Source: Macrostomum lignano (taxonomy: Eukaryota). Taken from it: a stretch of DNA of 64,000 bases. Under the pieces are notes generated by a model. The model was given only the letters and a program-made list of their open reading frames with translations, made no database searches and was not told the DNA's origin. The DNA lies in the NCBI GenBank assembly GCA_002269645.1, contig NIVC01002250.1, forward strand, positions 62,001 to 126,000. Direction: 5' to 3'. The translations under genes were made by a program, and so were the position numbers. Shown piece by piece: positions 1 to 64,000 of this stretch (positions are counted from its first letter, which is position 1; the number at the start of each line of letters is the position of its first letter).

Positions 1-3000
1 GAACTGACAAGGCTATGGTAGATACTGAACTGACAAGGCTATGGTAGATACTGAACTGACAAGGCTATGGTAGATACTGAACTGACAAGGCTATGGTAGA
101 TACTGAACTGACAAGGCTATGGTAGATACTGAACTGACAAGGCTATGGTAGATACTGAACTGACAAGGCTATGGTAGATACTGAACTGACAAGGCTATGG
201 TAGATACTGAACTGACAAGGCTATGGTAGATACTGAACTGACAAGGCTATGGTAGATACTGAACTGACAAGGCTATGGTAGATACTGAACTGACAAGGCT
301 ATGGTAGATACTGAACTGACAAGGCTATGGTAGATACTGAACTGACAAGGCTATGGTAGATACTGAACTGACAAGGCTATGGTAGATACTGAACTGACAA
401 GGCTATGGTAGATACTGAACTGACAAGGCTATGGTAGATACTGAACTGACAAGGCTATGGTAGATACTGAACTGACAAGGCTATGGTAGATACTGAACTG
501 ACAAGGCTGTGGTAGATACTGAACTGACAAGGCTATGGTAGATACTGAACTGAAAAGGCTGTGGTAGATACTGAACTGACAAGGCTATGGTAGATACTGA
601 ACTGACAAGGCTATGGTAGATACTGAACTGACAAGGCTATGGTAGATACTGAACTGACAAGGCTATGGTAGATACTGAACTGACAAGGCTATGGTAGATA
701 CTGAACTGACAAGGCTATGGTAGATACTGAACTGACAAGGCTATGGTAGATACGCTCGTACTGAACTGACAAGGCTGTGGTAGATACTGAACTGACAAGG
801 CTATGGTAGATACTGAACTGACAAGGCTATGGTAGATACGCTCGTACTGAACTGACAAGGCTGTGGTAGATACTGAACTGACAAGGCTGTGGTAGATACT
901 GAACTGACAAGGCTATGGTAGATACTGAACTGACAAGGCTATGGTAGATACTGAACTGACAAGGCTATGGTAGATACTGAACTGACAAGGCTATGGTAGA
1001 TACTGAACTGACAAGGCTATGGTAGATACTGAACTGACAAGGCTGTGGTAGATACTGAACTGACAAGGCTATGGTAGATACTGAACTGACAAGGCTGTGG
1101 TAGATACTGAACTGACAAGGCTATGGTAGATACTGAACTGACAAGGCTATGGTAGATACTGAACTGACAAGGCTATGGTAGATACTGAACTGACAAGGCT
1201 ATGGTAGATACTGAACTGACAAGGCTATGGTAGATACTGAACTGACAAGGCTATGGTAGATACTGAACTGACAAGGCTATGGTAGATACTGAACTGACAA
1301 GGCTATGGTAGATACTGAACTGACAAGGCTATGGTAGATACTGAACTGACAAGGCTATGGTAGATACTGAACTGACAAGGCTATGGTAGATACTGAACTG
1401 ACAAGGCTATGGTAGATACTGAACTGACAAGGCTGTGGTAGATACTGAACTGACAAGGCTATGGTAGATACTGAACTGACAAGGCTGTGGTAGATACTGA
1501 ACTGACAAGGCTATGGTAGATACTGAACTGACAAGGCTATGGTAGATACTGAACTGACAAGGCTATGGTAGATACTGAACTGACAAGGCTATGGTAGATA
1601 CTGAACTGACAAGGCTATGGTAGATACTGAACTGACAAGGCTATGGTAGATACTGAACTGACAAGGCTATGGTAGATACTGAACTGACAAGGCTATGGTA
1701 GATACTGAACTGACAAGGCTATGGTAGATACTGAACTGACAAGGCTATGGTAGATACTGAACTGACAAGGCTATGGTAGATACTGAACTGACAAGGCTAT
1801 GGTAGATACTGAACTGACAAGGCTGTGGTAGATACTGAACTGACAAGGCTATGGTAGATACTGAACTGACAAGGCTGTGGTAGATACTGAACTGACAAGG
1901 CTATGGTAGATACTGAACTGACAAGGCTATGGTAGATACTGAACTGACAAGGCTATGGTAGATACTGAACTGACAAGGCTATGGTAGATACTGAACTGAC
2001 AAGGCTATGGTAGATACTGAACTGACAAGGCTATGGTAGATACTGAACTGACAAGGCTATGGTAGATACTGAACTGACAAGGCTATGGTAGATACTGAAC
2101 TGACAAGGCTATGGTAGATACTGAACTGACAAGGCTATGGTAGATACTGAACTGACAAGGCTATGGTAGATACTGAACTGACAAGGCTATGGTAGATACT
2201 GAACTGACAAGGCTGTGGTAGATACTGAACTGACAAGGCTATGGTAGATACTGAACTGACAAGGCTGTGGTAGATACTGAACTGACAAGGCTATGGTAGA
2301 TACTGAACTGACAAGGCTATGGTAGATACTGAACTGACAAGGCTATGGTAGATACTGAACTGACAAGGCTATGGTAGATACTGAACTGACAAGGCTATGG
2401 TAGATACTGAACTGACAAGGCTATGGTAGATACTGAACTGACAAGGCTATGGTAGATACTGAACTGACAAGGCTATGGTAGATACTGAACTGACAAGGCT
2501 ATGGTAGATACTGAACTGACAAGGCTATGGTAGATACTGAACTGACAAGGCTATGGTAGATACTGAACTGACAAGGCTATGGTAGATACTGAACTGACAA
2601 GGCTATGGTAGATACTGAACTGACAAGGCTATGGTAGATACTGAACTGACAAGGCTATGGTAGATACTGAACTGACAAGGCTATGGTAGATACTGAACTG
2701 ACAAGGCTATGGTAGATACTGAACTGACAAGGCTGTGGTAGATACTGAACTGACAAGGCTATGGTAGATACTGAACTGACAAGGCTATGGTAGATACTGA
2801 ACTGACAAGGCTATGGTAGATACTGAACTGACAAGGCTATGGTAGATACTGAACTGACAAGGCTATGGTAGATACTGAACTGACAAGGCTGTGGTAGATA
2901 CTGAACTGACAAGGCTATGGTAGATACTGAACTGACAAGGCTGTGGTAGATACTGAACTGACAAGGCTATGGTAGATACTGAACTGACAAGGCTATGGTA

Positions 3001-6000
3001 GATACTGAACTGACAAGGCTATGGTAGATACTGAACTGACAAGGCTATGGTAGATACTGAACTGACAAGGCTATGGTAGATACTGAACTGACAAGGCTAT
3101 GGTAGATACTGAACTGACAAGGCTATGGTAGATACTGAACTGACAAGGCTATGGTAGATACTGAACTGACAAGGCTATGGTAGATACTGAACTGACAAGG
3201 CTGTGGTAGATACTGAACTGACAAGGCTATGGTAGATACTGAACTGACAAGGCTATGGTAGATACTGAACTGACAAGGCTATGGTAGATACTGAACTGAC
3301 AAGGCTATGGTAGATACTGAACTGACAAGGCTGTGGTAGATACTGAACTGACAAGGCTATGGTAGATACTGAACTGACAAGGCTGTGGTAGATACTGAAC
3401 TGACAAGGCTATGGTAGATACTGAACTGACAAGGCTATGGTAGATACTGAACTGACAAGGCTATGGTAGATACTGAACTGACAAGGCTGTGGTAGATACT
3501 GAACTGACAAGGCTATGGTAGATACTGAACTGACAAGGCTATGGTAGATACTGAACTGACAAGGCTATGGTAGATACTGAACTGACAAGGCTATGGTAGA
3601 TACTGAACTGACAAGGCTATGGTAGATACTGAACTGACAAGGCTATGGTAGATACTGAACTGACAAGGCTATGGTAGATACTGAACTGACAAGGCTATGG
3701 TAGATACTGAACTGACAAGGCTATGGTAGATACTGAACTGACAAGGCTATGGTAGATACTGAACTGACAAGGCTATGGTAGATACTGAACTGACAAGGCT
3801 ATGGTAGATACTGAACTGACAAGGCTATGGTAGATACTGAACTGACAAGGCTATGGTAGATACTGAACTGACAAGGCTATGGTAGATACTGAACTGACAA
3901 GGCTATGGTAGATACTGAACTGACAAGGCTATGGTAGATACTGAACTGACAAGGCTATGGTAGATACTGAACTGACAAGGCTATGGTAGATACTGAACTG
4001 ACAAGGCTATGGTAGATACTGAACTGACAAGGCTATGGTAGATACTGAACTGACAAGGCTATGGTAGATACTGAACTGACAAGGCTATGGTAGATACTGA
4101 ACTGACAAGGCTATGGTAGATACTGAACTGACAAGGCTATGGTAGATACTGAACTGACAAGGCTATGGTAGATACTGAACTGACAAGGCTATGGTAGATA
4201 CTGAACTGACAAGGCTATGGTAGATACTGAACTGACAAGGCTATGGTAGATACTGAACTGACAAGGCTATGGTAGATACTGAACTGACAAGGCTATGGTA
4301 GATACTGAACTGACAAGGCTATGGTAGATACTGAACTGACAAGGCTATGGTAGATACTGAACTGACAAGGCTATGGTAGATACTGAACTGACAAGGCTAT
4401 GGTAGATACTGAACTGACAAGGCTATGGTAGATACTGAACTGACAAGGCTATGGTAGATACTGAACTGACAAGGCTATGGTAGATACTGAACTGACAAGG
4501 CTATGGTAGATACTGAACTGACAAGGCTATGGTAGATACTGAACTGACAAGGCTATGGTAGATACTGAACTGACAAGGCTATGGTAGATACTGAACTGAC
4601 AAGGCTATGGTAGATACTGAACTGACAAGGCTATGGTAGATACTGAACTGACAAGGCTATGGTAGATACTGAACTGACAAGGCTATGGTAGATACTGAAC
4701 TGACAAGGCTATGGTAGATACTGAACTGACAAGGCTATGGTAGATACTGAACTGACAAGGCTATGGTAGATACTGAACTGACAAGGCTATGGTAGATACT
4801 GAACTGACAAGGCTATGGTAGATACTGAACTGACAAGGCTATGGTAGATACTGAACTGACAAGGCTATGGTAGATACTGAACTGACAAGGCTATGGTAGA
4901 TACTGAACTGACAAGGCTATGGTAGATACTGAACTGACAAGGCTGTGGTAGATACTGAACTGACAAGGCTGTGGTAGATACTGAACTGACAAGGCTATGG
5001 TAGATACTGAACTGACAAGGCTATGGTAGATACTGAACTGACAAGGCTATGGTAGATACTGAACTGACAAGGCTGGTAGATACTGACTGAACTGACAAGG
5101 CTATGGTAGATACTGAACTGACAAGGCTATGGTAGATACTGAACTGACAAGGCTATGGTAGATACTGAACTGACAAGGCTATGGTAGATACTGAACTGAC
5201 AAGGCTATGGTAGATACTGAACTGACAAGGCTATGGTAGATACTGAACTGACAAGGCTATGGTAGATACTGAACTGACAAGGCTATGGTAGATACTGAAC
5301 TGACAAGGCTATGGTAGATACTGAACTGACAAGGCTATGGTAGATACTGAACTGACAAGGCTATGGTAGATACTGAACTGACAAGGCTATGGTAGATACT
5401 GAACTGACAAGGCTATGGTAGATACTGAACTGACAAGGCTATGGTAGATACTGAACTGACAAGGCTATGGTAGATACTGAACTGACAAGGCTATGGTAGA
5501 TACTGAACTGACAAGGCTATGGTAGATACTGAACTGACAAGGCTATGGTAGATACTGAACTGACAAGGCTATGGTAGATACTGAACTGACAAGGCTATGG
5601 TAGATACTGAACTGACAAGGCTATGGTAGATACTGAACTGACAAGGCTATGGTAGATACTGAACTGACAAGGCTATGGTAGATACTGAACTGACAAGGCT
5701 ATGGTAGATACTGAACTGACAAGGCTATGGTAGATACTGAACTGACAAGGCTATGGTAGATACTGAACTGACAAGGCTATGGTAGATACTGAACTGACAA
5801 GGCTATGGTAGATACTGAACTGACAAGGCTATGGTAGATACTGAACTGACAAGGCTATGGTAGATACTGAACTGACAAGGCTATGGTAGATACTGAACTG
5901 ACAAGGCTATGGTAGATACTGAACTGACAAGGCTATGGTAGATACTGAACTGACAAGGCTATGGTAGATACTGAACTGACAAGGCTATGGTAGATACTGA

Positions 6001-7317
6001 ACTGACAAGGCTATGGTAGATACTGAACTGACAAGGCTATGGTAGATACTGAACTGACAAGGCTATGGTAGATACTGAACTGACAAGGCTATGGTAGATA
6101 CTGAACTGACAAGGCTATGGTAGATACTGAACTGACAAGGCTATGGTAGATACTGAACTGACAAGGCTATGGTAGATACTGAACTGACAAGGCTATGGTA
6201 GATACTGAACTGACAAGGCTATGGTAGATACTGAACTGACAAGGCTATGGTAGATACTGAACTGACAAGGCTATGGTAGATACTGAACTGACAAGGCTAT
6301 GGTAGATACTGAACTGACAAGGCTATGGTAGATACTGAACTGACAAGGCTATGGTAGATACTGAACTGACAAGGCTATGGTAGATACTGAACTGACAAGG
6401 CTATGGTAGATACTGAACTGACAAGGCTATGGTAGATACTGAACTGACAAGGCTATGGTAGATACTGAACTGACAAGGCTATGGTAGATACTGAACTGAC
6501 AAGGCTATGGTAGATACTGAACTGACAAGGCTATGGTAGATACTGAACTGACAAGGCTATGGTAGATACTGAACTGACAAGGCTATGGTAGATACTGAAC
6601 TGACAAGGCTATGGTAGATACTGAACTGACAAGGCTATGGTAGATACTGAACTGACAAGGCTATGGTAGATACTGAACTGACAAGGCTATGGTAGATACT
6701 GAACTGACAAGGCTATGGTAGATACTGAACTGACAAGGCTATGGTAGATACTGAACTGACAAGGCTATGGTAGATACTGAACTGACAAGGCTATGGTAGA
6801 TACTGAACTGACAAGGCTATGGTAGATACTGAACTGACAAGGCTATGGTAGATACTGAACTGACAAGGCTATGGTAGATACTGAACTGACAAGGCTATGG
6901 TAGATACTGAACTGACAAGGCTATGGTAGATACTGAACTGACAAGGCTATGGTAGATACTGAACTGACAAGGCTATGGTAGATACTGAACTGACAAGGCT
7001 ATGGTAGATACTGAACTGACAAGGCTATGGTAGATACTGAACTGACAAGGCTATGGTAGATACTGAACTGACAAGGCTATGGTAGATACTGAACTGACAA
7101 GGCTATGGTAGATACTGAACTGACAAGGCTATGGTAGATACTGAACTGACAAGGCTATGGTAGATACTGAACTGACAAGGCTATGGTAGATACTGAACTG
7201 ACAAGGCTATGGTAGATACTGAACTGACAAGGCTATGGTAGATACTGAACTGACAAGGCTATGGTAGATACTGAACTGACAAGGCTATGGTAGATACTGA
7301 ACTGACAAGGCTGGTAG
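1..7317. repeat. 26-bp tandem satellite, ~280 copies (GAACTGACAAGGCTATGGTAGATACT); runs off the window start
   Basis: Unit read directly. Near-perfect copies with a recurrent ATGG>GTGG variant, two small insertions of about 8 bp (~753, ~839) and a small indel near 5075. Confidence 0.99.
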
Positions 7318-7874
7318 ATAATTGGGCTGACAATGCACGATCCCCACTCAATTAACACTTTGAAACAGGTGGAAGAAACGGTATTGACAACTGTCGAAGT
7401 TAAATAAATGAAACACAAAGAGAGCAGCATGTTCCAATTATTTACTATCAGTGGAATATCAATTAACTAAATAAATAGTAATAAATATTTTATAAGGAAT
7501 CTGAATTCAGTCTGTGACAGTTTGCTACAGAAGGAACTTAGACTTCGAGTTTAATTATCACTTGTACACAAAAATCTTTGATATCAAATGTTGCTATGTT
7601 TAACTTGTCAATGCAATTGAAAGCAGATAAAGATGAAGCCACTTAGGTTAAAAATAGAGTCTCAAACTATTGCCAGATTGCAGGTATCGTTAAGTAATAA
7701 AACAAAAAAATCGAGGATTGCAGAAGAATTTCATGCAATCCGAGTAGCCTCATCAGCGTTTTTGTGTCTAGAAAATAAATGCCGAAGACACAGCAACAAC
7801 ATTTAACTAGAATATAATGACAACTGGTACTACACAGAACACATTTTAGGGCAAAAATTCCCAAGCGATAAGTT

Positions 7875-9452
7875 GCACTCCTACCCCACCAGGACAAACA
7901 CTTCCCTATCCAATGTACACTCCTACCTCAGCTGGACAAACCTCTCACTATTCCAATGTACAATCCTATCCCACCAGGACAAACCCCTCAATATTCCAAT
8001 GTACACTCCTATCCCACCAGGACAAACCCCTCAATATTCCAATGTACACTCCTACCCCACCAGGACAAACCCCTCACTATTCCAATGTACACTCCTACCC
8101 CACCAGGACAAACCCCTCACTATTCCAATGTACAATCCTATCCCACCAGGACAAACCCCTCACTATTTCAATGTAAAATCCTATCCCACCAGGATAAACC
8201 CCTCAATATTCCAATGTACACTCCTACCCCAGCTAGACAAACACCTCACTATTCCAATGTACACTCCTACCCCACCAGGATAAACCCCTCAATATTCCAA
8301 TGTACACTCCTACCCCAGCTAGACAAACACCTCACTATTCCAATGTACACTCCTACCCCACCAGGACAAACCCTCAATATTACAATGTACACTCCTACCC
8401 CAGCTAGACAAACACCTCACTATTCCAATGTACACTCCTACCCCACCAGGACAAACCCTCAATATTACAATGTACACTCCTACCCCACCAGGACAAACCC
8501 TCACTATTCCAATGTACACTCCTATCCCACCAGGACAAACACCTCAATATTACAATGTACACTCCTACCCCACCAGGACAAACCCCTCAATATTCCAATG
8601 TACACTCCTACCCCACCAGGACAAACCCCTCACTATTCCAATGTACACTCCTACCCCACCAGGACAAACCCCTCACTATTCCAATGTACAATCCTATCCC
8701 ACCAGGACAAACCCCTCAATATTCCAATGTACACTCCTACCCCACCAGGACAAACCCCTCAATATTCCAATGTACACTCCTACCCCACCAGGACAAACCC
8801 TCAATATTCCAATGTACACTCCTACCCCACCAGGACAAACCCTCAATATTCCAATCTACACTCCTACCCCACCAGGACAAACCCTCAATATTCCAATCTA
8901 CACTCCTACCCCACCAGGACAAACCCCTCAATATTCCAATGTACACTCCTACCCCACCAGGACAAATCCCTCAATATTCCAATCTACACTCCTACCCCAC
9001 CAGGACAAACCCCTCAATATTCCAATGTACACTCCTACCCCACCAGGACAAACCCTCACTATTCCAATGTACACTCCTACCCCACCAGGACAAACCCTCA
9101 ATATTCCAATGTACACTCCTACCCCACCAGGACAAACCCCTCAATATTCCAATGTACACTCCTACCCCACCAGGACAAACCCCTCAATATTCCAATGTAC
9201 ACTCCTACCCCACCAGGACAAACCCCTCAATATTCCAATGTACACTCCTACCCCACCAGGACAAACCCCTCAATATTCCAATGTACACTCCTACCCCACC
9301 AGGACAAACCCCTCAATATTCCAATGTACACTCCTACCCCACCAGGACAAACCCCTCAATATTCCAATGTACACTCCTACCCCACCAGGACAAACCCCTC
9401 ACTATTCCAATGTACACTCCTACCCCACCAGGACAAACACCTCACTATTCCA
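7875..9452. repeat. 42/43-bp minisatellite, ~37 copies (AATGTACACTCCTACCCCACCAGGACAAACCCCTCAATATTCC)
   Basis: Unit read directly. It explains the overlapping repetitive ORFs at 7873-9489. Confidence 0.97.
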
Positions 9453-10629
9453 ATGCACATTTGAAAGAAACTTATCTAATGTAGCATAACTTCCATGGTT
9501 TGGAAAAAGACATTTGCTTCCTAAAAAATGAAAATATAACCACACACAAAATACCACAATTGATAAAAATTAAATCCCCCCATCAATTCCATATGGTAGT
9601 TTACTTGATTTTAACTAAATCAAAGGAAACGATAAACAATACAAAAAGACGTCGTACGCTTCTAGCAGCTACACGCTACACACATGTAAGACTCGGAATG
9701 CAAGCGCAAACTACTCAAGCTAAGAAGCAAATGATAAAAATAGCTGGCATTAACGGGGTAAAGAAACGTAACAGCAAACTGCAATCAGCTAGTGGATCAG
9801 TTTAGATGGCAAAGCCAGGAACGAATCGAGCTGATTTGGTCACAAAATACAAATATACGAAAAGCCAAAAGATAAAGCCCGTGTTACGAGTGTATCTGCT
9901 CTACCGTATATACATCTCAGGAGATTCTGTAGTTCATTAGCAAATTGATAAATACAACAGAGCTTTTAAAAACTGATTAAGATAAAAGTTGCCCAGACTG
10001 GCTTCTGCGGTATTAGCCTAGCCTAGATTTGATGCAAGTGACAGCCAATTATTGATTGAACGCAACAACTGTTCTTCAGAGTTTCAATATACCAATTAAC
10101 TTCTGGAACGAGATAGAAAAAATATATTTTGCTTAATTCAGTGCTTAAATTTCAGCTTCATCAGGTTGACAGAACAAAAGCAATCGAGAATTTACTGGCG
10201 AGCCTACCGTCAGAGGTTGGTTCTGCGCACTCTGTTTATTGCTGCTTGGTGAAATCTGCGTTTAATTTGGTGCGTATTCGCCAGTAGGCCGACTTCTCAG
10301 CCACTTAGGGTTTGGCCATAAACTTAGCAGAAAGCAATTTAGAAGTGCACTTATTCCCGGCACTTTCCCGATGTCATTATTCCACACTTTTTTATCATGT
10401 TTCAATTGGCGGTTTTGAGAGTTAGGTTTGGTTACTCTGCGATGAATGTGTTTGAATCTAAATGTCTGTGGTAATATTTGAAAAGTGTAATAATGATCAC
10501 AACTTGTTTCAATTGTGTGCAGGTGTAAGTATATGTACAATGATTAATCAATACCCAGCGAAAGCTTTAGACACAGAATATACACAGAATGTCAAATCGA
10601 GCGATTTTCATGAAGCCGAATTAAAATTG

Positions 10630-11420
10630 CAGGTGCATGTTGGCAGACTGTACCGAACCATCTTGGACGGACGCGGAGGCGACTTGGATCTCGTCATCGA
10701 TGATGAGTCGTACTTCCACATGTCCAGCCAAACGATTCCTGGCAACAGCTTCTACTATGCCACTGCGCACGCGGCGACGCTCCTGTTGAGAAGCGCGTTT
10801 CACCTCAAAAGAAGTTCGGCGACAAGATCCTGGTGTGGCTGGCCATCAGCAGGCATGGGGCTTCGCGAGTGTACATGTGTCACTCCAAGACGATGAACAA
10901 GGAGCTGTACGCAAACGAGTGCATTCGCAAGCGGCTGGTGCCATTTCTCAATGAGCAGCACAGCGATGGCAATTACCTGTTCTGGCCAGATCTGGCCTCC
11001 TGCCATTACGCCAAGGACGTGATCGAGGTGTTCCAGCAGCTGGACATCAACTTTGTCTCGAAGGAGCAGAATCCTTCCTGCGTGCCTCACCTTCGTCCAA
11101 TCGAGCACTTTTGGGGCATTTTGAAGCAGCAGGTGTACCATCATAGTTGGCAGGCTCAGACACTTCAGCAGCTGGAGAACAGAATCAAGAAATGCCTGAG
11201 GGAGATGGACTGGTCCGTTGTACATCACATGATGGGACAGGTCAAGTCGCAGATTCGCAGGGCGCGCGCTGATGGCTTTTAATCGGCTTATTGTTAACTC
11301 TATGATGATTCCTGTTTCTTGTTGAATACTTTCCCTGTTAAAAAGTTTGGTTATCCTGTTTATAACGCCACGAAATATAAACATTTAGAGACGTCCAGAT
11401 TTTAAGTGTTCACCCACGTA
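10630..11420 (+). mobile_element. 5'-truncated, frameshifted IS630/Tc1/mariner transposon with DD37E transposase (ITmD37E-like)
   Basis: VIDDESYF (D1) in ORF 10462-10896. After a frameshift near 10790-10830, FWPDLASCHY (D2) and RPIEHFW (E), with 37 residues between D2 and E. Stop at 11282. Putative right TIR ~11390-11418 (GACGTCCAGATTTTAAGTGTTCACCCACG) followed by TA. No left TIR or HTH domain seen. Confidence 0.88.
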
Positions 11421-11942
11421 TCAAAGCTTTACAACAAGAGTAGGCTGGTGGGATTTTAATGCTTGTACCGATTTTTTAAACAAAAATACTCGAATCGGCA
11501 TTCTGTGTATATTCTGTTGCTTTAGATGCGTTTAAAGATATTTCGGCTAAAATAAAACAGCCAACAGCAAGAAGACAAGTCATATAGGTTTTTGCAAGGA
11601 TCTGGGAGGGTTGCCCAGCAACTGAGGATCTGGGAGGCTGGCTCAGGCAACTGATCGTGGATCTGGAAGGCTGACAGCCAACCGGAAGATTTTACCCGTC
11701 GGGAAATAATTGTCCTTTAACTGTGTCAGTTGGCACATGAAAAAGAGATTAATTAATATGCTGATTGTTTCATAAATGTGCCAATTGACAGTTGTGGGCA
11801 CAGTTGGCAGAACTGTAGATTTTGCTAGGACAATTATTTCCCACCGGGAGAGTACAGCACGCAAAGGTTGTCGGACAACAGACTGATAGAAATAAGCGTC
11901 CTAAGGGCGCAGTTGGCACACTTAAGAACGGGTGACAGGCCT

Positions 11943-14900
11943 CTATGTAGGCTTAGTTTTCTTCACCAGCGTGGAATTGCCGTACAGTACGTAGCGGAAC
12001 ATATCGCCAAGAGTGGAATCTACATACTTAATAGTCTCCATATTGTACTGTTTGCCGTGAAATCTGTACCAGAGATGCATAACGTAGTTCTTCTTACGCC
12101 AGTCCCATTTCCGCACGGGGCCATAGATCAAAGGCAGCTCGCCGCCAGTCCAATTGGGTCGGTCCATGCTCTCCTGCTCGATGTGGCAGTGCTCGGAGTA
12201 CATGGGGCACAGGGTGTTGGGATAGGTGACGGAGTGGGCAGCCCATATGCCATCGTCGAGAACCTGGTAGGTGACGTACCACATGCACATGAAGGTGGAG
12301 TTGGCCGCGGCCAGAAAGACGCCGTTGCAGAGTCCGCCGCCCGTCTCCCTGCCGATGGTGAACGGGTAGCGGCGCAGCGGCTCCAGCGGCTTCAATGTGA
12401 TCACGTCGATGTCGAAATAGGCGCCGCCAAGTACCAGCACGGCTTCCATGCGGATCACATCGGCCTGGTGCTCCTTCACGCGCATCGGCACCGAATAGGA
12501 CTGCGGTTGGGGAGACGCGGGAGCACTCGGTGTTGGGGTGACCTGCCATTAGCCCTACTCACTCAATAGCTTGCCCATTAGCCCTACTCACTCAATAGTT
12601 TGCCCATTAGCCCTACTCACTCAATAGTTTGCCCATTAGCCCCATTTACTCAATAGCTTGCCCATTAGCCCCATTCACTCAATAGCTTGCCCATTAGCCC
12701 CATTCACTCAGTTACCCTTTCCATTAGCCCCACTCAGTAGCCTTCTCATTAGCCCCACTCAGTAGCCTTCTCATTAGCCCCACTCAGTAGCCTTCTCATT
12801 AGCCCCACTCCCTAGCTTCCCCAAATCAACTCCATCCCCTCAGCAGCTTTCCGTATTAGTGGAATCAGTGAATTTAGGTACGAGTATATCAATACCTTTG
12901 TGGGCACGGGCCGATTAATCATGATAACGTTGCTTTCCCAGATGCCAGAGTCGGTGAGATTCTTCTTAAACGCTTCCCAATGCTCGCCATAAGGCTGCTT
13001 AGCGTACCAGATAACAGTAAATTTGGGCCGCATCACCCAGACTCCGCTGAGCATACAGACTAGATGATGAAATTGCAGCTGAGGATTCACAAACGGCAGT
13101 ACATAGTGAGCAACATTGGGCACAAGATACGGAGCGGTAGGCTTAGTCATAGCCTGCACTTCGGCAACAGTGTACTGCTTGCCGCTAGGAGAGTGCAGGC
13201 GCCATCCGCTCGTGTCAACAATTGGCAGTTTGTGCACCATCAGCTCGTTGATTCGAGACGCGTATTTGCCGGAGAATGGACGCACTGAGCTCTTCAGCTT
13301 GTCGAATTGGCTAATAATGTAGCTCTTATTCATGGGGGCGTACACGTAGTCTCGGCCGGGCACCTGGTCGGCGACCTTCACCGGCGTTGGCTTGACAGCA
13401 GCAGACGTGGACGAGACGGCAGTTCCTGCCAGAGGTCGGGAAGAGATGAGGGTGATGGTACAGGGTAGCGGGGAATCAAATCTTAGCGAGTCAAATCTCT
13501 GGGGGCGTCAAATCTCACCGAGAGGAAATCAAATCTCATTGGGAGGGAGTCAAATCTCACAGAGAGGGAGTCAAATTTCACTGAGAAGGAGTCAAATCTC
13601 ACTGAGAGGGATTCAAATCTTTACTGAGAGGGAGCTAAATCTCACTAAGAGGGAGTTGAATTTTCACCGAGAGGGAGTCAAATCTCACTAAGAGGGAGTT
13701 GAATTTTCACCGAGAGGGAGTCAAATCTCACTAAGAGGGAGTTGAATTTCCACTGAGAGGGAGCCAAATCTCACTGAGAGGGAGTCAAATCTCACTGAGA
13801 GAGGGAGTCAAATCTCACTGAGAGGGAGTCAAATCTCACTGAGAGAGGGAGTCAAATCTCACTGAGAGGGAGTCAAATCTCACTGAGAGAGGGAGTCAAA
13901 TCTCACCGAGAGGGAGTCAAATCTCACTGAGAGGGAGTCAAATCTCACTGAGAGAGGGAGTCAAATTTCACTGACAAAGGGACTCAAATCTCACTGAGAG
14001 GGAGTCAAATCTCACTGAGAGAGGGAGTCAAATTTCACTGACAAAGGGACTCAAATCTCACTGAGGGAGTCGAATCTCACAGAGAAGGACTCAAAGCTCA
14101 CGAATAGGTAATGAAATCTCACAGAAGTGAATCAATTAGAAGGAATAAAATCCACTCACGCGCAGCAGCAATGGGCTGTATGCTAGAATTGCCAAACAGT
14201 ATATGCCTAGCGATTTGGCCAAAAGCAGAGTTCAACTGTTTAACCGAATTGAAATCAACTGTCAAAGTCGCGCCCGGAGATTGCAGCTCCCGCTGCCTGC
14301 GCCACAGGTTAATAAGCCAGTTATCTCGCCAGTTCCAAGCGGGCGGAGAGTCGGGCGGCCCGTAGATCAGCCGCAAGCCGGCCGCCTGCCAGCCGGGCTT
14401 GTGCATGCCGCCAATCTCAATTTTGGCCAAGTGCGGGAAAGCCGATTGCAATGCGAACGGCAGCAGAGTGGAATGCTGATCAGGCAGAGAATCGTCAAGC
14501 AGCTGGTAGCACAGGTGCCAGGCTAGCAGGAATCGAGAGTTTCGCTTAGCCAAGTAAGCGGAGCTGCCAATGCCGCGGTCGTGCTGCAGGCCCAGCACGG
14601 TCTCGGCTGAACGAAGCGCCTGGCTAGCCGGCCGCATGGGCAGCACGTCAGTGTCCAGCCTGAGGCCGCCGAACAGTAGCACAGCCTCCAGGCCGATCAG
14701 ATCCGATCGATGACGCCAAGAGTTGATTGGCATATTGTACACAGATGCTGGAGGCTGGCGACGAGCCAGTACAACTGTGCGCTCCCAGACCGGCTCGGTG
14801 ACATTGGCAATGAGATGAGACCAGTAGCCGCCACTCAGAGGCTGCTGATGCCATAGAAACACGCGCGCCGGCTTAGCCAGGTGAAATGCGGCCAATAAGC

Positions 14901-15351
14901 TGAGCAGCTCGTGAAATTGCAGCTCAGCCCGGCGGAATGTCAGCACATAGTGGATAATGTTGGGGGCCAGGCCCGGCTCCGTAGCGTTGGCTATGCTAGT
15001 CCGCAGCTGCTCATAGTTCAATTGATGGCCTCCGGGTGTCTGCAGTTCGAGTTGACTCAACGTGAGCACGGGCTCCTTGGCGGTGAACAGCTGCTGGGCT
15101 AGGCGAGTATTAGCTCCGGCAAACTGTACAGCCACAGATCGAATAGTTTCCCAATTAGTCAGCGTGAAATTGCGCGCCTCGGACAGTTCAGACAGGCTAG
15201 TCCGGCCACCGTAATCGTACTCGTACGAGTAGGACAGATTCAAGAATTTGCCAATGTTGCCGCTCCGGCTGGCGTATGCGAGCACCAGAGCGATGGTGAC
15301 CAAGCATAGGATTGCCACTGCCCGGCGATAGAGCAGAGCTCGCTGCGTCAT
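11943..15351 (-). CDS. Type II membrane protein with two tandem GT32 (alpha-1,4-glycosyltransferase/OCH1-like, DxD) domains; 3 exons, 759 aa
   Basis: Exons 15351-14160 (donor GTGAGT, phase 1), 13425-12896 (acceptor CTGGCAG, donor GTATTG, phase 0) and 12500-11943 (acceptor CCGCAG, stop). Phases join in frame. N-terminal TM helix AVAILCLVTIALVLAYA. Domain 1: PNIIHY...HRSDLIGLEAVLLFGGLRLDTD. Domain 2: PNVAHY...HQADVIRMEAVLVLGGAYFDID. Confidence 0.88.
12545..12812. repeat. Intronic ~23-29-bp minisatellite (CCCATTAGCCCTACTCACTCAATAGTTTG) in GT32 intron 2
   Basis: Unit read directly; shortens to ~23 bp on the right. Confidence 0.93.
13480..14098. repeat. Intronic 21/23-bp minisatellite (GAGAGGGAGTCAAATCTCACT) in GT32 intron 1
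   Basis: Unit read directly; fills most of intron 13426-14159. Confidence 0.95.
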
Positions 15352-15974
15352 TGGCCCCCCAGGCTGCGGATGGTCAAGTGCGCGGGCTAATTTGAATGGT
15401 TATTAATACTCACCTCTTAGAAGACACTAAACTGGCTCTCTTGAGTAAGAGTCGTGTGAAACAAGAGCAGAAAGATGAAGTCGTGAATGATAAAATTCCG
15501 GATTTTGTACAGCCTGCAAGAGAGTCAACAGACCTCCTACCCTCCCTACCGTACTTACCTACCCAATGGCAGTCTCTACCAAGGAGGCCCATTGTCTGGG
15601 CTAACACCGACCCTCAAACTATTGGCGCGTGCACACCCATACACGCACAGCATAGCTACTTGAGAACCCAACCTTATTGGCTGTCGAGCTTGGCCCTAAT
15701 TGAAGCTAGCTAAGCATAAAGTACAGCAGCGCGCAGCAATTCTGCCCCTCTTCCCGTTGTGACTATCATCACCAAAAAGGTAATGGAATTGAATTCTAGC
15801 AGCTAGCTTTGACTGAGCCACTTACCAGACGGGAAAATTCCTATTCAAACACATTAGTATTTGCTTTTATGACGAGGTGCTGGGAGGTTTATTACTAATA
15901 ATCAAAAGTACTTTTAAAATTGTTACTTAGAAACTGCCTCAGTTTAATCACTTCAGTAGCTAATCAGGAACCAT

Positions 15975-16372
15975 TCTAAGAGGGAATCAGGGACCATTCT
16001 AAGAGGGAATCAGGGATCATTCTAAGAGGGAATCAGGGATCATTCTAAGAGGGAATCAGGGACCATTCTAAGAGGAAATCAGGGATCATTCTAAGAGGGA
16101 ATCAGGACCATTCTAAGAGGGAATCAGGGACTATTCTAAGAGGGAATCAGGGACTATTCTAAGAGGGAATCAGGGACCATTTTTAAGAGGGAATCAGGGA
16201 CCATTCTAAGAGGGAATCAGGGACCATTCTTAGAGGGAATCAGGGATCATTCTAAGAGGGAATCAGGGACCATTCTAAGAGGGAATCAGCATCATGGACC
16301 ATTCTAAGAGGGAATCAGCATCAGGGACCATTCTAAGAGGGAATCGGCATCAGGGACCATTCTAAGAGGGAA
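15975..16372. repeat. ~23-bp minisatellite (AAGAGGGAATCAGGGACCATTCT)
   Basis: Unit read directly. Confidence 0.95.
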
Positions 16373-17049
16373 TTAATGACTGCTCTAAGAGAGCCGCCGG
16401 GACCATTGTAAGAAGAATCAGTGACTCATTTAGAAGGCAATCAGGGAGTCCAAAAGACCCTTCTAAGAGAGAATTCAGAGACAGTTAGTAATGGATTAGG
16501 ACAATTTAAACACCACGGTACAAACACTACAACGGCAGAAAAATTCTTAGTTGCTCGGAAGCATAAGTGTAAAACTCTCACAGGCAGAGTAGAGGTACAG
16601 AAAAATTGCTAAGGTGGAATTTTCTAATCGTCTTAGATAGCAGGAGCAGCAGAAGCAGCAGAAAAATGGGTAAGTTATCCACGCAGATCCAATATTTAGT
16701 CAGGTTGGAATTTCAGAAACGAGCCAGTCAGTGTTTTGCCCCACCCCAACACCCTAGCAACAGACCTGGGAAGTCACAGCTGCGAAATATCTGGCAAAAA
16801 TATCCCCCCATCCACTCTTCTTTCCCTCTCCTCTCTGACGACTCTCCCACACTTGAGAGATCTGATCCCATAGACCCGAAGCCGGCTTGCTTTCTTGATC
16901 CAAGCGGTAGGGCTAGTAAGGAAGGACAGTAGAACAGGGGGGGGGGGGGTTCCGGCAATATTCAGGGAATTAATACTTGATCTTCCGTGAACAAAAAAAA
17001 CTGGATGAGTCAACTCTAGGAATTCCTCGCTCTCTTGATAAAAAATGAA

Positions 17050-17238
17050 TTTCTAACTAAGAAGAAATTCCTCACTGACTCAAACGGAAATCCCCACTAA
17101 CGCCGAAGGGAATTCCTCACTCACGCTGAAGGGAATTCCTTACTCACACTGAAGGGAATTCCTCACTCACACTGAAGGGAATTCCTCACTCACACTGAAG
17201 GGAATTCCTCACTGACACTAACGCTGAAGGGAATTCCA
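17050..17238. repeat. Short ~23-bp minisatellite (ACTCACACTGAAGGGAATTCCTC)
   Basis: About 5 good copies plus degenerate flanks. Confidence 0.85.
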
Positions 17239-17640
17239 ACTCTCAATTCATTTGCCAGATATGAAAATTTATCCTTAGCTACAAAAATAATAAAGAAAAA
17301 AGAAAATAAATGCAGACTAAACATAACAAGAATACCTTGCAGTGGAGAAATGCAAACGCGTGTATATATTTAATAACAAAGCGAATAATTGAACTTATTG
17401 ACACGCTCGGCAAAGTAAGCAGCTGCTAAAAGGAAAAGATTTATTGTAAAGCTGATAAATAGCGGAAGCTAAGCTTGACTGGTTTAACAAGCTGTTGATA
17501 TTAACTCCGTCTGCTTTCGATACTGACAAGATTCAGGTGCAATAAAAAGCAAAAAGAACAACAAAGCTCGCATTCAATAAAGATTGCCTTATTTTCATAG
17601 GTAAGTACACAATGGCAGCGATGCAGCAGCTTTTTAGGTA

Positions 17641-18314
17641 CAGTAAGGGCCGGTATTAGGTAGAGTAAGGTAAAGTTAGGTCCAGTAAGGGCCGGTATTA
17701 GGTAGAGTAAGGTAATGTTAGGTCCAGTAAGGGCCGGTATTAGGTAGAGTAAGGTAATGTTAGGTCCAGTAAGGGCCGGTATTAGGTAGAGTAAGGTAAT
17801 GTTAGGTCCAGTAAGGGCCGGTATTAGGTAGAGTAAGGTAATGTTAGGTCCAGTAAGGGCTGGTATTAGGTAGAGTAAGGTAATGTTAGGTCCAGTAAGG
17901 GCCGGTATTAGGTAGAGTAAGGTAATGTTAGGTCCAGTAAGGGCCGGTATTAGGTAGAGTAAGGTAATGTTAGGTCCAGTAAGGGCCGGTATTAGGTAGA
18001 GTAAGGTAATGTTAGGTCCAGTAAGGGCCGGTATTAGGTAGAGTAAGGTAATGTTAGGTCCAGTAAGGGCCGGTATTAGGTAGAGTAAGGTAATGTTAGG
18101 TCCAGTAAGGGCCGGTATTAGGTAGAGTAAGGTAATGTTAGGTCCAGTAAGGGCCGGTATTAGGTAGAGTAAGGTAATGTTAGGTCCAGTAAGGGCCGGT
18201 ATTAGGTAGAGTAAGGTAATGTTAGGTCCAGTAAGGGCCGGTATTAGGTAGAGTAAGGTAATGTTAGGTCCAGTAAGGGCCGGTATTAGGTAGGGTAAGG
18301 TAATGTTAGGTCCA
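17641..18314. repeat. 42-bp minisatellite, ~16 copies (CAGTAAGGGCCGGTATTAGGTAGAGTAAGGTAATGTTAGGTC)
   Basis: Unit read directly. It produces the 14-aa repeat ORF 17501-18346 on the minus strand. Confidence 0.97.
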
Positions 18315-18790
18315 TGAAAGTACAATAAGATACAGCATATACACAATAAGTCAGCTTAAGCTTACCAATTTACATGAATAAGGAAGAATATTGATAGGCT
18401 TAGTTGCGGGAAGGCTTTTAGATTAGGGACTAATGCATATTTGGAAAAAAAGATTCTTTGCAGAGTATGGAAGAATTGATTAAAAGTAAGTCAGCTGGAC
18501 AGATATGCATGCAGCTCGTATTAGAAGCTCAAATCTTAGCTCTTTGAAAAGCGAATCAAGAGTCAAGAGTGCTACAGTACGGATATCGGATTGATTAATA
18601 AACACTTCACCAACCCTAAAATAACAAAAACTAAAAAGTCTGTAAATAAATATGCTCATAACTTTATCGCAAAGAAAATGCTTGTTCATATTGGGTTTAA
18701 ACATTATAAACGAATCAACGGTAATTAATATGTTGCATAACAACTAATTTGTTTACCTCGGATACCAGAAAAATGACTAATTATTACAGG

Positions 18791-19048
18791 CTTGTTTACC
18801 CTGGGTACGGACCATTATTACTAATACGAATACGAGAACCAGCTGCGTGACTAGCTGCATAGCAACGGGCTTGTTTACCTTGGATACGGCCTATTATTAC
18901 TAATACGAATACGAGAACCAGCTGCGTGACTAGCTGCATAGCAACGGGCTTGTTTACAATGGATACGGCCTATTATTACTAATACGAATACGAGAACCAG
19001 CTGCGTGACTAGCTGCATAGCAACGGGCTTGTTTACCATGGATACGGG
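18791..19048. repeat. 79-bp tandem repeat, 3 copies plus a partial copy
   Basis: CTTGTTTAC...ACTAATACGAATACGAGAACCAGCTGCGTGACTAGCTGCATAGCAACGGG units start at 18791, 18870, 18949 and 19028. Confidence 0.92.
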
Positions 19049-19141
19049 TTCAATGTACTATTGCGATAACTGGCTCAATTATAACAAACGATTGTCCAAA
19101 ACAAGTCGATGTGTTTAGCTGAGGTAACAAGCAATGAGAGA

Positions 19142-21469
19142 TCAATGCTCGAACAGGCTGACCAAGGTGCAACCGTTGGCGGTGACAAAGAACTGCACAG
19201 CCGGCAGCAGACAGTTGGCAATAGAGGCCAACTCGGCTGAGGCGTCAAAATTGTCCGGCCCGGCTTTGTTAAACAGCGGCGCGCAGGCGACGGACAGAAC
19301 CGGCGCCGCTCTGGCCGCGTCGGGGATCAGGGCGAACAGGCGTCGGTCCTGGCACGGCGCCGGCACGCGCACCATGGCGCCGAGATCAACCAGGCGAACG
19401 ATGACGCCAGCGGCTGCACCGCTGCTGTCGTTATCAACGGCGAGAATTCGAGCCCGATAGCACTGGCCGTCGTCTAGTTTAGCTACGCAGTTGGCGCCAA
19501 TTCGAATGTCGCCGGCGCGAAGCGGCAGCGCCATCTGGCTAAGCTCGCTATACAGGTACTGCAGCCGCGAGTGCAGCGCCTCGAACTGGCCGGCAAATTC
19601 GGCCAGCGGCAGAACTCGAACTCGATCGGCCGTGCCGCCGGGTAGCAACACGGCTGCGCGCCGTTTATTGTCAGTCAGGCGCAGGCTGGCCGGCGCTTCG
19701 CTGACATTACAGTCGGCGCCAATTTGAAGCAACTTTTTGATGGTGTAGCGCAGCCGGCGCGGGCTGGCAGAGTGGGGGAGGCGCTCGCCGCTGCCGCCGC
19801 CATTGGAAGCAGCCTGCAGTACGCCGCTGCGCACCCGCTGCCGGTGCTGCTCGCTGAAAAACTCGGCCAACTCCGGCCGGTCCAGCGGCAGGCCGTCTAG
19901 CAGGCCGGCCGGGGAGATGAGCTGCACAGGCCAGGCTGAATCGTCTGCGGACATGCAGCCGAATTCCACCAGCACCTGCGGGCGGACAGGGTGTGGGCAA
20001 GGGTTTATTATTATTAGCCTCACAGGTAGTTAGCTATTAGCCTCACAGGTATTAGCTATTAGCCTCACGGGTATTTAACTATTAGCCTTACAAGTATTAA
20101 ACTATTAGCCTCACAGGTAGTTAACTATTAGCCTCACAGGTAGTTAGCTATTAGCCTCACAGGTAGTTAACTATTAGCCTCACAGGTAGTTAACTATTAG
20201 CCTCACAGGTAGTTAAATATTAGCCTCACAAGTACGAGTAGTTAGCTATTAGCCTCACAGGTAGCTAATTATTAGCCTCATAGGTAGTTAACTATTAGCC
20301 TCACAGGTAGCTAATTATTAGCCTCACAGGTAGTTAGCTATCAGCCTCACATGTAGTTAACTATTAGCCTCACAGGTAGTTAACTATTAGCCTCACAGGT
20401 AGCTAATTATTAGCCTCACATGTAGTTAACTAACAGCCTCACAAGTAGCTAAATCTTAGCCTCACAAGTAGCTAATTATTAGCCTCACATGTAGCTAATT
20501 ATTAGCCTCACAAACGTCTATCTGTGGTGCAAATGAGCGCTTCATAGTAGGCATGCAGACGACCACTAATTAGTCCTAAAAATGGCCACTTATTTTAGCC
20601 CCACTAAATGGCCACTTTTAGCCGCAAAAAGGTCCTTCATTAGTCATATATACAGTTGCAAGGCAAGAACTAACCTCGCGTTCCATTAGCCGTTTGGCCA
20701 ACCAAGCGGCGGCCACCTCGCCGTACTGTCTATGGCACAAACCGGCCAGCTGACTACGATAGGAACGCGGCGGCGGGCCCTCATCTTCGGCCAAGTCTAG
20801 CGGACAACAGCGCAACAGGCAGGCGGGCAGACAGCACCTATTGCCAAAGTCCACAAATTCAACTAAGCCAAATCCGCCAGCCAGTACGCGCAATAACTTA
20901 GCCCGAAAATAACCGGCTTCAGGCGGGAAGTAAGCTACGCAAGCGACGTCGCTGCCAACGTTGTCAATAGGCAGATGAGGCAGAGAGTCTGCAATCCGAC
21001 GCAAATAGCTGTGCATGCTGGCTAGCTCAGCGCGGCATTCAATCGGTACTAAGCAGATCTGTTTAGTGCCCTGGGTGTGCAGCACAACGCACCGGGTCGG
21101 CTCGCTTGGTGGAGGCGGCTGACGACAGTAAGCTGTGGCGTAGCCCTGCTGGTTGTCAGGCTTTGAAACGCTATTGTTGTTGTTGCTTAAACTGCTAATG
21201 TTGTTGTTATCGCGATTGCGCGTATCATCTTTGTGACTAGCAAGATCGGCGGAAAGTCCGTTATGGACATTGTTAACATTGTCAACTATTCCACTGTCAA
21301 AATGTATTGGCGTTGTATTTCTTGGCGTTTCCGATTGCTGCTGCTGCTCAGCTGCTTCCTGCTCCAATTGTTGGCACGATAAACGACGACGTTCGAGAAA
21401 GTCGCGCCTAACCCGGTAGTATAATCCTCTGCTACTAGTGGAAGACCTTTCGATGATGTTCATGGTCAT
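19142..21469 (-). CDS. Two-Tudor-domain (extended Tudor, TDRD-like) protein; 2 exons, 542 aa
   Basis: Exons 21469-20675 (donor GTTAGT, phase 0) and 19975-19142 (acceptor CCGCAG). Tudor 1: CVAYFPPEAGYFRAKLL...VEFVDFGN. Tudor 2: CVAKLDDGQCYRARIL...VRLVDLGA. An acceptor at 21511 is in frame, so extra upstream coding exons are possible. Confidence 0.85.
20030..20512. repeat. Intronic 23-bp minisatellite (ATTAGCCTCACAGGTAGTTAACT) in the Tudor gene intron
   Basis: Unit read directly. Confidence 0.95.
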
Positions 21470-21596
21470 GATGGTGTTCGCGTGTCTCAGACCGCACTTC
21501 TCTCCGCCAGCTGAAATATAGCAATGCGAATATCCGGGTTAATTAAGCGCAGGTAAAACACCTATACGTTAGCTTTTTTACCTGTTAGGCCAAGGC

Positions 21597-21850
21597 TCAA
21601 TGTGGAGTTGCTGAGATGTTCAATGGGGAGTTGCTGAGATGCTCAATGTGGAGTTGCTGAGATGTTCAATGGGGAGTTGCTGAGATGCTCAATGGGGAGT
21701 TGCTGAGATGCTCAATGGGGAGTTGCTGAGATGCTCAATGGGGAGTTGCTGAGATGCCAATCGGCTTAATGGGGAGTTGCTGAGATGCCAATTGGCTCAA
21801 TGGGGAGTTGCTGAGATGCCAATTGGCTCAATGGGGAGTTGCTGAGTTGC
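21597..21850. repeat. ~23-bp minisatellite (CAATGGGGAGTTGCTGAGATGCT)
   Basis: Unit read directly; lies upstream of the Tudor gene acceptor. Confidence 0.92.
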
Positions 21851-22496
21851 CAAGCCTCTCATTTGTCTATCTGTACTTTTGTACCTGCTTGTATATCCTG
21901 ATCTTCCCGTAGGGACACTAATGGATTGCTAACTACTAGATAGAGGAGACAAAATTGAATGAAAGTCATCAAACAAGATAGTAATTAACATAAGAGACAG
22001 CGCATGCATAGTATAACACGATACTGTAGTGTTGGCCAATGCTTTTTATGCTTCAATGGTTTTTAGTGCAGTGCATAGGAGTACAGGCAGTGCAAGTCAC
22101 GAGCGTAAAAGTAATAGGGTTTTGTATTTTTCATAATTAGAAGAAAAGAGCGCGCACATGACAAAATTTAAGATTATTAACAAGGAAATTAATGACTCAG
22201 TAAAAAACTAAAACCGGAACAGGTATAGGGAGACCTATTGTCGTAGCACAACACGTACATATAGCAACTATTATAACACGTAGTAATTAATGATGCATTA
22301 TAGTCGTACGAAGATTACAGTATCAAATATAAATTTTTGAAAAAAATGTTCCATTAGCTGCAAGCATGAATAATAAATTATTAATTAACAATAGCAAAAA
22401 ATGCCAATTAGACAATAAAATAAAAATGTTCGCAAAGTACTTTAAACAGAGCAGCAAAAGTGCAGCAGTAGCATTCGGATTTTATAATAAATGAAC

Positions 22497-23830
22497 TCAG
22501 GGCATCTCGGGCAGCAGCAGGGCACTCTGAGAGCCGCAGGCGCCGGCCTCCAAATGCTCAGCCATATTGTCGCCAGAGTCGGTTGCAAATCCGCAAGTCG
22601 GGCAATAGAAATCGCCCAAGCCGTCTTCATTCTTGTCGGCGCTGTCGTCAGTTTCCATGGCAACCGGCGGTGTAGCGGCGGCGGAAGCGTGGCTAGCAAC
22701 GTGCCGCTGGTAGGCGGGCCCGCAGCAGGTGGCGTAGCGGCACTGGCCAGCAGTGCAGGGCACATAGTGCCGATGGTCGGGGCCGTTCAGAGGCCGGCGA
22801 CACTCCAGACAGAGCATGGCGCTGTCCAGGTGAGGCGGCAAAGCGACGCCGCTGAGATCGCGGGCCGTTTCAGCTGGGGCGGCGTTCAGCGACTTCAGCT
22901 GCTGCGACGAGCCGGGGCCTTTCTGCAGAGCGAGTAGAATGTCAAGAAAGAGACCTTCTTTGACACTCACCAAGATTCTAATTAATTATCTCAGTATTAT
23001 AACTAACAACCTCAGTATTGTAATCGATAATCTTAGTATTCTACTAATCGATAATCTCAATATCCTAATCGATAATCTCAGTATACTAATCGATAATCTT
23101 ATTATCCTAATCGATAATCTCAATATCCGAATCGATAATCTCAGTATCCCAATCGATAATCCCAGTATTCTAATGGATAATCTCAGTATCCCATTTGATT
23201 ATCTCAGTATCACAATTGATAATCTCAGTATCCCATTCGATTATCTCAGTATCACAATTGATAATCTCAGTATCTTAATCGATAATCTCAGTATCACAAT
23301 CGATAATCTTAGTATCACAATCGATAATCTCAGTATCCTAATTGATAATCTTAGTATCCTAATCGATAATCTCAGTATCACAATCGATAAGCTCAGTATC
23401 CTTATCGATAGTCTCATTATCCCAATCGATCATCTCAGTATCCTACTCGACAATCCCAGGATTTAATCTACTAAACTCAATTATGGAGAATCCTATGATC
23501 CTGATTAATAATTAAATATACAAATCTGAGTCTAATTTGTCAGTTCATCGCAAGGGCACTAATACGATCTTACTTGGCTGGCCATACGTGAAAAGCTGAA
23601 GTTAGAGCTCTCAAAGAACAGCCTTAGAAAAAAACAGCCTTAGATCATTTAACAGAGGAAGTGAACTGCTGCAAGTGAAAATGCGCACAACATGCATAAG
23701 AATTCTATTTGGACAGCTGATTTGGCACTTAAATCTGACGTTAAATCCAGCTAACTCGACAGAGTTGAGGTGGGGGGGGGAGAAAGTTAGGAATAAATTG
23801 AGAAATTTTTTGAAATGCAATATATAGAGT

Positions 23831-23862
<32 letters not shown>

Positions 23863-26731
23863 CAGTAACACCCAGGGAGGAACTGGAACACCCAATATGG
23901 AACTGTAACACCCACCAAGGATTTGTAACACCCACCAAGGACCTGTCACACCCACCAAGGAACTGTAACACCCACCAAGGACTTGTAACACCCACCAAAG
24001 ACCTGTAACACCCACCAAGGAACTGTAACACCCACCAAGGACCTGTAACACCCACCAAGGAACTGTAACACCCACCAAGGACCTGTAACACCCACCAAGG
24101 AACTGTAACACCCACCAAAGACCTGTAACACCCACCAAGGAACTGTAACACCCACCAAGGACCTGTAACACCCACCAAGGAACTGTAACACCCACCAAGG
24201 ACCTGTAACACCCACTAAGGACCTTTAACACCCACCAAGGACCTGCAACACCCACCAAAGACCTGTAACACCCACCAAGGAACTGTAACACCCACCAAGG
24301 ACCTGTAACACCTACTAAGGACCTAGCGCAGAAGCAAGCAACCAACCTGAGGCGAGGCAGACTGCTGGTGCTGTTCCAAGTCCTCGAGCTGCTGCAGATC
24401 TCCAGGCCGATGGTCCAGCTGCTGGTGCATGTTCAAATCTGATTTAGTAACAAAGCTCAACTGGCACTGGTTGCACCGTTTGCCGCTACTAGAAGCAGCA
24501 GCAGCAGAAGAAGAATTATCGTCGTCAAAGTGGCGCTGCAGATGCTGGGTGAACACGCCGGTGAGGCCGCTAGAATCGCCGCCGATCGCCCCAGGTGCGT
24601 AGGCCGCGCCAGACGAGCTGGGGAAAGTGATTCGGATAGCTTTGAGACAGAGCGGGCACAGCAGGTGTGGCGAGGCGGCGTGCATCCGGCAGAAGTGAGT
24701 CAGGATGTCGCGCAGTACGCTAGTCCGGAAGCTGCACAGCTGGCAGGCGTAAGGCATCTGCCTGCGCAGGTGGCGAGTCCGCATGTGCCTGGCGAACTGC
24801 TCCGTATTGGCGAACTCTCTGTCGCATACGCGGCACAGTTTTCGGCCAGCCGGAGTCAGGTGCGAATCCGCTCGATGCTCGGCCAGCTGGTAGTGTCCGG
24901 CAAAGGTGGCCGGACAGGCCGGACAGCGGACAATCTCGGTCGAGCAGTCTTGCAGCAGAGCCGAAACCGACTGCGAAGCCGGCTCAAAATGGCCGAGAAT
25001 GTGCCGAACTGTGCTCAAATTCGAATATAGAATCTTTGAGCACAGGTGGCAACGGAAGCGAAGGTCCTGACGTGGCTCCGGCTGGGAGGCCTGCTGGCAC
25101 TCCTGCCTGGCGAAGTAGTACACGTCTAGGGCCACCAGCACCTGCGAGAGGTTGGATAATATCATTTCGAATCGATAGGCCTAAAATTACTGCCAGAATC
25201 CTTCCTACCCATGATTGTACATGAAATTTACGTCGTATTCCATATTTGTATATGGCTTTCACATTATATCTCATATCTGTACATGACTTTCACATTATAT
25301 CCCATATTTGTACATGACTTTCACATTATATCCCATATCTGTACATGACTTCCACATTATATCCCATATTTGTACATGGCTTTTACATTATATCCCATAT
25401 TTGTACATGACTTTCACATTATATCCCATATCTGTACATGACTTTCACATTATATCCCATATTTGTACATGACTTTCACATTATATCCCATATCTGTACA
25501 TGAATTTCACATTATATCCCATACTCGTATTTGTACATTACTTTTACATTATATCCCTATTTGTATATGACTTTCACATCCTATCCTGAATGCATTTGAA
25601 AAGTTAGCCGCAGACCATTTATTGACATACAGTCGCACTCACCGTATTGCCATCCTGATCGCACGGATTCTGAGAGTCGTGCACGTACAATTGATTTGGA
25701 TCGTCGCCAAAAGTGACAATTTCGATGCCTTCTTCTAGTAGGGGAAGGCCCTCTTCGTCAGCTGCCGATTCCGCTTGTGTAGCAGCGACAGCCTCCGAGC
25801 CCTGCGGGGAGGGAATGCAAGATTCGGGTTGTGGAGATTCCAAGATTCTGGATAGAGATCCCAAGATTCCGGATAGAGGTCCCGAGATTCGGATAGATAT
25901 CCCAAGATTCGGGATATAGATCCCATGATTAGGGATAGAGATCCCAAGATTCGGGATATAGATCCCATGATTAGGGATAGAGATCCCAAGATTAGGGATA
26001 GAGATCCCATGATTAGGGATAGAGATCCCAAGATTCGGATAGCGATCCCAATATCAGATTTGTTGACAAACCTTTGCGGCAGACTGAGCAGCAGCGGCGG
26101 CAGCAGCAGCGGCAGCGGCGGCGGCTGCAGCGTCAGCCTCGGCGCTGGCGAGCTGGCGGAGCTCAGCCGCGGTGGCAACCCGAACTCCGGGCGGCAGCGG
26201 ATCGGTGAGGCCGGCAACCCGGCCCTGGACCAACAAGCCGTTATGCTTGGGCCGCTGCACGCAGCTGGAGATGTGAATCGCTCCCTGATCCCTATGCTGG
26301 AAGGCGGATTCGGCCAAATCCAGAGCCTGGTGCTCTTCATCGCCGACGCCCAGTCCGGCTAGGGCGCCTTTGACCGGGCTGGACCGCTGCGCCTGTCGCT
26401 GGCAGATGACGGCTGGCGCGCCATCTTCAGTCAGCAGCCGGTCCAGTCGCCAGTCCTGCTGAGCTAGAGCTTCGTGAGCAGCTGCTACGCCAGCGTGAGC
26501 TAGTACGCCAAGCGAACTAGTCAGCAGAAGGCCGTTGGCATCTGTGGCGGCCTCCTCGGCGGTGCCGACAACATTCACAGCCTCGGCTAGGGGTCGCATG
26601 CCGGATTGAAAACGCTCCAGATTGGCTCTGCGCCTATCCAGCTCTTGCAGTTGAATGTCTGACAGGGGCTCCTCTTCGCATGTCATTGTGAGACTGCGGC
26701 CAACGCCGCGTAGCACCTGCGGCAGCAGCAT
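22497..26731 (-). CDS. POGZ/ZNF280-family C2H2 zinc-finger protein without a pogo transposase domain; 4 exons, ~679 aa
   Basis: Exons 26731-26072, 25801-25643 (alternative donor at 25631), 25141-24347 and 22922-22497; all phase 0 with GT/AG. N-terminal LTMTCEEEPL resembles the family motif LFMECEEEEL. Finger cluster FRCHLCSKIL...CRVCDREF...HMRTRHLRRQMPYACQLCSFRTS...THF...LLCPLCLKAIRI and C-terminal CLEC...C...CRYATCCGPAYQRH follow the ZNF280/POGZ finger order. Confidence 0.85.
22978..23460. repeat. Intronic 21-bp minisatellite (AATCGATAATCTCAGTATCCT)
   Basis: Unit read directly; it explains ORF 22939-23466. Confidence 0.93.
23828..24324. repeat. (TAAC)n microsatellite followed by a 20-bp minisatellite alternating GGACCT/GGAACT (40-bp dimer)
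   Basis: ACACCCACCAAGGA[C/A]CTGTA units read directly. Confidence 0.95.
25215..25585. repeat. Intronic ~31-bp minisatellite (ATATCCCATATTTGTACATGACTTTCACATT)
   Basis: Unit read directly. Confidence 0.93.
25835..26050. repeat. Intronic 21-bp minisatellite (GATAGAGATCCCAAGATTCGG)
   Basis: Unit read directly. Confidence 0.92.
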
Positions 26732-26869
26732 GGCTGTGCTGAGCTAGCAGTGCAGAGATGGGGAGAGATATGGAATATGAGGACGGTTTTATGGTCTTAT
26801 AACATACGTGCAATGGGCATAAATAAATAAATAACCTAATGATTCTAGAAGAGCAGGGATATACCCCAT

Positions 26870-27545
26870 GGTGCTAATAGAGTAAAGTATGGCAATACCC
26901 ATGATCCTAATATAGTACAGCATAGCAATACCCCATGAAGTATAGCAATACCCCATGATTCTAATATAGTAGAGTATAACAATACCCCATGACCGAAAAA
27001 AGTGTGGCAAAATACTCCATGATCCTAAAATTGTAGCAAAATACCCTATGAGCCAGAATAGCATGGCCAGAATACTCCATGATCCAGAATAGTATGGCAA
27101 GAATACCCCATGATCCAGAATAGTATGGCAAGAATGCTCCATGATCCTGATTAGTATGGCAAGAATACTCTATAATCCAGAATAGAATGGCAAGAATACC
27201 CCATGATCCAGAATAGTATGGCAAGAATACCCCATGATCCAGAATAGTATGGCAAGAATACCCCATGATCCAGAATAGTATGGCAAGAATACCCCATGAT
27301 CCAGAATAGTATGGCAAGAATACCCCATGATCCAGAATAGTATGGCAAGAATACCCCATGATCCAGAATAGTATGGCAAGAATACCCCATGATCCAGAAT
27401 AGTATGGCAAGAATACCCCATGATCCAGAATAGTATGGCAAGAATACCCCATGATCCAGAATAGTATGGCAAGAATACCCCATGATCCAGAATAGTATGG
27501 CAGGAATACCCCATGATCCAGATTAGTATGGCAAGAATACCCCAT
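26870..27545. repeat. 31-bp minisatellite (GAATAGTATGGCAAGAATACCCCATGATCCA), degenerate toward the left
   Basis: Unit read directly; lies upstream of the ZNF280-like ATG. Confidence 0.95.
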
Positions 27546-29551
27546 GCAACATAAAACAGTATGTCATTTACCCATACTACTAAGTTGGCATGCACCACGC
27601 ATGAAAATAGGCGAAGGCAAAGGCCAGTATTTTAAGGATAAATAGACAGTCAACTCTAATTTATTTAGTTATTATGATTACTAATGTAGTCCTTCGGCGA
27701 GGCAAAATAAGAATTATTCGGTACTAAACTATACAAATAAATTAGCGGGTTAGGAAAAGGAAATCATTAATGGATTAATTGATTATTGCTAAACTATGCT
27801 GCTGTCTATAGGTAGAGCGGCTACTACGTTAAGAAAGTTAAACTAAATTATAAATTATAACAAATTCTAACGGGCGCGAAAAAGATGATTGGATGAACTA
27901 TCATAAAAAAATGTTTTCAAAAAATCACACACTCTGTTTAATAGATTATAATCATAATAGGGGGAAAGCGATTCATAAATAGATATTCTACATATATTAT
28001 AAGCTACAACATGAGCAGTGTGAGCACACTAGAGTTTTTCTACCAATTTAAATTATCTGTTCAACCCAACAAGCCGCTACTTAGAATTTGTTATTCGTAA
28101 GACATGCCAGCGGAGAGCCGATTCTTGCATAGAAAGAAATAAAAAAAACACACAATATTACTTAGGCAAACACAACTTATACGAGTAGATTATATATACT
28201 ACTAAAGACCACAAGCCAATGAGTAGTGTAGAAAAAAGTGCGATTTTTTTGTTTAAAAATGGCTAATTGTTTTTATGATGAAAAAAAGTTAAATTGAACA
28301 ATTTTTTTTGTTTTAATCGATGGATGTAAAATGAGGAAAATGTGTTTTTCGATAACAGAAGAGACAAAAAATGATTTTGATTTGTTATAAAAACAGTATT
28401 TAAATTTCACTGGTCAAATGTTCATCCGCTCGCTAGCGACAGTTTCTGCTTTAGAAACCACAGTTTAGCGGGCACCGGGCAGTGTGGTCTGTTGAAATTT
28501 GTAGCTTATAATTGTTCTAATGATTGAATTAAATAGATCAAGATTAGTTAAGCCTCGTGTGTACATTTATGAGAACAGTAGATGAGTTACCAAGAAGAAG
28601 TTATTGAAAAAAATGACTTCACATAACAGTATAACAGCTTTTTATTTTAGTCTGAGACAGACAAAAATTGAAGGCAACTCCGCTTGGCAATGTCTTTCTA
28701 AAGTATCCTCAATAATCTTATTAACACCTGTAATTTTGTCTAGAGAGAATTCCAACCTGTGCTCACAACTGAAGTTGTTTAAAAAACGAACAAAAAACAC
28801 ACAACAGAAGAAAATTTGCAAATCCTACAGATATTTACTAATTAGTAAGGTGAATAAATAATCACCATTATATGATCCGCACTCTAGCTATAATCTACGA
28901 GTATGAAATCTAAGCAAAACAACTACAACTAAAATGTGCCAATCAAAAGGTTGACAGGCAAGCAGGAAATAAAAAAGCAACACTATGGATGAAATATGAA
29001 AGATAGAAACTATTGTATGAGCGTAGTTATACGCGATAAACACATGGGGGAAGCAAGGCTCAAGTTAGGATGCCGTATAGACATGACCAATTACATTTTT
29101 GTAAAAATTCATAACCTAAAAAGCTATTTTTCAAAAATTTTATTGAACTAAACTACATGTATATAGTCATTAGTACTAGGAGAGGTGGTAAGACACGTGG
29201 TGCTCCTGTAGATTTCAGACTGGGAGTTGATAGGTTAGCAAGTTTTCGAATTAGAGAAAAAAACCACAGATCCTAAAACACTCGATTGGTCCCGATTTAT
29301 GCTACTTTCTTTAGTCTATAGCAGCATATAGAGTGCAAATAGCTGTCGGATTTTGCGACAAGACCTCAGACTTGTCACAGTTAGAGCAGGAAGCTCGTTG
29401 GACCAACGCTGGTTTTAGTATCTGTGATGAAAAAAACACTAATTTACTTTTATAGGGCCAAGTAGAGGCGCTAAAGTTCAAAACTGAAAAAATTTTCTAT
29501 TCTACCGCAAAGCGTCAATTTCTAGCCGACAAAAAAGAGCTTGTCGTCCTT

Positions 29552-32500
29552 TTACTTCGCCCCTTTCTTGTTGCCAGCGGCGGCAACAGCGGCTGCGGCA
29601 GCTTCGTCGCTAAGCGGCTTCTCGTGCGGGGCCGGCAACTTAATGCCGTGCGGATCAACGCCCCAGATGTCCTTGGCGTACTCCATGATGGTGCGATCAG
29701 ACGAGAACTTTCCAGACGCGGCGATATTGAGCAGGCTCATTTTCGCCCACTTGTTCGTGTCCTGTCGGTGATTGGTGTTTTTGGTTGGGAACTAAATCGT
29801 GTATGATTTACAGTACATACTACTTCTCTTGTAAACAAGAAGTAATGTATAGCGAAAGTGGAATTTGCACAATTGATGCAACATAGACGTTAAAAGATAT
29901 CAAAAACAGCGCATTTAATTTCTATATACTGGCACTGGAATCTGGTTCCGTGGTGCCTGTCCATATGCCAGATAAACAAGATCACAACTGTATCAAGACA
30001 CAAAAATACAAACACACATAAGCAGTATTATCACTATATCAGCAGTAGAAAAGACAATTGTGTACTTTAAAAACGGCCGACAGAACTGCATGCAGAAACC
30101 TATATATGCTAGTAGCGTGGAGCCATGCAAACGTTAAATGTCGTGAAAGGCTGTTCGTTGGCTTGCAGGTACAGATAGAGAGAGGGGAGAGAGATAGAGG
30201 GGAGGAGGAGCGAGAAAATAGAGTGCTGGCTGTACGTACTTTTTAAGCTACAGTTGAGGTAAACTGCATTAGCCTAGACAAGCAATGAATTCAGTCTGCG
30301 ATGCCACCCGTAGGCTGGGCAGAATAGAATAAGAAGAATATAAGAGAGAGAATTTGCAATGTTTTGGAATTATGAGAGCAAAAAATAAGCATTGTATACA
30401 GCACTATAAACTGCTGATGGCTGACATGTTAGGGTACCTGGCTGGATAAGATGAGACTAAAACACATGCGTCGTACAGTGCGCACTAGTAATGAATGAAC
30501 CGCAACTTGCGTGAATTTGTCATTTGTAGGCTTTTTATTAGCAACATTAACCAACTCTAGCCATAACTATTTACTCTCTCCTCGCCGGCCTAAGCTGGGG
30601 CATTGCCGACCCCCAGTTGAGACGAGAAGAACCACTGGCTTAGTGTGAGTTGCGTCACTTGGGGCTGAGATCTGAGCAAGTTTGACCACTGGTTTCGAGG
30701 TGGAAACTTTAACAGGTTGCCGAGTGTACACAGTAACTATCTGTGTTTAAAAGCATAACAGGGTCTCCAGTTAGCCAATATATGGTTTTGGCAGTCAAAC
30801 AGTTCAATAATCATGAAGGGATGTACTTAATGACCTTGAAGGGGTACTCAGCTACTATGAAGGTGTACTCAATCATCATGAAGATGTACTTGTTTATCAT
30901 GAAGGGTACTCAATGATCATGAAGGGGTACTCAATGATCATGTCATGAAGGGGTACTCAATGATCATGTCATGAAGGGGTACTCAATGATCATGTCATGA
31001 AGGGGTACTCAATGATCATGTCATGAAGGGGTACTCAATGATCATGTCATGAAGGGGTACTCAATGATCATGTCATGAAGGGGTACTCAATGATCATGAA
31101 GGATACTCAATGATCATGAAGGGGTACTCAATGATCATGTCATGAAGGGGTACTCAATGATCATGTCATGAAGGGGTACTCAATGATCATGAAGGGGTAC
31201 TCAATGATCATGAAGGGGTACTCAATGATCATGTCATGAAGGGGTACTCAATGATCATGAAGGATACTCAATGGTCATGAAGGGATACTCAATGATCATG
31301 AAGGGGTACTCAATGATCATGTCATGAAGGGGTACTCAATGATCATGTCATGAAGGGGTACTCAATGATCATGTCATGAAGGGGTACTCAATGATCATGA
31401 AGGGGTACTCAATGATCATGTCATGAAGGGGTACTCAATGATCATGTCATGAAGGGGTACTCAATGATCATGTCATGAAGGGGTACTCAATGATCATGAA
31501 GGGGTACTCAATGATCATGTCATGAAGGGGTACTCAATGATCATGAAGGATACTCAATGATCATGTCATGAAGGGGTACTCAATGATCATGTGATGAAGG
31601 GGTACTCAATGGTCATGTCATGAAGGGGCACTCAATGATCATGAAGGGACGAAACAGGATGCGTTAGAACTCACCATGTAGGTGGCGGACACCACATCCT
31701 GAGCCCGCATATAGTCCTCATAGTCGGCCAGGAGCATGAAGCGATCGTGGTTCACCAAATTGTTGTAAATTTCTTGAAACAAAGCAGGATTCTCCGGCGA
31801 GAAAGCGCCATCCCGGATCATGTCCAGGCAGCGGCGCAGCTCGCCATTCTTCTCGTAGTATTCACGCGGTTTATAGCCGCGCTGGCCTAGCTCCTTGACT
31901 TGATCAACTGACATGCCGAATACGAACATATTCTCGCGGCCCATCTCTTCGCACATTTCAACATTGGCGCCGTCCATTGTGCCAATAGTCAGGGCTCCGT
32001 TTAGCATGAATTTCATGTTGCCGGTGCCAGAAGCCTCGGTGCCGGCTGTGCTAATCTGCTGGGACAGATCGGCTGCCGGGAAGATCTTCTCGGCCAGACT
32101 GACTCGATAGTTTTCTAGGTATACAACCCGAAGTCGCTTGCCAACAATGGGATCGTTGTTGACGACCCGGCCGACCGAATTGATGAGCTTGATGATCAGC
32201 TTGGCCATGTGGTAGCCTGGAGCGGCCTTGCCGCCGATCATGACAGTCCTGGGCGCGTGCTTGCCCTGCGGATTGTCTCTGATGCGATTGTACTGCGTGA
32301 TCACGTACAGGCAGTTGAGCAGCTGGCGCTTGTACTCGTGAATGCGCTTCACCTGCGAATTAAGGGCGGCGGATGAGGCATCAAATGCTGCTGAGATTCT
32401 CAAGGGTTTCAAGGGAATTTCCAGGATCAACTATGGCTTCTACGGGAATTTCTATGATTGATTATGGCTTCTACGGGAATTTCTATGATTGATTATGGCT

Positions 32501-35500
32501 TCTATGGGAATTTCTATGATTGATTATAACTTCTACGGGAATTTCTATGATTGATTATGGCTTCTATGGGAATTTCTATGATTGATTATGGCTTCTATGG
32601 GAATTTCTATGATTGATTATGGCTTCTATGGGAATTTCTATGATTGATTATGGCTTCATGGATATTTCTATGATTGATTATGGCTTCTACGGGAATTTCT
32701 ATGATTGATTATGGCTTCTATGGGAATTTCTATGATTGATTATGGCTTCTACGGGAATTTCTATGATTGATTATGGCTTCTACGGGAATTTCTATGATTG
32801 ATTATGGCTTTATGGATATTTCTATGATTGATTATGGCTTTATGGATATTTCTATGATTGATTATGGCTTCTATGGGAATTTCTATGATTGATTATGGCT
32901 TCTATGGGAATTTCTATGATTGATTATGGCTTCATGGATATTTCTGGGATCGACTAGGGCTTCAGTGGAATTTCTGGGATCGACTAGGGCTTCAGTGGAA
33001 TTTCTGGGATCGACTAGGGCTTCAGTGGAATTTCTGGGATCCACTAGGGCTTCAGGGAAATTGGTGAGATAAGCTAAAACTTCAGCGTTCTCAGGAGATT
33101 GGTTTCCAAGTTTCCAATTGTTTCGTCTATAAATAACAAGATTTATAGAACAGGGAACTTGAGCACATTGAGAACAAATGGCGGCTATAAGATTATAAGT
33201 AAAACAAACCTGTATGTCAAACATGCTCGAAGGGTCGACCTTGATCTTGAACTCGCGGTCAATATATTCGGCAAACTTGCGTTTATTCTGATCCTTAACC
33301 TTCATTAGTTCGCGCAAGAAATTCTGATCATTTTGCAGCGACTCCAGGCCGCGCAGTTTGAACAGATCGGTGACCCAGTCGAATCCAATCTTCTCAGTGA
33401 TAAGCTCAGACAGGTTGGGGTTGCACAGCAGCAGCCAACGCCTAGGCGTGATTCCGTTAGTCTTGTTCTGGAACTTCTCCGGCCACATGGCGTAGAAATC
33501 GCGGAACACGTCAGATTTGATGAGCTCAGAGTGGATCCGGGCAACGCCATTCACAGCGTGGCTGCCAACCACGCACAGGTAGGCCATGTTGATGCGCTTG
33601 TCGCCGTCCTCCTCAACTAGGCTCATCCGGCGAACGCGGTCCATGTCGCCGGGGAATTTTTCCAGCACAAGATGGATGAAGCGCTGGTTGATATCGTAGA
33701 TAATCTCCAGGTGACGGGGCAGGCAGTACTGCAGGGTGGCAACTGGCCAGCGCTCCAGAGCCTCGGGCAGGATAGTGTGATTAGTATAGGCGAAGGTCTT
33801 CACGCAGATGTCCCAGGCCTCCTCCCATTTCAGGCCTTCAATGTCAACAAGCACCCGCATGAGCTCGGGTATGGCCAGGCTGGGATGCGTGTCATTCAGC
33901 TGGATGGCCACCTTGTCCGGGAAGGCGGTAAAGTCCGTGCGCACGTGAGCGGTTGAGCCAAATTTCGAGGCCTTGAATCGGCGAATGATGTCCTGCAGGG
34001 TGGAGGCGACTAAGAAGTACTCCTGTTTGAGACGGAGCTCCTTGCCTTCGAAGAAGTTATCGTTTGGATAGAGCACTCGGCTGATGTTCTCGGCTTCGTT
34101 GCGGTCGCACACGGCCGAGATGTACTCACCGGAGTTAAATGAGTGCAGATTGAAGCTCTGCGGAGCTTTGGCTGTCCACAGGCGCAGCGTGTTGCAGTTG
34201 TTATTGCCGTAGCTGGGAGGGGTGGAGGGCATTTATTATTAGCCAATCAGTTTCTATCACCAAGGATTTCTAAAGTATTCAGACTTTACTTAGGGAGTCA
34301 ATGGGTTTTTTGTTAGTCAATGTACTGAGGGAATTGATCAGATATAGTCAAGGAACCAAGGGGAATTGATCAGATATAGTCAAGGAACCAAGGGGAATTG
34401 ATCAGATATAGTCAAGGAACCAAGGGGAATTGATCAGATATAGTCAAGGAACCAAGGGGAATTGATCAGATATAGTCAAGGAACCAAGGGGAATTGATCA
34501 GATATTGTCAAGGAACCAAGGGGAATTGATCAGATATAGTCAAGGAACCAAGGGGAATTGATCAGATATAGTCAAGGAACCAAGGGGAATTGATCAGATA
34601 TAGTCAAGGAACCAAGGGGAATTGATCAGATATAGTCAAGGAACCAAGGGGAATTGATCAGATATAGTCAAGGAACCAAGGGGAATTGATCAGATATAGT
34701 CAAGGAACCAAGGGGAATTGATCAGATATAGTCAAGGAACCAAGGGGAATTGATCAGATATAGTCAAGGAACTGGGGGGAATTGATCAGATATAGTCAAG
34801 GAACCGAGGGGAATTGATCAGATATAGTCAAGGAACCAAGGGGAATTGATCAGATATAGTCAAAAGGAACCGAGGGGAATTGATCAGATATTGTCAAAAG
34901 GAACCAAGGGGAATTCATCAGATATAGTCAAAAGGAACCGAGGGGAATTGATCAGATATTGTCAAGGAACCAAGGGGAATTGATCAGATATAGTCAAGGA
35001 ACCAAGGGGAATTGATCAGATATAGTCAAGGAACCAAGGGGAATTGATCAGATATAGTCAAAAGGAACCGAGGGGAATTGATCAGATATAGTCAAGGAAC
35101 CAAGGGGAATTGATCAGATATAGTCAAGGAACCAAGGGGAATTGATCAGATATAGTTCTGCGGAGCTTTGGCTGTCCACAGACGCAGCGTGTTGCAGTTG
35201 TTATTGCCGTAGCTGGGAGGGGTGGAGGGCATTTATTATTAGCCAATCAGTTTTTATCACCAAGGATTTCTAAAGTATTCAGACTTTACTTAGGGAGTCA
35301 ATGGGTTTTTTGTTAGTCAATGTACTGAGGGAATTGATCAGATATAGTCAAGGAACCAAGGGGAATTGATCAGATATAGTCAAGGAACCAAGGGGAATTG
35401 ATCAGATATAGTCAAGGAACCAAGGGGAATTGATCAGATATAGTCAAAAGGAACCGAGGGGAATTGATCAGATATAGTCAAGGAACCAAGGGGAATTGAT

Positions 35501-38500
35501 CAGATATAGTCAAGGAACCAAGGGGAATTGATCAGATATAGTCAAAAGGAACCGAGGGGAATTGATCAGATATTGTCAAGGAACCAAGGGGAATTGATCA
35601 GATATAGTCAAGGAACCAAGGGGAATTGATCAGATATAGTCAAGGAACCGAGGGGAATCGATCAGATATAGTCAAGGAACCAAGGGGAATTGATCAGATA
35701 TAGTCAAGGAACCGAGGGGAATTGATCAGATATAGTCAAGGAACCAAGGGGAATTGATCAGATATAGTCAAGGAACCGAGGGGAATTGATCAGATATAGT
35801 CAAGGAACCGAGGGGAATCGATCAGATATAGTCAAGGAACCAAGGGGAATTGATCAGATATAGTCAAGGAACCAAGGGGAATTGATCAGATATAGTCAGG
35901 GAACCAAGGGGAATTGATCAGATATAGTCAAGGAACCAAGGGGAATTGATCAGATATAGTCAAGGAACCGAGGGGAATCGATCAGATATAGTCAGGGAAC
36001 CAAGGGGAATTGATCAGATATAGTCAAGGAACCAAGGGGAATTGATCAGATATAGTCAAGGAACCGAGGGGAATTGATCAGATATAGTCAAGGAACCAAG
36101 GGGAATTGATCAGATATAGTCAAGGAACCGAGGGGAATTGATCAGATATAGTCAAGGAACCAAGGGGAATTGATCAGATATAGTCAAGGAACCGAGGGGA
36201 ATTGATCAGATATAGTCAAGGAACTGGGGGGAATTTATGCGTGTTTTAACGCATCAATCTGCACCAGAATGAGTAAATAAAACAAGCAGGGTTCCAAACT
36301 CACCCAGGCACAGGCGTATCGTAGGGCATAGCAAAGATGACCTGGGTGTCCACCCACTTCTTGGCACCGTTGCGCGCAGTCTCCACTCGGCCATAGAAAT
36401 TCACAGGCAGCAGGTACTCAGGCCGGGCCTTCTCCCACGGATTTCCGAATCTCAGCCAGTCGTCTGGCTCTTCGACTTGCCAACCGTCGGCAATCTTCTG
36501 CTGGAAGATGCCATAGTCGTAGCGAATGCCATAGCCATAGGCGGCCAGGCCCAAGGTGGCCATGGAGTCCAGGAAGCAGGCGGCCAGCCGGCCGAGACCG
36601 CCATTGCCCAGCCCGGCGTCCTCTTCAATCTCTTCGAGTTCCTCAAGCTCGAGGCCCAGCTGATAGAGCGACTCGTCAATGGCCTGGGTCAGGCCCAGAT
36701 TAGTCATGGTGTTAGTCAGGGTGCGGCCCATGTAGAACTCCATGGACAGGTAGTAGATGCGCTGATTATGGGGTAAGGAAAAGTTTTTAGCTGTTACATG
36801 TTTTTAGAATTAATTACCTTTTTAATAAAGTCACCATTTATATAGACTTTCCCTAGGGTAGAGCTTTAATCTGCTAGCCAATCTAGGCACTAGCTAGTAT
36901 GAATTGTGGTAGACCAAGACTAAATGACAAAATTAATAACTTTTTGGACCCAATTTTTGATGGCAAAGATTTTTACCCTATCCATGGAAGTTGCATAGCC
37001 TGTGTAATTTAATGACTATACAGATATGACATAATAGCTTCCTACTCTAGTGTTGTAAGTGCTTAATTGTCTATTCAATTTATCATTGTCTTCTAAAAAT
37101 AAATGGGAACTAATATAGAACTTACTAGAAAAAAAGTAAGTAAAAAAGCAAACTAAGAAAAAAATATATAGAAAAAACTAATGCTCAGGACTTCTAGTGA
37201 GGGTTTCATGACTTTATTATGTGAATGGAAGGCAACTTTGAGGAAAAGTAGGTTTTTTGCAAATGCATAACTTAGCAATATAGCTATACAGATAGAATAG
37301 CAAATACAAACTAGAAAAAGAAAAGAATATTTTGTCAAATAAAAACCCTTTCAAAACATTTATCTAGCTTTCACTGGGATAATAACAAACTAGGTTATCT
37401 TTTTTTTATAGGAATTGGCCTTTAAAAAACAGTGATACTTTCAAAAAGTGCTTTTATATTTTAAAACTTTAAAAAATTGGTGAGTTCTAGTATAAAAGTC
37501 AATATAAAATACAAAGTCAGTATAATAAATGATTTTTTTAAATCTTTAAATAATCTTTTGCTTTTTAGATACACTTGACGTTATTGATAAATTATATTGA
37601 TTATATTTTTTCAACAGACTAGCTTTGATGTCCCAAATTGAGAAACAACTTTTAACATGCTAAATCATGTCTATTATAAGAAAAAGGGAAATTAAAAGCA
37701 AAAGTTATAGTTAAAAGTGGCAACCTTTTTTGAGGTATAGTTTGTTATATTTATACATGCACAACCTTTGGAATCACCCAGCCATTTCTATTGGCAACAC
37801 ATACATGCAAGTTGCTATTGGCCAAGAGCAGTCATGTGACTATTATTCTGTCTAATAGCAACTTACATGTATGTGTTACCAATAGAAATGGCTGAGTGAA
37901 TCCCTAGGTTGCGCTTAAGCATAGTTATATTTCAAAAATATATGCCAAAAATAATAGTAAAGCCTTAGGATAGACCTATATAGCCTGAGTATGAACTAAT
38001 TTAATGATAAATTTGGCAGTAGAAATTTTCCATAAAAATGGCAAAAGCATAGGGACTATCAACTTAAGCTCATAAAGTGGAACCCAGGTAACCTAAATAC
38101 ACAAAAAAGTGATACATCATTTTGCTCATAGTTGCAGTGATACAACAAAGCTAGGTTTGACAAAAAGAAATGAAAATTAGACTTGGAATAGGTGAAACAA
38201 GCAAGGAGATATTTAGGGACTTTTTATGTCAACTTAAGCTAATAAAAAAGTCCCTAATTATCCCCTTGCTTGTTTCACCAATTCCAAGTCCAATTTCAAT
38301 TCCTTTTTTGTCAAACCTAGCTTCTTGGTATCACAACAACTATGAGCAAAATTATATTTATTATTTCATATATCATTTGAAATAATATCATTTTAAATGA
38401 TATTAAAAAGTATTTGATTTTTATACCTAGGATACTTAGGCTCCACTTTATGAACTTAAGTTGATGAGCCCTTTGTAACAGTCTAATCAAATTTGATAAA

Positions 38501-41319
38501 ATAAAGAAAGAACAATTATATATTGACCCTAGCCTAATCTTACTAATTCTTTTAATACTATTATATTATTATTAGTTAATAGTACATATTAGGCCTAAAC
38601 TTTTTTATTTATTCAATTTTGTTATCTATTATTTATTATGTTGCTTTACAAATATGCTTTCTAGGAAATGTTCATTTATTTTTTATATACATGAAATATA
38701 AATTATTTTATCTGCATATATACAAATATACCAATTGAATCCAGGTAAACTTATCAACTTTTTATTCATAAACTATGAGTATGTTGACAAGTTTACCACA
38801 GTTTGCACAGTGTATAACTAATGTGTAGTATAATGAAGTGTATAGAAGTAAAAGATGCAAATAAAAGCAAAATCAATAAAGTTTAAATTTATATGTGTAT
38901 AAAAAAATAATATTTAACATTTTTTGTTAAATTAAAATAAGTAAAACTGATTGACATTGAAATTTATTATGATTAATGGGATCCTAACCACAGACTAATT
39001 GCTGTCACCCCCCTAGTTGTTGACATGAAAGATTCTTGGTTTCATTGTTTTCTTAATTTTATTGTATCTTGTATTCTATCATATTTGTACATTGCAGACT
39101 GCTAGGTAGTTTTTTTTATTAGAGGCAAGGGGGTTGTGTGCACCCTGGCGCACTTTAAGCGACATAGGCACACAACCGGCGAAAGGCATTACTGCCCATT
39201 CTGCCAACTCCCTTGAGCAGGCATACAAGCGTGCGGATACATATGCAGGCACACACTCACACAGGAGTATACAGCGGCCCTAACTTTATTTTATCGTTAG
39301 GCATGTACACTTCACTGTGCCTTGGGGGGTTGGCTCTCAAGGCCGTTAATTGCATGAGCAAAGCCAAGCCGAGATTCCAATTCAGCCCCAAATTAATGTG
39401 ACTGCACTTGGAATCGAGCCTGGGTTGCTGGCACACCAGAGCAGCTGTGCTACCGCTGGGCTACGGCCCCCCTGACTGCTAGGTAGTGTGCACTATTATC
39501 TTTTTTCTGTCAATCTGGCAGACATTTTAGCAATAGAAGATCCAATGATCTGGCAACAGTAAAGTAAGGTCCTATGCCTAAAAACTAGCATTATAATGAT
39601 ATGGCTTGGTTCATTGGTTTTATGAATCTATTTTGTGTCTGTCTATTGAAACAGCTGTATATACTATATAATGATAACAAATTTATAAACAAATAACAAA
39701 TATAACAAATATATTTGAAAATTTCTATTAAAAGATTGATATATTTAGAAAAATAAATCAAACTAATTTTAATGGTTTTTTCAGTGTAGATTATTTTGAA
39801 TTGTCCTAGAATAATTACACATTTAAACTATAAACCTATATAGAATCTTTATTCCTCATGAAATGATAACCACATAAAAAGCAAAGATATTCAATAGACA
39901 TTAAATTTGGATTGGAAAACATAAATTCAAAATACTGTAACTCTGTAATTATAAATATAAACAAAATAAAGCAACATTTAGGGCCTAACCATTTCAGAAT
40001 ATTATAAAATTTTAAGTTTAATATCCTTTAAGATTTGCAAGGTAATTTTCTATTTAAAACAAAATGGCTATTACTAAAAGGGCTAAGGAAAAATTAAAAA
40101 ATTGCACCTTGAAATTGAGAAGTGGGTGCAGTTTAAATGCAATTTCATAACCTATTTTTCCTTTAAAGCCTTATTTCCATTGCCTTTATTGCTTTAAACA
40201 ATAAAAAAAGAAATTGCACTTTGAGCTTTAAACTTGCACCCTGAAAGTGAGCATAAAGTGCAATTTTCTAACTCTAGCAAGAAATAGCAAGAAAAAAAAC
40301 CCTAGTAGAAATTGTCTACATCCATATTGCCACTATAGGGCCTACTATAATATTATTTTATAAATATCCTTACTTAAATTATTTATAACTTTTATAATAG
40401 TAGATAAAATATAAATACTATAATTAAATAGTATAATAGGCAATAACATACTACTTAATATTGACTGGTCTACTTGACTCAAGAAGTGGCACAACCAGGG
40501 GGTGTCGGTAGTCGCCTCACACTTTGGATCATGTAGGCCCTAGTATATGCCCAAAAATTCAGGCCTTGCACACCAAAATTAGGCGTGCACAGTTGGCGTG
40601 CATCGCTCCTGAGAAGATAGTATGCATGCACACCTGGTATGCACTTTATAAAATTACATGTAAGAGTTATTGTGAAGTAGAAAAAAGATGAAAAAGTTCA
40701 TTTTTAAGCTCAAATTTCAAGCTTTCCAGTTTTTTCAAGCTTGTAAAAGGGCATTTAAACAAATCTTTGCATGTATAAATTTTTTTGCTATAAATAGTAT
40801 TGCCAAAAAAGCATAAAAAGCAACCAAATTACCTGGTAATAAGGGTCTATTACACAATTTAAGTCGCCCCCCCTCCTAGGTGGAGACCAGAAAAAAATCA
40901 AAGGCGGGTTGCAAGCGAATTTTCGCCAAAATACAGAGCTGCATTCCCACCGCCCCTCCTTGGGTCCTTACCCTCCAGAATCCCCCCAACAAATTTCTGG
41001 TTGCGCTACTGGACCCAAGCTTGGCTCGTAAAAAACCTAGGCAATTATAGACAACATAGACAACAATGAAATTTACCTTAGGATCCTGATCATAGTAGAA
41101 CTGCTGAGTTCTAATCCACCGACTGACAAGATGATCCCAAACGGTGTGGGCCAATGAAAGGTAAAAGTCTCTCGGTGTAGCAACATTGCGATCTTTAACC
41201 AACGTGAAATGAAGGTGTCGGTTGAATGTCTTCTTAATATTCGCTACATTTTCTACCTCAGCAATGCCACGTACACTTATGGCACCCTTTCTTTTATCAG
41301 AGTCCGTCAGAGGGTTCAT
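29552..41319 (-). CDS. PYG: Glycogen phosphorylase (GT35); 5 exons, 863 aa
   Basis: Exons 41319-41077, 36761-36304, 34212-33210, 32352-31675 and 29761-29552 total 2592 nt with consistent phases (0, 2, 0, 0). Motifs: [62 protein letters not shown] (PLP lysine), GKFSSDRTI. Confidence 0.98.
30810..31648. repeat. Intronic 21/26-bp minisatellite (TCATGAAGGGGTACTCAATGA[TCATG]) in PYG intron 4
   Basis: Unit read directly. Confidence 0.95.
32430..33055. repeat. Intronic 31-bp minisatellite (TATGGCTTCTATGGGAATTTCTATGATTGAT) grading into a 30-bp GC-richer variant, in PYG intron 3
   Basis: Unit read directly; the variant GGAATTTCTGGGATCGACTAGGGCTTCAGT occurs at ~32940-33055. Confidence 0.95.
34329..36235. 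repeat. Intronic 32-bp minisatellite (GAATTGATCAGATATAGTCAAGGAACCAAGGG), two blocks split by a duplicated exon fragment, in PYG intron 2
   Basis: Blocks at ~34329-35155 and ~35329-36235. Confidence 0.96.
35157..35330 (-). pseudogene. Duplicated PYG exon-3 acceptor plus first ~56 coding nt and flanking intron (pseudo-exon)
   Basis: Near-identical to 34157-34330 at an offset of exactly 1000 bp, with about 3 differences. The reading frame runs into the repeat and stops (CAG AAC TAT ATC TGA). Confidence 0.9.
37759..37914. mobile_element. ~155-bp fold-back palindrome (MITE-like) in PYG intron 1
   Basis: CAACC...ATCACCCAGCCATTTCTATTGGCAACACATACATGCAAGTTGCTATT pairs with AATAGCAACTTACATGTATGTGTTACCAATAGAAATGGCTGAGTGAAT...GGTTG. 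Confidence 0.7.
38051..38472. mobile_element. ~420-bp imperfect fold-back element (MITE-like) in PYG intron 1
   Basis: Arms AGGGACTATCAACTTAAGCTCATAAAGTGG / CCACTTTATGAACTTAAGTTGATGAGCCCT, plus inner arms ...GGTGAAACAAGCAAGG...TAGGGACTTTTTAT / ATAAAAAAGTCCCTA...CCTTGCTTGTTTCACC. Loop at ~38228-38240. Confidence 0.75.
39111..39473 (-). mobile_element. tRNA-derived SINE, ~363 bp, full length with TSD
   Basis: Minus-strand head GGGGCCGTAGCCCAGCGG (A box) ... GGCTCGATTCC (B box). 3' tail AATAAAAAAA. 14-bp direct repeat GACTGCTAGGTAGT at 39097-39110 and 39474-39487. Confidence 0.9.
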
Positions 41320-42004
41320 GACAATTAATAATCTGATAGTCGCCAAACAGGTCAAACGATAAAAAACAATTGCAAGCGACTGGGGTTAAGCCTTAAATTT
41401 TCTATTATTCTGTTTGTTAAATGTGCGCGTTTTTAGTTTCCTTTGAACGTTTTAAACCCTAGAAAATTTAAAACAAAGTTTTCACACTTATGTAGAGTCG
41501 TTTAAAAATAAGGTACAATTAAGAAAAAATAATTTACGTGTTTATTTTACTAAAAATTAATTCTAAGTTTATCTTTAATACGATTAAAAGATGCTTTTCA
41601 CGAAGATTTTACCCTCTAGGCCGGAAAATCAATTAGAAATGCAACGCATCAGTCGATCTACTACTGCTCTCTGTTTTTAGTATACTTTATTTGGTATACT
41701 AAAACTGATTATGGGATAGGAAATAATCCTTTTGAAACACTTCAAATTCTAGAGTTTATTAAAAACGAGCAGAAGTAATCAATAAAAGACTCTACTGGTC
41801 GAGTAAGTGTATGAGATGACCTTTATTAGCTTGCAGTATAAGCAATTTTAGACCGATCCACAGCTAACTTTCGGCGCTACCTGACCCGGTGGCCGCCTTT
41901 GGTAGAGATACTGTACACTGACAACTTGACACCGGCTATTTCTTTCGCCGGCTTCATTCGGAACAGTGCCCTACTAGAGGTGAAAGGGATTCTTGAAGCC
42001 CTCA

Positions 42005-43225
42005 ATATATATATATAGGGTTCAAGGCCGCGCTTGTCAAGCTATCATGAGCGCGACTCCTTCTTACGCCTTTTGCTGGCATACTTATTCCTGGACTTTC
42101 CCCCGGCCTCTGTCAGAGGAGGCCCACCCCGCCGTCTCTCTCGGATCTCTATTATTATTTTTTTAACAGACGCTGGCACAGCAGGGGTCCAGCGAAGCAC
42201 CCGCTTGTGGAAAACAGCTGAGTCCAGCCCAGTTGCAGACTGAGGGGTAAAGCCCAGAGCCTGCAAGTCAGTGAGAAAAGTGTCGGTCAGAGTGATGCAG
42301 CGCTCCTGGCCCCGGCGGCGTCTCCCACAAGGTCGCAGGTCGGCAAGCGGGGGCCCGGTGCCCCGTGTGTAGGCTCGCAGGCAGTGGCCGATCAACATCT
42401 GGCGTCGCCTCTGCAGGGTGCGGCCCAGGGGAGGCACGCGCGCGGGTCCGGGCCGCCAGCTCGGCGTTGCTCACGCGCTCGGGGAACCAGATGCCCAGGG
42501 CATTGCGCAGGAGGCAGGCCTCCAAGCTCGCCTCACGAGTGGCAGTCATGGGAACAGCTTCCAGCTCATATAGGTCAGCACCGTCTCAACTGCCGAGCGG
42601 AAGAGGGCGACCTTCAGGCTGTCGGTGGCGAGCCGGCAGTTGAAGATGGAGCGGAGAAGGTGGGAGGCCCGCCACGCCAGCTACTTGCGGCTGTTGACAA
42701 TGGCATCCGGGTCAGTGACCAGGACGCCCAGATACTTGAACTGGTTGCACGGTGCGATGGATTTGCCGTCCTGTCGAAGCAGCGGTGGAAATTTGGCAAT
42801 GCCAACATGCAGCACCTCTGTCTTGCCGTAGTTGATGTGGAGCCCCACGTGCTTTCCCGAATCGGCGCCCTCTGCGCAGCTTCGGGGTTGCAGCAGGTCA
42901 GCGCCAAGTTGTCGGCGTAGGCGAGGCGGGTCAGCTTGACACAGGGAAAGTGGGAGCTGCGGCGAGGCACCATTTTATAGCTGTCTTCGTCGCGCAGAGC
43001 CAGCCGCATGACGTAGTCGATCAGGATAACGAATAGAAACGGTGATAGGGTGTCACCTTGCAGGACCCCGGAGGTGGTGGCATATTCAGATGTAGGGCCG
43101 TGGTCAGTCTGGACAAAAGCCTTGGACGAGCTGTAGAAGTCCATGATCGCCTGAACCAGCAGCTGAGGAACTCCATGCTGCTGGATGCCAGGCAATGGCC
43201 GCCCGGCTGACGGAGGATCTGCAAA
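42005..43225 (-). mobile_element. 5'-truncated, degenerate RTE-type non-LTR retrotransposon (RT plus C-terminal region)
   Basis: QHGVP...GVLQGDTLSPFLF...LAYADN (YADD mutated), then in shifted frames GLHINYGKTEVL...FKYLG, RVSNAELAART and QRRRQMLIGHCLR. (TA)n at ~42005-42016. Confidence 0.85.
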
Positions 43226-43291
43226 ACTTTTCTGTAAAGGATCTCTCTTGCAAGTTGTAAAACTCATTCTACACCACACGGGGGCATACAG

Positions 43292-43662
43292 CAGGGGCGT
43301 AGCCAGGAATTTTGATTGGGGGGGGGCGTGAGTTAGGGGGCGCCAGCTTCTTATAGGGGGGCGCCAGCTTCTTATAGGGGCGCCAGTTTTTTTTAGGGGG
43401 GGGCGCCAGCTTCTTATAGGGGGGCGCCAGTTTCTTTTAGGGGGGGGGGCGCCAGTTTCTTTTAGGGGGGGCGCCAGTTTCTTATAGGGGGGGCGCCAGT
43501 TTCTTTTAGGGGGGGGCGCCAGTTTCTTTTAGGAGGGGCCGGGGCACCAGTTTCTTTTAGGGGGGGGGGGGCGCCAGTTTCTTTTAGGGGGGGGCGCCAA
43601 GGCCAGAGTTGGTGATTGGGGGGCCACGGCCCCCCTTGCCCCCCCCTCTGGCTACGCCCCTG
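43292..43662. mobile_element. Non-autonomous hAT-type MITE, 371 bp, with internal G-rich tandem repeats
   Basis: 15-bp TIRs CAGGGGCGTAGCCAG / CTGGCTACGCCCCTG. 8-bp TSD GCATACAG at 43284-43291 and 43663-43670. About 10 internal GGGGGCGCCAGTTTCTTTTA units. Confidence 0.92.
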
Positions 43663-44690
43663 GCATACAGGATTACTCTGAGCGATCCTGTCACCACAAA
43701 AGTAATGCTAACATCGTTTATTTAGTTTTTCAAACCTAGCAGCAACGTTCGAATTGCAATGTTTGATTCAGAAAATTCCTTAATCCAGGAGAAGTTGCTT
43801 AGTGGCGCAAAATTTGGCTACTTTTGCAAATGTTACTCAGTATACGTATATATTCTGTGGTTTCGAAGTTAAAAATGACTCAATCTGCAGACGAGCATTT
43901 TAAGTGTAATAAGTTGCTTTTACCTAATATAGTGCTTTCTGTATAATTAATTCTCTTGATACCGTTAGAACAATTGAGCGTTAGAAGAATTAAGCAGAAA
44001 ATTATAGAATATGTTTCATACATCGTCATATTCATACAAAAATACACAAAGGGCTTGTTTAACCGGAGTTGGAATGCTATAGGCAGGCATAATTCATCTG
44101 TTCCCAAAATAGAAATTTGGGTGTACTGCACAACTATCACATAGAAATTTAGAATACATGTACATTACCGGTACGTGCATACAGCTAACCCACTGTTTAT
44201 GTGTCCCGTGACTTGGTCTTTACTAGAGAAAAAATGTCTCTCCTTCTCTCTAGTTCTCTCCGGAGACGTGTACTCTCGTCTCCATTCACGAAATGGCAGG
44301 CAAGATAGGAGAGAAGTAGAAGGAGAGAGAGGGCTCCACACAGCAGTGCGTCGACACAAACGTATACACCCACACAACTGTACACCCGCACTACAGGTCT
44401 GCAAACCCAAATCTTTTATAGGCAGGCTTCACAGGAGTCTCAAGCTTAACTAAATTATCATTTTTAGCAAGCTGTTGTTTTGTAATAGAATTATTTATTA
44501 AACCCCAGCTATTTTGTCACTTTTAGCTCCTTTCAGCTCCTTACTTTACTTGCGGCAATGGCGTCGTGTAAGTAGCTCTTTTGTCTTCGTGAATCATTCA
44601 TGATTAGGACACAAAAATGACTATGAAAGTTCTCCAACACGTGTAGTTTCAGCATCCAAAAAGAAACTGGAGTCGCAGGTGTCCCTGGAC

Positions 44691-45710
44691 ATGCGCGAGA
44701 ATGACTCAAAACAACTACTGGCCTTCCTGAATTGCGCCAAGTGCCGCGACTTGGCATGCGACGCTGTTGAGACCCATTGCTGCAGAGTGCTGCTCTGTGC
44801 TAAATGCCTTGAACAGCGAGCTAGCCAGTGCCCGAAGTGCTCGGAACCATGCAGCGCCTCGCCGTGCCACCTGGCCAGACGCCTGATCGGCATGCAGCCA
44901 TGGTGCTGCTCTGAATGCGGCAAGGAGACGAACCGGTCTGAGCAGACCGACCACCTGCTGATCTGTCCGCAGCGGGTCCGGTCGTGTCCAGCCAGCGGAT
45001 GCAGCTTCACCGGCCTCACTGACTCGTTCATTGATCATCTTATCCAAGAGCACAAAGATGCCCTGATGAAAGAAGTCGACAAGCTGTTCCCACCAGTTAA
45101 GAGGCAAAGGCGTTCTTCTGACTCAAGCGAGTCTAGCAACGACTCTGATAGCAGCAGGCGCCGTGCGATGGTCTTGCGCTACCAACGGTACAGAGAAAGA
45201 ATGCACGATTCCGCTATTCGGGAGCGCTCGCGCGTCCGTTTAGCTGTCACTGGCAAAAACTACTGCACGGGACCGCTCAACGGACCGCCTTGCAACTGTT
45301 GCGACGGCAGGTGCGGGCCAGACAATGGATGCAACTGTGTAGACTGCATGCGTCTCGACCTTGCTAGCTTCAACATCAGCAGACCGCTAACGCTGATTAA
45401 TCGAGAGGGCGCCGTGGCGCGAATCAGCTTACAGGCCGCCAAGTTCTACTGCGGCCGAGCTGTGATGGGCAGCGACCCGAGAACTGACGGATTCTGCGGG
45501 CCCAACGACGGCAACAACTGTCACGCCTGTTACAAGCTGGATCAGCAGCTGCGCAATCGTTACGCCGACATTGCCGCAGAGTGGGACCTAGATGGACTCG
45601 GTGTGAGAGACATCATTGACATGACCGAAACGAACGAAGACGACGACGACGAGTACGATTTTGATGACGACGACGGCCTGGTCGCAATGGGTCTTGACGT
45701 CATCGATTGA
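44691..45710 (+). CDS. Intronless RING + TRAF/SINA-type zinc finger + twin Cys-rich repeat protein with acidic tail (putative E3 ligase), 339 aa
   Basis: RING-like CAKC...THCCRVLLCAKC...CPKC. Finger CSECG...HLLICPQRVRSCPASGC...HLIQEH. Repeats YCTG...CNCCDGRCGPDNGCNCVDCMRLD and FYCGR...DGFCGPNDGNNCHACYKLD. First ATG at 44691; the frame is open a little further upstream. Confidence 0.85.
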   Translation: MRENDSKQLLAFLNCAKCRDLACDAVETHCCRVLLCAKCLEQRASQCPKCSEPCSASPCHLARRLIGMQPWCCSECGKETNRSEQTDHLLICPQRVRSCPASGCSFTGLTDSFIDHLIQEHKDALMKEVDKLFPPVKRQRRSSDSSESSNDSDSSRRRAMVLRYQRYRERMHDSAIRERSRVRLAVTGKNYCTGPLNGPPCNCCDGRCGPDNGCNCVDCMRLDLASFNISRPLTLINREGAVARISLQAAKFYCGRAVMGSDPRTDGFCGPNDGNNCHACYKLDQQLRNRYADIAAEWDLDGLGVRDIIDMTETNEDDDDEYDFDDDDGLVAMGLDVID

Positions 45711-46759
45711 GAAAGAGGAGTGAAGTTCTCCAACTTGTAGTACCTCTTTGAGTTAATTTTTTAAAAGAATGCCTGACGCGGTCGCTCCTAAAGATTAAAC
45801 AAATCTGGCTGGTTTTTTCAAGTTTTTAATTCACAAAACTTTTCCTAATTATGCTGGATCGGCATGCTAATGTAATACACTCAGAATGACGCGATTGATG
45901 TACATATGAAGATCAAGTCTGGTGCGTCGTTGCCCACCCAATATTCGGATTCTTCCAGTTTGTTATTATAAACCAGAATAATATATATCTTATATACACT
46001 ATCATGATGAAGAAAGATACCGCAAGATTCGCTGGTTTCGGGGTAAAAACGTAAATATTTTTTTCGGGATAAAAAGTATCGTTCATTGTTTCTTCTTTTC
46101 CCCCACCATTGTATGTTAAAACAACCGTGGTAACTTTTTATCTTCAATAAAATCTTCCAAAACGTCTAATTAAAGCTTTGCTGACCAACTTAAATATATT
46201 TTGACAGCAACATAAATTTTGTTTAAGCAAACGATGTAGCGTTGTTGCGAGCGGCGTTATTGGCAGTTAGATCGGGCGGTGAATGACCAGAGATACTACT
46301 AAAAGTAGGACTTTCAGACACTAGCAATTTCTGAAATGCAAGGCCCAATGGCCCAATGGGAGTTTCTGAGACGCCATGGGTTTCAATGGAAACGAATGAA
46401 TCGTAGTTGCTGAGATGTCAACAATAGAAAATGGATATGAACTTAAGAGTCAAAATGGAGCCTGAAGCATTGGGTCCCGATTTCTCTAGCCAATCCCTTC
46501 ATTTGGAGCCAAATAGCTCCCGTTATGCCGAAAACCCGACCACTTTAGCATTTGGGGATCTCTATGGGGATAAATGGGATAAATAGGGGTTTCATGTGAA
46601 CTTAAGGCTTCAGAATGGAGCCTGAGGCGTTGGGTCCCGTTTCTCTACGCCAATCCCTTCATTTGGAGCTTCTCGTAATGCTTAAATGACGAGATGTCCA
46701 TGATGACCAGATGACCAGAGCGTTAGCATAGTACTCAGAACCATCAGTCCCAGGACGAC

Positions 46760-48540
46760 CACACCACAGCCTGTGCTGAAGCGGCCCCTGAAGCGGCCCC
46801 TGCCGCGGGGCATCCGCACGCCGAACCCAGTGGCCCGCCGCCGGCAACGTCAGACGCCCCGACTATGGATCCTCCCGTCTCATCCCCGATCACTGCCTCG
46901 TCATCTGCTGCACCTCTCATCGACGTCTTCCACGACTGCGATGATGCAGCAGAATCAGTTGCTCATACAACAGCTCACCGCTAATACCCATCCTGCCCCG
47001 ACATCAGCATCGTCGTCCGCTGCGACTGAGCGCGATCCAGCCGCTCTCATCCGATCCAATGTCCTTCAGATGTCCGACATTCGACGGCACGTACCCTGCC
47101 GCATTCTCCAGGTTTTGGGACGCTTTCCTCTACAGCGTCGACCAATCCAGTCTCAACAACGTCGACAAGTTCGAGGCACTCCGCGGTCTCCTATCCGGCC
47201 CCGCCCTCAGAAAGCTATGCGCCCTCGACACCTGCGAACCCAACGCCTACGCCGAGGCCTGCCGCGTCCTCCAGGCAAACTACGCCGACGCCCAGGAGCA
47301 GAAGAACACCTGCTTCCAATGCCTCCTCGCACTATTCTGCTGCTCCGCCTCCGATTTAGACGAGCTCGAGATCTCCGCCGCCAACAGCGCCCTACCCAGT
47401 GATCGAAGCCAGTCCACCACTTCTCGCGCGGGCGCCAACCCATCGACTCGTCCCTCAGAATGCTTCGCTCACACCTCCAACCAGCAGCTGCATAAGCCCA
47501 GACGCCCATCCTACTGTATATTGCGACAGCTCCGACCATGCCACCATGTCTGCTGCAACATTCGCAAGCCCGATGACCGGCTTAAAATAGTTCGGAACAA
47601 GAACCTTTGCCGCAACTGCCTTCGCCGACACCACACCAGGGACTGCCGCGACAACCGGTGCTGTCTACGTGCGATGCCCCACACCAAGCTCACCTAAGAA
47701 AGGCCAAACGCCCACGTTAATTCAGGTGTTGACGCTGACTCCAAAGAGGCAGCCAACTCCCTAGTCTCTGCCGCAGCCTACGGAGACCTCGTGCCGATCA
47801 TCATGGCTGCCTTCCGGGCCGCTCGGTCGACTGCACAATTCTTCTCGACTCAGGCTGCTCATACTCGCAACTCGACGGCAGTCCAGGCGTCAGATTACTG
47901 CGGATCTCGGCCGTCGCTGAACAATCACAGCCCTTACCTCCGACTAGCTAGCAGCCCCTATCCATATACCGGCCGTTAAGCTCCCTGAAGATGTCCTTAA
48001 CACCCTCGACAGTGTCAACAACGGCGTCTGCAACCTTCCACCCAACCACGATACAGACGGTACCCTCGACCGCATTCTCGGTGGCGACTTGAACCAGTTA
48101 CTCATCAGCCCTGTCGTTCCTGCCCTCGCTTTTTGACCGACTCTACCGGCCTACCTGACGCCCTTCGGAGCCATCCTCAACGGTGCTGTCACTGACACGG
48201 GTACCCGCAGCATCAATAGCTTCCTCGGATCCTCGCAGGCCTCTCAGGTCCTCGTCGCTAACACCTACCTCAAAATCAACAACGATAACCTTCGCTTCAA
48301 GCGGCTCCCCGATCGCATGACTGACCTCAAGTGCTCGGCATCGCGAAGGACGCTGGAAAAACATGGCCTCAAAGACGACGAGCTGACGACGCCTTCTCGC
48401 GTCCATTACCAGTGACTCCGATTGCCACCTCTCCGTCTACCTGCCATTCAAAGACGGCAATGCACTTCTTCCATCAAACTTCGGCCAGGCCTTTTGGCCT
48501 TTCCTCAGGCTACTCACCGACGTCGTATGAGCCTTCCCGA
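46760..48540 (+). mobile_element. Degenerate BEL/Pao LTR retrotransposon remnant (gag, protease, start of pol)
   Basis: DUF1759-like PTFDG...FWDAF...NVDKFEALRGLLSGPA. Cys-His knuckle LCRNCLRRHHTRDC. Protease TILLDSGCSY (~47840), then DRILGGD and TPFGAILNG. Frameshifts and stops throughout; no LTR identified. Confidence 0.85.
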
Positions 48541-49097
48541 GCGCGACTAGAGGGTCCTGAAAAAAACACAATGAAAAAAATTAAACTCAAAATAACGCAG
48601 GCCAAGGTTTCAAAACACAGCAGTTTTTTTTAAATTGAATCATGAAATCAACATTTGTCTACGGTTAAAATGTACAATTTTAATATGGCCAAACGGGTAT
48701 AAATAGATTATAGTTCCGTTTATTTTAGTCTATAGTCTGAAGCATAAGCTTCAGTCAAGATCGAGTCCTCTCTTCTTTTGCTTCAGACCAAAGAAATAAA
48801 TAACCGGTAATAACCTATAATATATATTTACATATATACAGAATTCTGTATTTTCAGAATTCTGTATTTCCGAAGCCAGCACAAGCCAGCACGCACAGGT
48901 ACGAATACAATTAGTAGTGCGACTGCCCCACAGACTCTGGCGGAATCCAACAACACCTTGTTTGGTAACTGCACACACGCTATGCTGCTGTTTTACAAGT
49001 GGCTCGCATAATAACGCATTTCTATATTCCATTGACAAGGCAGGAGTTTGAGTTTCTCCTATATTTACAGCTCTTGCATGCATGCATAGTTAGTTAG

Positions 49098-51458
<2,361 letters not shown>

Positions 51459-52082
51459 GAAATCGCTAAAATGCTTGGAAGAAAAAAATGATCTCGGCTG
51501 ACTGACCAGAGTAACGAAATCTATACAACCTTAGCAGAGACTTTTTTCCTTGAGTTTTTTCACGAGCTTAAAAGAAATAGATTTATGACAATTAGCTCGT
51601 AGCTCGTAGCCCGCATTGGGCGAGAAACTTGTACTGCTTGAGTATGACGTGAGATAATTGACTAGGAAAAGTTTTTAGTGTCTGCATGTGTGACGAAATT
51701 GCAAATTGTACTCTAGCTTAAGCTTTAGGCAACTTACCTAAGTTGCCGCTACGCTCGTACATGTAATTTCTGTCAATTTCCAAAGATCAATTTCCAACTC
51801 ACTTGTCCTACTAGTGAATCAGAATTTACCGAGGCCCCCAAGGGGGGAAACGAATGTGCTAGTCCTCGTATACTAAATGATAATAGTAATAATGATGAAG
51901 TTCTTGCAACAACAATAAATAAAAGGTCAAAAAACAGGGTTGGGAGGTCCCTCAATAGTGGGAATGCTAAAACTTACCTTATTCGAAACTGCGATATTGT
52001 GAGATTGAAAAATATTGCCAGCTCCGTAATGCTATCTGTATCTGATGTGTTTCTGTTGTATTTTCGCCGCCTGACAGGCACC

Positions 52083-55000
52083 ATGCCTGGCGCCGGGGCG
52101 GGCAATGGCCACCTCGAAGGCTCAAGGAAAAGCAGCTCAGACCAGGACTTGTACGCATTTCTGGCTGACTGCGAGCTGGAGCACTACTACACAGCCATGG
52201 TGCACTCGCTGAAAGTTACCGGAGTAGCCCAGCTGAAGTACGTTGAAGACCCCGATCTGGCCAGCATCGGCCTGACCAATCCGGAGATGCGCCGGCTTCG
52301 GAAGCAGTTCCGGCTCCGGTGTCCACAATCTGCCGTGGACCGGCTTCGCCTGCGGCTGGCCAGGGCGCGCGGCCTCCAGCCCAGACAACGACCGTCGGCG
52401 ACGCCCGAAGCCGAGTTCAGTCGAGTTAGTAGCCGAAACTCGCGTCTCATTCCGAGATATCAACTTCAGCTGGGCAGGCAGATTGGGGAGGGTGACTTCG
52501 CCAGAGTACACCAGGCCGTTTGGCGGCCCACTGGCGATCGCGGCCTCTGGCTCCAGGTAAGCCATGTAAAACGGGCTGCAAGTGGTTTTTAGGCATCGAA
52601 GAGTAATCTGAACAATTACAGACAACCAATTTAGTTTCGTAGTTTCATGTGATTCGCTTAGTTAATAGGGCGCGGCTTTGTTGTTATAGCATCGTGGTCT
52701 GTTGATGTATGCCCGTGCAGCCAGTGGACCTCCCAGAAGCCGTTGCACAGCTTCGGTCACTTCCTGGCGTCTTTTGCTGGCGATCGAAAGTAGCGGCGTG
52801 CGTTGTCTAATCATCAGCTTCTAGCCGAGCTCTGACGACTGCTGAATTTTAATTTTAGCCTCCCTTGCTGCGTCTTCCATCCGCTGTCGAGCCCGGCTGG
52901 GAGTGTTTCGCTCGCGCCACTGACTCCGATGTCCTCGTGCTGGCGTCTCCTTGACCGAGTCGCCTGCGCCAGCCGTGTCATGCCTAACCACCAGAATTTC
53001 CTCTGCAGCCGGTCGATGGACTTACTTCGGCCGAATTGACCCTGGCGAACTCAACTGATGATCTGCTGCCGAAGTGGTGCAGATACAACGATATTTCTGC
53101 AACAACGATCTTGCTGCCCCTGAGCAGCACGCCTTCAAGCATCCAGAGCTCTCCCTTGAGCGAGTCGAAGCTGCCGGGCTGGGCTGTAGCGCAGGAGCGT
53201 CAGTTGCTAGTCGCCAGTTTTGAGACTTGACTTTTGGTGTGGACTTGACAGTTTTGAGCTGCTCTAGCAATACTCTGTCCTGGGCTGGTTGCTCGTATTT
53301 TAGAGCATCGGTCGCCTCTCTGACCAGTGCCTGGGCCTGCGTCCCCAGACTTAGCAGCTGCAGCGTTGTTGACTGTTAAAGTCGCACAGCCGAGCACGCT
53401 AGTGCTCCTCCCTGGGACGATGTAAAGATGGCGCGCTGGACCATTGAGCCGACCGAACGAAACCTGCAGACTCCCAGAGTCTCAGAGGTTTTGCTGAACG
53501 AAATCAGAAGATCCTATTTGTTGTCGACTGCAGACCTGGGGGTCCCGGGAATTTTCACCAGGCTGCCTCGGTGAAGATGTTACAGTCGGCGCTAGAGTCG
53601 CTTCAACCAGCACTGTGGCAAGAGGACGCTGCCGCGGCTTCGTCGGAGACCATCACTGTCAGACAGAAGGCGTCGTCCTCTGCAGCTGAACTGTCGCTTC
53701 TGGCCCATAGAGCTCGCACATCCTCCGACTAGAAAAGGAAGGCATTGGCGGGCGATTTGGCTTGGCTTGCCGCATCGGTTTCAGAACTTGCCGAATTCGT
53801 CACAGCGAATGCACTTTGGCTGCGTGCGATCGGCTGTCTGTGTGGCTGATCTGTGCGGCTGCTCTGGCGGGCTGGACTCGCGCTTCCGCGCCTCCGCTGC
53901 CTCCGTGGTCTTGCCTGGCCCAGGTCTCAGCAGCCTCCTGCGGATCTGTTGGGAGCTACAGCCGGTAATCAACTAATCAGCGATTAGTGACTTCCGAAGG
54001 CTTTCGAATTTATAGTAGACCGCGGTATCGTTGAGTCGCCTCAGCCAGTCGTCCAGGGATTCTCTGGTCTGAATGCTGGATCTACAGCCGAAACTGATAG
54101 CGAGTGAAGGGCAGTTTGAGCTGGCTGATGGAGTGCTCATTGAGAGCATTTACAAGCTTGTCGGCGTCATCACCGGCGTCCAGTTTCAATGGCCTGTAGG
54201 TCCTCGCCCGATGTTTAGAACAGGAGTTGGCGCCGTCGCTTCTGGTCAGAGATGTCAGCGGCTGCGGTGAACAGCTGGAACTGAGCCAGCCAATTGCTTC
54301 ACTTTGTATGCGCCGCTTGGGGCTCTTCGCACGAGTCCAATGGGGGCGGGTAGAAGTTGGCCTCTCATGGCCGTATATTCGAATACGTACGCAGGTACAC
54401 ACTCACACAGGGTAACGGCGGCTTCGACCTTCTTGTTGTTTGACGTGTGTAGTTTGCAGATTGGTACTCACGAGAGTAGCATGAGTTGCACAAAAAAACC
54501 ACAGCGCGAAGATCGAGCCTAGGAACTTTGGCGCAAGGAGCCAGACGTGTCACTCCGGTGTCTCTATGCTTCTACTTTAAGTAATATATAGCAAAATTTC
54601 ACCACAGGTGGCAGCAAAGGTCTTTGTCAAGGCCCGACTCGTTGAGATTAATGGTGACACTTTCGATGCTGTGACTAACTTTCTAAGCGAGGCTGCCAAG
54701 CTCTGCGACATCGAGCATCGAAGCTTGACGCGTATGTTTGGCGTGTGCGAGCTCAGCGATGATAGTCTGGCGCTGGTCACGGAACTTGCGCCCCTGAGGT
54801 ATCAATCTATTGCTTAACTTATAAATTAAATCGTCAAACGATTGATAATAATTGCCATTCAATAAAAAGGTCTCTACTCGAGTGCATCCGTGAGCCGGCC
54901 CTGCGACCCAGTTTTCATCCCGGCGTACTGTGCGACGCTGCCCAGCATATTGCGGAGGGCATGTCCTATTTGGAGAACCGGCAGATTGTCCATCGGGACC

Positions 55001-57288
55001 TGACGGCGCGCAATATCCTGGTTTTCAGCTCGTGCCGCGTGAAGATTTGCGACACCGGGGTCAGCAGAGCGATGGGACTTGGACAAGAGTACTACCAGGT
55101 GGGTTGTTTCAACTGTCTGACTAATTTGAGACTTTTTAGCCCTGGGGTTCTTTATGTTCTGTGAGACTGTTTTGTATCCTGTCAATTTGGTTTTTGATCT
55201 GTCGGACTTGTTTTTAATCTGCCAGACTGGTTTACTAAAACGATTCTCACTTGCAATTCCGATGCTGAACCGCAGGCGAATCTCAGCCCCAGCCTAAAAC
55301 TTCCCGCGGCCTGGTGCGCCCCTGAATGCGTGAAGCGCCAGGTCTTCACTTCGGCCTCCGACGTCTGGTCCTACGGCGTCCTCTTGTGGGAGATTTTCAC
55401 CTACGGCTTCCAGCCGTGGGCCGGCCTCACCAAGCAGCAGATCCTAGCTGCGGTGGACGAGCCTCAACTCGGTCGACTGAACTGCCCGGATGCGTGTCCG
55501 GCCGAGCACTATGCCCTTATGCTGCGCTGCTGGTCTCCCGAGCCGTCAGCTCGGCCAAAGTTTGCCGAATTGGCTGCCCACCTACCGAAGATTATTCCAG
55601 AGCGAATGACGGCCCTGCGCGACTGCGTTGACGAGGACGAGGGTGAAGGCGACGACAACGGCGAGTCAGATGAAAGATTTTTGCACTTCTCTGCTGGCGA
55701 CTGTGTTCTAGTGCTGGACAAGAAGGTCGGCGAAGGACTCTGGCGTGGCATTAGGCTAGCCGGCGGCGGGTCCGGACTCTTCCGGCCCTGGCTAATGAAG
55801 ACGCAGGACCTGACGCAGTCTGCGGCAACGACCGACAGCGAAGGTAAGTTTGATCGTAGACACCAAAATCCTGTTATAATGGCTATTTTTACGAAAGGTA
55901 AATACATGGAACAGATATAAAGATACCTGGGTAGCTGCAAGGTGGCTAGATGGGGCAGACAAAGGTGCATTCAAAAGTTATTGTGAATCTTGTAAAATAT
56001 GTTTTCTTGAATAGTGCTGACTATTTGCGATAAACTGGCGGAGACAGAGCACAAAGCATCAAAGCAAGGACGTTTCGGATTGGGGCATAAAATTAAATCT
56101 AATTTGGTTTGCCTTAAGTGGGATGGCTTCGTTAGGCTTTACTTTATTACTTTACTTTAGGATTAACAAAATTGCTATCATTTAGCTCGGGCAAAATCGA
56201 CTTTGAAAAATCGGAATCGTCGGCACAGCCACTCCGCTGCGACGTTGATATCCGATCCGCAATCGTTCCGACACGTTGGACACGTCGGCATCAACGGGGC
56301 CGTGTTCGGCGACGTCGGATTGCTGGCTGAGTTCAACGAAGCAATGACGGCGGCGAACGCTTCTAGGGAAAGACGAAACGACGGAGCTACGTCGCCTGTA
56401 GACAACGGCGACGAGCTGCACTTGGGTAGGTGCTGAAGGGAATGCAACCATTTTTGATCTGTCGGTTGGTAGATTCCACTGCCTTCCCTAAACTCGTAAG
56501 TTGGTAAGAGTAACCCTCATCTAGGCAAATTTTGGGGAATTTATTTGTTAGCCTTCATTATGATATGTCTTTTTATTATTTTACTCGTATGATCAAAAGG
56601 ACAGATTCATCGTCTTGTCGCTTCCAGTCGTCCATACTAAACCAGCAAGGCCGTTTATAATTTTTATAAGTTTATTCTACTACCCTATATAGCATGTATA
56701 CGCTCGTAGTATTGAATAATCGTATTTATATTTGAGCTACACTACGAGTATATGCACTATAATATATTATCTATATAAAAAGTTCAGGTTTTTATTGTAT
56801 AGAAGTACACGAAATCTGTATACATAAGATGTTATCGCTTGATAAATATCGGAAAACTTGCATATTATACACCGATGTTTGTTGGAAACTTTTGGTGTAG
56901 CCATCCATGTTTTGGTTCAGTGTGGTTGCCTGCATTTAACAGTGTAGCAAGCGGCAATTTCCCCAACTCTCCCACTGATACAGACCTGGGAAACTCACTA
57001 CTGGACGAAATGTTAAACTACTGGCACACCGACTGCACCAAAGGCGAAGGCGACAGCTCGACGATCGACCCACTCGACGAGTGCCCAGGCGAAACGGATG
57101 CCGAAGCAGCAGCCGTCGACGTTCCTGAAGCGAGGCGACCTCGCGTCGACTCCAACGTGTCCAGCCTGGTCAGCTCTCTGGCCGACGAGGTTCCAGTCGC
57201 CGCAGGACCCGCTGGAAGCGCCAATGATCGTAGGAGGTGCTCGTCTTTACTAGCGATACCATCGACCACGGGTCGACTTCACTTTCCT

Positions 57289-57324
<36 letters not shown>

Positions 57325-58573
57325 AAGCAACAACAGCAACAGTCTCCAGTGCAGAAGCAAACAAGCAATACCGAAAATCAAGGCCAACAGCTGCAACAAC
57401 AGCAGAAGAAGTACCTTCAACAGCAGCCATCAACTCTGAGGTCGCTGCGGCCGAAGGAGGCATTCCGAGCTCCACTGGGCGCTCGTCCGCCGCCAAAGCC
57501 AGTACGGCCGCTTGAGCCGAATGGCAGCCCGTGGGGCTCCGCGTTCAACGTCAGCCTTGATGCGCCCGGAGTCGCTGCCGCCAGGTGAGATATGGATGGG
57601 ACGGGGGTGTCCATCGGGGACTGGCTCTTTGTTGGTTTCATTTGAATTCAAAACATATCAAAATTTGACATGCCACTCTTTTTGTCTCCATGGTCACACT
57701 TATGCTGCTCGAAAAAAACACAATTGATTCCCAGACAACCAAGGAGTTTGAAATCAAATTAAAAGGTTGAGTTTATGTAACAGAGATATTTTTCATTCCT
57801 GTAACCCTCCACCCAAAGTGACGGCAGCGCACTAAGTAGTACGCACTGGATGGCCCAAACCAAACTATGATACGTGAGACTCGCATTCTAAAATTGCGCT
57901 TGTCTTGCTCAGCTTTGGAGTTTGTTACGCTCGTAGAGGTCACTACGGTGCCACTTAAAACGCATGCAGTCTTCTCTTTTGCTTGCTATCATTGTCCACA
58001 CTCGCCCTTCGTGCTGCGAGCCTGCCTGCTCCCGGAGGTGAGCTCGAAATCTTCTTTGCTTGCTAAGCTCGCAGGTCAACCAGTTCGGTCGGTCTAATTC
58101 AAGTGTTCAGCTGAGTGGAGCTGCTCCAGTTCTCTATCTTCGGTCAGCTGGTCCATGGCGCTGAACTAAGCTTAAAAATTTTTTTTGCACTTCTTATTAG
58201 ATGCCATCGCTTCGAGACTTTAGCATTGCTTGTTTGAAAATATTTATACATTGAATTGAAAAGCTCTTGAATCGAACAGCTAGTTGGTAGCTACTACTTA
58301 AGTAGTCATTCATGCTGGCTACATATTTTTTGCCTCCCATTTTAAACCTGCGGCTTCCTCTGTTCGTTCCAGCTCCACGCCGACCCAAGCGTGCACCGAC
58401 GATGCATGGATGGAGAAGCCGCAGAATTGGAACGACTACGATACGGAGGTGAGACTCGCATTGCATGTAGCTACTTAGAGTAGCATCAGCTGCATTCTCT
58501 AAACTGCTCGTTCTCGTACTCAACTGTTCTTACCTTTCAGGGTGGAGAATACGACGAGATTGTGAACTTGTGA
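52083..58573 (+). CDS. ACK: Ack-like/PR2 (ARK-1-type) non-receptor tyrosine kinase: SAM-kinase-SH3-CRIB; 8 exons, 815 aa
   Basis: Exons 52083-52556, 54608-54798, 54870-55098, 55276-55843, 56186-56425, 56948-57584, 58373-58448 and 58541-58573 total 2448 nt with consistent phases. SAM LYAFLADCELEHY; kinase GEGDFA, VAAK, HRDLTARN, KLPAAWCAPE, SDVWSYG, YGFQPW; SH3 LWRG...GLF; CRIB ISDPQSFRHVGHVG; poly-Gln. The last two exons are less certain. Confidence 0.9.
52700..54420 (-). mobile_element. Degenerate, internally deleted Gypsy/Ty3 LTR retrotransposon remnant, antisense in kinase intron 1
   Basis: Minus strand: gag-like LVNALNEH...TRYQF, knuckle remnant CIRCDEFGKF*NRC (~53790), protease-like DSSADCNIF (~53575), integrase zinc-binding region ELWMLEGVLLRGSKIVV and QGQFGRSKSIDRLQRKFWWLGM (~53160-52980). 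No RT seen. Confidence 0.75.
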
Positions 58574-60390
58574 ACTTTTAATAGTTTCTTTCTAAACATA
58601 CTGTTTTTTGCATCTCGATTGTTGTGTTGTGGCACATCGCTTATATTCGAGGACTCGGTCGATTTTTGATTAATTAAAGCGTCTCTCTTCCTGATTCATT
58701 GCACTTTTACAATGCACTTTGTGCTAACATATTAATTTTGATAAACTGATCGTCAAAAACACCAAGTAACTCTAACTAACACTGCTAAAGCCGGGTTATC
58801 AAAACGAGCAATAAATCTTTTGTAACGCTTTTCTTATCGAATAAGTCAATTTTGATAACTGAATTCGATTATTCTTTGTGAAAAAACCCGTGCAGCAATC
58901 CGACGTTGGCAAATGGGTACTTTTACATTGCATCGACGTTTGACTGACGTGTAGCATCACGCCGGTGGACGTCGGAGTATTGCACGGTGGAAGGACAACA
59001 GAACGCAGCGCTCTTGACAGACTAAAAAGACTGCTGCGTTTTAAACAAAACTATCTCTCTAAGAAGTTCCTTCACGTGGATAATCCATATTCCTTCTTCC
59101 ACTGCTTTTATCAATCAGCAAAGCCCGTGAGGCTTCCCTCCGGGCTGGAGGCAGCGCAGGATTTGTTTATTCAAGGTTGGTCGGCGGTGCGGCTTCGTTG
59201 CTCTGGCCAGCGCTGGGCCTGGAGCCGCCACTTCACTCGTCAATGAGGAGAGAATCTGAAAAAAGCTGCTTACTCCTAGGCGAGGGAGCGACTGGATAAA
59301 GTGGGGGTTGATAGATCATTTCTATTCGGTCGATGGGACCAGAGCGGGAGACAGCGGCGGAAATAGGCTTAGATTTGCTGGGGGGAATTGTAAAGATGAG
59401 GATGTGGGAAGTTTCCCGGAACAATAATAAGCTTCGGGCGCTGATTTCGGCTGGCTGAGAGTGGTTATGAGGAAAATGCGGTCCACGGGGAGGTTATTCC
59501 CCGTCAATCCACTGGGGAACTGATGGAATTCTGAACTGAACACAGAGGCATTTTGGTCTAAATATTTGACGCACATCCTGCCTAAACTGCTGCAGTTGCA
59601 CTTTAACTGGGATTGTAAATCAAGGAATTAACTATCCACTTGAGTAATCATATTTTCTTGCAAAAAGCGATTACAAAACATACATGTAGGACAAGATCAT
59701 TTGAAACTCGGTTTCACAAGTTTGTCAACTTAGATTTGAAACAGAAATTCTTCAAGATTCAATAGGAAGTTATAAGTTCTGTTCGTCCCTGTATTTTAGT
59801 AATTAGTTGAAGACGTTTTTAACTTTGCTGCATGGATTAAACATGCCTCTATCGCTCTCCGCTTCATTTAGTTTGCTACGCTTCAGACCAACCAATCAGA
59901 ATTCGCCAACATTGTGATCCGAGCATTGCAAAACTCCTCCATCCTTGATAGGAGCTTAGTGATAGATAGACTAGTATTGGGTGGTTCGAGTCTCAGTGAC
60001 TCTCGATACGTATCGTCTAGAATCCCTCCGGATCCTGATCTAAGCCTGGATTAACTGCATATCAGTTTACGAACTATTGGAGACCGAATAGCCGAATTCT
60101 GTTCAAGCAAATCTCCAACTGATCTTCCATCATCACACTTTTGGTAAGTTCGAGGTAGGCAGCATTGACCTAGAATTGCAGTACGAGTGTGATAGGAAAA
60201 ATGCGGTGCTTTTTTGTAGAAGTTTTGTTCCCATTATTGATTAATGAGCTACCATCTGATACGAGCTAATTTGTGGCGTCGACATGAATCGCACGTCTCA
60301 GAACGGTTGCATCATTCTCCAATACCATTGAGAACCTCTCAGAACAGTTGCATCATCCTTCAGTACCATTGAGAACGGCCGTTGCTATGG

Positions 60391-61285
60391 GACATCTGGT
60401 GTCTGTGAGTACCGTGTGACATGTTGGACATCTGGTGTCTGTGAGTACCGTGTGACATGCTGGACACCTGGTGTCTGTGAGTACCGTGTGACATGTTGGA
60501 CACCTGGTGTCTGTGAGTACCGTGTGACATGTTGGACAACTGGTGTCTGTGAGTACCGTGTGACATGTTGGACACCTGGTGTCTGTGAGTACCGTGTGAT
60601 ATATTGGGACACCTGGTGTCTGTGAGTACCGTGTGACATGCTGGACACCTGGTGTCTGTGAGTACCGTGTGACATGCTGGACACCTGGTGTCTGTGAGTA
60701 CCGTGTGACATGTTGGACACCTGGTGTCTGTGAGTACCGTGTGACATGTTGGACACTGCAGTGTCTGTGAGTACCGTGTGACATGTTGGACACTGCAGTG
60801 TCTGTGAGTACCGTGTGACATGCTGGACACCTGGTGTCTGTGAGTACTGTGTGACATGTTGGACACCTGGTGTCTGTGAGTACCGTGTGGACATGTTGGA
60901 CACCTGGTGTCTGTGAGTACCGTGTGATATGTTGGACATCTGGTGTCTGTGAGTACCGTGTGATATATTGGGACACCTGGTGTCTGTGAGTACCGTGTGA
61001 CATGTTGGACACTTGGTGTCTGTGAGTACCGTGTGACATGTTGGACACCTGGTGTCTGTGAGTACCGTGTGACATGTTGGACACCTGGTGTCTGTGAGTA
61101 CCGTGTGATATATTGGGACACCTGGTGTCTGTGAGTACCGTGTAACATGTTGGACATCTGGTGTCTGTGAGTACCGTGTGATATATTGGGACACCTGGTG
61201 TCTGTGAGTACCGTGTGATATATTGGGACACCTGGTGTCTGTGAGTACCGTGTAACATATTGGACACCTGGTGTCTGTAAATTAC
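60391..61285. repeat. 36-bp minisatellite, ~25 copies (GACACCTGGTGTCTGTGAGTACCGTGTGACATGTTG)
   Basis: Unit read directly; it explains ORFs at 60353-61309. Confidence 0.97.
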
Positions 61286-62388
61286 CTGAAGGGATATGCT
61301 ATAAAACATTAGGACACCTGGTTTTCTAAGTTACCTATGCAGAGTGGCCCCGTAAGAAGTTGTCTTTAACAGCTGAAGTCCTAAAACTTGCTTTAACGCC
61401 TCAAAGTGCATGTTTTTCTGGTCAAAAAGCTCAAAGATGTATAGAGTGTGATACCCAGCTAGCGGCGGCTCATCCATGGCCCAGCAGTATCGCTCGGCTC
61501 GCGCTAAAAAGAAACTTTTTTACCATCGAAAAAAGTTAATCATCTTCGTGCCGAGGGGATTGCGGGAAGGGGAAAGGCCTGAGAGAGGCTGCAGCGTGGG
61601 AGCGGAGCACGGCGCAACAGAATCTGGTCTCTTGCCACAGCCGACCAGTTGGTTCGGAAATGAAGGAGGAGCCGCCGAGCTCGAGCCGCGGCACAAATTC
61701 CCGGATCGCTTCATCATCCGCCAATTTGGCCGAGAGAGGAGAGACTGGGCGAGGCCAGGAACGGATCAAGGAGACCTCAAACGAGGAATCTGGAACTACC
61801 CAATCCAAACAGTCTGATCAGCCTACACACACGTATACAAAACGGACAAATCATCAATTTTGTTCTGGCGAACGATGTTTTAAAAAATGTTTTAATTTCA
61901 TCTTGCACTGAAAATCATGGGGATTCCGACAGACGGCTTGGCTGTAGAGTTTACAACTCCAGATTCCTCGTTCACGGTGTCCTTGGCGTAGGCTGGCCGC
62001 CAGCGGCAATCAAGGCAAATTTGGCGTCGCCAGAAGAGACGAGAAGACCGGCCGGCGGCGAGTCAGGGGATAACGAACTCAAATCCATGCGATGGGAAAA
62101 TAGCTGACGGGATCAACAGGCGCACGGACTGCGGCTTAGTACAATCTGTAGGGCCTGGATTTTGCGCACTCTGGACTGCTTAGACCTGCAATAACGGGGC
62201 ATTTCATCGGGGCAGTCAACTGACGGACTCTCCAATATTGAAGATCGGAGTCCCTGAAACCTCACTAGTTCGACACTTACATGCTCTAGTGAAGCACCCC
62301 TTTAATTAACAATTTTGTTTAAATCTTGCATAATTCCTCGATTTTTAAACGTCCGAGAAAGACCTGACGCCCTCCACCATTTCCACAG

Positions 62389-62709
62389 CTGCCGCTCAGC
62401 GGGGCGGGCCTGAACCCGGTGCGCTGCCTCGGTCCCGCCCTCCTGACCGGCAGCTGGCGGCACCACTGGCTGTACTGGGCCGGGCCGCTGCTCGGCGGCC
62501 TGGCTGGCGGCCTCACCTGCGAGTACGCGCAGGATTCGCGCAGCGAGCTGCACTACCTGCGGCGATCCCTGCTGCTGCGCGGCATTGGACGCGGCGGCGG
62601 CTTGCGGGCCGGTGGTAACGGCGGCGGGGGCGGCGGCGGAGGCAGCGGGGGAGTCACGGAGTTCACGTTCACACCGTCGACTACGTTTGAAAATATTCGC
62701 TCTGGCTGA
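62389..62709 (+). CDS. Aquaporin (MIP family) 3' exon; upstream exons not found
   Basis: Acceptor CCATTTCCACAG, then LPLSGAGLNPVRCLGPALLTGSWRHHWLYWAGPLLGGLAGG (second NPA box as NPV, loop E and TM6), Gly-rich tail and stop. Confidence 0.8.
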   Translation: MPLSGAGLNPVRCLGPALLTGSWRHHWLYWAGPLLGGLAGGLTCEYAQDSRSELHYLRRSLLLRGIGRGGGLRAGGNGGGGGGGGSGGVTEFTFTPSTTFENIRSG

Positions 62710-62737
62710 GGTCTAGCTGAGACGGAATTGTTGAACT

Positions 62738-63213
62738 GGGGTGTCAAACTTGAGGTATCAGATTTGGGGTGTCAAACTTGAGGTGTCAGATTTGGGGTGT
62801 CAAACTTGAGGTATCAGATTTGGGGTGTCAAACTTGAGGTATCAGATTTGGGGTGTCAAACTTGAGGTGTCAGATTTGGGGTGTCAAACTTGAGGTATCA
62901 GATTTGGGGTGTCAAACTTGAGGTGTCAGATTTGGGGTGTCAAACTTGAGGTATCAGATTTGGGGTATCAAACTTAAGGTGTCAGATTTGGGGTGTCAAA
63001 CTTTAGGTATCAGATTTGGGGTGTCAAACTTGAGGTGTCAGATTGGGGTGTCAAACTTGAGGTGTCAGATTGGGGTGTCAAACTTGAGGTATCAGATTTG
63101 GGTATCAAACTTAAGGTGTCAGATTTGGGGTGTCAAACTTGAGCTGGTGTCAGACTGGGTGTGTCAAACCTGAGGTGTCAGACTGGGTGTGTCAAACCTG
63201 AGGAGTCAGACTG
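62738..63213. repeat. 28-bp minisatellite, ~17 copies (GGGGTGTCAAACTTGAGGTATCAGATTT)
   Basis: Unit read directly; begins about 30 nt after the aquaporin stop. Confidence 0.96.
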
Positions 63214-63796
63214 GGATAGGTTTTCTAGTCAGGTGATATCAGACAGACTTGCAGGTCTTATGCTTAGCTGATCAAATATCAATGTTGTTTCACGTAAAAA
63301 ATGTTTGATTTTGACAAATAAATTTTTCTCGGACATTCGAGCACACTCAGTGAGTGGTTGCTCAGAAGCAGTGCGAGTTATATTCTACAGTATCTGCTAG
63401 TTTGCTTGGCAGTAGAGCATTATAAAAAACCATTATTTACCAATGCCCACCGCCATTTTATTGCTAATCCACCGAATAAATTTATTTATTAATGGCAGGA
63501 AAAACCAGCTAATGTTTCTAATTCGGCTTGAGCCAACTTTGCTGCTATGCAATATTTCATAAATATGGTTTTGCCTCCATTAGTCGGAAAAGTCGGAAAT
63601 GTCCCGTTAGACTTGCATGATTTATTGCAGTTTTAAGAGCATCTCTGACACTATGAACCCTTGGACTAAAATGGAACTTAAAACGAGAAGAAATGTAAAT
63701 ATTATAATTTCGCTGTGTCTCAATAAAAGTACACAATAGTACTATAACATCAATAAGGTTTATTCTAGCCCAGCTAGTTAGTTAGTGTGGGGCTAA

Positions 63797-63975
63797 TGAC
63801 AAGTTCAGTGTGACAAGTTCAGTGTGACAAGTTCAGTGTGACAAGTTCAGTGTGACAGGTTCAGTGTGACAGGTTCAGTGTGACAAGTTCAGTGTGACAA
63901 GTTCAGTGTGACAAGTTCAGTGTGACAAGTTCAGTGTGACAAGTTCAGTGTGACAGGCTCAGTGTGACAAGTTCA
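63797..63975. repeat. 14-bp minisatellite (GACAAGTTCAGTGT), ~12 copies
   Basis: Unit read directly. Confidence 0.95.
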
Positions 63976-64000
63976 GCCGGATATTCTCTCTGGAGAATCA

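What the first reader, a model, noticed from the sequence alone, without database searches (positions are those of the whole stretch)
11943..15351. Two complete GT32 glycosyltransferase domains fused in one membrane-anchored protein
Seen: what the ORF track shows as three ORFs splices in frame (GCG C|GTGAGT...CAG|GA ACT) into one 759-aa protein: TM anchor, GT32 domain 1 (DTD), Ser/Thr/Pro/Ala linker (TAVSSTSAAVKPTP), GT32 domain 2 (DID). Both DxD motifs are intact and the domains are strongly diverged, so the duplication is old. Established: characterised GT32 enzymes (A4GALT, A4GNT, OCH1) have one catalytic domain, while two-domain GTs such as LARGE and EXT build glycans by alternating sugars. 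Inference: a possibly undescribed bifunctional or processive Golgi enzyme making a lineage-specific glycan (mucus, adhesive or glycocalyx). This is the best candidate for new biology in the window.
Basis: partly seen in the sequence, partly recalled or inferred. Interest (0 to 1): 0.72.

Follow-up and report, generated by a model that had tools for sequence, protein, structure and literature searches.

The report
Flatworm glycosyltransferase with degenerate twin domain
This is a real, already annotated but unstudied Macrostomum lignano gene for a membrane-anchored sugar-transferring enzyme with two copies of its catalytic fold, of which only the second looks fully equipped for catalysis; similar tandem proteins exist in amphioxus, acorn worms and abalone.

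Summary
On the minus strand, three exons (15351-14160, 13425-12896, 12500-11943) join in frame through GT..AG introns full of tandem repeats. They encode a 759-aa type II membrane protein with two homologous GT-A domains (30% identity, E 6e-61).

The window is Macrostomum lignano scaffold NIVC01002250.1. The protein matches GenBank PAA59563.1 and UniRef A0A1I8H491 over their shared length. Two 99% copies elsewhere in the genome keep the same exons.

The interpretation needs correcting in two ways.
- **The domains are not equivalent.** Domain 2 keeps 17 of 17 family signature residues and matches Pfam PF04488. Domain 1 keeps 10 of 17 and has no Pfam match. It lacks the Arg that aligns with donor-binding R174 of yeast Och1 (now Gly220), the Tyr before DxD (now Arg231), and a late conserved His (now Asn348). 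It still folds confidently (pLDDT 93.5).
- **The tandem architecture is not unique.** About 9% of the top 150 homologue clusters have two or three domains (Branchiostoma, Saccoglossus, Ptychodera, Haliotis), most with only one canonical domain. The flatworm fusion arose independently.

Best reading: one active retaining Golgi glycosyltransferase fused to a degenerate sibling domain that is probably non-catalytic. A bifunctional enzyme is not excluded. Interest is moderate.

The parts
14160..15351 (-). Exon 1 (ATG at 15351-15349): cytoplasmic tail, signal-anchor, stem and the whole of domain 1, plus the first base of codon 398
   Evidence: Identical exon boundaries in two other genomic copies.
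15271..15327 (-). Signal-anchor / transmembrane segment (about aa 9-27, AVAILCLVTIALVLAYA core)
   Evidence: It is the only hydrophobic maximum in the protein (Kyte-Doolittle). Modelled as a helix over 2-30.
14176..14976 (-). Domain 1 GT-A core (aa ~126-392), the degenerate copy
   Evidence: 30% identical to domain 2. AF2 pLDDT 93.5 and pTM 0.92 with a family alignment. Foldseek matches retaining GT-A enzymes. No Pfam hit. Keeps 23 of 33 conserved columns and 10 of 17 key residues.
14647..14655 (-). Domain 1 DxD motif (D233-T234-D235)
   Evidence: Thr at x also occurs in 30 of 138 single-domain homologues.
14692..14694 (-). Gly220 codon in domain 1, at the position where the family has Arg (92-95%), spaced as Och1 R174
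   Evidence: Invariant in all six database copies.
14308..14310 (-). Asn348 codon in domain 1, at the position where the family has His (91-93%; H716 in domain 2)
13426..14159 (-). Intron 1 (GT..AG), almost entirely about 30 copies of a 21-22-nt tandem repeat (13488-14122)
   Evidence: Its length differs between genomic copies: 734, 918 and 811 nt.
12896..13425 (-). Exon 2: linker (TAVSSTSAAVKPTP...), stem 2 and the first half of domain 2
   Evidence: The linker is low-confidence or disordered in AF2.
12501..12895 (-). Intron 2 (GT..AG), with about 10 copies of a 29-nt tandem repeat (12546-12823)
   Evidence: It is 395, 1232 and 1219 nt in the three copies.
11943..12500 (-). Exon 3: second half of domain 2 and the stop codon (11945-11943)
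12405..12413 (-). Domain 2 DxD motif (D604-I605-D606), inside the PF04488 match
12075..12077 (-). His716 codon of domain 2, the conserved late His of the family

Best explanation
The locus is one three-exon Macrostomum lignano gene. It encodes a type II (Golgi/secretory-pathway) membrane protein built as N-terminal anchor, stem, GT-A domain 1, flexible Ser/Thr/Pro/Ala linker, stem, GT-A domain 2.

Domain 2 is a canonical member of an uncharacterised, mostly marine-invertebrate branch of the GT32-like retaining GT-A glycosyltransferases. I infer that it is the working, divalent-metal- and nucleotide-sugar-dependent catalytic unit.

Domain 1 comes from an old duplication within the Macrostomum lineage. 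It keeps the fold and the DxD but has lost several residues that the family conserves almost without exception. These include the Arg that aligns with the donor-sugar-binding R174 of Och1, the Tyr of GGxYxDxD, the N-G pair, and a late conserved His. I infer that domain 1 is catalytically dead or strongly altered. It would then serve as a structural, acceptor-binding or pseudo-dimer partner for domain 2, rather than as a second sugar-adding site.

Shown: the gene structure, the homology, the fold prediction, the residue losses, the parallel architectures elsewhere and the independent origin. Inferred: transcription as one mRNA (from how the GenBank models were made), Golgi location, retaining mechanism, and loss of catalysis in domain 1.
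For: Gene model:
- In-frame GT..AG splicing gives 759 aa.
- The protein matches PAA59563.1 and A0A1I8H491 over their shared length (the entries differ only at the extreme N-terminus). Five further 99%-identical database proteins carry the same domain fusion, four of them the same junction.
- The PAA models derive from a genome-guided RNA-seq assembly that was cut at experimentally mapped SL trans-splice and poly(A) sites (PMC5730564).
- Three genomic copies keep the ORF and splice sites although their introns differ in length.
- Exon 2 has no hydrophobic segment, so domain 2 can reach the lumen only through the exon 1 anchor.

Domain 2 is canonical:
- PF04488 at 29.4 bits against a cut-off of 23.
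- 32 of 33 columns that are >=80% conserved, and 17 of 17 key residues.
- AF2 pLDDT mostly 94-98.
- All best homologue matches map to it.
- The D588/R591/D604 spacing equals Och1 D171/R174/D187.

Domain 1 is degenerate:
- No Pfam hit.
- 23 of 33 columns and 10 of 17 key residues. Only 3 of 138 single-domain homologues score <=10.
- The changes are R->G220, Y->R231, N-G->S263-S264, W->P290, H->K310 and H->N348, all fixed in every copy.
- There are more amino-acid differences between the copies in domain 1: 7-10 nonsynonymous against 1-2.

Domain 1 is still folded: pLDDT 93.5, pTM 0.92, with the same order of secondary-structure elements as domain 2, and it matches retaining GT-A structures.

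The same pattern of one canonical and one or more degenerate domains holds in most multi-domain relatives.

The origin is independent. NJ bootstrap support is 90% for a Macrostomum clade holding both domains. In 98% of replicates no deuterostome tandem domain falls between them.
Against: - No RNA reads were examined directly. Single-transcript expression rests on how the deposited models were built.
- Domain 1 keeps the DxD, H134, H214, D217, the G-G pair, E312 and R382, so a changed rather than lost activity is possible.
- Its nearest relative (Mlig024067, P0024/P0064; 37% identity in the family-HMM alignment) is a stand-alone membrane-anchored protein of the same divergent subfamily (13 of 17 key residues). 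That protein may be a working enzyme with another specificity.
- The equivalence of H716/N348 with the conserved His of Och1 (H463), or with the metal-binding His of GT8 enzymes, is inferred from position. I had no model coordinates to superpose.
- pN/pS for domain 1 (0.5-0.7) rests on 4-10 substitutions per class and is not decisive.
- No member of this family has a measured activity.
Confidence: 0.58

Rival explanations
1. Both domains are active glycosyltransferases with different donor or acceptor specificity. The protein would then be a bifunctional, LARGE/EXT1-like enzyme that adds two sugars in succession or builds a repeating glycan.
For: - Both DxD motifs are intact.
- Domain 1 folds confidently as GT-A.
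- It keeps 23 of 33 conserved columns.
- It belongs to a divergent Macrostomum subfamily that also exists as a stand-alone anchored protein.
- The ORF is intact in three gene copies.
Against: - Domain 1 lacks the Arg (92-95% conserved; K in 5 of 138 and G in only 1 of 138 single-domain proteins) and the late His (126 of 129 non-gap), plus the Tyr, the N-G pair, a Trp and another His.
- The Arg equivalent in Och1 is assigned to donor-sugar binding.
- Both domains belong to the same family, unlike LARGE (GT8+GT49) or EXT (GT47+GT64).
- In most multi-domain relatives only one domain is canonical.
Confidence: 0.25
2. Domain 1 is a decaying relic with no function of its own beyond acting as a long stalk that holds domain 2 away from the membrane.
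For: There are more amino-acid changes in domain 1 between the gene copies, with pN/pS 0.5-0.7 against 0.15-0.3. Catalytic-type residues have been lost.
Against: - The duplication is old (30% identity), yet the 1.2-kb exon is still open in all three copies.
- Most fold-defining residues are kept.
- AF2 models a compact domain.
- In deuterostomes the degenerate N-terminal domains form one clade shared by amphioxus and hemichordates (62% bootstrap). This implies long retention of such domains.
Confidence: 0.1
3. The fusion is an annotation artefact or only one of several isoforms. Two adjacent genes would be expressed separately: a 410-aa domain 1 protein from transcripts that retain or end in intron 1, and domain 2 from its own message.
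For: Reading through the exon 1 donor gives an ORF that stops 12 codons later at 14119. About 7% of M. lignano transcription units are polycistronic precursors resolved by trans-splicing.
Against: - The GenBank pipeline cut units at mapped trans-splice sites and did not cut here in any of three copies.
- An independent annotation (UniRef A0A1I8...) also fuses the two halves.
- Domain 2 alone would have no signal-anchor.
- Intron 1 is almost pure tandem repeat with no room for another first exon.
- The frame is preserved across both junctions in all copies.
Confidence: 0.07

Closest known systems
CAZy GT32 retaining GT-A enzymes (yeast Och1, PDB 9N3S; A4GALT/A4GNT; Pfam PF04488)
   Same: - Type II anchor.
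- GT-A fold by prediction.
- The motif (S/A)D..R..(x)L...GG.Y.D.D, with the same D/R/DxD spacing as Och1 D171/R174/D187.
- Domain 2 passes the PF04488 threshold.
   Different: - Only the ~40-residue DxD region is recognisably similar. The profile-to-Och1 E-value is 0.04 and Foldseek TM is 0.3-0.5.
- This family has its own conserved N-terminal (VPNxxH) and C-terminal (H.E, YAxHLW, G...R.I.YG) motifs, and no characterised member.
- Known GT32 enzymes have one domain; here there are two.
Tandem and triple-domain homologues in Branchiostoma (XP_066281009, 838-840 aa), Saccoglossus (XP_006824871, XP_077863513), Ptychodera (XP_070554338) and Haliotis (XP_067657883)
   Same: - Same family and N-terminal anchor.
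- Two or three GT-A copies in one chain.
- Typically one canonical copy (16-17 of 17 key residues) and degenerate siblings (9-12 of 17).
   Different: - They arose by separate duplications. The flatworm domains group with Macrostomum single-domain paralogues, not with the deuterostome domains.
- All are unnamed predictions with no functional data.
Bi-domain glycosyltransferases with one inactive domain, e.g. EXTL3 (GT47+GT64)
   Same: There are two GT domains in one Golgi type II protein, and one of them is unable to do its expected transfer. The EXTL3 paper explains the ineffectiveness of its GT47 domain and reports UDP bound only in GT64 (PMC9178029).
   Different: - The EXTL3 domains belong to different families and folds. 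Here both are copies of one family.
- Inactivity is measured for EXTL3 and only inferred here.
LARGE1 (GT8 + GT49), a truly bifunctional alternating polymerase
   Same: A membrane-anchored protein with two GT domains. LARGE1 structures appear among weak Foldseek matches (7zvj, 7ui6).
   Different: LARGE has two different, fully equipped active sites. Here the domains are paralogous and one lacks signature residues.

Membership tests
GT32 / Pfam PF04488 (Gly_transf_sug) | Match to PF04488 above the gathering score | tested here: met
   Domain 2 scores 29.4 bits against a cut-off of 23, E 1.3e-6. This holds for domain 2 only.
GT32 / Pfam PF04488 (Gly_transf_sug) | The same match for domain 1 | tested here: not met
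   No PF04488 hit at E <= 10. Its subfamily relatives P0024 and P0064 also carry no precomputed Pfam domain. Domain 1 is related only through its homology to domain 2.
GT32 / Pfam PF04488 (Gly_transf_sug) | GT-A fold | tested here: met
   AF2 pLDDT is mostly 94-98 for domain 2 and 93.5 for domain 1. The top Foldseek hits are GT-A retaining enzymes, including Och1 9N3S. This is a prediction, not a solved structure.
GT32 / Pfam PF04488 (Gly_transf_sug) | DxD plus the upstream Asp and Arg that bind the donor sugar (Och1 D171, R174, D187-x-D189) | tested here: met
   Domain 2 has D588, R591 and D604-I-D606 with identical spacing. Domain 1 has D217 and D233-T-D235 but Gly220 in place of the Arg, so the feature is not met for domain 1.
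GT32 / Pfam PF04488 (Gly_transf_sug) | Conserved C-terminal His in the donor site (Och1 H463) | tested here: inconclusive
   The family has a 91-93% conserved late His (H716 in domain 2, Asn348 in domain 1). Its equivalence to Och1 H463 could not be checked by superposition because no coordinates were available.
GT32 / Pfam PF04488 (Gly_transf_sug) | Retaining transfer from a nucleotide sugar, metal dependent | not testable with these tools
   This needs enzyme assays. No member of this sub-family has been characterised.
GT32 / Pfam PF04488 (Gly_transf_sug) | Formal CAZy family assignment | not tested
Bifunctional two-domain glycosyltransferases (LARGE, EXT1/2 type) | Two domains, each with a complete set of catalytic and donor-binding residues | tested here: not met
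   Domain 1 keeps 10 of 17 family key residues and lacks the Arg, Tyr, N-G and two His positions.
Bifunctional two-domain glycosyltransferases (LARGE, EXT1/2 type) | Domains of different GT families giving two different linkages | tested here: not met
   Both domains are paralogues of one family, 30% identical.
Type II Golgi membrane protein | A single N-terminal signal-anchor and a luminal bulk with N-glycan sequons | tested here: met
   There is one hydrophobic maximum near the N-terminus and ten N-x-S/T sequons spread over both domains. Localisation itself was not tested.

The most novel reading that the evidence does not exclude
Domain 1 is not dead but has a new donor or acceptor specificity. 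The protein would then be the first GT32-type enzyme with two working sites in one chain, making a lineage-specific disaccharide or repeating glycan.

A weaker but broader form of this reading concerns the family as a whole. An uncharacterised invertebrate GT32-like family appears to have built 'pseudo-enzyme plus enzyme' tandems at least twice (Macrostomum and deuterostomes), and probably several more times. This points to a general need for a non-catalytic partner domain, for example a covalent pseudo-dimer.
Probability: 0.22. Interest if true: 0.6.

Novelty: new variant of a known kind. Interest (0 to 1): 0.36.

Why it matters
The gene itself is ordinary in that it is already deposited as a hypothetical protein and belongs to a known fold and superfamily. 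What is worth knowing is the family-level picture.

An uncharacterised GT32-like family is spread over flatworms, nemerteans, annelids, molluscs, hemichordates and amphioxus. It repeatedly occurs as tandem proteins in which, in most cases, only one copy keeps the full catalytic signature. In deuterostomes this arrangement appears to predate the amphioxus-hemichordate split.

That makes the family a natural test case for how glycosyltransferase pseudo-domains arise and what they do, such as acceptor recognition, pseudo-dimer scaffolding or altered specificity.

M. lignano has RNAi, transgenesis and a published lectin panel (PMC5730564, PMC4890501), so the question is experimentally approachable. 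It does not overturn current knowledge.

Tried and rejected
- The word-indexed homology search was nearly blind for this family. It returned 1, 11 and 3 hits. The exhaustive HMMER search was needed.
- A single-sequence PDB search of domain 2 gave only noise, with fructose-1,6-bisphosphatase at E 0.24.
- The profile-against-PDB search aligned only the short DxD-region motif. It matched bacterial glycosylating effectors and toxins and Och1. I took these as evidence for the retaining GT-A superfamily only, and fetched none of them.
- I first read Thr in the DTD of domain 1 as a sign of degeneracy, because the Och1 paper says retaining GTs have a hydrophobic x. I dropped this because 30 of 138 single-domain homologues also have Thr.
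- The full-length AF2 run modelled the C-terminal half of domain 1 poorly (pLDDT <50). This was an alignment-depth artefact, since the domain alone with 79 sequences gave pLDDT 93.5. No inter-domain geometry could be judged.
- P0019 seemed to span the linker and suggested a tandem orthologue. It turned out to be a single-domain protein with its own anchor.
- P0007 (918 aa, M. lignano) looked like a tandem paralogue. It is a chimeric model interrupted by reverse-transcriptase-like sequence.
- The gene identifiers were not found in the searchable literature or in the supplements of one M. lignano expression paper, so no tissue expression is known.
- Rfam found nothing in the window.
Full report
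**1. The observation**

The minus strand between 15351 and 11943 holds three ORFs. They join through two canonical introns:
- Intron 1: GCTGCGC|GTGAGT ... CTCTGGCAG|GAACTG (14160>13425).
- Intron 2: CACAAAG|GTATTG ... CAACCGCAG|TCCTAT (12896>12500).

The joined sequence is 2280 nt, or 759 codons plus a stop. Both introns consist almost wholly of tandem repeats: about 30 copies of a 21-22-nt unit at 13488-14122, and about 10 copies of a 29-nt unit at 12546-12823.

The protein has these features:
- One hydrophobic segment, near the N-terminus.
- Only two DxD motifs, DTD at 233-235 and DID at 604-606.
- Ten N-glycosylation sequons.
- Two halves that align over 334 residues at 30% identity, E 6e-61.

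The alignment includes about 70 residues of 'stem' before each catalytic core. The duplicated unit was therefore the whole luminal part of a type II protein.

**2. Where it comes from, and whether the fusion is real**

The window is from Macrostomum lignano, scaffold NIVC01002250.1 of assembly GCA_002269645.1. The spliced protein matches GenBank PAA59563.1 (BOX15_Mlig019258g2) and UniRef A0A1I8H491 over their shared length; the entries differ only at the extreme N-terminus. PAA84848.1, PAA57727.1, A0A1I8JBU2 and A0A1I8HY80 are 99% identical and carry the same domain fusion. A0A1I8HY80 differs just before the linker.

The PAA models were not ab initio predictions. They come from a genome-guided RNA-seq assembly (StringTie/TACO). 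Its transcription units were cut into genes only at experimentally mapped spliced-leader trans-splice sites and poly(A) sites (PMC5730564). None of the three copies was cut between the domains.

I recovered two of the other genomic copies (L001, L002). Both keep open frames and the same GT..AG sites, while intron lengths differ: 734, 918 and 811 nt for intron 1, and 395, 1232 and 1219 nt for intron 2.

Exon 2 encodes no hydrophobic segment. A separately expressed domain 2 would therefore lack any route into the secretory pathway.

I did not see reads myself, so expression as one mRNA is well supported but indirect. An intron-1-retaining isoform would give a 410-aa domain-1-only protein stopping at 14119, and cannot be excluded.

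**3. What the domains are**

Domain 2 passes Pfam PF04488 (29.4 bits, cut-off 23). Domain 1 has no Pfam match.

An exhaustive HMMER search found 1827 relatives at E<1e-3. Most of the listed top 150 are single-domain proteins of 330-400 aa, and every best match lies in domain 2. Named members come from nemerteans, an annelid, abalones, hemichordates, amphioxus and M. lignano itself. All are 'uncharacterized' or carry automatic names.

AlphaFold2 models domain 2 at pLDDT mostly 94-98. Domain 1, given its own 79-sequence alignment, reaches pLDDT 93.5 and pTM 0.92 with the same order of strands and helices.

Foldseek against the PDB returns retaining GT-A enzymes for both domains: GT8 proteins, LgtC, glycogenin, the UGGT catalytic domain, bacterial glycosylating effectors, and the GT32 enzyme Och1 (9N3S). 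TM-scores are 0.3-0.5 and identity is 8-15%.

A family profile against PDB sequences aligns only the (S/A)D..R...L...GG.Y.D.D stretch, with Och1 at E 0.04.

The family is therefore a distant, uncharacterised branch of the GT32-like retaining GT-A enzymes. It is not a close relative of A4GALT, A4GNT or Och1.

**4. The two domains are not equivalent**

I built a family HMM from 94 single-domain homologues. It has 33 columns that are at least 80% conserved. Domain 2 keeps 32 of them and domain 1 keeps 23.

I then scored 17 key positions, given here in domain 2 numbering: H504, H585, D588, R591, G599, G600, Y602, D604, D606, N633, G634, W660, H663, H680, E682, H716, R743. Domain 2 scores 17 and domain 1 scores 10. 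Only 3 of 138 single-domain proteins score 10 or less.

The losses in domain 1 are:

| Family residue (domain 2) | Domain 1 |
|---|---|
| R591 | G220 |
| Y602 | R231 |
| N633-G634 | S263-S264 |
| W660 | P290 |
| H680 | K310 |
| H716 | N348 |

All are fixed in every database copy.

The Och1 crystal-structure paper lists D171, R174, H463 and D187-M-D189 among the conserved donor-site residues. It places R174 in the hydrogen-bond network to the donor mannose (PMC12312940). D588, R591 and D604 of domain 2 have exactly that spacing. Domain 1 keeps the two Asp positions but has Gly for the Arg.

I infer, without a superposition, that the late His (H716) corresponds to the C-terminal His of Och1 and of GT8 enzymes.

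The three gene copies differ by 7-10 nonsynonymous changes in domain 1 and by 1-2 in domain 2. This gives pN/pS of 0.5-0.7 against 0.15-0.3. The counts are small, so this is suggestive only.

**5. The architecture is not unique**

Thirteen of the top 150 cluster representatives (about 9%) have two or three domains.
- The Branchiostoma protein (838-840 aa, three domains) is predicted the same way in several species and hybrid assemblies.
- Saccoglossus has 594- and 754-aa two-domain proteins.
- Ptychodera has a 590-aa one.
- Haliotis has 821- and 959-aa ones.

In most of them one domain has 16-17 of 17 key residues while the others have 6-12. The recurrent changes are at the same Arg, N-G and late-His positions.

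Neighbour-joining trees of domain instances (200 bootstraps) give the following:
- Both flatworm domains fall in a Macrostomum clade (90%).
- Domain 1 sits next to the stand-alone paralogue Mlig024067 (P0024/P0064; 86%).
- The deuterostome C-terminal canonical domains form one clade (91%).
- Their N-terminal degenerate domains form another (62%).
- In 98% of replicates no deuterostome tandem domain falls inside the smallest clade joining the two flatworm domains.

The flatworm fusion is therefore an independent event. The deuterostome tandem seems to predate the amphioxus-hemichordate split. These are NJ trees on divergent sequences, and long-branch attraction among degenerate domains is a caveat.

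**6. Mechanism**

My best reading (0.58) is one working retaining glycosyltransferase, domain 2. It is carried behind a folded but catalytically degenerate sibling that supplies the membrane anchor. The sibling probably also has a structural, acceptor-binding or pseudo-dimer role. EXTL3, where one of two GT domains is ineffective, is a precedent in other families (PMC9178029).

The alternatives are:
Domain 1 keeps DxD and much of the site, and its nearest relative is a stand-alone anchored protein with 13 of 17 key residues.
- A neutral relic or spacer (0.10). This fits poorly with a 1.2-kb exon still open after divergence to 30% identity.
- An annotation or isoform artefact (0.07). This fits poorly with section 2.

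**7. Surroundings**

Nothing nearby suggests a glycan pathway.
- Upstream on the same strand lies a Tudor-domain gene (19142-21469). It is also upstream in the two paralogous loci.
- Downstream is a DDE_3 transposase fragment (10833-11282).
- Further away are a C2H2 zinc-finger ORF and a glycogen phosphorylase exon.

The single-domain paralogue P0009 is intronless. Domain 1 is also encoded without an intron, whereas domain 2 is split.

**8. Verdict**

The finding is real and correctly read at the sequence level. It is already in the databases as a hypothetical protein, and its architecture is shared with unnamed proteins in other phyla.

It is best filed as a new variant of a known kind: a GT32-like enzyme with a degenerate tandem domain. 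I found no paper describing it.

No tissue, substrate or product is known. A link to adhesive or mucus glycans is speculation. The PNA and other lectin markers published for M. lignano (PMC4890501) would make an RNAi test straightforward.

Noticed in passing
window 13488-14122 and 12546-12823; L001 7199-8116 and 8647-9878; L002 7205-8015 and 8546-9764: Both introns are essentially tandem-repeat arrays, with a 21-22-nt unit in intron 1 and a 29-nt unit in intron 2. Array length differs up to three-fold between the three 99%-identical gene copies (395 against about 1220 nt for intron 2). On the coding strand each intron 1 unit reads ...CTCTCAGTGAGATTTGACT..., so every unit carries an acceptor-like CTCTCAG and a donor-like GTGAGA. 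The repeats occur nowhere else in the window.
   Followed up: partly
window 14119-14159: Reading through the exon 1 donor site adds only 12 codons (EWILFLLIDSLL) before a stop. Intron 1 retention would therefore give a 410-aa anchored protein with domain 1 only.
   Followed up: no
P0015, P0018, P0023, P0031, P0060 (Branchiostoma, Ptychodera, Saccoglossus and unnamed ENA proteins): The deuterostome relatives share an architecture of degenerate N-terminal domain(s) plus a canonical C-terminal domain. The N-terminal and C-terminal domains each form their own clade across amphioxus and hemichordates. This suggests a tandem older than the split between those two lineages.
   Followed up: partly
P0024 / P0064 (M. 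lignano A0A1I8IHM1, BOX15_Mlig024067g1): This is a stand-alone, membrane-anchored paralogue of the divergent domain 1 subfamily. It has DTD, K for the conserved R, I for Y, no Pfam match, and keeps the late His. It shows that the divergence of domain 1 began in a free-standing gene lineage.
   Followed up: partly
P0007 (UniRef A0A1I8F4W8, 918 aa, M. lignano): This database model joins a truncated GT domain, about 400 residues of low-complexity and reverse-transcriptase-like sequence, and a complete paralogue (52% identical overall to the query, matching domain 2). It is probably a retroelement insertion or a chimeric gene model, not a true tandem protein.
   Followed up: no
window 10833-11282 (+), overlapped by an antisense ORF at 10800-11384 (-): A fragment of a DDE_3 (Tc1/mariner-type) transposase (PF13358, 33.9 bits) lies about 660 bp downstream of the glycosyltransferase stop codon.
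   Followed up: partly
window 19142-20023 and 20618-21469 (-): Tudor-domain exons lie upstream on the same strand. A 555-aa Tudor gene also lies upstream of the glycosyltransferase in both paralogous loci (L001, L002), so the duplicated blocks extend beyond this gene.
   Followed up: partly
window 32883-34232 (-), 24323-25165 (-), 44679-45710 (+), 60353-61309 (-): Other coding pieces in the window are a glycogen phosphorylase exon (PF00343, E 5e-146), a C2H2 zinc-finger ORF, a weak Sina zinc-finger match below the Pfam cut-off, and a double-zinc-ribbon ORF.
   Followed up: no
L003 3001-4206 (M. lignano NIVC01000143.1): The single-domain paralogue P0009 (401 aa) is encoded without introns, as is domain 1. 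Domain 2 carries an intron between PVPTK and SYSV. Intron gain or loss has therefore occurred within this young gene family.
   Followed up: no
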